A stretch of DNA of 64,000 bases from Piromyces finnis finn (GCA_002104945.1 MCFH01000004.1:62001-126000); one strand, 5' to 3'; positions 1 through 64,000 are shown, counted from the stretch's first letter. A program made the numbers and translations. Notes: a model not told the origin generated them from the sequence alone.

Positions 1-1112
1 TCAAATTGCTGCTTTCCTTTTATCTTTACGTTTCAATAAGTTTGATCTTGACTCTAAATACATTGCTGCCTGTGGTAAGGTCATGCGTTCAAAGGCTGTT
101 AATGTTGATACTGGTGATTTTGCTGATCAAATTGTTGATATAGTCGGTACTGGAGGTGATGGTCATGATACTTTTAATGTTTCTACCACTGCTGGTCTTA
201 TTGCTGCTGCTGCTGGTTGTTATGTTACTAAGGTATGTGAAAGAGTGAAAAAAATATTTATATAATAAAATTTATTCTAAAAAATATAAAGATATAAGTT
301 ATAAATAATTATTTAATAGAACCAGTACAATTTCAGAAAATAAAATAAAATAATTTAATAGTAACTTTTATTAACATATAAATGTATATATTTATATTTA
401 TATATTTTGATAGCACGGTAATGTTGCTGCTTCTTCAAAAAGTGGTTCAGCTAATATCTTAGAAGAAGCTGGTGTTATGATTAGAAATATTAAACCAGAA
501 ATGGTCAAGGGTATGATTGAAAGAAACAATTATTGTTTCTTATTTGCTCAAACTTATCACCCAGCTATGAGATTTGTTGGTCCAACTAGAAAGCAATTAG
601 TTGTTTCTACTGTTTTCAATTATTTAGGTCCATTAAACAACCCATGTCACACTAAGAGAATGGTTGTTGGTGTTCACTCTACTTACCTTGGTCAAATTAT
701 GGCTGAAGCTTTAATGTATTCAGGTGTCGAAAGAGGTATGGTTGTCTGCGGTGATGAAGGTTTAGATGAAATTAGTCCAGAACGTGATACCCACGTTTGG
801 GAAATTGAAAACAATACTATTACTAAGAAGATTATTTCTCCAGAAGATTTTGGTGTTGAAAGATATCCATTAGATTCTGAAAGCATGAAGGGTGGTGATG
901 CTAAGGAAAATGCTCAAATCTTAAAGGAACTCTTCAACAATGAAAGAAAAGATCATCTTCTTGACTGGGTTTTAATGAACGCTAGTGCTTTATGTTACGT
1001 TGCTGGTAAGGGTAAGGACTTTAAAGAATGTATGAAGATTACCAGAGAAGCTGTTGAAAGTGGAAAGGCTAAAACAGTTCTCGAAAATTTAATTAAGGAT
1101 ACTCAAGCTTAA
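1..1112 (+). CDS. TRP4: Anthranilate phosphoribosyltransferase, 5'-truncated by window; exons <1-232 and 414-1112
   Basis: QIAAFLLSLR, DIVGTGGDGHDTFNVST, K|HGN across a GTATGT..TAG intron (233-413), GLDEISP motifs. Confidence 0.95.
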
Positions 1113-1900
1113 ATTTATTGTCATAAACCTGGCTAAATATTAATATACATAATTAATATTTAGAATATTGCTTGATAACATTCTCTTTTTTTTTTTTTTT
1201 TATTACGAAAAAAGAAAGAAAATCAATTATTTAATCATTTAATTATAAGACACATTTTGTAAAATATATTTTTTAAATTAGATACCAATAAATAACAATC
1301 CCATTAAAAAGAAAAAAAAAAGATTTATATTAAGATATGCTCTAAGAGTAGAAAATACCATATTATAAACATAAATAAATGAACAAATAATGTTATCATA
1401 GTATTAATTATTATTATAATTAAGAACGAAACAAAACAAAACAAAGCAAAAATATCAAAACAATAACAACAAAACAATAAAAGTAAATAATAAATTATAT
1501 TAGTTGAAAATCTCAATATAAAAAATAAAGTTGTATTTAACATAAAAAATAAATATTTGAAATATATATTTATATTTAAGAATAATATATTAAAAAGCAT
1601 TATTAATAATTTTATTTATATTTAATAAATGAATGAATAAAACTATAAATAATGCATCATCATAATGTAATAACAAACTAAAAAAAAAAAAAATAAAATA
1701 AAAAATAAATATTGTTATAAACAATTTAAATAATAGTGTTACTAATTAAATAAAAAATTATCAAACTATGCACTTTATTTTTAATATAAGAAATTAAAAA
1801 AATTATAACTGTTTAATTTTCAATCGTTTAATAATAGTATTATAATCTAAATATGATTATTATAAACACAAAATTATTATTTAATTGTTAAATAGTAGAT

Positions 1901-1933
<33 letters not shown>

Positions 1934-2206
1934 CATTATAATAAAAATAATTAAATCTATTTTTTATTTTTACTAATATTATTATCATTATTATAAAAAG
2001 CATTATTGTTAATATTATTAATAACTATTAGTAATTTATTCTTTAAATATTCACTAATGAAAAAAAGATGTTTTGATCAGAAGATTCTGTTATATTAATT
2101 TTTTATTATTATTATCATGTAATTTTATTCATTTTTTTTTAATTGAATTGGATAATAATTATTCAATTATTATATTTTTATTATAATTATCGTTTAATTT
2201 TATTCA

Positions 2207-2237
<31 letters not shown>

Positions 2238-2934
2238 TTGAATTGAATAATGCTTATCCTATTCAATTATTATATTTTAAGTTTTTTCTTTTTTTAAATA
2301 TAGAAATGAAAATCACTATTTAGTTTTTTTTAATTGATTAAAATTTTTAAATTTAGTATAATTTAATTAAAATTTACTTTTTTTAAAATTTTTATTTTTT
2401 TGTGAAACAATACACACATTAAAAATTAAATTAATAAGAATTTCTACTTTTTTTTAATTCTAATCAAGAATTTACACTATTTTTTTTTTCTTCTTTAATT
2501 ATTAGTATTTATATCATTTTTAATCTTTTTTCTATAAATAGTTACCAATAATTTTATATATAATATTGTTAAAACAGTATATAAGTTTCAAGAATTTCTT
2601 TTTTATTTTTTATTATTTTATTTTAAACATATTATTTATAAAATCAAAGACAAAAGAGATATAAAAATAAATATTATATTCTCATATAAAGAAATATTCA
2701 TAAATATTAAATAAAAAATAAAGGAGTTAAACAAAGAAGAAAAAGTTTAATTATTTTTTAATAATAAAATAAAAGAAGTTATACACACATTTACTCTTCT
2801 TTATTTTATTATCAATAATATAATATTATAATACAGAAAGGAAAGACATTTACATAAATAACCTAAATTCTTAGCAATCATAAAAATATACCTTTTTAAA
2901 CAATAAACTTTTTTTCATAATAAATAAAATAAAA

Positions 2935-3194
2935 ATGAACAGTGCTATGGATTTCGAATTAGAAACCTTCTCAAGAAGAAAGAGAGACTTCATGGAAGAA
3001 GAAAATGTATGTACTTTTGTAATATGTATTTTATATATATATTTAAAACTAATAAATTTATATTTTTTAATAATTTGAAGGAACCATCATTAAAGCGTAT
3101 GACTTATGCCTCAGAGCAAAAGAACAGAAGAATGAAGGTTCCTTCCATAAAGAAGTTCTATGCAAACACTGGATCCTATAGTGTTTGTGCCTAA
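2935..3194 (+). CDS. Small two-exon protein of 61 aa, unknown function (exons 2935-3006, 3081-3194)
   Basis: AAAAATG start, phase-0 GTATGT donor at 3007, AAG acceptor at 3080, frame preserved; GC-richer than flanks. Confidence 0.65.
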
Positions 3195-5655
3195 TTTTTA
3201 TAAATATTAAATACAAAAATTTAATATTTCAAAAATGTTATATAGATGAAAAATTTGTATTGTTTTTTTTTTATGATTGCTTTCCTTTATTTAAATTGTT
3301 ATAATTATAAATTTTAATTTTTATACCATGATTAATATATATAAAAGAAGTAAATAAAAAAAAATTTAAAATATAAACTATTTGCTTTTTTTAAATGAAA
3401 AAGTTAAGTTTTAAATATTTCTATTTTTTTTATATTTAATTTATTTGATAGTTTTTTGTTTTAAATTTTTAGAATATTATTATTATTGATTTAAAATAAT
3501 AATGAAATGTGTGCTTATTACATTATATTTTAATTATATATAATTATTCATAATATTTATGATTGTCAAATGTAAAAAAGTATTCATGTGCTATTTTTAT
3601 TTTCTTTCAAATTATTTACATACTTTTATGCTATTTTGCCGTTGATTTATTATTAATTATAAATTATGTCATATATTAACTTTATTAGAGGATATTTACT
3701 TATAGCCAATAGTAATAACTTTATTTTATTGACATTTTATATAATAGGTATATTAAAATATATTACTAATAAGAATAAATACAAATAAAATAAAGTTTTT
3801 TTACTTTTTTTTAAGTCGTACAAATATAATTTAACTAAATTAGTATAAATGTAAATAAAATATATTAAACTAATATATTATATATAATATTTATATATAA
3901 AATTATTTTTGTGATACATTAATTGAATTAAAATACCAAAAATAAAACTGAGTGAATAAATAAATATAATGTTAGATAAATTTATATATTAATATAGTAA
4001 TTTAATATCGATATAGTGTTATTCAACTTTTTATTTTTTGGTCTTTTTATTATTTAAATGAAAAGTTATTTAAATAATATTAGGTAAAATATTAATGTTT
4101 ATGTTCTATTTATATGGGAATAAAATAACCTATACCCAATGAATCATTACTCATTCTTTTATTATTGATTTTTCTTAATTTTAAAATATTATACAAAAAG
4201 TAAATGAATATATGACTAATTTAAATAAAATTTCAGAAGGAGAAATAAAGTTAAAACACAATGGTTATTCATTTATTTAAATTAATAATATTTCATTTGT
4301 TTATATAATATAATCAAACAATGCTTAATTAAATAATAATTTATTTAAATAATAATTATCCATTCAATTACTATCTTTTCTAAGATGTTTCAAATTATTA
4401 AATTAACTTTTTATTTTTATTTCTATAATATTTCAATTATTAAGGTTTAAAAGCCTTTTACTTTTTTATTTTATTTTATTTTTTTTTTTTTTTCAATTAT
4501 CATCATTAACTAATATTAATTTAATAACATACTTTATCTTTTTTTTTTCTTTCTTTTTTCCTTTTTTCTTTTTTCTTAATATAAAAGAATTGAAAATAAA
4601 AAAAAAAAAAGAAGAAAAAAAAATATTTTAGAAACAACAAATTATTAGAAAATAGAAAAAAACAATCTTGTTTTAAATATAACCAATTATATTTTAAAAT
4701 TGGTTATATACAAGTAATAACTATAAGAATTTTGAAATAATCATAAATATCTATTAGTTATATTCTATATATAATTATATAAACATTTTTATTTTATTTA
4801 AAACAACAATAAAAAGTTTTAAGAAAATAAGAAAATAATAAAAAAAAAAACAAAACAAAACTCATCATTTATTCAATATCTCTTTCATTAATCATAATAA
4901 CTTTCACATATTTTATTTAAAAATTACTTGTTTATTATTATTCAAGCTATAATAATTTTTTTAAACTTTTATTATGGTAAATATATATAAATAAAAGATT
5001 TTTAAGTAAAAATAATTTAAAATATATATTTAACATTTAACCAATTTATTTATTATGTCTTTTATTATACTCTCATTATAACAATTTTTCATTATATTTA
5101 TTATGTCATTTATTATACTCTCATTATAAATACGAAACGCTTTCTTCATAAAAGACTAAATAATAATATTTTTAAGGAAATTATAGATACCAGTTTTTTT
5201 TTTTTAATTAAATACATTATTTATTCATTTAAAAATAAATTAAAATTTCATAATATTTCATAAATCTTTTTACATTTATATATTCAAAAGTATTCCTTCA
5301 TATTTAATAAAGTACTATATATAAATTAAAGGTTTTCTTCGAGCAATTTGTAAGTTTTTTTTTTAGAACAAAAATAATACCAAAAATTTAACATTGTATT
5401 AAACACAATATAATAATTATTTATAATTTATTATAATATAAATGTAAAAAATTTATTTTAATAGTAAGATAATGAAAATTGTTAAATACTAATCTTATTT
5501 CACCTTTTTTTTTATTATCGAATTTATATATAGTCATTTTTAAAATTTCTTTTATAATTAATAATAATAATACTATTTAAATCTTTAAATAATTGAAAAT
5601 AATAAAATAATAAAGCAATTTCTACAGGATAAAATTCATAATATAAAAAAATAAC

Positions 5656-6766
5656 ATGGAAAGTAAAGGTTATAGTAATCCATATGGTACTTATGATACT
5701 GGATATGAAAATTTTATTGTTGAACATAAAGACAATAAAAATATTCCACCAACCCAACAACCGACACCACCACCTGAAAATAATGAATCAATTCAAATTA
5801 AAATAGATAAAAAGGGTAAAGGTCATGAAAAAAATCAAAGTATGAATTATGGTTTTATAGGTAGTACCAGTTCAAATAAATATAGTAATCCATACGATAA
5901 TAATGTTTATGGGGAATTCGTTTCTTCATCATCAAAAAAAGAAAAAGGAAATAATAAAAAAGCAAATAAAAAAAGAGCATCAAATGAACAAATTCTTTCT
6001 GATGTTGATGTCACTCAAGCTCCAGTTAATGCTTCTGCAGCTGCCGTAGCTGTTGGTGCACCTGTAGTTTATTATACAGCACCAACCGTGGGTACTCCAG
6101 TAGCTACTGCACAACAAATAGCTACCGTACCAACTGTTTATTATACTACACCAGTTGCCACACCAGTTGCCATTCAATACGTAAATAGTCCAAACCTTGG
6201 TTATCAAGAAGGTTCAAATTCGTCCAAAAGTGAATTAAATAAAGAAAAAGGAGAAGGTAGAAAATATATATCTTACTTTGCTGATAAAGAAAACGTCGAA
6301 GAGGACATTGTAAAAAGTAATGATAAAGAAAAAGAATATCAAGAAATTATGAATGAATTGGGTATAAAACCAAAAGACAAGGAACCAAAAGATTTAAAGA
6401 GTCGTATTTTAAGAAATCAATTGGCCATTAGTATTACTCTTCTTATTCTTTTTGTAATACTTATAATATTATACTTTGTATATCCAAGAGTACCAGATAT
6501 TAGTGTTAAAGAATTTACTCTTCAAGAACAAAATGCAATTCAATATAAATTCCCAATGTCAGTTGAATATCGTGAAGAATATATTGATTTAAATAATGTT
6601 ACTTCTTCTGATGTTGATTCATTTATGCGCTTTAATTTAATTACTCATTTCGATGTCAGAAATAATAATTATCTTCCATATAAATTCAAAAGTTTAAACC
6701 TTGATGTAAGATTTTGTTTTTAATTAATATGAATATGTTATTATAAATATATAATTATTAATATTA

Positions 6767-6804
<38 letters not shown>

Positions 6805-7407
6805 GAAACTCTCTATATATATTTACATATATTAATTTAAAGTATGTATTAAAGAGTGAATTCTTAAAAAACAATGTATTCCTTGGTCGTAGTTTTGTTG
6901 AAAGCATTTCATTTAGTACTCGAAAGGTATTTATTTTTCTTATTGGTTAAATAATTATTATTAATATATATGTTATTAAGTATTATTATTATTATTATTA
7001 TTTTTTTACTTGTTTTATTTTCATTTCATTTTATTTATCCATTGTATTTAAAGAATACTCGTATGACCATAACAACTACTCTTGAATACTCTTCTCAAAG
7101 TATGAAAAAAGATGATACCTTTAGATATTTATTAGAAAAGTGTGGTATTACAGGACCAGGAAGTAAAATGGACTTAGATTATAAGGTTACAATGAAAATT
7201 CCTGTTGTTTCAATTATGTATCACCCATCCTATACTAAATCTACACAATTTGAATGTCCTTTCTTAATTGATGAGAAATTTAAGATTATTGAAAAGAAAA
7301 AAGAAGATAAAAAAGATGATGATGATGAAGATAACAAAAATGATGATTCCAAAAAAAATGATGATGATGATGGCAATAAAAATAATGATGGTAATAATTA
7401 CCAATAA
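5656..7407 (+). CDS. Single-pass membrane protein with LEA_2-like C-terminal domain (exons 5656-6705, 6843-6926, 7054-7407)
   Basis: Hydrophobic helix followed by YPRVPDISV and VRNNNYLPYKFKSLNLDV; GT-AG introns join the ORF-track fragments in frame. Confidence 0.6.
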
Positions 7408-8750
7408 TAATAAATTATAAAAAAAATATTATAAAAAAATCTTAAGGAATGAAAAAAAAAAGCAACTATCCCAACAGTTATAAAACAAATTATAATAGAA
7501 ATTAAAACAACAACAGCAAAGAAAAAAAAATAAAAACAATAAAATCAAAAAGGTTTAACAAAAAAATGAAAAAAAAAGTATAATTTTTTTTTTAAAAAAA
7601 ATTAACAAATAGTATATAATAATAACTCTACGATCGTTATTGTAATATAAATAAAAAATAACAAAATATTCATTTATTAATTAGCTGTTTGTTTTTTATA
7701 TATAAATAATTTTTAAAATTGATATAAATATACAGTAATTTTATTTATCGTTTTCTTTTCTCACTTTTTTTTTTTTAAATTTATAATGAAAAAAAAAAAA
7801 AAATAATATATACATATTTAATTATTTACTAAATGTGTATATAGTATTTTTATCCTTATTTTAATAAAAGTGTTTCAATTTTAATAATTCGTCTCAAAAC
7901 TTAATCTTTATTCATTAATTCTTATTAGTACTAAAAGATTTAATAAAAAATTTAAAAAATATTAAAAAAAAGTTTTTTATATAATTTAAAGTTTGATATC
8001 AATTTTTATAATATGAAAGCTTTTCCTTTTCAATTTTATTATTAATCGTTTTTTTTTTTTTTTTTTTTTAAAGAATATTTTTCAGATACCATATTAATAG
8101 TATTCTATAAATATATATTACATAGATTTATTTGTATATTTAATACATTATATTATATTCTCTCTATATATAATTTTAAATGAGGTTAAAAAAATTTGTT
8201 AATCTTAACATTCAATAGAATTTATTCATTATATATATACATATTACATTATTACATATTATTATTATTATTATTATTAAAATATTTCACAAGGAATTCT
8301 TAAAAATTTATTTTCCTATTTGTATGAAAACCTTTATAATTTTTACTATTAATCTGTACTATCAATTAAAATAATAAATAGTGTCTTGTATAATTATTTA
8401 TAAAGAAAATAAAACTGCCGAGGTGGAATTAAATTATTATTAAAAATTACAATAACGTTTTAACATTAAATCAATTGTTTATGAAACAAAAAGAAAAATA
8501 ATAATACAATATTAATATTATTAAAATATTATAAATTTATTATCATAATCATATCATTTTTGATACTATTAATACTTAGTTCAATTATTATAAGCTATAT
8601 TTATAATTATTTTATAATAATAAGATTATTTAATTTGGTTTCATATATATTCAAAACACTTTTTTTTTTTTCTTAAATAGTAAACTTTTATGTAAACTGA
8701 TAACAGACAAAATTATTATATATGTAAAATTATTATATGTATAAAACAAA

Positions 8751-9187
8751 ATGGCTGAAGAACAAATATTAAATCATATTAATTTATTAAATCCAAAAAC
8801 TAATGATAAAGAAGTAACAAACATTGAAATTCCGGACGCATCTACAAATGAAGAGATTCATTATAATCCATTACAATTTCATAATAATTTTAATAATAAT
8901 AATAACAACGAAATATTTAACAATCAAGTCATAATAAATGAAGAAGATAATGATGTATTAAATTTATGGTCTCAAACAAATTTTTTCTTTGATCCAGTCG
9001 ATCCTTCAAAATTAGGTATTTTATTCTTATTTAAATTTAATTTTAAATTTTTATAATTTATTTTTTTTTATTTTTAAATGTTAATAATTTTATAATTTTT
9101 TTTATTATTATTATTATATAATAAAAGAAACAATACAGCAACAACAGCAACAACGAAGCAACCTTAGTACACAATTATTAGTTCAGG

Positions 9188-9247
<60 letters not shown>

Positions 9248-10842
9248 GTAATGACAATAATGAAAATAATGAAATTCTTCAATTAAGTGAAAGAGAAAGA
9301 GATAGACAAAGATACAATAAATTAAAAGAACATTTATATACCCATAAAACTAAACACCCTAAAGAAAGTAGTATCTTACCAAATATAATAGATAAAGGTT
9401 CACTTAATAAAGAAGATTTTTTAAATTTTAATGGATTACAACAACTTATCGATAATAATAACAACAACAATTCAGATTTTCAATTTGATAATAATATTTT
9501 TAATATATCGTCTTCAGATACAAATCTTAATTTTTCAACAGTTGCATCTTCATCTTCTACATCTAATTCAAATAATATACCTTCTTTAAATAATCAAAAT
9601 AAGCCTAACAGAAGTAGGAGTGGAAAAAATAACTTATATACACAAATTCTTAATACCATCAATACTACCAATATAAATAATATAAGTAATATAAATGAGG
9701 GTGAGTCATCGTCTTTTTTGAGAAAAACTAATGATACTAGAAATAAAGAAATAGCAGATAAGAAAAAGAGGAGGTCAGCAGCAACCATGAGATGCAGAGA
9801 AAAAAAGAGAAATCAATTTCAAAAGAAGGAACAATATATTAGTTATTTAAAAAGTCACGTTTTATTTTTAGAAGGATTAGTTTCCCATATGGGAAATGAA
9901 ATTAATTGGCTCAGAAAATCATATATTACACAACATGGCGAATCTTCTTTAAAAGAAATTTACATTGAAAATGGATTAAAAAACGTTGATTTTAATGTTT
10001 TTCCAGGTTCTATATCTTTAACAAATTCAACACTCATTGTAAATCCAATGAATCAAGATACCGGTATTAAATCACTATCAGCATCTACATTAACTTTTAA
10101 ATCCCCAAGTATTTTGCCATCTTCATCATTACAAATGAATAAAAATGATAAAACACCAAAACTAGCTAATGTTTCTATTAATGATTCATCTTTTGATAAT
10201 TCAAGTAATAACTCACATGACATGGATTTGAATATAAACAATAATGATTTTAATATTCAACCAACAAATAAAAAAACTTCATCTCAATCAATGACGACAA
10301 CCAAGACTACTGATGCTACACCACCAAATATGAGTTTTTTGAGTGGTTTTTTAAATTTATCCAAGGAACAACGTGACCTTTTAATCAATTTTTTGAAAAA
10401 ACAAGATCAAATGCAAAAATCATCTTCATCAGATGATCAGGATTTAATAAGTATTAATGAAAATAACAATAACAATAATAACAATAGCAACAGCAATAAT
10501 AATAGTAGTAATAATAGTGATAATACTACAAGCTTTTCCAAGCAAGATTCTACATTAAATGCTATTCAAAATGATCCTTCCACAAAAACAACAACTAATC
10601 CACAACAATTAAGTTCTTTGCAACAAAATCTATTAAATACTTTGAGTCATCAAAACATTCAATCAATAAATATAAATAGTTCACCTAATGTCTTTTCAAT
10701 CTCTACTTCTACCATTGAATCATCCAATCCAACAACGGAAAGCACTCTTCCTCAAACAACAACAATAGATCTATCGAATCCATCATCTTTACCAACCACT
10801 ACAACTATTCAAAATATAGGGAAAATGGTTTATTATATTTAA
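8751..10842 (+). CDS. bZIP transcription factor with N/Q/S/T-rich low-complexity regions (exons 8751-9015, 9128-10842)
   Basis: Basic region KKKRRSAATMRCREKKR followed by heptad L/M repeat; frame open from 9130 to 10842 after a GT-AG intron. Confidence 0.8.
9190..9246 (+). repeat. (AAT)19 coding microsatellite, poly-Asn
   Basis: Direct reading of sequence. Confidence 0.95.
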
Positions 10843-12297
10843 GATTTATTTATTTACTTATTTATTCTAAATTTATTTTTAACTTTCTTGTACATGCCAA
10901 ATATGTGAAATATTATTTTATTTTATTTTATTTTATTTATTTTTTTTTTTTTAATATCTTTTTATTTAATTTTTGCTAATTAAAACCACAAGGATAAAAA
11001 AAAAAAAAAAAAAAAAAATAGAAAATAAAAATTAAATATATAAATATGATGTTTATATATTCTTAAATATGTATTGTAATGTGAATAAAATAATAAATTC
11101 TATAGAAATTAAATAGTATTTCTATACTTTTCCTTTTAAGTTAGTATATAATAAAGTATTTAGTTGGTTAGATGATGGATGATAAATAAGTTAAGTTATT
11201 ACGTCGATAAAAAGGATTATTAGAACAATTGTAATAAAATAATCATAATAGCCTCCTCATATCCCATCTATTATATTTTTACAACACCATCTTCAGATTT
11301 ATTCCAAAAAAGAGTATAAACTAATTATCGTTTCATTTAACAATTAAAATTTAGAATCATTAAATATTTATTTACTTTTAAACAGAATAAAATGTTCATT
11401 GATAAATAATAGTAGTTACTTATTTATCATTATCATAAGAATAAGTATTGTTATATATAATATAATTAAAACAAAATAAAACTATAATATGATAAAGCAT
11501 ATAAGTATATATTGTGCATATATTTCTTACACAATATCAATATATTATATATTGTAAATATAAAAAGTAAATATTATGTAATATTATCCATTATAACTAA
11601 ATGAATTGTCTAACATTTTATAATTTTATTATATTATATTGAATTTTGTGTTTATTTTATTTTTATAAAAATAATAAAATTTTGAATATCGATAGGCATA
11701 GTGTTAGTGAAAATAATATTATTCTAATAAGAATAAAATTTATAAAAAATATATAAAAATTAATATAATTTTAATTAAAATTATATTAATTAATATGGTA
11801 TTTTTATGTTAATTATATGTAATTACTTTCATTAGGTTCACCAATAAAAACTTTGTATTGATAGTTTTTTCAATAGAGTTTATAAATTTTAGAGAAAATC
11901 TAATTTAATATATCATTACCATTATTATTACGTCTAAACAATAATGCATAAAATATAAGAAGAGACATAGAAATATACTCTTTATTCATTTGTTATTTAT
12001 TATATTTGACCTTTAAAATAGTTACATATAAAAAGGGAAACATATTAGTAATAAAATATAATAAAAAAAGTCTTTAAATATATCCCATATTATAAAGAAT
12101 TTTATAAAAATTAATGATTTAAAATTAAACGCGCTTTAATTATATATAAATTGTAAAATTTATTTTTATTACAATATAATCTTGATTCTTCCTCTTATTA
12201 TCATAAAATATTTATTATTATAATTGGTATCATAATTATTGTTAATACTTATCAATTCATTATTATAAATGTAATATCATTATTTTTTTGTTATTGC

Positions 12298-12331
<34 letters not shown>

Positions 12332-12725
12332 AGTATAATATTATGATTTTTGTTATTGTGTTTTTTTTATTATTATGAAAAATAGTACATTTTAATACTA
12401 TTAATTATTTATTTTTATTAAAATCGACAAAGGAATTTTAAATGACTACAATATCATAATTATATTGAATTGGACCAATGATTTTAATAACCAAGATTTA
12501 ATTATTTATTAAAACCTTATCATTATAATTATTAAATGGTATAGTTTTTATAAGAAACAATAAATATCGATCATACTTAAATGCAATTTAAATTATAATG
12601 AGGTTTTAAAAAATATATAAAAAAAACATTTTTTCTTACTTTTTTAAAGTATTAATTATTATTAATATATATATAAATAACACTTGAAATATAATCATTT
12701 TTACTTGTAAACTATTAATTAAAAA

Positions 12726-13793
12726 ATGAAGTCTTTACTTTTTGTTAGTTTAGCTACTTTAAGTTTAGTTAAATTATCCAATGCTGCTTGTGGTGGTGCC
12801 TATGCTCAGTGTGGAGGGTAATTGTTCTTATTAAATCATAATATTATAAGAAAATTGAATTTAACTCGTTATACTAATTTTTATTTTATTATTAATAGTT
12901 ACAACTACCAAGGTGAGACTTGTTGTGTTTCTGGTTACCATTGTGTTATGCATAATGAATGGTATTCAAACTGCCAACCTGGTGCTGAACCAAGCACTCC
13001 TTCCAATAACGCTGCTAATAATAATCAATGGAATAATAACAATAATCAATGGAATAATAATAACCAATGGAATAATAATAACCAATGGAATAACAACAAT
13101 AATAACAATAATAATCAATGGAATAATAATTCTAGTCAACCAAGTTCCGGTTTTAAATTTTATTCTCAATGTGTAAATCCAATGGAATGGGCTGTTACTT
13201 ATGATGATGGACCAACTGAATTTGCTGATGCTATTTTAGATCTTTTAAAAGAAAAAAATATTAAAGCTACATTCTTTGTTGTTGGTAATTTATACATGTC
13301 AACATCTAGTCCTGACTGGTCAAGAATTATTAAAAGAATGTACAATGAAGGTCATATTATTGGTAATCACACTTTCAACCATAAAGATTTAACTGAACTT
13401 TCTTCTGATCAAATTAAGAATGAAATGAAGCAACTTGAAGATGCTGTTTACCAAGTTATTGGTAAGAAACCAGCTTTCATGAGACCACCATATGGTTCTG
13501 GTAATGGTAATCAAACTGTTATGAGTACTCTTCAATCTGCTGGTTACACTGCAGCTATTACTTGGAATGTTGATCCAATGGATTATAGTAATGGTGGTGA
13601 TATAAGTTATGCTAAACAAGTAATTAATAATGCTAAAGGTAAACCAATTATTACTTTAAATCACTTAAAGTATGGCGGTGCTACTAAGGATGGTATTATT
13701 GCTTTAGCCAAGGCAGAAATTGAAACATTGATTGCTAATGGATATACTCCAGTCACTATGGAAAGATGTCTTGGTATTAGTGCTTACCAATAA
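12726..13793 (+). CDS. Secreted CBM1 + CE4 (NodB) polysaccharide deacetylase, acetylxylan esterase or chitin deacetylase (exons 12726-12817, 12899-13793)
   Basis: Signal peptide MKSLLFVSLATLSLV; CBM1 QCGG..YQGETCC..C..NEWYSNC split by an intron; CE4 motifs TYDDGP, HTFNH, RPPYG, DPMDY, LNH. Confidence 0.92.
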
Positions 13794-15657
13794 TTAATAA
13801 TTATAATAATATTATTATAAATGTTTTTTTTTTTTTTTATTTTGTAATTTAATGTATATTTTTAAATGTAATAATAATAAAAAATAATAATAATAATAAA
13901 AAATAATAATAATAATAATAAATAAAAATAATAATAAAAAATAAAAATAAAAATAATAATTATATATATAGGAAACAGTTTGAACGATATTTATTTTTTG
14001 CTTTCTAAAATAAGAATACTTTATTGCCAAAAAATAATTACATCAAATATTATTTAACAGTAATTACATTAGTAATTTTTATTAATAATTGATATATTAT
14101 GATGATTTTCACATGATTTTATATTATTCTTTCATTATTTTATTTTCTCCACTCTATAATTATTTAATTCTAATTTTAATGAGCCAATAGTATTTAATAA
14201 CCTATAGTAAATTATGGAATAAAATATGATCTACAAACTTTTAAATATTAATTAAAGTTTATTGTGGTTAAAAATTAATATATGAAAATTAATATATGAA
14301 AAGCTGTATACAAAAAATAAAAAATAAAAATTATATATTTAAATTTTTAATATATGTTAAATTAACTTTGTATTATTTTTATTCTACTTCGATATTTGTA
14401 TCAATTTTAAATATGAAACTTTTATGAATCATAAATTTAGCATTAATATTTATAATAATCATTTAATATTTATTAAGATGACAAACTTTTTATAATTCAT
14501 TAGTTTGATACTTTTAATTAAAAAATCATCATTAAAAAGGCATCAATAATTAAAATGAAATATTTTATTATGATAGTTTATAAAAAGGATACTACATAAT
14601 AAAATAATATTTAATATAGTTATATGAATACAAATTCATAATATTTAACCATTGAAATTAACAGGACTTATTATAAGAGAGTAAATATCTACTCATCTAC
14701 TTTTCCTATTTTAATTAATAATAATTTTCCATATATATAATATATACATTTAACAGATAAAATATAATAAAGATTTAAATTTACAGTTTTATGAAAATTC
14801 TAATATTATTTTTTTTCAATTGAAATTTCTATTTTATATAAAATATGTTTTGAAACTTTTGCCTTTATATCATGATAAAGTAATTAAACAATATTGAAAA
14901 GTGGTTTGTAATATAAAAATATTAATAATTTTAATTCTAAATTAATAAGTTCTTTAATATTATTTATATTATTTATTATTTATGCTATTTGTTTAGTCTT
15001 TTTCCACTTAGAATTAATCCTGAAATAATAAATTAATAATTGACCCATAATAAATATAATTATAAATTAATTAATTTTTATCATTTTATTATATTCTAAA
15101 GTTTGGAAAAGATAACATAAAATTTTCCTTTTTTTAATAATTGATTTTCATTTTTATATATAAATCAAATTATTTAAATTAATTTACAAGGAAATTGTGC
15201 AACTTTAATATAAATTATTTTCCATTAAAAAAAAAAAAAACCTAAAATATTTTATTATTACTGTTTAACAAATACAAATTATTGTATATTAACGGAAATT
15301 TTATAGGATTATTTCTTTTGTCATATAAAACATATACATTATTTATTTGTAATTATATTTAACTTTAATATTAGCATTCTCTATTTCAATATTACTTTAA
15401 GTTTATTACTTTTAAAATGAATACTTTAAATTATTAAGTTTTAAAGTTAATATTTTACCTTTATAATTTGTAATAACGTGCAATAAAATAATATTATTAA
15501 AATTAAGATATCATATATATTTCAATGGATATAAATATTAATATTTTCCCTTTATATTCTTTTTTAGTTATCTATAATAATTTTTTACTTTATTAATTAC
15601 ATAATATCAATTTAATATTACTAATATTATAAAATAAGTATATTAAAAAATTATAAG

Positions 15658-17486
15658 ATGAAATTCAATATTTCAATTGTATTATCAGCTTTTGCTGCAT
15701 ATGCAGAAGCTTATGAGCTTTTAAAAGAATATTCAAATGGTTTTAGAATTGGTGCTGCAACTAACACCTTATTTTACAATAATAATAATTATGTTAATGC
15801 TATGAAAGCATTCAATTATATGGTAGCTGAAAATGCTTGTAAGTTTGTTAGTATTCAAGGTACTAAGGGTAAATTTAATTTCAATGATTGTGATAATCAC
15901 TTGAAGAAGGCCAAAGAACTTGGTATGGACTTTAGAGGACATGCTTTAATATGGCATTCAATGGCTCCAAATTGGCTTCAATATGAAGATTCTCAAACTA
16001 TGAGACAATCTATTATTAATCATATTACCAAGGTTTTACAACACTATGAAGGTAAAATTGATACTTGGGATGTTGTAAATGAAGCTATTGATGACAGTTC
16101 CAATGGTAATGGCTGGAAATACCGTAATTCCTTCCTTTACCAAAAAAATAAGGATTTCATTGATCTTTCTTTTCAAACTGCTCGTAAAGTTTCACCAAAT
16201 ACTAAGCTTTTCTATAATGATTATAATACTGAAGGTATTTGGGGAAAGAGTGAATCTGTCTACCAATTTATTGCAGATTTAAAGAAGCGTAATATTCCAA
16301 TTGATGGTGTAGGCCTTCAATATCATGTTAGTGTTCAAAACCAACCACAACTTAACAAGATTACTGATTTTTCACATTACTGAACTTGATGTCAGTTGTG
16401 AAAGTTCTTGTTATGCTAGTGATGTTAATAATAAACAATCCCAAGTCTTTAGTAATGCTTTAAAGGCATGCCTTAGTAACTCCTGTTGTACTGGATTCCT
16501 TGTATGGGGTATTGGTGATAAGGATAGTTGGTTAGGTGCTGATAAAAAGGGTTTACTTTTCGATAACAATTATCAACCAAAATCTCAGTACACTGCACTT
16601 TTGAGTGTATTAAAGACCACCAAAGCTGCTTCTCTTGGTAATAAAAATAATAACAATTTTAATAGTAACAGTAATATAACTCCTCCAGTAAATAATAATT
16701 ATGAAGAAACCCAAAGTACTACTTTTAAAGCTACAAAGATTTCTGATGGTTGGTATAAAATTAAAAACCCAAAATCTGGTTTATACCTTCAAGTTAGAAA
16801 TAGTAAGGGTGCTGATTCACAAAATGTCGAACTTGGAGATGACGATTCTCAAATGTGGAAAATTAAAAATATTGGTAGTAACTATGTAACTTTAACTAGT
16901 AGTCTTGGTGACTTTATGTTAGATGTTTGTATGGGTGATACTGATGATGGTGTTAATGCCCAAATTTACACTAGTCATGGTGAAGATGCTCAACAATTTG
17001 TTTTCATGGAAACTGATACTAAGAATACTTATGTTATTGGTACTAAGAACTAGAGGATCAAAAGTTCTTGATATAGAAAATTATGGAACTACTGCTGGTA
17101 GTAACATTTATCAATGGGAAAATGAAGGTAAAGCTAATCAACTTTGGACTCTTGAGGCAGTTAAAGGAAGTAGTGATAATAGTAACATTAATACCAATAC
17201 TAATTTTAATTCATCAAATAATGATTCTACTTGTTGGGCATCTAAACTTGGTTATCCATGCTGTAAGAATAGTGGTGTTGTATACCAAGATGAAAGTGGT
17301 AGTTGGGGCGTTGAAAATAATGAATGGTGCGGTATTGCTTCTGATATCAAATGTACTGGTAAATATGGATACCCATGCTGTAAGAAAACATGCATATCTG
17401 TAGCTGTTGATGATGACGGTTATTGGGGTGTTGAAAATAATGACTGGTGTTTATTAGATAAAAGCCTCTGTATCTATTTATTTTAA
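15658..17486 (+). pseudogene. GH10 xylanase + ricin-B/CBM13 + two CBM10 fungal dockerins, disrupted by two frameshifts (about 16370 and 17048)
   Basis: RGHALIWH, WDVVNEA, YNDYN, GVGLQYH in frame 1; HITELDV nucleophile motif in frame 2; QxW repeats; dockerins [14 protein letters not shown] and [14 protein letters not shown] in frame 3. Confidence 0.88.
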
Positions 17487-18009
17487 AAGACAGTATAACT
17501 TTAATTATATAATTTTATAATTAACAAAAAAAATAATATTTATATTATTAATATAAAATTTATGGCTTATGTTAAATTACATTATTATGTTAAATACAAT
17601 TTACTAATTAATAAAGTTTATAACAAATATAATTAATAATTAAATAATATTAAGATTAAACAATAAATTATAATTTTTAACAATTAAAAATAAAGAAATA
17701 ATTAATTAATAATTCATTTAAATATTCAAATCGTATTTCAAATATTCAAAATAACTATAAAAAGTTTTTATAAAATTATATTACAATCAATCGATCATAT
17801 TTCAATAAAATTTGCATTATTATTTATTATTTTAATTAATAGAAAATTCTATAAATCGAAATTAAATAAAATATAATTTTGTTTAGTATATGTTTAGTAT
17901 ATGTTTATTATTATTGTGAAATAAATTTATTTATAAGGTTAGCAAAATATAATAAGAAAGTATTAAGTGAAAATTTATATACTAAATAACCTTTGTTTTC
18001 TATTTCACT

Positions 18010-18720
18010 AACTACCATACATGGTTCCATATTTGATAGAATTGACGAAATCCAACCCAAAATGTTTCTTTATCTCCATAAACATGTATATAGACTGTAT
18101 TTACATCATTTCTTGTATTTTCTTTATTTAATTTACTTATAGATAAAATTCAATGATAGATTTTGTTATATAGATAGCAACAGTACTAAATTCCATTTCA
18201 TGTATTGTTTTTTCATTCCAATATCTTGATTCTTTATATTCAGGTAAGGAATCAATAATCTATAATTTTAACTATTTAATCCAGAAATAGAACTAAAAGT
18301 ATACGATCTTTAAAAAGCAATGATCCTTTTGATTTATATCTCTTATCCTGAAAGAGTATTTTTAGATCATACAAATAAACCATATCTGCATTCAGAATAG
18401 TTATTTCCTCAAATCAGGATGCTAATATAGCAAAAGACTTAATATTTATATTTAAAAATATTGATTTTTATATCAAAATATCAATTTTAAAGTAAGTTGA
18501 TATATCTGATTAATATATATGGAAGTTTATTTTAATTTTCCATCGACATATTTTATCACACTATTATATAATACTTTTATTGGTAAGGTGGAATTAAGGA
18601 CAAACCAAAGAGTATCCATTATACTATAGGCATATTTAAAATGAATATCTCATGTACATATTATTATTCTTTTACCTTTTCGCCTAAGAATTTAAACTTA
18701 TAAAGTCATGGATATAATGA
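18010..18720. other. Possible decayed coding or transposon relic
   Basis: GC-richer than flanks with short protein-like fragments interrupted by stops; no recognisable motif. Confidence 0.2.
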
Positions 18721-19031
18721 ATAATGCAATAATAAGCTTTAAATTTTTTGATATCTATTTGAGTAGATATTATTACTTAAATTAAGAAACTCAGATCAAT
18801 ATAATAGTTTGTTTTTGTATTAAAATAAACTTTATTATCATTTATATTAATAAGAAAATAAAACAATATTTCTTAATATTAATCTTATTTTATAACACAA
18901 TAATATAACAATATGATTCATATAATATAATTAAATAAAATAATATATATATTTAATTAAATAAAAGTTAAAAAAAACATATAACAATAAAAAAGTATAA
19001 TCGAAATTCGATTCGGTATTAGTTAGTTAAA

Positions 19032-19720
19032 ATGGAATTTATCAGTATCATTACAGCTTTATTAACTGCTATTGCTCAAATTAAAAGTGAGGCCTATGTT
19101 CAACTTCCAAAAAACGATGACAAAGGCTATGAAAACTCAAAATGAAGTTATATGGGATGATAACTGCAAAAGCATGAATAGACTTGTATTCCCTCTGTCC
19201 TTGGTTCTCAAGCTAATCTTTCTTAGTACACTTTGTACGTTCCTACCATTCGTACCAGGCTCAATTGGATCAATAATCCTCATAAAAATTTAATTAAAAA
19301 TGGTTATATGTTATATCATCACTAGAAATGGATATGCCCAACCAAACCACAAGGTTAATCGTGTTAATGATCGAGAAAAAGAAAAGAATACTTTGAATCT
19401 ATTGATCATCTAGAATATGCTGGCGCCTACGATGAAAATATCATTAAAGATGAAAGACGAATCTAGCATCAATGACTGATGAATATCATATATTATAATC
19501 AATAATCAATATTTACGATTCTTCGAAGAAGCCTACTCTGAAGATGGTACTAATACATTTCTTGGTCCTTACTTGATAACATTGAATGAGAAAACAGTTA
19601 TGAAACACATCTTGGATTTATATCGATTTTTATAATGAAAAAAAAAAAAAAAAAAACCTGTACCAAAGCAATTTCTTTACTGGCTTGGATAACTATACCT
19701 TGATCACGTTGAACAAGAAT
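19032..19720 (+). pseudogene. Decayed gene for a secreted protein
   Basis: Signal-peptide-like MEFISIITALLTAIAQIKSEA, stop at 19143; later fragments (VIWDDNCK, EYFESIDHLEYAGAYDENII, EEAYSEDGTNTFLGPY) in shifting frames. Confidence 0.5.
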
Positions 19721-20727
19721 AAAAATTATGTTAAATAAAATAAAATAAAGAATTTTATTATTTATATAATTACTATATATATATTTAATGAATGATATAA
19801 TAAAAGTTATAAATAGATGAATTACAATACTTTATATTATTAACAAAACAAAAAATTATTAAAATATAAATAATTAACATACTATTTAGATGATTGTATA
19901 CATTACGTATACAATCAATTAATCATTTCCTTTTTTAAATTAATTAAAAAAAAAAGAATTATAATTAAAATACTTTTAATTTAAAAGTATAATAATAAAA
20001 ATTAATATTATAAGACCAGTAAAATTGCTATAATTCTAAAACATTAAACTACCTTTAATGAAGTATTTTATAATGTATTCTTTACAGAAAAAGGGAAACT
20101 TTTTATTCTTCTATAAAACTTCTAATGCAAAGGTATAAATTCTATTTAATGCTATTCTTCTTTTTATTATTTTTAACTAAATATCATTTGTATTGATGAT
20201 TCATTCATTTAATAAAAATAAAAAAATATTTATTATTTGGTTTCATGGCGTCACTATTAAAAAAAAAAAAAAAGCAATTATACTAAAAATATGTAAGAAT
20301 TTTATATTTAAAACAACTTAACCAATGATAGCATTGAAAGTTTTTTAAACTAATAGTATAAAATAGTAAAAAGAAAAAAAAAGATAATTTCATTTATTCT
20401 ATATTTTTAGATTAAATTTTTGGGTTTCATTCATTTTTATGTATTTTTTTTTTACCGCATTATGTAAACTTTGTAACCCTAAATTATACCCAAATATGTA
20501 AAATATTCACCCAGCCCAAACCCAATAGATTAAATAGATTAGAAAATATCATTTGTATTATTCTTTAAAAAAAAAAAAGGCAATTAATACTAATTTGTTG
20601 ATCCTATATTTAAATTGTAAGGATTTCTCATAGTAAATAGAAATCTATAAATAATAAAGATTTTACAAGAAATAAAAAAAAAAATCCCATAAAGTATTCA
20701 TTTTATTTTTTTTATCTTCATTATATA

Positions 20728-20796
20728 TTATTATGTAAATTATGCTATAGAATGAAGTAATTTATACTTTATTCTATAGCATAATTTACATAATAA
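20728..20796. repeat. Near-perfect inverted repeat, 32-bp stem and 5-nt loop
   Basis: TTATTATGTAAATTATGCTATAGAAT and its exact reverse complement, plus a further 6 bp with one G-T pair. Confidence 0.9.
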
Positions 20797-22003
20797 ACAA
20801 ACTTTCTGTATATTCAACCAATAATTAAAAATGTGTAACCTTTTCCTTTTGATGATTTGGTAAGTTTTTTTATAAATATAAAAATGAAGTTGACCTAAAA
20901 TTTAATTTATTAAAAAAAAATGAAATTAATGAATTAAATAAATTTCTTATAAAATAAAGTTTTCATACTTACTTTAATTAGTTAATTAATATATTAATTC
21001 TATCCAACACAAAAAGCGGAAAGTTTTCTTTCATCTTTAAATTATCACGAATTAATATGTTAAAATGAAAAATGATTCATTTATCATTATTTTTTTAATT
21101 TTGAAAATAATAGATTTATTTTTTTTTTTCTTTTTTTGATTTAGTATCAATAAAATAAAACAATTATAACAATTTTTATAGATTATATATGCTTACTTCC
21201 ATTGAAAATAAAAAAGACATTAGTATTACATTTATATAATAAAAAGATAAATGTCTATTAATAAAATGTTTATATTATAATAAATAATTCATTAAAAAGT
21301 TTCCTTACTAATAATGATGATAATTATTGATAAAAAATTATTATATATAATAAATATTATTATAATAATATTTACTAGAATATTAAAAAAGTATAATAAC
21401 TATGATATTCCAAAAAAAACAATAGTTATTATAAATAAATTATAAATAAAAATTTCATTTAATTTAATAATTATTTTAATTAAAATTTATAATTAATAGA
21501 CTTTATTATAGAATGGTTGGTTGATGAAACGGAAATTATATAAATAAAAGTATTTTTGGTTTTAATAAATTTTCTTTTTTTTAAAATAAAAATTAAAAAA
21601 AAAAAAAAAGGTTTTACTATATAATAAATTATTGTATATAGTAAATAACTAAATAGAAAGGAAAAGAAAAGGATATAACAATGAATTTAAGTAATAATTA
21701 ATAATAATAATAATTTTTTAAAATTAGTTTTAAAAAAAATAAAATATAATTATTAATAAAACAAATTATTATTATCTAAATTCAAATTCAGTAATATCAA
21801 AATATAGAAATTGAAATTTTTAAAAATTCAAATTAAATATTTTTAATAAAGAAAAACGAAAAGCAATTATAATAATTTAATTAATAAAAATTTAAAATAA
21901 AATAATAAAATATAATCAATGATAATTTAATTTTAAATTCAAAAATATAATTTATAATAAATATAATAAAAAAAAGTTAAAAATACATCTAATTTAATAA
22001 AAA

Positions 22004-22651
22004 ATGAAAATAATATTTAATATTGTAATTTTTTTGGCAATACTTTTAACATCACTAAGTATGGCCGCATATACCGAAGAAGAGTATATAAAAGTTGCAA
22101 AAGATTATATTAAAGAAAAATATAGCCAAGACATCAACTGTAAATATAGAGTAGTCATAGATAACTCGGTCTTTATCTATATTGACCAACTAGCCTATGA
22201 TACACCAATTAGTACTTTAGATTCAGTCATGCTAATAGACAAGGATACTAAAGAAGTAATTCATGCTAATTTAAGAATAAAAACAGAAATATATGAAAGA
22301 TATGTTGTAGATGGTACCCCATTAACATTAGAAGAAATACCAGAATTTATTAATAAACTTAATTACAATGAAGAATATAAAATTAATGCAAAGGAAATAA
22401 AAGTTATTCAGAAAAAGAATTTTAATAATTATTATGATATAGAAAATGTACCTTTTGTATTAAAGGAAGAAGATAACAAAAATACAATTGAAGTTGAAAA
22501 AATATATGAACCTATCACTAAGAATAATAGGGGAAATGTATATGAATTAGCTTACTATATTAATTATACAGATGAAAAACATAATGCCTATAATATAGTT
22601 TTATTTGCATATACAAAAGAAGTAAAGAAAAATAATAAAGTGAGTTTTTAA
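22004..22651 (+). CDS. Secreted protein of 215 aa, weakly resembling the FTP propeptide of fungalysin (M36) metalloproteases
   Basis: Clear signal peptide; EEEYIKVAKDYIK..YIDQ..IDKDTKEVIHAN pattern; no HExxH. Confidence 0.5.
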   Translation: MKIIFNIVIFLAILLTSLSMAAYTEEEYIKVAKDYIKEKYSQDINCKYRVVIDNSVFIYIDQLAYDTPISTLDSVMLIDKDTKEVIHANLRIKTEIYERYVVDGTPLTLEEIPEFINKLNYNEEYKINAKEIKVIQKKNFNNYYDIENVPFVLKEEDNKNTIEVEKIYEPITKNNRGNVYELAYYINYTDEKHNAYNIVLFAYTKEVKKNNKVSF

Positions 22652-23298
22652 TTGTTAAAATTATAATTTTAACTATTTTAAAACTATCATAAATAGTATA
22701 TATAAAAAAAAGATACATTAGAAAGGGAAAACTGAAATAAATTTTTAAAAATAAGGATATTTATAAAAATTTATAAAATAGTTATATTCATTCAATAATA
22801 ATTTTTATATAAAAAGTCTAATATAAATGAATTTTATAATATATAACAATGTAAATAATAAAGATTCACTTATTTTTTTAATTATTATGTTTACCTACAA
22901 TTAATAGTATCCTTTAAGAATAATATTCCATATAAGGAGTAAAAAAATGTAATAATAAATCAAAATGATTAAATTAATATTAAAGTAATTATTGAAATAT
23001 TTAATATAAATAAAAAAAAGAAAAGAAAATATTTAATATAAAAATAAGAATTAAATTTATATTTTAATGTGTGTACCATGTTTAAATGTTATATATATAA
23101 GAAAGAAGAATAAAGGGTTTATTTAAAAAAAAAAAGTATATTATTATTGAAGAAATAATTTTTTGCTTTTTTTTTCAATTTTTATATTATAAGCAATTAA
23201 ATTCCCTTCAAATAGAGTAACAAGTGTATTAACATATCAAAACTATTTAGCGTATTCTTAAAATTCCAGAATTTTAGCATATTTTTTACTCAAAATAA

Positions 23299-23301
23299 TA
23301 T

Positions 23302-23332
<31 letters not shown>

Positions 23333-23363
23333 TCTATTTATCTATTTATTTATTTATTTATTT
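23299..23363 (+). repeat. (TATT)n/(TCTATTTA) microsatellite
   Basis: Direct reading of sequence. Confidence 0.9.
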
Positions 23364-24130
23364 TAAAAATTTATATCCTCATTTTCAAGCTATTAAAATT
23401 TATTAAAATATTTTGTTACACAATGTTTTTTTCAAAAAAAAAAACTATATATATAGAATTTAAAATAAAAAAAAGTTTAATTATTTTATATTAATTAAAT
23501 AATGAAACAATATATTTCGATATATTTTCATTATATTAGAATATATTAAAATAAATAACAATAAAAGTACATAGCACAAAATAATGCATTCTATTTGGAT
23601 AATAAGAATGTATACGTTTATAGAAATAACTTCTAATTGTATACAATAATATGGATTCAACTTAATATAAATTTTTATTTATACTAGATTATATTAATTT
23701 CAATATATTTCAATATATCAATTAATTAAAAATCTCTAAATTTATATAATTAAATTTCGACATTTTTCAAAACGTTTTTTATGTATAAACCAATAATAAA
23801 AGAATAATAAATTGTATAAAAATATTTAATTTAAAAATAGTAATTTTATTCTATATTATTTATTTCATTTTATATTATGTTTTTTTTTATTTATTAATAA
23901 CACTTCATACACAATTCCAAAGATTAATAAAGATAAAATAAAATTATAATTTAAGAGAAAAAAAAATACTGAGAATTATATACTCTTTTATTAACATAAA
24001 ATAATATTCAATTAAAATAAGTATTCACTACTTTTTTTTTTCCTTCATAACAATAATAAAGTATCTGCGAAATAAGGCTTTATTATTGTTAATAATATAA
24101 AAGTAGATTTTTATACAAAATAAAATCAAA

Positions 24131-26488
24131 ATGAATAAATCTGTATTTAAATATATATCAATATTTAATGGTCTTATGACCGTTGGAATGACTTTAGCTA
24201 ATCCTATTGTAAATATATCTTATGAAAATGTAGAATCAAATAATAATAATAACCCAAATTATAATCAAAATAATTTTTATTATAATTACTATGATTCTAA
24301 TTCCAATAGTTACAATCAAAATGACTCTAATTCATATATTAATTCAAATTATAACACTAATGATAATTTGAATTCTTATGATAATAGTAATAGCTATAAT
24401 AATAATAATAATAATTATGTTGATAATAGTAACACAATTTATAATTCTGATGTTTATAATAATTATATCGAGAATACAAATTTTAATGTAGATTTCATTG
24501 ATAATTCAAATAGCAATTATTACGACACAAATTCTTATAATTTTAATGACTTTTCTCAACAAAATAGTAATTTTTCAGTAAATTCTCAAAATATTAAATA
24601 TCAAAAGGTATATAATAATTATGATACATTTAAAGCTACATGGATTTACCATACAAAATCAAATCTTTGTCTCACATTTTATAAAATTGACTATAAATTA
24701 AGACTTCAACCATGTAATTCAAATAATGTTTATCAAAAGTGGTATATTCCAACTAAAGGTAGTAATTATTGGATTTTAGGTACAACCTTTTCTCCATCTA
24801 CTAACAAAGAAGTTAGAAGTGAGTTTTCCATTGATGCTAATACAATCGAAGATTATTTTGATTATAACACTATATGTTTATTTATAAATAGCAAAGGTTC
24901 TTTTCTATCAAAAACCTGTATTATAGATTATTCCTATTATTCAGGAGTCAAAATGGATCAAATCAGTTTTAGTAGTTCAACAAATTCTATAAAATCTTCC
25001 AATATCAATAGTAATAATTGTATAGATGTTTTATCGGAAGATCTTACAAATTATAATCAACACCTTAAAAATATTAATGTTAGTAAAAATGCTGGGATCA
25101 GTCCTCTTGATTTGACTGTAGACATGATTCGTCTAACAATGACAAAATGTCAAAATAAAGATACTCAAAAATGGTCTTTCTTTACCGACTTTTCAAATTT
25201 GCAAAAATACCAAAAATCTACTTTTAATCCCAAAAACTATAAGGGTATTACTAATTTAAAGTCAGAAGATACCGAAGTCTATATACAACCAAAAGAAACA
25301 AAATTAGTAAAATTTGATATTTATTCTGGTAATAATAAAGTGAATAATTATTCAAATGTTGTCATTACTATTGCTAATAGTAAAATTGCTGAAGCTAAAA
25401 GAGTCAATAATGGAGTTAATATTGTTGGAAAGAGTGTAGGTTCTACTACTTTAACTATTAAAGTTCATAGTAAAAAGTTAGTTTATAATGTTATTGTTAG
25501 TGATGTCAATGATAAATTAGCCTTTTTAGATATTCAAACTTATGATGATTCAATTGGGGATTCTATTGTTATTCATAGTACTAATACTAAAGGCAATCCT
25601 ATTTTTGCTATGATTGATACTGGTAAGGCAAGAGTAATATCCTACGAAAAAGTCATCGGCTACCTCAAAGCCAATAATATCAAACAATTAGAATGGTTAT
25701 TAATTACTCATTTCCATGGTGATCACTATGGAGGTTTAAACCAATTGATTAATAGTGGTGTAACCATTAAAAAAATATATACAAAGCAATATCATGCATT
25801 GGATAGTACCGTTGAATCTTCAAAATATAAGACTGTATCCGAATTTAGAAGTAATAGAATGAAGGATTGGAATGATATGATCAAAATTATCACAAACAAA
25901 AAAATTCCTATTGCTTATGTTAATGCAAATAAAAATAATAGTACTCAATTAGGAAACTATCATTTTACCTTTATGAATGTCGAAGAAGCCTTTGATGGAT
26001 ATGGTGATGTTTGTGCAAAATTCAAGAATTGTAATGAAAATACCAATAGTGTTATTGCTGTTGTTAAAAATAATGGTAGATATTACTATTTAAATGGTGA
26101 TATTGATAGTTTTTCATCTTCTTTTTCAAAGTCTGACGATGAAAAACTAAAGAAAGCCTATAATAATCGTACTGTGGATAAATGGGTTTCTAAGGCAATG
26201 AAGAACTTTAATATTAAAAACTTTGATTTAATGAAGGCTAGTCACCATGGTGTCCTTTATAATAACATTAAAAAAGCTTACACTGTTGGTAAACCAACCT
26301 ATGCTGTTGTCACCTGTCATAAGGAATTCTTACGTGATCGTTTGAGTGTTCTTGAAAGTAGAATAAAATCTGGTAATTCAAACGCAAAAGTATATTACAC
26401 TGGTAATGGTATTGTTACAGTTAATCAAGATAAAAAAGGTAATATTACTGTTCTTCAAGGAAGAGATGAGCACAATGAATATAAATAA
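24131..26488 (+). CDS. Probably secreted protein: N/Y-rich region, ricin-B lectin, Ig-like module, ComEC/Pce-type metallo-beta-lactamase hydrolase
   Basis: QKWYI and QKWSF lectin repeats; IVGKSVGSTTLTI Ig-like; GDSIVI, MIDTG, THFHGDH, NTNSVIAVV, LNGDI, ASHHG MBL motifs; intronless 785 aa. Confidence 0.85.
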   Translation: MNKSVFKYISIFNGLMTVGMTLANPIVNISYENVESNNNNNPNYNQNNFYYNYYDSNSNSYNQNDSNSYINSNYNTNDNLNSYDNSNSYNNNNNNYVDNSNTIYNSDVYNNYIENTNFNVDFIDNSNSNYYDTNSYNFNDFSQQNSNFSVNSQNIKYQKVYNNYDTFKATWIYHTKSNLCLTFYKIDYKLRLQPCNSNNVYQKWYIPTKGSNYWILGTTFSPSTNKEVRSEFSIDANTIEDYFDYNTICLFINSKGSFLSKTCIIDYSYYSGVKMDQISFSSSTNSIKSSNINSNNCIDVLSEDLTNYNQHLKNINVSKNAGISPLDLTVDMIRLTMTKCQNKDTQKWSFFTDFSNLQKYQKSTFNPKNYKGITNLKSEDTEVYIQPKETKLVKFDIYSGNNKVNNYSNVVITIANSKIAEAKRVNNGVNIVGKSVGSTTLTIKVHSKKLVYNVIVSDVNDKLAFLDIQTYDDSIGDSIVIHSTNTKGNPIFAMIDTGKARVISYEKVIGYLKANNIKQLEWLLITHFHGDHYGGLNQLINSGVTIKKIYTKQYHALDSTVESSKYKTVSEFRSNRMKDWNDMIKIITNKKIPIAYVNANKNNSTQLGNYHFTFMNVEEAFDGYGDVCAKFKNCNENTNSVIAVVKNNGRYYYLNGDIDSFSSSFSKSDDEKLKKAYNNRTVDKWVSKAMKNFNIKNFDLMKASHHGVLYNNIKKAYTVGKPTYAVVTCHKEFLRDRLSVLESRIKSGNSNAKVYYTGNGIVTVNQDKKGNITVLQGRDEHNEYK

Positions 26489-27542
26489 GTTTTTGAACTT
26501 TTTTTCTTCTTTTCACTAAATTCATGAAATATATCATTTAATTATGAGTAGAACAAAATAACCATAATAATACGATAAAGTTTTATTATTTTTTTTTTTT
26601 TTTATACATAAATCGTAAAAATGATGGTTGATGAATCCTTATTTCAAATAATTACATAAATAAATAGATCCGATTCCTACAGTTTTTCATTGATCAACTA
26701 TTCATTTTATATCTAACACAATTTAAATTTCTCTTTTTTTATATTTTAAACGAATAATTTTAAAATAAAAGTAATGTTTCCATATAACATTTCATTTTTA
26801 TTATAGAAATTTTACATAGATATCATTACCTATCTTTAATATGTATATATGTATATACATATATGTTAAAAAAAAAATCTTTTTTTTTTTTTTTAATACC
26901 GTAAATTTTTTATTTTTATGATCTATTATCACCCCATTTATGAAAAATATATATTTAATCAGTTATTCATTCAATATAAATAAATGTTTATATCCATTAA
27001 AAGTATAAAAAAAAATGAATAATAAATAAAAATATGTTTATCATATTTATTTTTTTTAATATATTAATATTAAAATAATATATTAAAATAATATATATAC
27101 AAAGTGAACAATCATATCTGATAAAATAAGAGAGGTAGTTAAAAAAATGAAACCTTTTTTATATAAATTTATAATTATTTTTATTTTATTAGTTTTTTTT
27201 TTTTTTTTTTTTTGGTTTGTTTTAATATGTCTATCTTGAAATTTATAATATAAAAAAAAATAAATAAATAAAAACCAAAATAATAAATGATAATATGTAA
27301 TCTATTATTTTGTAATTAATAAATTTATAAGATTTAAACAATAAAAAAATAAATATTATGATATTACTAAATGAAAATGAAATAGATGAAAAAAAGAAGA
27401 ATTATTGTAATTTTATAACATTTTTTATAGTACAATATACAATTTATAATTTACTAAATATATTTATATGAATTTAAATATCTATAAGAATATGAAATTT
27501 ATCTATATATATTAATTTTTTTTGTTTTTGTTGTTCCCTTTT

Positions 27543-28667
27543 TTATTGTCTTTTTCCACGTTTATAAATATCATTATAGTCAAAACGTTCCTGATCATCT
27601 TTATATCCATAAATACCATTAAGGTTAACATTAGCTGCAGATCTAAATATATTTTGTTCCTTAATACCATATTTTTCTTTTAATTCACCAATTAACTGTT
27701 TAACATTTTTTCTTGTGGATGGTAATTTACTGGAAGCAACAGCACAACCACAAGTCATGCATGTAATATTATTATCTTTCATAATACTACGAATATCATC
27801 TTCACGAATATATACCATTGGTCTAATAAGGGTTAAACCTTCAAAGTTTTCTGAATTAACTTTTGGTACCATGGTTTTATAAGAACCAGCATAAAATATA
27901 TTAATAAGAGTAGTTTCAATAACATCATCAAAATGATGACCTAAAGCTAATTTATTACAACCATATTCTTTGGCTTTGCGATAGAGGAAACCTCTTCTCA
28001 TTTTAGCACACATGAAACATGGTTGATTAGGACTCATTTTATTAGCTACTTCAAATACATCAGATACTTCAATTTTTACATCAATACCTAAGGTTTGACA
28101 ATTATCTACTAAAATTTTTTTATTTGATGGTGAAAAACCTGGGTCCATTGAGAGATAAACAATATCGAAATAGAAATCACCATGTTTTTGAACTTCCTCA
28201 AAAAGTTTTGCCATTAATAAACTATCTTTACCTCCTGAAACAGCTACTGCAACTTTATCTCCTGGTTCAACTAATTTAAAATCTTGCAATGCTTTTCTAA
28301 ATTTTTTCCAAAGCTTAGATCGATAACGAGTAATAATATCACGTTCAAAGCTTTCCTTTGGAGAAAGAAGAGGTCTCTTTTTACCACGTTTAGGTATTTC
28401 ATGTACTTTAACTTCACCTACTTCTTCTTCTCCATTCTCTTGTGATTCTTTATTTCCATCTTCTTTACCCTTTCCTTTATCCTTACCACAATTACATTGA
28501 CAACTGCTATCACAATTCTTACTATGGTCAGTATTAGAATTTAATTTATTCTTTTCATTACTCTCATTATTGATTTTATTTATTACATTTTCTAATTTAA
28601 TTTCTTCGAGTTCTTTAGAATTACTTTCTTCTGAAGCAATTAAATTATTTTTTTCCTCTGAACTCAT
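27543..28667 (-). CDS. ttcA: Bacterial-type tRNA 2-thiocytidine biosynthesis protein TtcA with acidic N-terminal extension
   Basis: PP-loop SGGKDS, PCFMCAKMRRG, LALGHHFDD, IRPMVY, CMTCGC; intronless. Confidence 0.85.
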   Translation of the reverse strand: MSSEEKNNLIASEESNSKELEEIKLENVINKINNESNEKNKLNSNTDHSKNCDSSCQCNCGKDKGKGKEDGNKESQENGEEEVGEVKVHEIPKRGKKRPLLSPKESFERDIITRYRSKLWKKFRKALQDFKLVEPGDKVAVAVSGGKDSLLMAKLFEEVQKHGDFYFDIVYLSMDPGFSPSNKKILVDNCQTLGIDVKIEVSDVFEVANKMSPNQPCFMCAKMRRGFLYRKAKEYGCNKLALGHHFDDVIETTLINIFYAGSYKTMVPKVNSENFEGLTLIRPMVYIREDDIRSIMKDNNITCMTCGCAVASSKLPSTRKNVKQLIGELKEKYGIKEQNIFRSAANVNLNGIYGYKDDQERFDYNDIYKRGKRQ

Positions 28668-28801
28668 CTTATATTTACTATTAATATTAATGATCCTTTT
28701 TTTTTATTTTTTTATTTTTAATTGTTTAAAATAAAATAAGATTAAATTTTATTATATAGATATTTATTGGATAAAAATTATAAAATTCAAGTTAAAATAT
28801 A

Positions 28802-28809
28802 TCACGTGA
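28802..28809. promoter_or_regulatory. TCACGTGA E-box palindrome (candidate bHLH/Cbf1-type site) upstream of ttcA
   Basis: GC-rich palindrome about 135 bp upstream of the ATG in very AT-rich DNA. Confidence 0.35.
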
Positions 28810-29976
28810 GTATTATTTTTTACTTTTAAAAAAGCAATGAAATGAAAAAAAAAGCTTAAAAATGTTTCTTTTATTTTTTTATATATTATTAATAACAATA
28901 TTCAAATATTATAAATATTGCACTTTATGTAATAATAATGATTTTAATAAAATTCATCAATACTTTAATTTTATAGATATTTTTTTTTATTCATCAACAT
29001 CTCCTTAATTGATATATTTTATGTAAAATCACTCCACAATTTTCTCTTTTTCCATAATATTTTGATTATTTTAAATAAAAAAGTAAAATGAATGGTTGAA
29101 AATAACAACAATCTTGTTTACTTTTACTTATTTTTCAATATGCTTTAATTACTGTTTATATTATAGTTTCTAACTATAATTGAAACATATATTAATGTAC
29201 AACATTTCATTAGATAATCCTTCTTATTAACTTATCCCTGGATTATTTGTATGAAACCTTTAAGATTTACTTAATTAGAATATGGAATAATAAAATATTT
29301 TTTATTCTTTGTCTTTTTTTTTCAATAAAATAAGAATCAATAGATATATATGACTATGAAATCATTATTTGTTTTTACTTTCTTTAATATTTTCTATATG
29401 TCAAATGAATATTATTTTTTTTTCTTTATATATTTATATATAATGTTATTTAAAAGTATTTTATTATCACTTTAAAACATCATAAGAAATAGAATAAAAA
29501 TAACTATTATTATTTTTCATTCTGCAAATATGAAACTAATAAATATATTTTTTTCATATTAGTATAAAAAATAAAAATATTTATTTCCGTTGTATATTTG
29601 TATATACATAATGTTTAAATTTTTTGTTGTAGAATTTTATTTAATAAAAGACATCCTTTAAAATGTATAAAATAATCATTTTCTGTTTCTTAAAACATAA
29701 TTCTTATATATTTTTATTGTAATTTAGATTTTTATTTTTTTATTATATTATTTAATTATTTTATAGCATTTGTAAATTACATTAAAAATAAAAATCATTA
29801 GCATAATTAGCACTTATTACTAAACATTTAAAATATATTATAAATTCTTTAATATTTATTTAAATTTAACACATTTTTATTTAAATATGATATATTTTTT
29901 TCATAGAAAAAAAAAAAATACATTGTATATTAAAAAGTGGCAATTTAATATAAAATCAATAATTATTTTCTGAAAA

Positions 29977-30930
29977 TTATAAATATCCTTTAGCAATTTC
30001 TTCAACAATCTTTTTGCATGGATCAATAGATTTAATTAATGGTGCTAAATTACAAACTGAATTAACACTTGCATCAAGATTACCCTTAATTACACCATCA
30101 TATAATGAGCCTGTTGGTGGATTGAAATCACCTTTTTGATTAGCAAGAAGACCATCTTTTCCAAATTTATGTGGTGTTGTTCTATATCTTGCTAAACCAT
30201 TCATGACTGTATAAACAATTAAATCATCAGGATGAGTTTTTAAAATATCTTTTTTAGCAACCATGGATGCTGGATTTTCTTCTGATAATATAAATCTAGT
30301 TCCAACAAAAGCACCTTCAGCACCAACAATTGCAGTTGCTTTGGCTAATTTTTCATTTATAATTCCTCCAGCTGCAAGAACTGGAACTTTAACTGCATCG
30401 GAAAGTAAAGCAACGGCTGATAAAGTACCAGTAGAAAGACGTGGCATTGTACCTCCTTCATCACATCCAGTAGCAACTATAATATCTGCACCTGCTTTTT
30501 CTGCTTTTTGTGCTCCTCTTACTGTAGGATTTAATTCACGGGTAATAAGGGTGAAGCCTTCTTCCTTTAATTTAAATATTTCTTCTTCTTCTGTTTGGCC
30601 AACAAAGACAAGTGTCTTTACATTTTCTTCTCTACAAAGTTGAATAATATTCTTATTAAGACCAAAAAAGTCAATAGATGAAGGAAATGCATTAATAGCA
30701 AAAGGCTTATCAGTAAGTTTTCTTATTTCATGAATAGATTTTCTCATTCCTTTTATAGTCTCTTCAGCGGTATTAGCTGGTTTTTTAAAACCACCATTAA
30801 ATCCAAGAACACCAAGACCACCAGCATTTGAAACAGCAGCACATAACTTTGGTGATGTTAACCAAAATAATGGAGCTTGAATAACTGGTTTTTCTATTTT
30901 AAGAATTTGACATACTCTATTCATTGCCAT
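29977..30930 (-). CDS. Nitronate monooxygenase / FabK-family FMN-dependent oxidoreductase, bacterial type
   Basis: PVIQAP, AAVSNAGGLGVL, GADIIVATG, PVLAAGGI, GAEGAFVGTRF; intronless. Confidence 0.9.
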   Translation of the reverse strand: MAMNRVCQILKIEKPVIQAPLFWLTSPKLCAAVSNAGGLGVLGFNGGFKKPANTAEETIKGMRKSIHEIRKLTDKPFAINAFPSSIDFFGLNKNIIQLCREENVKTLVFVGQTEEEEIFKLKEEGFTLITRELNPTVRGAQKAEKAGADIIVATGCDEGGTMPRLSTGTLSAVALLSDAVKVPVLAAGGIINEKLAKATAIVGAEGAFVGTRFILSEENPASMVAKKDILKTHPDDLIVYTVMNGLARYRTTPHKFGKDGLLANQKGDFNPPTGSLYDGVIKGNLDASVNSVCNLAPLIKSIDPCKKIVEEIAKGYL

Positions 30931-32697
30931 TTATTCTTCTTTTATTATTATACTTTAAAATTTTATTTATTATTGTTTATATTATATATATGAATATTTG
31001 TTGATACAAATAATAAACTATTAATTTATGCTCTTTTAATTTACTTTGTAACACAAAGATCTTGATATATATATTACTTAAAAACTAATTAAAGAAATAA
31101 TAATTATAATGGGAAATCTTTTCTTTTATATTCAATAAGTTTAATCAACTGGTTATATACATGTTGTTATAATTTTTCCAACTTTATTTATTTAAATATA
31201 AATTAAATTAAATAAATTAAATATTTCAAATCTAAATTAATTAATAATAAACATATTTCTTTTCTTTTTTTTTTTTTAATGTAAAAGATAATAAAATTTT
31301 CTCTCTTAAGTATTAATGAATTACAATAAACCTATTATATATAAAATTTACTTTTCTAATATTAATATATGTGATAATTTTATTATCATAAGATATATAA
31401 GATATATTTCTCTTTCAATTTTCAATAATGATTTTGTTAGTAATATATTTAAAAATCATATTTACTAATGAATTTTAATTAAAAAAAGTTTATTAATAAT
31501 AAAACATTATATAAAACTTTAAGAAAAAAAAAAAATGGAGGATTTTCCACTTTTACATTTATTAAAATATAATCAAAGAAAAAATAAAAAAAAAAAAAAA
31601 AAAGTAATAATAAAAAACCCTTTGATATATAATATCTTTTTTTTTTTTTTACTCTTTATTTTTTTTAAAAAATTTAATTTAAAAATAAAACTATATAATC
31701 TTATTCATTTCAAAATATTTATCATAATGATTTTTTTTACTATTATTACTGCATTAGGATAATGAAAAGTACTTGTATATATTATTTATTAAATAATAGA
31801 ATAGCATCAATTACCCATTTGAATTATAATAAATTATATATATATTATTAAATATATAATAATAATTTTAAATTAGCAAAAAAAAGTTAATTAGAAATAG
31901 TTACTTAAATTTACATTTCTTTAGTAATCTATTTGAATAAATTTCTTTATAATAATTCATCACTAATAAATAAACAATGTTAATTATCTTATTATAATAA
32001 TTCTGAATTATGACCATTTAATAGAACAAATAAAATAAAAAAGTATATTGATAATTATCATTACCTATTAATTACATTAGTTTAATTATTATTACATTTG
32101 AATATAATAAAAACCATTGTATTACATTGGATTACATTACAACATTACAATTATAAATATATAAATTACATAATGAATATTTAATATATTTAACAATATA
32201 ATTCATGTATATTAAATATATTAGGATGAATTAAGATATTCAATATAAAACATTAAATTAGTTTTCAAAAAGAAAATGGATACAAAATTCTTTAAATACA
32301 CTAAAGATTAATTAGTAATTAAGGTTTTTATAATAAGCCGTTCTTTATTTTTTAATTTATAATATATGAATATTAATTAAAAATAAATTAAAAATTAACT
32401 AAAATTATTCCTATTTTTATTTTTACCAAAAGATTTAATTTAATATATTTTTTTCCTTTGTGGATATTAATGCTTAATTACACTAAAAACAATGAATAAT
32501 GACATTACAAAAAAGTGGTAGATGAAAATATAGAAATTATAGTTAATTATAAACCTGTCGAAGTGTATTTTTAAAAAATTATATAAATATCATATAAATT
32601 CACATCATTTATAAAATTTTTCATAAGAAATTTATTCAAAAAGAAATAAAAAATTTAAGTAAAAAATAATATAAAAAACTGTTAAATAATTATTAAA

Positions 32698-33108
32698 ATG
32701 AAATTACATTTTATTATTGTTATTTTTGCTATAATTTGTTCTGTTTTCGCAGAAGAATTTGAAAATCCATTAAATTTACCAACAGATTTCGCTGAAGAAT
32801 ATAAACTTGGTAAAGAAATCTATTTTGGTGGAAGTAAAAGTTGTAATAATTATGAAAGTACTTCATTATACTATTCAGAAATGTATTCTGTTCCAAATTC
32901 AAAAAGTAAAAAATTTAATCTTAATGGATATAATGTTTTATTCTATTGTGATCTTGGTTATTATCCAGTATTTAGTACAAGTTCAAGCTATAGACTTCGT
33001 ATGCAAAGAATTACCATGGGTTATCAATTCAAAATCAATGCGGCATTAGTATATAGTTGTACTAAAGAAAAATCCAATGCAATTACTGTTACTTGTAAAA
33101 AAAGCTAA
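32698..33108 (+). CDS. Small secreted protein of 136 aa with four Cys in the mature part, unknown function
   Basis: Signal peptide MKLHFIIVIFAIICSVFA, AAAATG start, clean ORF. Confidence 0.7.
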   Translation: MKLHFIIVIFAIICSVFAEEFENPLNLPTDFAEEYKLGKEIYFGGSKSCNNYESTSLYYSEMYSVPNSKSKKFNLNGYNVLFYCDLGYYPVFSTSSSYRLRMQRITMGYQFKINAALVYSCTKEKSNAITVTCKKS

Positions 33109-34535
33109 ATGTTACCTAAATATTATAGTTTTATAAATATATATATATAGAAGAAATCAAAAATAAAGTATTAAAAAATAATATTTAAATAAATAAAAAT
33201 TTAAAAAGTATCAAATAATATTTTTAAACCAAATATTAAACAATAAAAAAGGTATAATGTACACTTGGTTATATTTTGTATTTTTTTTTAAGTCTTGAAT
33301 AATATAGTGGCTGGTGAATAATATATAATTGATAATTATTATGTAATAAGGTTTTATTATTAATCATTTATATTTTATATATATAATACATTTAAATAAA
33401 AAGTTAATTATTCGTTAAATTAATAAATAAAGTTATGTTGTACATATTAAATAAAAATAGAAAATATAATAAATTAAATGTTTTATTAAATTAACTAATA
33501 AATGATATATAATGATATATAATGATAATAAATTAATGCATTTTATATTAATTATTTACAATACTTAAAAATATATATTTAAATATATATAATTAAAAAT
33601 ATTTATGCCACAAAAAATAGTATTATATAATATATTAATAATAAATAATATTGTATTAGTTGTATTAGTAATACATATAGATTAGATACATTTATATATA
33701 TATTAATTCAAATAAAAAAAAATAAAAAACAAAAAAAGTAATAAAATCAAAAAAAAAAAAGTCTATAATAGAAAAAGAAAAATAAATAGTTAATTTGAAT
33801 CGATTAACTATTTATTTTTTATTTTAAATTTCATATTTGATTTTGATTTTTAGTATATGTTTTATTTTAATTTTATTATATTTCATTTTGTTTAATATTA
33901 CAATTTAAGTAAATTAATAATTTATTATTTTTCTTTTTTTTTTTTTTTTATAATAAAATTAAAACTTTTTTTTTATTTTTCTTTTGTAAAAACAAATAAA
34001 AAGAAAAAAAAGATATTTATTTTCATATCGTATTTCAATATATAGTAAATAGTTAACTCACTTGGTAATAAGGGAACTATCAAAAAGAAAAAGAAAAAAA
34101 TATATATATATAGAAATCAATAAAATAAAAAAAAAAAAATCAATTTCACATTTATATAATTGATAATTTCAACCCAACTTTATTTTATCCATTTTATATA
34201 ATCTAATGTTAAATTAGAATATTTATTTAAATTTAAAAATAAATAAAATAAAAGGATATCTAATGAATAAATATATAAAATATATAATAATTATTTAAAT
34301 TTCTATTAAAAATAAAGTAAATATATGTTGAATATTACACAGCAATATTTTTAATCAAAACTTTAAAATAAATATTCATTGAAGAAAAAAAAATAGTTTT
34401 AATCCTTTTTCAAGATAAACAAATCTATAACAAAAAAAATGTATCTCATATAATTATAATAATCAGTAAACATAATATGTATATTTATACTTAAATTGAA
34501 ATAAATATTTAAAAATAGATTAAATTATAATCAAA

Positions 34536-37500
34536 ATGGATAAAATTAAACAAAAAAGTTTTGATAACGATATTTTTTCAGATATTGAAGATATCTATAA
34601 ACCGACTGATGCAAGTATTCAAAAAGAGTTGGTAAATTCTATTACCAATTTATCAAATCTTTTATCAAATGGGTTAGTATTCATAAATTATAATATTTAT
34701 GAAAATTTAAAACAAGCAAACGGTTTGAATTATGCTATACCAAATAAATGTAAAGTACTTTCAGAAGTAATAAATAATAATTCTAAAAAAAATACATTAA
34801 AGCAATTTAAAAGACAACATTCAGATCCTAATAAGTCCAAAAATAATGATTCTATTAATATTATAATCACAAATGTTGACAAAGAGGAACCAATAGATGA
34901 ATATTTTAGCATGGAACAAAGTATGATTAAACCGCATCAAGATTTTAACATCGGGGCAGAATCTAGTATGTTATTTGACCAAAGTGTAATATTCTCAAAT
35001 ATTGATATAGAAGGTGATAATGTTGCAAATCAATCAATGATATTTATGGATTCTAATGGTAGAAATATATTTTCACATGAAAATTCAGACAATCATGGAT
35101 CAATGTTTTTAAATGGTTTAACTGATTTACATATAGGTACTGAAACTGAAGGCAATAATAGTACTTTAGTTAACTTAGTCGATGTTGATAATAATTATCT
35201 TTCATCTTCTGATGTTGAGAGTAATAACTCTACAGCTTGTTGGGATGACAAGGCCTCGGTTTCTCCTATGCCAGGAAAAGCAAATGATTTTGAGGAGTAT
35301 TCAGATGAAAGCGATGATCAACCACTCAAAAATGAATTTAATCAAGCCTTTTCAAAAAAGTATCCAAGTTTGGATACAAATGCAAAACTCGATCTATATA
35401 ATTCTCATTCATTATCTACAGCTATTCAAGTTCATCAATATCAAATTACACCAGAAGAATGGAATAATGAGGATGATGAAATCAATATGGCAAAAGCTAT
35501 CATGAAAAAGCAGGGATACAAAAATGCTTCCCCTCACAAAAAATTATATCCAGTAATTGAAACACCATATCTTAATGAATCCAATTCATCAACTGTAAAT
35601 AATAAAGATACCATTAATTCCTCATTCATTAAAGATGATCTATCAATTACCAAAAATATTGTAAATAAAAATGTTAAAAAATTCAATTCAATGGGCATAG
35701 AAAATAAATATATTCAAAAAATTAATTCTTCTAATATCAATTATCACCATGATTCTACTCCAAAAAGTTCGGATAATAATTTATCTACTTTAGAATTGAA
35801 TCTTATCGCATCACCATCACAATCTGTAGTTTCTAAATCTCCATCTATAGAAAATGTCTCTTCTGTAAATAATTTTGCTTCTCTTCAATTTAAATTTAAT
35901 CAAAATCAAAATAACTCTAACGAGTACCAAAATAATAAAACAAATCACAATTGGTCATACAAAATAAAGCAAGAGTTAAAAAATACATCAATTAATGAAG
36001 AAAATCATCAACAAGTTGCTAAAATAATAGCGATTGATGATACTTTGAATGATAACTCTATTATTATTCCAGAAAAGTTAAATATTAAAGATAGAATTAA
36101 TGATATTGAAGCAAGTATTCTTATCAATAATTCAACAAACGAATTTTCTGATGTTAATCAAGCTATTATTAAACCAATGACTGTTGAAAAGGATGAGCAA
36201 TCTTCATTTTCAACAGAAATACCTAAGCAAAATGAATCTAATGATGTATACATTATAAATGCTACAGTAAATAAGTCTGAAGAAGTTGATGATATAGAAG
36301 ACATTAGTACTGGAACTGTTAAAGATATAGTAGTTGACCTTGAAGAAAATAAAAAGAATATTATTAAAAATGATAATTCTTCATTGCTTTTTGATTCAAT
36401 GAAGAAAGAAACAATAGAACTTGAAAAACAAACATTAGACAAAAACAATAATAGTATTGAAAATAAAGGACAACTTCAAGATTCTATTTTTGAGCATGAA
36501 GAAATAGAACAAATCTTAATAAATAATATCTCATCAGAAGTATTTAATGAAAGAAATGAAGAAGAAACTAATGAAGAACCAATTGAATATTTATCAGATA
36601 ATGAAAAGACTATTGAAGAAAAATCTAAAATTTCAAAATATAAAAATGAAGATACAATTTTAGAAGAAAACGAGCAACTTTCTATTGAAAAAGAAAAAGA
36701 TAAGGATGAAAGTAAATTACATCAACAAAGTAATATAGAAGAAGAACCAATTGAATTTTTAACAGACAATGAAGACGAAAATGAAGAACCAATTGAATTT
36801 TTAATGGACAACGAAGATTCAGATGAAAATGAATTAATAGACTATATTGATAATAATGATGAAAATAATGAAAAGATTGTTGAGCAGTCTTTATTATTTG
36901 AAAATGGAACAAAAGATTTAATCAATGGTGAAATAATTGATGGTAACTTGGAAGATCATATTATTATTGAAGAAGAAGATTCAATTATTGGTAATGCTAT
37001 TGAAGAAGCATTGGAAAATAAAAGTTTTGTTATTCAAGAAAATTCATTTATGGATGAGCCATATGCCAATGATTTATCATTTTCTTTTGATGGACATACA
37101 GCATTCCATGAAGTAATGAAAATCTTCGAAGAAAATACAGTACTAGAAACAATTAAAGAAGAAGAAGATATTATTTTAAATGAAGAAGATCAAATTGAAA
37201 ATGATAATAAAATACTCATTGATCAATTGAAGATTGAAGAAAATATTATAAATGAAAATGATAATAAAGAAGTTAAAATATTAGAACTAATTGAAAATAA
37301 TATTAATGAACCAAATAATATTAAAATGAATGACATGATAATTAACTCATTTATTCATGAAAATCAAGATATTATTCATTCTATATTACCATTAACTAAC
37401 GATGAATTATTACCAGTTAATTCAGAACTTTCTAATGAACAAATAATTAAGTGTGATAAAGAGCAAGATATTCTTAAATCAAAAGAGATTATTCCATCAA

Positions 37501-38213
37501 ATGAAGCAATTAAAGTGGATAAAAAAGAGATAAACAGTCAATCAGTAGATTCATCATCAAAGTCAAATAAAGAAGGAATTGAAAAGGAAGAAAATAAAAA
37601 ACAAACTGAAATTAAACAAAACGAGAATTCAAAAGCAAAATCTGATGAGGTTTCTATTAAAAATAATTCAAACAAAATAATTCAAAGAAAAAAAAAGGTT
37701 TCATCAAAACTAATTAAAAAGTCAATAAAATCTTTGGAAAAAGCAAAGAAGATTTCTTCTAATAATAATCGACCAAAAACTATTAAAAAATCTAATAAAT
37801 CTTTAGTATTACCTACTAGGAACTTAATGCCTACAATTAACAAACAGGTTAATTCACCTATATCAAATAATAATTTTGTTAAAGCATTTACTTCTACTAG
37901 TTTGAAACAAAATATTGTTAATATACGCCCAATAGAAAAGGAAATAACAGTTTCTTTTTCTGACTTTGATAATAGTAATCTTTTAAAATTAATTCCTAAA
38001 TCAAAAACTGTTCCAAAAATCACACCAAAAATAATCACAAAGCCAGTTTCAAAATCAACTCCTAAATCAAATTTAGTATATGAATCAAAAGTAAAACCTT
38101 TGATCATATCTAAATCATCAAATAAAACTTCTACGAAAAAATCTATATCTAAAATAAATAAAAAAGCTGTAATTTCAAAACCAGAAAGAAAAATTTCTAA
38201 ATCAGGTAAATAA
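34536..38213 (+). CDS. Large acidic low-complexity protein with Lys/Ser-rich C-terminus; may splice on from 38205
   Basis: 1225-codon ORF in AT-rich DNA; TCAG|GTAAAT donor-like site just before the stop. Confidence 0.75.
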   Translation: MDKIKQKSFDNDIFSDIEDIYKPTDASIQKELVNSITNLSNLLSNGLVFINYNIYENLKQANGLNYAIPNKCKVLSEVINNNSKKNTLKQFKRQHSDPNKSKNNDSINIIITNVDKEEPIDEYFSMEQSMIKPHQDFNIGAESSMLFDQSVIFSNIDIEGDNVANQSMIFMDSNGRNIFSHENSDNHGSMFLNGLTDLHIGTETEGNNSTLVNLVDVDNNYLSSSDVESNNSTACWDDKASVSPMPGKANDFEEYSDESDDQPLKNEFNQAFSKKYPSLDTNAKLDLYNSHSLSTAIQVHQYQITPEEWNNEDDEINMAKAIMKKQGYKNASPHKKLYPVIETPYLNESNSSTVNNKDTINSSFIKDDLSITKNIVNKNVKKFNSMGIENKYIQKINSSNINYHHDSTPKSSDNNLSTLELNLIASPSQSVVSKSPSIENVSSVNNFASLQFKFNQNQNNSNEYQNNKTNHNWSYKIKQELKNTSINEENHQQVAKIIAIDDTLNDNSIIIPEKLNIKDRINDIEASILINNSTNEFSDVNQAIIKPMTVEKDEQSSFSTEIPKQNESNDVYIINATVNKSEEVDDIEDISTGTVKDIVVDLEENKKNIIKNDNSSLLFDSMKKETIELEKQTLDKNNNSIENKGQLQDSIFEHEEIEQILINNISSEVFNERNEEETNEEPIEYLSDNEKTIEEKSKISKYKNEDTILEENEQLSIEKEKDKDESKLHQQSNIEEEPIEFLTDNEDENEEPIEFLMDNEDSDENELIDYIDNNDENNEKIVEQSLLFENGTKDLINGEIIDGNLEDHIIIEEEDSIIGNAIEEALENKSFVIQENSFMDEPYANDLSFSFDGHTAFHEVMKIFEENTVLETIKEEEDIILNEEDQIENDNKILIDQLKIEENIINENDNKEVKILELIENNINEPNNIKMNDMIINSFIHENQDIIHSILPLTNDELLPVNSELSNEQIIKCDKEQDILKSKEIIPSNEAIKVDKKEINSQSVDSSSKSNKEGIEKEENKKQTEIKQNENSKAKSDEVSIKNNSNKIIQRKKKVSSKLIKKSIKSLEKAKKISSNNNRPKTIKKSNKSLVLPTRNLMPTINKQVNSPISNNNFVKAFTSTSLKQNIVNIRPIEKEITVSFSDFDNSNLLKLIPKSKTVPKITPKIITKPVSKSTPKSNLVYESKVKPLIISKSSNKTSTKKSISKINKKAVISKPERKISKSGK

Positions 38214-38516
38214 TAATAATTATTAATAGTAATAATATATTTTATTATAGTTTAGTTTGATGGTTGGAAACTTGGTGGAATAAAATTTCGATAATAATAA
38301 TTATAAAGCAATAATTATCAAATATTGGTAAACAATAAAAAAGAAAAAAAAATGTTTTGCAATTAGAAATTATTTAATTCAATATAATAATTATATTCTA
38401 TATTCAGTATAATTTTATCATTAATCTTTTTTATTCACAAATAACACTTTTATATTTAAAATAATTAACATTTTTCTCTCATATCATTTTATTGTATCCA
38501 TTTATATTATATTTAT

Positions 38517-38559
<43 letters not shown>

Positions 38560-38572
38560 GGAATTTTAATTA

Positions 38573-39508
38573 ATGTCAAATAAAGACGGTTCAAGTGTTA
38601 TTATAAATGAACGAAGTCTGAAAAAAGATATTCCACCATCTAAAATAATACCTGAACAAAGAAATAAAAATAAAAAAATAAATAATATAAATAAAGCACA
38701 ACTATCTAATTCTAAAACATCATCATCTTTCATAGTTGCTTCTAAACCAAAAATAATAGAGTCAAAGAATACAAATGGTATAAAGGAAAAAATTAAAAAA
38801 TGCAATTCTCAAAAAAGTATAAATTATAACTATGAACATATCACATACTACCCGAAATCAAAAAGAAAGACCATTACCCAATATCCAACAGATATTCGTT
38901 CTAAAGGAAACGTAAGAAGAAAACCTATAATGATAATGTTAATAATATAATATTATAATAATGAAATATTAAATTTATTTTATTTTTATAATATCAATAG
39001 ATTTATTATAAATGGGTAAAGGAATTATTACCAGAATATTCACACAAGTTTATAAAATATGAACTTTGTGATGTTATGTCCAAAAGTTATGTATTTGAAG
39101 CAATCATTAGAGTATGTTTTATTTATTGTTATTATTATTATTTGTAAGAGAAAATATATTTAATATATTAATATTTTTTTCTGTTATTCTCTATTCTTTA
39201 GAAACTTTCACCAGAATACAAAAGTAGTGATTATAATCCAAGAAGAAACATTTTTAGAACCTTATTACCACTTGATAATATTAATAAATTTAATGAAATC
39301 TTTGAATACATTCAAAATCACATGAACATTACAGTAGTTATTACTGCTTATGGTAAATATTTATCTTAAAAGAATACATTATGTAAATGCAAATAAACTA
39401 ATATGCTTTTTTTTTTTAACTATAGATCTTCACTTTGGCAATTTATCTTCAATATTTATCATTATAAAGCAATTACAAAGATATGAAAATAACCATCCAA
39501 ATTTTTAA
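38573..39508 (+). CDS. Spliced exons encoding a calponin-homology-like domain (..-38911, 39001-39111, 39202-39352, 39426-39508)
   Basis: Three frame-preserving GT-AG introns; product KWVKELLP..ELCDVM..IIRKLSP..DNINKF..ITAYDLHFGNLSSIFIIIKQL fits the CH pattern. Confidence 0.65.
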
Positions 39509-40361
39509 TAAAAAAAATAAAGAAATAAAGAAAAATAATACTAACAATAAGCAATAAAATTAAATTCAAAAAACAAAAATAGCAATTAAAAAACAAAATA
39601 ATATTATCATTATAAAATTAAAAAAAAAAAAAAAAAAAAATAGAATCAAAATATTCTTTATCAGAAATTTAAACAAATTTCAAACAATACAATACCAATA
39701 TATATAAATTATATAAATAATACATAAAATAACTATATAAACTCACAATTTAGTCAATTTAGTATTTCACTTTTTTTTTTTTTTTCACATTTCATAGATA
39801 GATATATAATATTTAAACAATATATAGTATCATTTTAATTTTTTTTTTTTACAAAAAAAAGAAAATATATATTTATAAAAAAAAAAAAAAAAAAGAAAAA
39901 GAAGAAAAATATATACTAAAGATATAGATAAAGAAAAAATTAATTTTAATTAATTTTATAAAATTTTTCTAAATAATATCACGATTTTTTATAATAATAA
40001 TACAAATACAAATTAAATATAAATTAATCAAATCAATAATGCACATTAATTCATTCTAGAATTAAACTAAATAATAATAATTATTATAAAAAATATCTCT
40101 TTATTTTTTATGATTATAAAATAATATAATTATAATTATAATATTAAAATAGCTTAATTCTCATAAATATATATTATTTCATTCATTATTTTAATATTAT
40201 AAAAATTTTTATAAAAATAAATTTTCATTATAATGATAATAATCAATCTTTTAAAAAATAAAATAAAAAAAGATTGGTAAAAATAAAAAAAAAAAATAAT
40301 AAAAAATAAAATAAAAAATAAAGAATATATTATTAAAATATAAAAGGTTTTTTGTGTTTAC

Positions 40362-40400
<39 letters not shown>

Positions 40401-40523
40401 TATTTATTTTACAATAGCATCATCTACAAGGAATAAAAATTATACATTTCATAATATTACTTTTATTTATATATACAGCATAATTATTTTCTTTTTATCA
40501 AAAAAAAAAAAAAAATAAAGTTA

Positions 40524-42622
40524 TTATAACAAGAAAATTAATATTAATCCAAGAAGTAGATAATAAAGTTTAAAAGATGATGTTTTAACTAAGAATCCAG
40601 CAGAATTAAATCTAACAGAATCAATTTCTTGTTGAGTACATTCTCTATAATTTTTAAGATAATCATCTTCTTTTTCACAAGTTCTATTTTGATAACAAAG
40701 AACATTAACACCAGAAAAATTACATTCTTTTAATGGTTTCGTATCATTCCAACCAAAATTTATAATAATTGCTTTTGTAATTTTTGAATTTTTTGAAATA
40801 TCTCTTTATATATATAAAAGAATATAAATTAGATACCAATTAGATAACTTTAATCCTTTTTTTTTTTTTTAAAGAAAAAAATAAATAATATATATATATA
40901 TAATGGTATAAACTAATATATAATAACATACAAAGCTTCCATATTAGTTAAATTAAACATTTTATTTGGTAACTTTGTAATTGAACCAGATGATAAATAC
41001 CTTTATTATTAATAAACATAATTAAAATTAATATATTTATATATTAAAAAAAATAATAATAATAATAATTTATATTGATATAAAGAAATAATTAGTTTAC
41101 ATTTTTTTAATATTATCATAGGTTGCTAATTTATTAATAAAACTATCATTAATAATGGAAGATCCATTTGCATAACTAAAATAAATTTAAATAAAATTAA
41201 TAATTTATATATAATTATTAAATTAATTCATTAATAGATATTATATAGTATAATTACACTTCTTCTAAAGCATTATTTTTATTTGTAGAAGAATATGAAG
41301 TAAATTTATTTCCAACAATATTTCTAATATAAATTTTTTTATATATTAATAATTCAATATATAAAAAGTATCATTAATTACATTATTATATTGACTTTTT
41401 ATAATTATACTATTTTCTGATGAACATACATAGTTGTTAAAGAATCCGGAATAATTAATTCGCCATTAAATTGATTATTTTGAATGTAACTAAATTATAA
41501 AATTAAAAAAAAAAATAATAAAATAAAATAAAATAAAAAAATTGGTTTACTAAATTGATATATAAAGTATATTTATAATATAAAAGTAATTATTAAAAAA
41601 AAATTACAGTTGTTTAAGAGTTTTAAATTCTTTAATTTCAGATGTTAAATTACCAGTAATTTGATTACCCTTTATAGAACTATTTTGAATATATTCATTT
41701 TATTAGTATTTAATATATTTAATATTATTTATAATAAAAAAAAAATAATAAAATTTATACAGAGTTTTTAAATTTTTCAATTTCTTGAATATATATGGAA
41801 ATTTAACAAGACCATTATTATCTAAATAACTAAAAATGAAATATAATTAAGAATATTTATATTAAAGAAAATGTAAGAATAATTAGTATTTATACAAACA
41901 TTTCTTCAATTGGACTATTTCCATTAATATCATTTGCATTTTCTGGCATTTTGGGTGTTTTATATAAATTTCTATTACAGTAGGAAAAAAAAAAAAAAAA
42001 GTATATTTAGTAAAACTAACAAAAATGGTTATGGGATTATTGTTACTATAATATTAACTTCATTTCATATACTAATTACAATATTTTTAATTTTGGTAGA
42101 TCAAAGAATCGTTTTGGAAGAATACCATTTGGGAAATTATTTTCTCCATTGATTTTTCTAATATATATATAATTTCAATATTTTATTATCAATAATTTAA
42201 TTTATATATACGTATTAATTATAATTATATATAATAATACAATTCAGTAAGCTCGGATAAAAGTGGAAAACTTCCAGTATCTGAAAATACAAATTTTGAA
42301 TATAATTGTAAATCTCTATTTTATTATATTACATTATATGATATAATAACATATTATATTAATGTTAAAAAAACAGTAAATCAAAATAAAAAAATAATAA
42401 TAATAATATAACAAATTACATTGTCTTAATATGTTCATCTTTACAAGTAATATTGAATGAATATTGTTCTGTTTCTTTTAACCCACAACAATCTTCTTTT
42501 GAATTAAAAGTAAAACTACTTCTCTGAAGAAATTTACCGAAATCAACACATTCTTGAATTACACCGAATGTTGGTAATACATTAGCTAATGTAATTATAA
42601 AAGTTATAGCTTTTACTTTCAT
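40524..42622 (-). CDS. Multi-exon secreted leucine-rich-repeat protein with Cys caps and a GPI-like hydrophobic C-terminus
   Basis: Signal peptide, EC..DCC..C cap, 69-72 nt LRR exons (e.g. SIKGNQITGNLTSEIKEFKTLKQL), final exon ending NSAGFLVKTSSFKLYYLLLGLILIFLL-stop. Confidence 0.8.
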
Positions 42623-43386
42623 TATTTCTTTTATGGGAATAAATAATAACTAATAAAAATGAATTTTAATTTTTATTATTATTTTATTTTTTTTTTTTAA
42701 AAAATAAAATATTACTTATATTTTTATATATTAAGCTATTTTAGTTTCAAAAAAAAAAAAAAAAAATGAAATGAAATGAAATTATATATTATATTTAATA
42801 TATAACTAAAAAATATATAATAATATATTATATTTTGACATATAAAAAATATCAATGTTAATCACAACTTTAATTAAAATACAAATTTTAAATCTTTACT
42901 TTTTTTTTATATATAATTCTAATTTTTAAAAAGTTTGAACTATATTTAAAATTCTATATGTATGATCCATATTGTAACTACTTGCATAATTTTATCTTTT
43001 ATTTACTTTATATAATAATTAATAATAAATAACTTGATGTTATATATATATCATAAAATAACATAAATTAACAAAATATAAATTCTGTTCAATAATATAA
43101 AAAAATTAATAATTTTGTAAAAGGATATCATTTTTATTATAACTAAATATAACAATTACTTTAAAAATTGAAAGATACTTTAATTTTTATTAAATAATCA
43201 CTTTTTAATATTATTTTAAATACTTTTTTTTTATTTTATTTTATATTTATAATGTATTTATAGTATTATTCAATAAGCATATTTTAAAAACTTAATTTTA
43301 TGACTTTTGAGAAAAGCAAAATTAAAATTATTTTAAAAGGTTAAATTAAAATGAATTAATAATCTAACCTTTAATCAAATAGTATC

Positions 43387-43621
43387 TGTCAGATAAATTT
43401 AGTTTACACTTAAATTTATTTATAAAACTATTTGGGTTTTTATAATCTTTTATTTATTTATATTTATTTTATAATATAAATATTGTAACTTTCTTAAAAT
43501 CTTTTTATTAAAAAATAACCAAAGAATAAAAATGTAGTACAATATTAATTTATAATTTTATAAAATACAAATACATAAAAAATACATAAAATATTATTTT
43601 GGAATGTATTTTATTTTCACA
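43387..43621 (-). repeat. 3' LTR
   Basis: Identical by eye to 49147-49381; adjoined by the polypurine tract. Confidence 0.97.
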
Positions 43622-43631
43622 CTCCCCCAAA
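43622..43631 (-). other. Polypurine tract (TTTGGGGGAG on minus strand)
   Basis: Purine run immediately before the 3' LTR. Confidence 0.85.
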
Positions 43632-43643
43632 GTTATAAATTCA

Positions 43644-46600
43644 TTATTTGTATTTATATAATAAACTATCTCTAAATATTTTCATTTTATTTTTATTCAA
43701 GTATTTAGTAAAACCATCTGCTAAATTTTCTTCTGATTTTATATATTCTAGACTGATTTTATTTTCTTTAATTAATTCTCTTACTTTATGGTACTTAATA
43801 TCAATATGTTTTGACTTTGGATTAATCGTTTCATTATTTGCGTTGTAAATAGTTGCTTGATTATCAATATTGATTTTTAAGCATTCTTCCTTTATTTTTA
43901 ATTCACTAAAAATATTTCTATACCACAGAGCTTGCTTTGAGCATTCACAAAGTCCATAATATTCTGCTTCGGCGGTTGAAGTTGATACACATTTTTGCAG
44001 TTTTGAGTACCAGCTTGTTGGTCCATTTCCCAATAAAAATACAAATCCAGTGGTAGATTTTCTTGTTTCTTCATCTCCCCCATAGTCTGAATCTACAAAA
44101 ATCTTCAAATTTAAGTTTCTTTCAAAACGGATTCCATAATGAGGATTTTCTTTCAGATATTTGAATATTTGTAATACATTCTTCCAATTTTGGATAGTAG
44201 GATTTTGTGAGAACCTAGATGCTTTGGTTACTGAAAATAAGATATCTGGACGAGTACCTATGGCTAAATATAAAAGACTTCCTATTGCAGCTCTATAAGT
44301 AGTAGGGTCAAAAGGCTGATTGAGTTGTTCATCATTCTTGATTGGTGTAGTTGTCTTTGATCCTCTGCAGTTTTCTAAACCAAATTTGTGTAATATATCC
44401 TTTAAATACCTTTCTTGATGTAACAAATACCCATCTTTTAACGTTTCTACTTTGATTCCTATGATGAAATTTGCATCACCAACATCCGTGATAACATATT
44501 TCTCTTTAATTAATTTAATAGTTTTATCTATTTCTTCCTTTTTACCAGTTATTAGGATGTCATCAACATATATTCCAACTAAACATACTAATTTATTGTT
44601 TTTGGTCTTTATAAATATGCATGGTTCGCTAACTAATTTCTGAAATCCTAGTTCAATGAGAGTATTGCTGATGTTGTTATTCCATTCTCTTGCTGCTTGT
44701 TTTAAGCCATATAATGCTTTATTTAATTTCCATAATCCTTTTTTATACATTTTATCTCCTTCAGGTGCTTTCATATATATATCTTCCTTTAAATCTGCAT
44801 ACAAATATGCGGCCTTAACATCTAATTGATGGATTTTATAGTTATTAATTGCAGCTATTCCTATTAGGATTCTTAATGAGTCTTGTTTTAGAGTAGGAGA
44901 AAAGGTCTCATTGTAGTCTTCTCCATATTCTTGTGTAAAACCTCTGGCTACAAGTCTAGCTTTGTATTTTTCTATCTCACCAGTGCTATTCCTTTTTATC
45001 TTAAATACCCATCTTGAATCAATAATATTGGCGTCTTCTGGAACTTCATCTATTCTTTTGAACACTTTTCTTTCTTTCATATTTAGCAATTCGGCTTCTA
45101 TTGCTTTTATCCACTTATCCTTATCTTTTCTTTTAAATATATCATTATAGGAATTTGGCTCCTTGATTTGTGCTATAGTTAGCGCCACTTCCTTAATTTT
45201 CTTCTTTTCTGGTTCATGTTCATGTGGCTTACTAAATTTTTCTTCTATGACATCTTCACTTGGAACAAGTTTCCGCTTTCTTGGGAATTTTTCTTCCTTT
45301 GGTGGATGATTTTCATTTAATTTAAAATTTTTATTGGATTTTAATTTTCTATTTAGATTTCTCTTATTCAAAAAATTTTGTTTTGATAATAACTTTTTCT
45401 TATCAAAAAATTTTTTCTTAGATTTATCTTTATTGATTGGATCTTTAATTTCATTTTTATTTTTTAAATTTCTCAAATTATATTCCTTTTTATTTTGATT
45501 ATTTAAATTACTTTCTTTTTCATCAGAAATATTTTTAAATTTGGACTTTTCTTCAGGAATATTGATATTTTCTTTATTCAAATTTCTTCTTATTTCATTC
45601 TCATTAATAGGTATGTAATTTTTCTTATAATATTCTTCATTCTTATAATTTACTTTTACATTTGAATAATTATTTTCTATTTCTTTTCTATTATTTTTAT
45701 TTATATTATTTTTGACACTCTCAATATTTTCAAAATCAATTTTCTTTCTTGTTCCTAAATCAATGTCAGGACTCAGGATATTTAAAAAATCATTATTGTC
45801 AATTTCTCCAGTTAAATCATTTATCTCCATTTCTGATGGTGTTTTTAATACTTCTTCAATTAATTCATTTTTATTTACAATGTCTGAATTTTCTTCTATA
45901 AAATAAACATTTCCTTTTGCATTCAGGTATTTATTATTCCTTTTATTATCCTTTGATATATTTGAATTGTCTTTACTGTTTATATTTTTATTTTTCTTGT
46001 CGTCATTTCTCTTTATATTCACTTCTTTAATTTCACAAATTTCAGTTTCGTCAGCACTATTATATTTTAAATTATTATATTTTAAATTATTTTCTTCCAA
46101 GGTAAAGTTATTTATATTGCCGTCGTTACTTCCTGAAATGTCATTATTGTTTTCTTTTTCTTTATTGGTTTCACTTACAGATTCCATTGAAGTACTTATT
46201 TTAATTTCTTTATTTTCTTCCATTTCTTCAATTTTCTGGTAATTATTTTTGTTCAAACGTTCTTTTTTCTTTTCTTTTAGTTTAATATAGTCTAAGAGAT
46301 TTAAGTCTTCTTCTTCTGAGTCTTCTATATTCATATTACTATCATTAGTGTCCTCGCAGACTTGCATAAAACTTTCAGAACTATTATTTTTTTCTTTATT
46401 TAATAGTGACGTGAGCTTATCCAGCTTTTCTTCTATATTTCTAAATTTTTCTTCATAATTTACTTCTTTTAAGTCTTCTTTATTACTAGTTTTATCATTG
46501 AGTGTTTCTAGGTTTTCATTCATTAATTTATCATTTTCATTTGAAATGTCCTTTTCTTTTTTGTCTTTATTGTTATTGTTTTCATTTTCTTTATCATACA

Positions 46601-49097
46601 TATAATTAAAGTTCCTTACTTGAAAAGTTTCTGTATCTTGACTATATGTTTCATTATTATTTTCTTTTTCTAAATTATAATTGTAGTCACCAGGTTCTTC
46701 TTCTAAAAAACCTACGACTCTTTTCACTTTAATTTTCCTTGATTTTATGTCGAATATTCTGTATCCTACTGAAGATTCATCATATCCGATAAAGATTCCC
46801 TCCTTAGTTTTGTCTTGAAATTTTGGAATGTTACTGTCATCTAAATAATACACTTTACATCCAAATACTCTTAAATTTTTATAATCAACTTTTCTGTTGT
46901 ACATTAATTCAAATGGTATTTCACCATTAATTCCACTGTGCGGAACTCGATTATGAACATAGTTCGCTGTTTTCACAGCATCTTCCCAAAAGCGACGACA
47001 TAACCTTGCGTCCATTAACATTGCAGTAGCAGTTTTTATTAACTTTCCATTGAATCTTTCTGCTCTTCCATTCTGCTCCGGATTTCCAGGGACGGTGAAT
47101 TGTTGAGTTATTCCATATTCGTTACATAACTCCTTGAAGTTATTAGAAGTGAATTCAGTTCCATTATCGCTTCTAAGATATTTTACTTTGGATGATAATT
47201 CATTAGTAGTTTTATTCAGCCAATTTCCAAATTCTTTGAAAACATCACTTTTATTCTTGACAAATATTACCCATCCATATCGACTGTAATCATCTAAGAT
47301 ACTTAAAAAGTATACGTTGTCATGAATTGATGGTGTGATTGGACCTACCAAATCGATGTGTACTAGTTCCAAAACACTTGATGCTCTACTATCTGACCTT
47401 TTATGAGGGATTTCTTTCATTTTGCTTCTCATGCATATTGTACAATTGTGAATATTGTTCTTTTCATCATTATTGTTGAAATTCAGATGCCCTATTCTTC
47501 TATGCCAGTATTCACCATTGTTTCGTACATTATCGCACATTGAGTAATTATTAACTACATTACCTTCTTTGATGTACAAATTGAATACATCATATTCATT
47601 TGCTTTAACTTCGTATACATTATCTGTTTTCTTATCTTTTATATATGCAAATACATTATTGTTCTTCTCATCAAAGATTATTTGGTAGCCACTTTTAACT
47701 AACTTGGCAACAGAAATTAAATTTCGTTTTACATCTGGGATGTACATTACATCTTCTAATTTTATTGGTTCTTCATTAATAGATCCATTTACTTCACCCA
47801 TATGTGTTGACTTTGTAGTCGCTCCATTTGCATAATTGATTGGTTCTACATGTTCAAAAACATTTTTGAGAATTCCTATATCTTTGGTAATATGATTAGA
47901 AGCACCAGAATCTAAAGTCCATGTAGTAAAACTTGTAGGTACATTTTCACAAGATACGTAATTGCATGATTTATTATTACATTCATCATTGTTATTGTCA
48001 AATAATGTATTGTAATCAACTGTAAACAAATCTTGATATCCAACTTCTGGTTCAAAGTCTTCAGTGGTTTGTTTATTTACTATTTCACCTGTTGCTAAAA
48101 ATGCTTCCTTGCCTTTATTTTTCTCTTTTCTTAGCCTTCTTGTAACTTCTTCTGAAAGTTCTTTTTGAATACGACATTGTTTTACAGTATGTCCTTTTTG
48201 ATGACAAAAATAACATGTAATGTTTTGTTTATTTTTGTTATTCCAATTTCTTTCTTCATTGGACTTTTCTTTTCCTTTATTTGTATTTTTATTATGATTA
48301 TTACTTTGTTTGTTGCGGTAGTATTTAGTACTTTCCTTTCTTTTATCACCTTTGTAACTACCTTCAACACTAAAGATATGTCTAATTCCGAAGGTTTCAG
48401 ATTTCTCTTTCGGATCAAATTTGTTCATCTTATCTATCATTCTTGCTGTGTCCTTTTTGCATTCTTCCCAGTCTTCATGCTTAAGGACTGTGACTTTCCT
48501 ATATTTTTCTGGTAAGGCTTGATACAGTAAACCAATTTTTTCTTCATCATCTATTTTCACATTTAGTTGTTCTAACTTATTAAAGTTGGAATTTAACTTA
48601 TTTACAAATCTTGAGAAACTTTCTTTCGGGTCGTATTTTAAGGAGTTTGTTTCCTTAATAAGCCTATTCTTTCTTTCTATTTTATCCCCTAAATAAATGT
48701 CTTCTAATAGTTTCCACATTTCGTAGCTTGTTAAAGACCTATCTTGGATATCTTGTTGGCAGTTTGGGCCTAAAGTATACCTAATTAAAAATTGGATATT
48801 CCTATCTGTTTTTAAGTCATCTTCGGTTACGTTCTTATCATAGTAGGTATTGATTTCAAAAGGTGCCTTTAGATATTCTTCTCCGTCGATATCCATTCCT
48901 TCGTCACTTTTGATCTTTGGGGTTTTGTTTTCATCAACCCAATCTTCAAGACCATAATAATTTAAAATATTCCTCATAAACATTTGCCACGTTATGAAAT
49001 TTTTATTGTTCAATTCATAAGTGACCTTTCCTAGCATAACGGTAGGATCGAATATAGGAATTGATCCAGTATCTCCGTTAGATTTTCTTTTTGACAT
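43644..49097 (-). CDS. Copia Gag-Pol polyprotein, single ORF of 1817 aa
   Basis: CYFCHQKGHTVKQC knuckle, LDSGASNH protease, HIDLVGP/RSDNGTEF/NGRAER integrase, RLVARGF/LYGLKQA/YVDD RT, DSDYGGD/STAEAEY RNase H. Confidence 0.98.
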   Translation of the reverse strand: MSKRKSNGDTGSIPIFDPTVMLGKVTYELNNKNFITWQMFMRNILNYYGLEDWVDENKTPKIKSDEGMDIDGEEYLKAPFEINTYYDKNVTEDDLKTDRNIQFLIRYTLGPNCQQDIQDRSLTSYEMWKLLEDIYLGDKIERKNRLIKETNSLKYDPKESFSRFVNKLNSNFNKLEQLNVKIDDEEKIGLLYQALPEKYRKVTVLKHEDWEECKKDTARMIDKMNKFDPKEKSETFGIRHIFSVEGSYKGDKRKESTKYYRNKQSNNHNKNTNKGKEKSNEERNWNNKNKQNITCYFCHQKGHTVKQCRIQKELSEEVTRRLRKEKNKGKEAFLATGEIVNKQTTEDFEPEVGYQDLFTVDYNTLFDNNNDECNNKSCNYVSCENVPTSFTTWTLDSGASNHITKDIGILKNVFEHVEPINYANGATTKSTHMGEVNGSINEEPIKLEDVMYIPDVKRNLISVAKLVKSGYQIIFDEKNNNVFAYIKDKKTDNVYEVKANEYDVFNLYIKEGNVVNNYSMCDNVRNNGEYWHRRIGHLNFNNNDEKNNIHNCTICMRSKMKEIPHKRSDSRASSVLELVHIDLVGPITPSIHDNVYFLSILDDYSRYGWVIFVKNKSDVFKEFGNWLNKTTNELSSKVKYLRSDNGTEFTSNNFKELCNEYGITQQFTVPGNPEQNGRAERFNGKLIKTATAMLMDARLCRRFWEDAVKTANYVHNRVPHSGINGEIPFELMYNRKVDYKNLRVFGCKVYYLDDSNIPKFQDKTKEGIFIGYDESSVGYRIFDIKSRKIKVKRVVGFLEEEPGDYNYNLEKENNNETYSQDTETFQVRNFNYMYDKENENNNNKDKKEKDISNENDKLMNENLETLNDKTSNKEDLKEVNYEEKFRNIEEKLDKLTSLLNKEKNNSSESFMQVCEDTNDSNMNIEDSEEEDLNLLDYIKLKEKKKERLNKNNYQKIEEMEENKEIKISTSMESVSETNKEKENNNDISGSNDGNINNFTLEENNLKYNNLKYNSADETEICEIKEVNIKRNDDKKNKNINSKDNSNISKDNKRNNKYLNAKGNVYFIEENSDIVNKNELIEEVLKTPSEMEINDLTGEIDNNDFLNILSPDIDLGTRKKIDFENIESVKNNINKNNRKEIENNYSNVKVNYKNEEYYKKNYIPINENEIRRNLNKENINIPEEKSKFKNISDEKESNLNNQNKKEYNLRNLKNKNEIKDPINKDKSKKKFFDKKKLLSKQNFLNKRNLNRKLKSNKNFKLNENHPPKEEKFPRKRKLVPSEDVIEEKFSKPHEHEPEKKKIKEVALTIAQIKEPNSYNDIFKRKDKDKWIKAIEAELLNMKERKVFKRIDEVPEDANIIDSRWVFKIKRNSTGEIEKYKARLVARGFTQEYGEDYNETFSPTLKQDSLRILIGIAAINNYKIHQLDVKAAYLYADLKEDIYMKAPEGDKMYKKGLWKLNKALYGLKQAAREWNNNISNTLIELGFQKLVSEPCIFIKTKNNKLVCLVGIYVDDILITGKKEEIDKTIKLIKEKYVITDVGDANFIIGIKVETLKDGYLLHQERYLKDILHKFGLENCRGSKTTTPIKNDEQLNQPFDPTTYRAAIGSLLYLAIGTRPDILFSVTKASRFSQNPTIQNWKNVLQIFKYLKENPHYGIRFERNLNLKIFVDSDYGGDEETRKSTTGFVFLLGNGPTSWYSKLQKCVSTSTAEAEYYGLCECSKQALWYRNIFSELKIKEECLKINIDNQATIYNANNETINPKSKHIDIKYHKVRELIKENKISLEYIKSEENLADGFTKYLNKNKMKIFRDSLLYKYK

Positions 49098-49124
49098 ATT
49101 AAAAAAAAAACTTACTTAAATATA

Positions 49125-49146
49125 AGAGCAATTGAGACTCTTAATC
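49125..49146 (-). other. Primer-binding site complementary to the anticodon arm of tRNA-Lys(CUU)
   Basis: Abuts the 5' LTR; plus strand reads AGAGCAATTGAGACTCTTAATC, containing the loop CT-CTT-AA; no TGG-type PBS. Confidence 0.8.
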
Positions 49147-49381
49147 TGTCAGATAAATTTAGTTTACACTTAAATTTATTTATAAAACTATTTGGGTTTT
49201 TATAATCTTTTATTTATTTATATTTATTTTATAATATAAATATTGTAACTTTCTTAAAATCTTTTTATTAAAAAATAACCAAAGAATAAAAATGTAGTAC
49301 AATATTAATTTATAATTTTATAAAATACAAATACATAAAAAATACATAAAATATTATTTTGGAATGTATTTTATTTTCACA
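49147..49381 (-). repeat. 5' LTR
   Basis: Identical by eye to 43387-43621. Confidence 0.97.
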
Positions 49382-50720
49382 GTATCTAATGATAAATACT
49401 AAAAATTAAAAAACAAATAAATCTAGGTATAATCTATCTATGCATGTATTTTTTAACATAAAGAAATTTCTTTTCTTTTTTTTTTTTTTTTTTTTTTAAA
49501 ATTTGAGTAATATTTCATTATAATATTATAATCTTTTTTATTGTATTATATTTTTGATAATAATATACAAAATCAATTTTTTATTAATATTAAAATTGAA
49601 ATTGTGGATTTTTTTATTTTTAAAATAAAGTTTTATTATTTAACGATAAATCAAATAGAAAAAAAATACCAAGAATTACAGGTTAAAATATATTTATTTC
49701 CAATTTTATTATTTTGCCTATAGTTAAATCATGTGTATAAATAAAATTTCATTTATATATGTACCAAGAACATAAATAATATTAATAAATATGTACTTTT
49801 TAATATAAAGAAATTAAATATCATTTTTTATCTTATCTCACGTTTTTTCAATTTTGATAAAAATTTAATTTATCATAAATGGAAGCATAAAACATTATTA
49901 TTTGTTACAGATAAAACGACAAAAAAATAAAAAATGATAAATAAAATAAATGAATAAATAACTATAAAATATATAAATCTATTAGTTTTTTTAAATAAAT
50001 TAATAAATAAATAATTAAATAAATTACTCTTTTTCTATCATAATTTTTTTATTTATTCCCACAAAGAATTTTTTTAAGCCAAAAAGATTGGTAAAATTTC
50101 AATTTTTTATAGATAAGATGTCCTAATGAAATTTTAAAATATAATCAATTTTTATTTTTTTTCTTTTTCTTTATAGTGTACTTTTTTATTAGTAGAATTA
50201 AGAAAAAAAAAAAATCGATTTTTTTATCAATTTTATTTAAAAGAAATATTAAAAAAAAAAAAAAAAGAAAAATAATCAATGACTTTTATTTATTTTTTAA
50301 TAATAGTAATTAACATATATAATAAATTTTTTATGTAGAAGCATTCAACCTTTTTCATTATTTTACTACGGTTTATAACAGTGATATTATAAATCATTTA
50401 CAATCTTATAATATTATTATTAATATTTAAATACTTTATTTTAAAATCATTTTTTATTAATATTTAATATTTAAAATTTAATATATTACATTATATAATA
50501 GTATATATAATTTTTAATTAAATAATATAAATGTTATCAGAAAAATTTATTGAATTTAATAATTTTGATAGAAAAATTAAAATTTAATATATAATTCAAT
50601 ATTGAAATATACATATTAAAATATACTATAATATATAATCATAATAAATTTTTATATTGTGTACAAATTTTTAACCTAAAAAATATTAATTAAAATTTTA
50701 AAATAATTTGTTGGTCCGAG

Positions 50721-50728
50721 TATAAATA
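50721..50728 (+). promoter_or_regulatory. Candidate TATA box of GDH gene
   Basis: TATAAATA preceded by GC-rich GGTCCGAG, about 75 bp upstream of the ATG; weak in AT-rich DNA. Confidence 0.3.
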
Positions 50729-50801
50729 TGAAGAAATTTGCCAGTTTGAGGGATTTTACTTCACTAACAAATAATTATTTATTTTAGTATAGTAAAACAA
50801 C

Positions 50802-52241
50802 ATGTCTGATATTGAATTCACTCACGGTATCGAACCAGAATTCGAACAAGCTCGTGACGAAATCGTCAAGTCTTTAACTGAATCCACTGTTTTCGAAAAG
50901 AACCCAGAACTCAAGAGATGTCTTCCAGTTATTGTTGAACCAGAAAGAGTCATCCAATTCCGTGTTACTTGGGAAGATGATGAAGGTAACACCAGAATCA
51001 ACAAGGGTTACCGTGTCCAATTCAACTCTGCTATTGGTCCATACAAGGGTGGTTTAAGATTCCATCCATCTGTTAACCTTTCCATCCTTAAGTTCTTAGG
51101 TTTTGAACAAATCTTCAAGAACGCTTTAACCGGTCTCCCAATCGGTGGTGGTAAGGGTGGTTCCAACTTCGACCCACACGACAAGTCTGACAATGAAATC
51201 AGAAGATTCTGTCAAGCTTTCATGACTGAACTCCACCGTCACATTGGTGCTGATATTGATGTTCCAGCTGGTGATATTGGTGTTGGTGGTCGTGAAATTG
51301 GTTTCTTATACGGTGCCTACAAGCGTCTTCAACAAAAGCGTGACTTTGGTGTCCTCACTGGTAAGGATACTCGTTACGGTCTTAACGGTTCTTTCATCCG
51401 TCCAGAAGCTACTGGTTACGGTTTAATTTACTTCGTCTTAAACATGCTCACTTACATGGGTCAAGACATTAAGGGTAAGTACTGTGCTGTCTCTGGTTCC
51501 GGTAATGTTGCCCAATTCGCCGCTAAGAAGTTAATCGATCTTGGTGCTATTGTTATGTCCTTATCTGACTCTCGTGGTGCCCTTATTGTTAAGGATGCTG
51601 CCAAGCCATTCACTCACGCTGATATCGACTTCATTGCCGATCTTAAGGTCAGAAAGGGTTCCCTTGAAGAAATCAAGGACGACCGTTTCACTTGGTTACC
51701 AGGTCAAAGACCATGGAAGAACCTTCCAAAGGTTGACATTGCTCTTCCATGTGCTACTCAAAACGAAAATGATGCTGATGATGTTGAAGCTTTAGTTAAG
51801 GCCGGATGTTTCCTTATTGCTGAAGGTTCCAACATGGGTTCCACTGATGCTGCTGTCCAAAAGATGGAAGCTCTCCGTGTTGCCTACAACGAATCTGTTA
51901 AGGCTGGTAAGCCAACTGGTCAATTCTGGTACGCTCCAGGTAAGGCCTCCAATGCTGGTGGTGTTGCCGTTTCTGCTCTCGAAATGGCCCAAAACTCTCA
52001 ACGTATGACCTGGACTCCAGCTCGTGTTGACGAAGAATTAAACAACATCATGACCAACATCTTCAACGAATCTGTTGACAACTCTGCCACTTACACTCGT
52101 GAAGTTCTTGGTGAAGTTAAGGCTTCTGCTAACAAGGCTGATGCTGCTGTTTCCGCTCTTCCATCTCTTGTCCAAGGTGCCAACATTACTGGTTTCATTA
52201 AGGTTGCCAACGCCATGAAGGTCCACGGTGACTGGTGGTAA
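50802..52241 (+). CDS. GDH1: NADP-specific glutamate dehydrogenase
   Basis: GPYKGGLRFHPSVN, GGGKGG, DVPAGDIG, RPEATGYG, GSGNVA, PGKASNAGGV; fungal-type GDWW end; strong codon bias. Confidence 0.97.
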   Translation: MSDIEFTHGIEPEFEQARDEIVKSLTESTVFEKNPELKRCLPVIVEPERVIQFRVTWEDDEGNTRINKGYRVQFNSAIGPYKGGLRFHPSVNLSILKFLGFEQIFKNALTGLPIGGGKGGSNFDPHDKSDNEIRRFCQAFMTELHRHIGADIDVPAGDIGVGGREIGFLYGAYKRLQQKRDFGVLTGKDTRYGLNGSFIRPEATGYGLIYFVLNMLTYMGQDIKGKYCAVSGSGNVAQFAAKKLIDLGAIVMSLSDSRGALIVKDAAKPFTHADIDFIADLKVRKGSLEEIKDDRFTWLPGQRPWKNLPKVDIALPCATQNENDADDVEALVKAGCFLIAEGSNMGSTDAAVQKMEALRVAYNESVKAGKPTGQFWYAPGKASNAGGVAVSALEMAQNSQRMTWTPARVDEELNNIMTNIFNESVDNSATYTREVLGEVKASANKADAAVSALPSLVQGANITGFIKVANAMKVHGDWW

Positions 52242-52779
52242 ATTAATTCACCCCATAACTAAATTATGGAAACCAATAGTTCCTTTTAAATAAAGGAAAA
52301 AAGAAACATTAATAACTAAATTTTATCACTACAAGAAATACTAAAATAAATAAATATTAAAATAAAACATTTACTACTATCCTATTTGTTTTAAGGGGAA
52401 AATAATGAATTTCTTATAGCGAATAAACGTAATCCTCAAAAAATACCAAAAAAAAAATGTATAATAAATAATCATAATTTAATAATAAATAATAAAATAT
52501 CTATTTAGATGTAATAATAATTTAGATTTAAACTATTAAAGCTATAAAATAAAATTGCAAATAAAAATTTTTATAAAATTAACAAAAATGTTGTCTTTTA
52601 TTTTGTGTGTTTTTAAAATTAAAAATTATAATAAATATTTGTCGTTTAGTCAGAATTCATTTAGATATTGTTAAAACTTGAATATATATATATATTCTAG
52701 TGTGTACACTAAAATATTTATATTCCTTCTTGGGGGAAGAAGTTTTAATAATATCAATTACTATTCAAGGGAATGGAAA

Positions 52780-53300
52780 GAACTTTGAAAGTGTCAGATT
52801 TAATCGGGCACTTACGAAGGAATACCATTCTTGACGATGACAGTGGAATTTCTAATCAAAATCATGCCTTTTGTTATTGGCCAGTAATGGTCAGTGTTCA
52901 AAAGGTTTGACTCGATGTCCCATTGGAAGAAGTTAAATACATTTATTATTAGAATACATTATATCCAATTTTTATTCATTTGTGTTTATTTAAACATTTT
53001 TTTTTTAATTTTATTTTTTATAACATGATAACATGCATTATAATTTTAATTAAAGCAACAATAAAGTTTAAAAATATTTGATGTTGTTAAAAAACCCTCT
53101 TGGGTACGTGCCTTCATTTATTTAATAAATGTAGTTTCTCAAGGGGGTCTACTCATGCTGAGAGAGTAGAAAGAATTAAATCCAAGTATTGCGCAATGGA
53201 TGCTTGGTTAGTCTTTATTTGGAAATATTATTAGGACTAAGCTCATGGTACTGAGCGAACAGAGTCGATAATTTGAGTGTTAGTTGTTATATCATATATC
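52780..53300 (+). mobile_element. Possible degenerate LINE 3' fragment
   Basis: LLASNGQCSKGLTRCPIGRS*IHLLLEY resembles the ASN..CP..H.ILEC knuckle of the adjacent LINE; GC-richer than flanks. Confidence 0.3.
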
Positions 53301-54488
53301 CCTTACACCTTCAACTTATTTTAGATAGTAGTTGCTTTAACAACCTTTATAACATATTATTTTAAACTTAAAATTGTTTGATTCGGTAGTATTAAATACT
53401 GATTTTGAATATTTCTTGATTTCATTTTTTATTTTAGCTTTCATCGATAATTTGTTATCCCAGTTTACTACTTATTCTCTTTGTTCTTTTATTCCTTTTT
53501 TATTCTTTATATGTTGATTAGTCAGATAGTTTTGTTTTTTCAGTTAGTTTGTTATTCCTTTCATTTATTCTTGAGTTTCGTGTGGGGTGCGGCTTTCATT
53601 ACTATAATCATATTTAATCTTTTATTTTTTTTTTCTATTTTTATTATTTTCGAGGGGCGCGGCTTTTTTATTTTTCCTTTATGATTTTATATGATTCTAG
53701 TAATATCTTTTTTTATTTCTTATTTTTTGTAACTCTAGATTTTCCAAGGAATCTCTTTTCTACTAACATTCCTTTGTATACTTTTTCTATCTCTTTTCTA
53801 TATATATATATATTTCTTATACTTTATATTATATGTATATTTATATATTTGTATAACTTAATTAGGTTTATTATGGACTATTATGGTAAGTATTAACACC
53901 TTTTTTTTAACACTTTTATTATCAAAGCTTCTATCCTGGAAAATCGAGTATTCTATTTTTATATTGTAAATACTACTCTTGTTTCAATTTTATCTTTAAA
54001 AAAAAAAAAAATTTTTATTATGTTTACCCAAAATTCTTCAACTTTTTTCCATTATTTTTGATATAACAACTTTTCACTCTTATTATCTCTCTACCTTACA
54101 ACATAAACAACCTAAATGAATGTTCAATTTCAACAATCAGAATCAACACAATACAATAATCATCCAATAAATTATACAATTCTTATAAATATAAAGAGCT
54201 TTCAAAATACAGTTATAATACAGAAATCCAAAGTGATAGATATTCAAAATTTATTTTCCCGTTTAAAGTCTTCAGTAGAGTTAGAACTAAGTTTGTCAAC
54301 AACTTAGCCACTTTTCCAGTTATAAAATTTAAAATATTGTTTGACAAATAATCCACTAGCTATATAATATATCCGTCTTTACTATTATTATTTTTATTTT
54401 ACAATATATTTTATTCATTATCTTATTTATATCATTATATCAATACTTCAAATTATTAATATCTATTGTCATAAGAAGTTCTTTCAAA

Positions 54489-57400
54489 ATGAACAATACC
54501 AATTGTACTGTACCTACCTTATGACGTGGTCTTCGTTTCTTCGGATCTAACTCCAATAAATCATATCTAATTTTTATCCATGATCTTAGTTCATGGTCCA
54601 AACAACGACTAATGGAATTTCTTTTAAAGGACATTCAACCTTTCAATGATATTCTTCAATCCCTCACCAAAAAATATTCACAATCACTCGGTACCTATTT
54701 CATTCTAAAAGTCAATGGAAAATGCCCGCTTAAAGCCATGTTACTTATTCATTCACTTTCTAAAAAACTCCCAATCTCTAGTAAAATATCTTGGAAATTC
54801 ATTGATAAGCTCAAAAACAATAGATCATACAAAAACAAACGATCCATCAAATCCACTACTGGTTAAGATAATTTCTATTTTAGTTACTTAAGTTCTAATG
54901 CTTCCTTTTTCAACTTATGTACTTGTTGGAACATCAATGGTTGGAACCCTGAGAAAAAGGACGGTGTTTTATACTTCATCTCTGTTTTCAAACCTGTATG
55001 TGTCTGTCTTCAAGAGGTAGGTAACAGCCAATTCCTCTGTGGTAATGCAATTTCCTCCCCATGCCTACCGAACTATAAACCAGTACACAGACGTGCTAAT
55101 CCTAAAGTTCCAGGTATGAGAGGGCTTTACATTGGTGTTCATAACTCTTGTTCCTTTACTCCTGAACCTCTTCTATATAAGTACATCATTTCAGTTACAA
55201 TATTGTCATTTTGGAACCAGAGATGTACCATCGGTAATATTTACTTCCCGCAAACTAGATGGCCGGATGCTAGATTAATTGCCTTTGATGAACTTGATAA
55301 GTGGTTAACAACGCATAACAAATTCAACCACCCAGCTATCCTTGTAGGAGACTTTAATATGCCAGCTATTAAAATCAAATCTTATATATCACAACACTTC
55401 CCGGATTGGACTATGGCTGAGTTAACTGGTAATAATTTTACCTGGGAAAAAGGATCTAAATCTTCATGCATTGATCATATTATATACAACAAAGCTATGA
55501 CAGAACACATAAACAAATCTTCAGTTTGTGAAGTTTTCCACGATGTTTCTGATCACAAACCGATCCTTGTGTCTTGTAAAAAAGACTCTTCGGATGGTTT
55601 CAAAAAGCCTAAGAAGACCTTTAAGTGGTCAAGTCATATCTGTAACACAAAGTGTTCTGACATTCTTACTAGTAATCGCTTTGCTGTTCTAGCTTCCGAG
55701 CTTGAAGCTAATTGCAATAGCCTTTCGGCTGACGATATGGTTTCAAGATTTTTAGATACTTCCAAAACTATAGGTAAAGAAATAAAAGCCATTGTGCCTG
55801 CAGATTTAAAAGGTCCAGCATTCCATTGCCCTCAATACATCAAAAACTTATCACATGAAAAACACCTGGCTTACAAAAATATTAAGCCCCTTTCAGATTG
55901 CGCTGACATGGAAAATTATCTTAACCAGTTCTCCATATACCAAAATCTATGTAATACCATCAAAAAGGTTAAGAGCAAATTCAGATCCAATCTCTATAAA
56001 GCTAATATTGTTTCTATCGGTAAACATTTTATTGATAAAAGCTTTAGACAAGGTTGGAAAGGCCTTAAAAAACTTGCCAAACCAAGTTATTCGTCCTCCC
56101 ATGTTTCAACTATTAAGGACAAGAATGGCAAGGATTTATTTACTCCTCAAGAACAATTAAAACGTTGGGCTGAACATTATGAAAATCTTGCATCTGATGT
56201 TACAAATCACAGCTTAAATCGTGGTTACTGGGAAAGAGCCTTCCAATTCAACCATATCAATCAAATAGCATGGGATATAAATGGTCCCATTTCTATTGAG
56301 GAAATTAGAAATGTTGTTCTGTCAATGAAGAATAACAAGGCTCCAGGTCCCGATGGTATCCCAATTGAATTTTTCAAAGCTTTCTTTTGTAACGAAGAAC
56401 TGGAGAAAGAACATAAGTCTGCTGGAAATTGTCTTAAATTAATTTTTAATAAAATCTGGAATGGTTCCTTTCCTTTGAAATGGAACTCTGCTTCCATTGT
56501 TTCTATTCCAAAGAAAGGCGATCTTTCAGACTGTAATAATTATCGTGGTATTTCTCTCATCAATGTAGGTCTTAAAATTATTTCAAAAATTGTAACTAAT
56601 AGAATTTCCAAGTATGCTCTTTCTCATAATTTTATAAGACCTGAGCAATTTGGTTTTCGCAATAAAGAAGAATGTATTAGCTTATTTATTTCCATTAGAG
56701 AAATCTGTCAAAGAAGAAAATTTAAAGGAAAAGCCACTTATGTCGCCTTTCTAGACCTTAAAAAAGCATACGACTCAGTTCCTATTTTTAATATCCTTAC
56801 AAAGTTATATAAATTAGGTATACGTGGTAAATGTTTTGATTTTCTCAATAATCTCTACTCTACCTCTAAAGCTCGTGCACGTTTTTTGGATATGCTTTCC
56901 AATGAATTCCCTATAAACCGTGGTGTAAGACAAGGATGTCCTCTTTCTCCTATACTGTTTAACCTCTTTATCAATGATATTTTAAATAAATGTGAAAGGC
57001 TTGGAGTTAGCTTAGGTAATAAACGTTGATGTGGTGGCCTTTTCGCTGATGACATTGTTTTGATTGCTCCTAGTAAGAAGAACCTTCAAAAGATGCTCAA
57101 TCTAGTCCTTGATTGGGCTAATTTAAATGAAATGTCTTTTGGAATAAATAAATGTGCAACTATTGTTATTAAACCTATCAACTTTAATAGATCCCCTAGT
57201 TATGTCGACCCAACATTTTACATCGGTATGTACTCGATTCCAAAGGTTTCTTGCTATACTTATCTTGGAATCCCATTCGACGAAGATCTTTCTTTGACTC
57301 CTATTCTGTCTAATATGTACAAAAAAGTTCAGAAATCTTTATTCTCTTTTAAGAACTTCCTCACCAACAATTGTGTTCCTATTGGCTTAAAAAACATAGT

Positions 57401-58781
57401 AATTCATTCTTATATTTTAAGCAAAGTCTCTTATTATGCTCCTTTGCTTGGTTCCAACAAAAATAGAACTAGAAGAGTCCAATCTCTTATCAATACTGCT
57501 GTTTTATGGAGTGTCAATAGCTTTCACAATAAAAGTTTTAATAACAAAGATTTTGTTTTTGAACGAAATTCATTTATTAGTCTGTATGCTCTTACAAGAG
57601 ATATGAAGATCCCTACCCTTTCAGGTATTTGTGCTGCGCAACAAGTGAAATGCTTTGTTAAATGGAGAAAATCAAATTGTATAATTAAAGATCTCGTCCG
57701 ATCTATTCCTCCCATGTCTCATTACTCTTGGGCCAAAGAATCTTGTTCGCTACATAAGAAGCTTATGAAAATAAATATTAAAAGTACTAAAGATATTAGA
57801 GAATATTATTGGAATAATAGTAGCCTAAATAATGGAAGTAAAGCCCTCAGATATACTAACAACAAATTCCTTAATTCAAATCGCCTAATGCATATCGGTC
57901 TCAACAAACCTCACTTAAATTTAGGAATTACCTGGATTATTCGTATTCGATGCGGTTATGAAAATACTACCCGAATTGCTATTGCCAGTAATAGAGTTAC
58001 ACCTGACTGCCCTCGTGTCTGTCCATGTTGCGGATATGACGAACAATCTTTTTACCATTGGATATTAGAATGTTCTGCATTCTCTGAATACAGAGCTTCT
58101 TCACTTAGCTTTCTTGACGATCTTTTTACCCTTTTTTACAATAAATATAAGAATCAATTCATCACATACTTACTCCCCGAAACGGAAGTAAGAAAAACAA
58201 TTTATAACTATATTTTTACGTTCCTTCTTGGTGGAACTTTAGCTTATGATGAGCTACAAATCGATAAGGCGGAACAAAGACATTTGAATGAACAGCTTTA
58301 CAGTTCATCGGGGTCTCATGTTCCATATGTAGAGGGTCTCGCGGCTTTTCTTACTAAAACAATCCCTATCATTAGTAGCTCTATGAAGCTACTTTTTGAT
58401 AGGTTTAGTAAGACACCTAACGTAATCAAGAGCGCCGACGTCGTACCGATATGGCAAAGGAACATTTCCAATGTTCCGTACACAGGGTTCAATGTTAGTA
58501 TTTCCTCAAATTCGAATGAAAACATTATGAACTCATGGGAGAGTTTAGTGGACACCACACTATCATACCTGATGTTACTTCTTTTTTTTATTTCATTTAA
58601 TTTATTAGGTAGGGACCAATCCCACACAGTACAAATTGCAGAGTTCATTGAACTTTTATGCAACTTAAATAATTATTTTATATTATTTTATATTTATATT
58701 TTTATTTATATATATTTTATTATTTTTATTTATTATTTATTATATCAATATCAATATGTATTATCACCTAATGTTATGTAA
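54489..58781 (+). mobile_element. Non-LTR retrotransposon (LINE): APE endonuclease + RT + C-terminal Cys/His knuckle, with in-frame stops
   Basis: WNING and LQE, VGDFN, IDH, SDHKP endonuclease motifs; KAPGPDG, YRGISL, QFGFR, DLKKAYD, GVRQGCPLSP, FADD RT motifs; CPCC..H..LEC; stops at 54522, 54864, 57027. Confidence 0.95.
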
Positions 58782-59397
58782 TATCTCAAATTAAATAAAT
58801 AAATAAAAGATGTGTATTCTCTTCCTAGTCTAAAAAAAATGTTGTTAAAAAAAAAATTATTTAAATCTTTTAAATAATCCTATTATATTATTTTATTTGT
58901 TGATAAATGTAAATAATTATTATTCTTTTAATTATAATACTTTTAATTAACTAATTATAAATAAAGATTAATGGTGTAACAAAAACATTATATAAATTAT
59001 ATGCTTCGTTTTTTCTATCTTAATTTTAAAGGTATTGAAATTGTTATTAATAATTTCCGTTATTTTATAATTTTCTATTTGCTTCATCCAAAAATAAAAA
59101 TTTATTTTTTGGTACATTTGATAATGTATCAATTATTTGTGTTACCAAAAAAAAATTATAATATATATTAAAGTAGTAAAATTTTAAATGTTCTTGTATA
59201 TTTTATAATATTTTATAATATATAAATAAAGATTTTAAAATATTTGTCAAAAAAAATATAACTAATGATTTCAAAAATATTTATCAACATTTAAAAAAGA
59301 AAGAAAAAAAGGTTATAAAATAAAATTGTTAATTTTGAAAATATGATTTTAGGTGAATTATAATTATCAATGTATGCCTTAATTTTAAAGCAAGAAA

Positions 59398-59480
59398 GCC
59401 GGGATGGCCGAGTTGGTCTAAGGCGGCGCACTCAAGATGCGTTTTCGAAAGAAGCGCGAGTTCGAATCTCGCTTCCGGCA
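59398..59480 (+). tRNA. tRNA-Leu(CAA), intronless, long variable arm
   Basis: Acceptor GCCGGGA/TTCCGGC, D arm, anticodon arm GCGCA-CTCAAGA-TGCGT, T loop TTCGAAT. Confidence 0.95.
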
Positions 59481-59828
59481 CTTGTATTTTAAATAATTTT
59501 GAAATTTTTTTTTTTAAAGCCTTTACTTATAATAATTAATATTAAATTTTTAAAATATAGTACATATTTATTTATTTATTATTATTATTATTCATTTAAA
59601 AGAGTGAATCTACTTTGATATCAAATTTTTATTTTATATAAATTTATTATTAGTTATTTATAAATTTCTTAATAGGTTTTATATGTTATTAGAATATGAA
59701 GCAAGAAAAAAAAAATATATATATATATAAAAATTTAATAAAAAATCGAAAAAAAATATACTTAAGTATATAAAACATATAAAACATTAAAGGAATTACT
59801 ACTGTTATTATTTTAAATTCATTTTTGA

Positions 59829-62800
59829 TTAATTAAATGGATTAAAAAGATTATTAATATTATCTGGTGGTGGTACTGTTTCACCAGTTTCTTCCGCGGT
59901 ACTAATATCCATATTATCTAAAAGTTGTTTCATGGAATCAGTTTCTTCATCATCACCATCATCTTCAGCATTACTAAAGGTATAAGCAATATCTTGACGT
60001 GAATTTTTACGAACCACAGTTGGTGGTGATAAAGTTTGATTATCTACTGGTGATGTTTGAGGTTTAAGTTTAGCTTTACTGGTTGTTATTTTGGAATTTT
60101 TACTATTGTTTGGCTGTACTCTCTTTTTAGCCCATTTTACACCTTCATTCCATATTAATTCTAGAATTTCGGTTTTGACTCCCTCAACGTTAGCTGCTAA
60201 ATTCATATTAAGATTTATTGTATTTTCAAAGTCACTAAAGTATTGTTCTAAGAATGCATTACTCATGATTAGAGCTCTGAAGGTACTTAATGGAATTTTT
60301 ATTAAATCTTCAGAGGAATTATTATTTATATTGGATGATGTTTCCATGTTTGATTCGTCATTTTCATTAGTGGCTTCATCTGACGCTTTTTTATTAGATT
60401 CTTGTGATGATGCTTTTTCATTATCCTCTTTTTTATTAATGTCACTTTCACTATTATCATCTTTTTTACTTTCAGTATTTTCTTCTTTATTTTCTGAATC
60501 GTTTTTTTTCTTTTCTTCATCTGTTGTTATTGTGATAGTTTCTTTTTTATTATTTTCATTATTAGTTTCTATATCAATTATTTTTGGTTCTTTTATTTTT
60601 TCTTCTTCTTTTAATTCATCAGCAAGTTCAAAGGCTTCCTTCATTAAATCAGATACTGCACTCAAATGTTGATCTCCTTCCATTTTACGACAAAGGAAAA
60701 GTAAACTTTCACCGACTAGAATAATATCTTCACGAGAAAGATATCCTTTATGTTGAGTATCGTGAACATGGAATAACATATCAATATGACTGAGAAGACC
60801 GCCAAATTTAATCTCACCAATTCCATCAACAATATCTTGGAATTCAAGATAACCACGATGTTCTTTATCGAAAAATTCAAAAAGACTTTTTAAGAAGTTA
60901 AATCCAACCAAGGCATTTCGATCTAATCTAGTGCTTTTTGGTGAAGATGCATTACTACTAGATGTTGAATTAACTAATACTTCATTTTTAGAATTATTAG
61001 AAATAGTAGAAAGTTCTGAAATGTTAGAATTATCTGTATTATTTATAGTAGTTTCAGATGGTTCAGCCATAAAAAGTATACCTGATTTTATAGTATCTTT
61101 TTTCTTTTTCTCTTCGAGTTTTCTTTTTTCATGCTCTTGTTGCATCTCATATTTTTTAAGTTCTTTTTTATTATGACCCCAAGAGGTAATTTGAGAAATA
61201 AATACTTGGAAATTTAAGAGATCCATTTTTTCATTACCAGTAGTTTGAGACTCATCACGACCGTAAAAGAGTGAAGTATAAAATTGATCATAAAGTTTTG
61301 AAAGATCGTCATTACTGAAAAGATGTGTATTTTTAAGATCGCGAATATCTGAACGTTTTTTATACAACTGAATACTATGAACAACACGGAATTGATGTGA
61401 TTTTCTCATTTTTAAAATTAAATCGTAGGTGACACTTTTGTAATCCCTAAGAGAACTTAATAATAAAGCATTAAATTTCATTAACAAAATATTATTGTTA
61501 AGGTTCTTTGTCATAACTTGTTCTTCTGCTGTTGCAAAATAATCTTTAAAGATGTTCATTACTTCACCATCATCCTTGGCTTTTAATAATTTATCTGCAT
61601 TTGCCTTTAGAATACCAAGACCTAATTGGAAGAGAACTGGTGGACCTTGTAAGAAGAAACAATCTAAAACACGGAAAGTTAAAGATAATGGGAAGGAGTT
61701 AATGAAAAGAGAAAGGAACCATGGTAAACATACGATAGAGAGTTGAATATCATATTTTTTAAAATGTTCACTAATAGAAGGCATGTATTTTAATACCAAA
61801 GATTCAAATACTTGATTATCAATAATAACCCCTACCATATTAACACTATAATAACCAGGTAATAGGCGATCACATAAAACCGTTAGAAGCCAAAAAACTT
61901 GTTCTTCTGTCATAAAAATTAATAACACACTAGCAACAATATTCATGGCTTGACAATAACCTAATTCTGGATTATGGAAAGAATAGGCATATAATACTCT
62001 TCTCAAGGAATTAATACCTTCTTCAGTTTGATAAGCTTTATATTCTGGAAGACTACGATTAAGATCTTTCTCAATTTCTTCAGTAGATAGTGAAACATGA
62101 CCTGCATATTTTTCTAATATTTTTTCGTAATAACCTTGATTTAAAAATCTTAAATAAATTGATCCAGAACAAATTTCCCAAAGTTCACCTCTTAATACAT
62201 TAGGTAAACCAATTCTTACTAATTTTGTAAAGGTTGGAGTTCTTAAAATAGTTAAATTTCTACCATATTCTATTTTAGTATATTATACATAGTATATATT
62301 TATCATTAAGATATTGTTAAGATATATTATTATTATAGTAATTAACCATATCCTATAATAAAAAAGGAATTATTAGAATTATTACCTGAAAAATATTGTA
62401 ACCAATATTTAGTTTTAGCTTTTTCATTTGTTCTAGAAATAATAAAGTATATAAAAGATTTTTATTTAATTACTCTATTATCAAATTTTAATATAGTAAT
62501 TACTTAATATAATAATTACTTTATATTTCTTTTGATATATTATAAATTATCATTTATTATTATTATTATTATTATTATTTTAAATAATTACTTTTTGCTT
62601 TTGATATAACCATATTTTTCTCCTAAGCATTTCTTGGAAATAACATTACTTATCAAGAGTTCTTCAGATGATAAATTAGAAATAAAATTTTTAGAAATGG
62701 ACATTTTTGAAATATTTCCTTTTAATTGATCTTTCAAGGTACTACAAACCAAATTAACTTGTTGTCTTACACTAAATAATTCAAAAGTTAATTTTATTTT

Positions 62801-64000
62801 ATGGTACGTTGTAATAATTAAAGATACAATATTATTATTAGTAGTATTTGCTTTTTCAACACGTTTAATTACAAAATATGGTAAAACTAAATAGAGTTGA
62901 GGTTTATTGGATGAATAAAAACAAAGAAAGGTTTTTGATAAAAAGAATTGACCAGAACTTTTTATAGTACTATTTGTTGAAATACTTAATATAGCAAAAG
63001 ATACACATTTCTTTATTATTGATAATTAAAATCATTTTTTTTTAAGTATTATAGTATAGTGTATAATAAAAATAAAAATACGAATAATTAATATAAGATT
63101 TAATAAAACATTTAATTTATATTAAAATAATTATTTTACAAGATCTTCTTCTTCTGGTAAATTAAATAATCTACGAAATTCAGCGTTTTGACGTTGAGCT
63201 TGTAAATCTTTTACATCAATAGGTTTTTTATCTTTTTCAGAGATTGTATCATTTCGTGTTGAAATGTCATTGTAAGATAGACCTGGTACTTGATCAACTT
63301 TAGAGGTTGATTTTAATAAACGATCCATAGTTCTTTGAGTTAATTCATCCAAAAGTTGATAAGTTTGTTCTCTATGGAATAAATTAGAAAAAACATACTA
63401 TATATATATATAATATAATAAAGCAATCAAATATATTATTCAATAATGTGCAGAAACATTATTAATAAAATGATAAAAAAAAAAAAAAAACGATATTATT
63501 TATTATTTGATCTATTGAATTAATTATAAGAATCTTTATAAGTACCTCTTGTTGATCTTTTGTTACTATACTAATACAATTATTGAAAACACCACTTCTT
63601 GAGGAAATTTTCGAAATCAATTCTATATCTTTTAAAGGGATAGTAATTTTTGTTTCATTACCAAGAATAAATGAATAGAAACATACTATTTATAGGAATT
63701 AAATAAATATTCCATGTAATATACATGAAAAGGAAGAACAGTATGTTAATATAATGTTTATTTATATATTTAGATGTAGGTAAAATTATTATTTTTCCAT
63801 GTTATATTTTATGATGAGTTTACCAAAATTTCTACTAATATACATCCATCCTTGATTAAATATTTGATTATCGTATGAACATGAATAGACTTAATATATA
63901 TAGTATATATGTGCAATGAATATATTATAGAAAAGTAAAGTAATAAAGTGTATATATATATATTTTAGAAATATAGAAAAAAAATATAATATTTAATAAA
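59829..64000 (-). CDS. GYP2: GRAM-TBC-EF-hand Rab GTPase-activating protein (GYP2/MDR1, TBC1D8/9 family); multi-exon, 5' end probably beyond window
   Basis: IGLPNVLRGELW, IEKDLNRSLP, GYCQAMN TBC motifs; EF-hand-like FDKEHRGYLEF and HDTQHKGYLSRED; GRAM-like upstream exons. Confidence 0.9.

What the first reader, a model, noticed from the sequence alone, without database searches (positions are those of the whole stretch)
27543..28667. Bacterial TtcA in a fungal chromosome
Seen: intronless PP-loop protein with both Cys motifs and TMVPKVNSENFEGLTLIRP, which I recognise as Firmicutes TtcA-like rather than eukaryotic Ncs6/Ctu1. It has an added acidic N-terminus and basic clusters (PKRGKKRP, KRGKRQ) resembling nuclear localisation signals. 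Established: TtcA is an oxygen-sensitive Fe-S enzyme making s2C32, a mainly prokaryotic tRNA modification. Inference: an anaerobic fungus may thiolate C32 of its own tRNAs using a domesticated bacterial gene.
Basis: partly seen in the sequence, partly recalled or inferred. Interest (0 to 1): 0.72.

Follow-up and report, generated by a model that had tools for sequence, protein, structure and literature searches.

The report
Bacterial tRNA thiolase in gut fungus
An anaerobic gut fungus carries an intact, strongly conserved tRNA-sulfur-adding enzyme gene that its ancestors took from a gut mollicute bacterium; this is a clear case of gene transfer, but the chemical mark it makes on fungal tRNA is still untested.

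Summary
Window 27543-28667 (-) is an intronless 374-aa ORF with a PP-loop (SGGKDS), a CxxC motif and a CxxCxC motif. Its best family model is TtcA (205.6 bits, below the 272-bit equivalog cutoff); NcsA and TtuA models score 43-51 bits.

It lies in true fungal DNA. The flanks are 14% GC, dockerin (CBM10) genes are nearby, and gene order is shared with Anaeromyces and Neocallimastix.

In a 108-protein tree the fungal proteins form one clade (100/100). That clade is sister (100/98) to 274-aa bacterial proteins whose operon (ttcA-like, mnmE, S66 peptidase) matches Anaeroplasmataceae MAGs. This indicates one old transfer from a gut mollicute.

The core is under strong purifying selection (dN/dS 0.03-0.07). 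Window C217, C220 and C308 align with the [4Fe-4S] ligands of solved NcsA and TtuA.

The 104-aa N-terminal extension is fungus-only and predicted disordered, with a conserved NLS-like KRGKKRP patch. The C-terminal KRGKRQ came from the donor and was not added.

Whether the product is s2C32 is unproven: the whole donor branch is uncharacterised and distant from E. coli TtcA (30% identity). I found no paper describing this gene.

The parts
27543..28667 (-). Complete intronless CDS (374 aa plus stop) of a TtcA-family PP-loop / [4Fe-4S] tRNA thiolase of bacterial origin
   Evidence: ORF. PF01171. TtcA model is the best hit. Fungal orthologues at 71-92% identity. dN/dS of the core is 0.025-0.074.
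28356..28667 (-). Fungus-specific N-terminal extension (residues 1-104): low-complexity and predicted disordered
   Evidence: Absent from all bacterial relatives and poorly conserved apart from a few islands (MSSE, DKGKGK, VGEVxIH). pLDDT is below 50 for residues 1-96. dN/dS is 0.33-0.73.
28371..28394 (-). Conserved basic patch PKRGKKRP (residues 92-99), a candidate nuclear localisation signal or extra RNA-binding patch
   Evidence: A [KR]K[KR]P-L core is kept in all 10 fungal orthologues and is absent from the bacterial proteins. Coordinates. Function is inferred from the pattern only.
27762..28256 (-). PP-loop ATP-pyrophosphatase domain (PF01171, residues 138-302)
   Evidence: High-confidence fold (pLDDT 85-97). 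Best structural matches are NcsA and TtuA.
28221..28238 (-). PP-loop motif SGGKDS (residues 144-149), the ATP-binding and adenylation site
   Evidence: Invariant. Identical to E. coli TtcA 39-SGGKDS-45 (PMC4081106).
28008..28019 (-). C217-F-M-C220, the first two predicted [4Fe-4S] ligands
   Evidence: Invariant. Aligns with E. coli C122/C125, NcsA C142/C145 and TtuA C128/C131.
27744..27761 (-). C303-M-T-C306-G-C308. C308 is the predicted third cluster ligand; C306 is a second invariant Cys of unknown role
   Evidence: C306, G307 and C308 are invariant. C308 aligns with NcsA C233 and TtuA C220; those ligands are confirmed in PMC10067955. The register against E. coli C219/C222 is ambiguous.
27546..27563 (-). 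C-terminal KRGKRQ, inherited from the bacterial donor lineage and not a fungal addition
   Evidence: P0011 ends in KRGRRQ and P0012 in ERGKRQ.

Best explanation
This is a functional nuclear gene of an anaerobic gut fungus. The common ancestor of the sampled Neocallimastigomycota acquired it once from an Anaeroplasmataceae-like gut mollicute. It encodes a TtcA-family enzyme. By homology, the PP-loop adenylates a target pyrimidine carbonyl in tRNA. A [4Fe-4S] cluster held by three cysteines (C217, C220, C308) then carries a sulfide on its free iron, and that sulfide displaces AMP to leave a 2-thio base. The most likely product is 2-thiocytidine at position 32 of some cytosolic tRNAs. After transfer the gene gained a disordered N-terminal extension of about 100 aa with a conserved KRGKKRP patch. 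That patch probably directs the enzyme to the nucleus, where tRNAs mature, or adds RNA affinity. Shown here: bacterial origin, single integration, fungal residence, purifying selection, and retention of all catalytic motifs. Inferred: tRNA as substrate, C32 as the site, sulfide or a persulfide as sulfur source, and the role of the extension.
For: Identity: PF01171. The TtcA model is the best hit at 205.6 bits, well above TilS 75, TtuA 51 and NcsA 43. Identity to E. coli TtcA is 30% over almost its full length, E=3e-43. The fold matches the [4Fe-4S] thiolases NcsA and TtuA first. The cluster ligands and PP-loop are conserved. Origin: in the careful IQ-TREE analysis the fungal clade has 100/100 support, is sister to P0011-15 at 100/98, and lies inside a 98/95 clade with Anaeroplasmataceae MAG proteins. 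The sister protein P0012 lies in a compact bacterial operon (ttcA-like, mnmE, S66 peptidase) with the same order as the Anaeroplasmataceae MAG loci. Shared derived features are ECMTCGC and the KRG[KR]RQ C-terminus. Fungal residence: CBM10 dockerin/GH10 genes lie in the window and the flanks are 14% GC. Orthologues sit on 341-kb to 3.8-Mb scaffolds, with conserved flanking genes in Anaeromyces and Neocallimastix. GC3 tracks each host genome. Function retained: core dN/dS is 0.025-0.074 between genera. These genera diverged about 66 Mya by PMC6712302. Adjacency to mnmE in the donors fits a tRNA anticodon-loop role. Related enzymes can use inorganic sulfide (PMC10067955), which from general knowledge is abundant in the rumen.
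Against: The score is below the curated TtcA equivalog cutoff (205.6 against 272). The same is true of the donors (200 and 191 bits), while E. coli TtcA scores 514. E. coli TtcA sits on a branch of about 8.6 substitutions per site from this family, so site specificity may differ. The papers I could search report no s2C for Bacillota or Mollicutes carrying this subfamily; B. subtilis lacks both s2C and TtcA. The alignment of the third Cys motif to E. coli C219/C222 is ambiguous. The only hint is four RNA-guessed runs holding about 65% of the words of a stretch in which the ORF makes up 62%. The NLS reading rests on a pattern only.
Confidence: 0.55

Rival explanations
1. Same origin and same chemistry (PP-loop plus [4Fe-4S] thiolation), but the Bacillota/Mollicutes branch, and hence the fungal enzyme, modifies a different site or substrate than C32. 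Candidates are another tRNA pyrimidine, an rRNA base or a small molecule.
For: The score is below the TtcA equivalog threshold for both the fungus and its donors. Identity to E. coli TtcA is only 30% and that protein sits on a very long branch. The family carries an extra invariant Cys (the C306-G-C308 motif) that E. coli lacks. No s2C report exists for these bacteria in the searched literature. The related PP-loop/[4Fe-4S] enzymes TtuA, NcsA and LarE show how easily specificity shifts within this fold.
Against: The TtcA model beats every other curated model by more than 130 bits and covers profile positions 17-269 of 295. NCBI names several family members 'tRNA 2-thiocytidine biosynthesis TtcA family protein'. 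The protein lacks the Zn-finger modules of TtuA and NcsA. Its neighbour in the donors, mnmE, is a tRNA anticodon-loop modification gene.
Confidence: 0.33
2. The gene is bacterial contamination or an assembly artefact and is not part of the fungal genome.
For: It is intronless, its closest non-fungal relatives are 61-68% identical bacterial proteins, and the donor and the fungus have similarly low GC.
Against: It is embedded between fungal genes with 14% GC intergenic DNA. Orthologues occur in independent assemblies of Anaeromyces, Neocallimastix and Orpinomyces on scaffolds up to 3.8 Mb. The flanking genes are conserved. It carries a fungus-only N-terminal extension, its GC3 is host-specific, and the fungal clade has a long stem of its own, 0.41.
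Confidence: 0.01
3. It is a vertically inherited eukaryotic Ncs6/Ctu1-type U34 thiolase that merely looks bacterial.
For: It belongs to the same PP-loop/[4Fe-4S] superfamily, and the best solved-structure hit is NcsA.
Against: The NcsA model scores 43.5 bits against a cutoff of 500, while TtcA scores 205.6. No N- or C-terminal zinc-finger motifs are conserved, whereas NcsA and TtuA have them. The fungal clade nests within mollicute sequences with 98-100% support. No solved TtcA exists, which explains why NcsA and TtuA top the structure lists.
Confidence: 0.01
4. It is a decaying or non-functional relic of a transfer.
For: Expression was not shown directly.
Against: The ORF is intact in every genus sampled. 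Core dN/dS is 0.025-0.074 while dS is 0.7-1.9. All catalytic residues are invariant. Transcriptome-sized runs hold an ORF-sized share of the locus.
Confidence: 0.03

Closest known systems
E. coli / Salmonella TtcA (tRNA cytosine(32) 2-sulfurtransferase; Jager 2004; Bouvier 2014, PMC4081106)
   Same: The architecture is a single PP-loop domain with no zinc fingers. It has the SGGKDS motif, a CxxC pair aligned with C122/C125 and a third Cys motif. It aligns over nearly the full length (30% identity, E=3e-43), and TtcA is the best curated family model.
   Different: The score is below the equivalog cutoff (205.6 against 272). The third motif is C-x-x-C-G-C rather than C-x-x-C-G-S. It lacks the E. 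coli C-terminal tail. It carries a eukaryote-specific N-terminal extension of 104 aa. The substrate site is untested.
Bacillota/Mollicutes 'tRNA 2-thiocytidine biosynthesis TtcA family protein' (e.g. Anaeroplasmataceae MAG proteins P0019 and P0025; unnamed P0011-P0015)
   Same: Identity is 61-68% over the whole bacterial protein, with the same motifs. P0011 and P0012 (the two of P0011-P0015 that were aligned) share even ECMTCGC and the KRG[KR]RQ C-terminus. This is the phylogenetic sister and parent group.
   Different: The bacterial proteins are 274 aa with no N-terminal extension. They sit in compact operons next to mnmE. The fungal gene stands alone in AT-rich eukaryotic DNA. No member of this branch has been characterised experimentally, as far as I could find.
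Archaeal/eukaryotic NcsA / Ncs6 / Ctu1 and TtuA ([4Fe-4S] U34 and U54 tRNA thiolases; PDB 6scy, 3vrh, 5mkp)
   Same: The catalytic fold and the three-cysteine [4Fe-4S] site are shared. Window C217/C220/C308 align with NcsA C142/C145/C233 and TtuA C128/C131/C220.
   Different: Identity is only 17-24%. The zinc-finger modules are absent, and so is any sign of a Ctu2-type or Urm1/TtuB-type partner. Model scores are 43-51 bits against cutoffs of 450-500.
Animal IscS-TtcA fusion protein, with s2C32 reported in Aplysia tRNA-Lys(UUU) (bioRxiv 10.64898/2026.09.27.754811)
   Same: It is a TtcA-like domain working in a eukaryote, and it is proposed to make s2C32 on cytosolic tRNA.
   Different: The animal protein is about 1177 aa, contains introns, is fused to a cysteine-desulfurase domain and has a C-CSFC-CPAC cysteine pattern. 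The fungal gene is a stand-alone, intronless, recently bacterial gene nested in mollicutes. The two were not compared directly here.
Catalogued bacterium-to-Neocallimastigomycota horizontal transfers (Murphy et al. 2019, bioRxiv 10.1101/487215; Wang et al. 2019, PMC6712302; Ciach et al. 2024, PMC11291939)
   Same: It shows the same pattern as those cases: a donor from the gut microbiota, an intronless gene, presence across the phylum, and amelioration to the host's composition.
   Different: From general knowledge, the catalogued cases are mostly metabolic and carbohydrate-active genes. A tRNA-modification enzyme is mentioned neither in the main texts nor in the held supplements. The full Murphy tables were not available.

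Membership tests
TtcA family (PP-loop [4Fe-4S] tRNA thiolases, group I of Jager 2004) | PP-loop motif SGGxDS | tested here: met
   SGGKDS at residues 144-149. It is invariant across fungi, bacteria and E. coli and matches E. coli 39-SGGKDS-45.
TtcA family (PP-loop [4Fe-4S] tRNA thiolases, group I of Jager 2004) | Central CxxC motif (E. coli C122/C125, cluster ligands) | tested here: met
   C217-F-M-C220 aligns with E. coli C122/C125 and with the NcsA and TtuA ligands.
TtcA family (PP-loop [4Fe-4S] tRNA thiolases, group I of Jager 2004) | Third essential cysteine (E. coli C222) completing a three-Cys [4Fe-4S] site | tested here: met
   C306 and C308 are invariant. C308 aligns with NcsA C233 and TtuA C220. 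The exact register against E. coli C219/C222 is ambiguous.
TtcA family (PP-loop [4Fe-4S] tRNA thiolases, group I of Jager 2004) | No N- or C-terminal zinc-finger modules, which separates it from TtuA and Ncs6 (group II) | tested here: met
   The only N-terminal Cys cluster (residues 52-61) is not conserved among the fungal orthologues and is absent in bacteria. Pfam finds only PF01171.
TtcA equivalog (NCBIfam NF007972, tRNA 2-thiocytidine(32) synthetase) | Whole-protein score at or above the curated cutoff of 272 bits | tested here: not met
   The window protein scores 205.6 bits. The donors score 200.4 and 190.9, and E. coli TtcA scores 513.8. I therefore file it as TtcA family, not as a proven s2C32 synthetase.
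TtcA equivalog (NCBIfam NF007972, tRNA 2-thiocytidine(32) synthetase) | Makes s2C at position 32 of tRNA | not testable with these tools
   This needs nucleoside LC-MS, an in-vitro assay or complementation of an E. coli ttcA mutant.
Ncs6 / Ctu1 / NcsA (U34 thiolase) | Match to the NcsA model and presence of zinc-finger modules | tested here: not met
   The NcsA model scores 43.5 bits against a cutoff of 500. No zinc fingers are conserved. The tree places the protein inside bacterial mollicute sequences.
Horizontally transferred gene resident in Neocallimastigomycota | A monophyletic fungal clade nested in a bacterial clade, plus integration in fungal chromosomes at an orthologous site | tested here: met
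   Tree support is 100/100, 100/98 and 98/95. Fungal neighbours and synteny are shown. Amelioration is shown.
Classical nuclear localisation signal | A basic cluster that is necessary and sufficient for nuclear import | not testable with these tools
   Only the pattern is established: P-K-R-G-K-K-R-P, with the K-K/R-x-K/R type core conserved in all 10 fungal orthologues. A GFP-fusion experiment is needed.

The most novel reading that the evidence does not exclude
Anaerobic gut fungi install a bacterial-type thionucleoside on their own nuclear-encoded cytosolic tRNAs: s2C32, or another thio-base not otherwise known in fungi. They would do so with a stand-alone mollicute-derived [4Fe-4S] enzyme that has been retargeted by a new NLS-bearing extension. 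Because the cluster can bind inorganic sulfide, the enzyme could draw sulfur directly from the sulfide-rich gut and bypass the eukaryotic Urm1 relay. This would be a horizontally acquired change to the decoding apparatus of a eukaryote.
Probability: 0.45. Interest if true: 0.72.

Novelty: new member of a known kind. Interest (0 to 1): 0.5.

Why it matters
Gene transfer from bacteria into anaerobic gut fungi is well documented, but it mostly concerns metabolic and plant-cell-wall enzymes. This case concerns an RNA-modification enzyme. It has been kept under strong constraint since before the radiation of the sampled genera (about 66 million years by one published estimate) and has been fitted with a eukaryotic-style extension. 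If it really thiolates fungal tRNAs, it would be one of the very few cases of s2C in a eukaryote; the first detection was only claimed in 2026, in Aplysia. It would also show that the translation apparatus itself can be altered by transfer in an oxygen-free, sulfide-rich niche where fragile [4Fe-4S] enzymes are viable. In addition, it offers a tractable eukaryotic handle on an uncharacterised Bacillota/Mollicutes branch of the TtcA family.

Tried and rejected
No read-level evidence on transcription, transcript ends or splicing could be obtained. 

2. The short JGI contig L086 was inspected for a poly(A) tail. It looks like AT-rich genomic DNA with A and T runs on both ends, so it says nothing about expression.

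3. The genome-contig scan with the single protein found only relatives of 54% identity or less, such as Acholeplasma and Clostridia. It missed the closer Anaeroplasmataceae-type group, which had to come from the word search.

4. Searches of the anaerobic-fungus HGT papers and their held supplements for TtcA, PP-loop, thiocytidine, lysidine and PF01171 found nothing. The AEM version of Murphy 2019 is not held, and its preprint supplement is only partly held. Prior listing in those tables therefore cannot be excluded.

5. Contamination, an Ncs6/Ctu1 identity and a pseudogene were each considered and rejected (see the rival explanations).

6. A conserved N-terminal zinc-finger or Cys cluster was considered and rejected: CDSSCQCNCG is not conserved.

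7. No Ctu1/Ncs6 sequence was available by reference for a joint tree, so that comparison rests on curated HMM scores and PDB profile alignments.

8. The large representative-protein search was not run. The word search and family scans had settled the family, and no claim here rests on an absence of relatives.

Full report
THE OBSERVATION. Window 27543..28667 on the minus strand is a single uninterrupted ORF of 374 aa with an ATG start.
- SGGKDS at residues 144-149
- CFMC at 217-220
- CMTCGC at 303-308
- TMVPKVNSENFEGLTLIRP at 265-283
- PKRGKKRP at 92-99
- KRGKRQ at 369-374

Pfam assigns a PP-loop domain (PF01171) to residues 138-302 with E=2e-18.

WHICH FAMILY. Among NCBIfam models the best by far is the TtcA equivalog NF007972, at 205.6 bits over profile positions 17-269 of 295. 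TilS-N follows at 75, TtuA at 51 and NcsA at 43.5. The curated TtcA cutoff is 272 bits, so the protein belongs to the TtcA family but is not a certified equivalog. E. coli K-12 TtcA, fetched as L089:5014-5949:-, aligns over almost its whole length at 30% identity, E=3e-43, and itself scores 513.8 bits.

No TtcA structure is solved. The nearest solved sequences are the [4Fe-4S] thiolases NcsA (6scy) and TtuA (3vrh, 5mko). An AlphaFold2 model has a confident core (residues ~100-334, pLDDT mostly 85-97). That core matches NcsA and TtuA first and TilS next.

CATALYTIC RESIDUES. Bouvier et al. (PMC4081106) showed that E. coli TtcA needs the PP-loop and Cys122, Cys125 and Cys222, which hold a [4Fe-4S] cluster; Cys219 is dispensable. 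Window C217 and C220 align with C122 and C125. The third motif aligns ambiguously with E. coli: BLAST pairs C306 with C219, and MAFFT pairs C308 with C219.

A profile of the family aligned to solved structures is clearer. C217, C220 and C308 fall on NcsA C142, C145 and C233, and on TtuA C128, C131 and C220. These are the crystallographic cluster ligands of NcsA (PMC10067955). C306 and C308 are both invariant across fungi and bacteria. The chemistry-defining residues are therefore all present.

IS IT REALLY IN A FUNGAL CHROMOSOME? Yes, on several grounds.
- The window is about 20% GC.
- It carries a GH10 xylanase with ricin-lectin and CBM10 dockerin modules, which from general knowledge are a hallmark of anaerobic gut fungi.
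- The DNA flanking the gene is 14% GC.
- Orthologues of 375-391 aa at 71-92% identity occur in Anaeromyces robustus (341-kb scaffold), Neocallimastix (0.6- and 3.8-Mb scaffolds), Orpinomyces and several unnamed sources.
- Gene order is conserved. In Anaeromyces the gene is convergent with a Lactamase_B gene 46% identical to the window's 24131-26488 ORF, and a homologue of the window's 34536-38213 ORF lies upstream. In Neocallimastix a 61%-identical homologue of the window's 22004-22651 ORF lies downstream.
- GC3 of the gene follows each host: 0.066 in Anaeromyces, 0.13 in the window and 0.26 in Neocallimastix.

Contamination is excluded. Earlier notes of this scan name the genome Piromyces finnis; I did not check that.

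ORIGIN. The word search found about 8000 relatives. After the fungal ones, the closest are 274-aa proteins at 61-68% identity, two of them named Anaeroplasmataceae MAG 'TtcA family protein'. Clostridia and Acholeplasmataceae follow at about 50-56%. GTDB species representatives reach only 54%.

I built a careful IQ-TREE analysis (LG+C20 PMSF) of 108 proteins and 292 columns, rooted on E. coli TtcA. The results:
- The ten fungal sequences form a clade with 100/100 support and a stem of 0.41.
- That clade is sister to P0011-P0015 with 100/98 support.
- Both lie inside a 26-member clade (98/95) that contains the Anaeroplasmataceae proteins P0019 and P0025.
- In the quick tree that larger group sits next to an Acholeplasmataceae clade (SH-aLRT 83).

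P0012 lies on a compact bacterial contig in the order ttcA-like, mnmE, S66 peptidase. The Anaeroplasmataceae MAG loci have the same order: ttcA-like, mgtC, mnmE, then the S66 peptidase further on. P0011 and P0012, the two members of the sister group included in the alignment, share with the fungi the derived ECMTCGC motif and a KRG[KR]RQ C-terminus. Direction and number of events are therefore clear: one transfer from an Anaeroplasmataceae-like mollicute into an ancestor of the sampled fungal genera. By PMC6712302 those genera radiated about 66 (+/-10) Mya. From general knowledge, Anaeroplasma are anaerobic rumen mollicutes, so donor and recipient share a habitat.

IS IT FUNCTIONAL? Between genera the core has dN/dS of 0.025-0.074 at dS 0.7-1.9, and all catalytic residues are invariant.

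The only hint comes from four runs in three studies, guessed to be RNA. Each holds 64-67% of the sampled words of window 27200-29000, in which the ORF makes up 62%. That is what an mRNA with short UTRs would give, but it is not proof.

THE FUNGAL ADDITIONS. Residues 1-104 are absent from every bacterial relative. They are low-complexity (22 D+E, 19 K+R, 15 N, 12 S), predicted disordered (pLDDT below 50 for 1-96) and fast-evolving (dN/dS 0.33-0.73).

Conserved islands are MSSE at the start, DKGKGK, and VGEVxIH..PKRGKKRPL. The basic core [KR]K[KR]P-L is present in all ten fungal sequences. It fits the classical monopartite NLS pattern, which I am recalling from memory and did not test. It could equally add RNA affinity.

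The N-terminus is acidic rather than arginine-rich. From general knowledge, hydrogenosomes have no genome and therefore no tRNAs. A nuclear or cytosolic site of action is thus the sensible inference.

MECHANISM, AND WHAT REMAINS OPEN. By homology (PMC4081106, PMC10067955) the enzyme should proceed in three steps:
1. Bind ATP at the PP-loop.
2. Adenylate the C2 carbonyl of a target pyrimidine.
3. Deliver a hydrosulfide bound to the free iron of a three-Cys [4Fe-4S] cluster.

Relatives accept inorganic sulfide in vitro, which would suit a sulfide-rich, oxygen-free gut. The target is most likely C32, because TtcA is the only characterised enzyme with this zinc-finger-free architecture and is by far the best model.

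Three facts keep this an inference:
- The whole Bacillota/Mollicutes branch scores below the equivalog cutoff.
- It is separated from E. coli TtcA by a very long branch.
- I found no experimental data for it. Reviews state that B. subtilis lacks s2C and TtcA, and that among the mollicutes surveyed in 2014 only M. penetrans had a TtcA homologue.

I put s2C32 at roughly 55%, another thiolation target at roughly 33%, and the remainder on non-function or artefact.

COMPARISON AND NOVELTY. The gene is present in public annotations as 'adenine nucleotide alpha hydrolases-like protein'. I found no paper that discusses it. The main texts and held supplements of the anaerobic-fungus HGT catalogues contain no TtcA, PP-loop or thiocytidine entry, although the full Murphy tables were not available.

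A 2026 preprint reports what its authors call the first eukaryotic s2C32, in Aplysia, and attributes it to an animal IscS-TtcA fusion. A TtcA-like enzyme in a eukaryote is therefore no longer unprecedented, but the fungal gene is an independent, recent bacterial acquisition with a different architecture. I class it as a new member of a known kind: a well-supported transfer from gut bacteria into gut fungi, unusual in that it hits the tRNA-modification machinery. Interest is moderate. It would rise substantially if s2C or another bacterial-type thionucleoside were found in fungal tRNA.

Noticed in passing
window 29977-30930 (-): An intronless 317-aa nitronate-monooxygenase / FabK-like ORF lies directly upstream of the TtcA-like gene on the same strand. 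It matches PF03060 at E=7e-47 and the FabK model at 163.8 bits, below the 453 cutoff. It is absent from the syntenic loci of Anaeromyces and Neocallimastix. It may be a lineage-specific insertion or a second acquired gene; its origin was not examined.
   Followed up: partly
window 24131-26488 (+): A 785-aa ORF has a weak ricin-lectin hit and a metallo-beta-lactamase domain, and is convergent with the TtcA-like gene. A 46%-identical orthologue sits in the same position in Anaeromyces robustus.
   Followed up: partly
window 15658-17486 (+): Three overlapping ORFs in different frames together encode GH10 xylanase, ricin-type lectin repeats and two CBM10 dockerin modules. This is probably one cellulosomal xylanase gene split by short introns or frameshifts.
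   Followed up: no
window 34536-38213 (+): A 1225-aa ORF has no Pfam match. Part of it (residues 684-872) is 51% identical to sequence upstream of the Anaeromyces TtcA-like gene, so it is a conserved fungal gene of unknown function.
   Followed up: no
L081:1394-3573, L087:6001-8677, L088:2072-4748: In the bacterial donor lineage the TtcA-family gene is consistently next to mnmE (the tRNA U34 modification GTPase), with mgtC sometimes between them. This conserved neighbourhood may hint at the pathway of this uncharacterised TtcA branch.
   Followed up: partly
window 59398-59481 (+): The only tRNA gene in the window is tRNA-Leu(CAA). Its position-32 base was not examined.
   Followed up: no
They were left alone afterwards, so the 5' leader of the gene was not analysed.
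   Followed up: no
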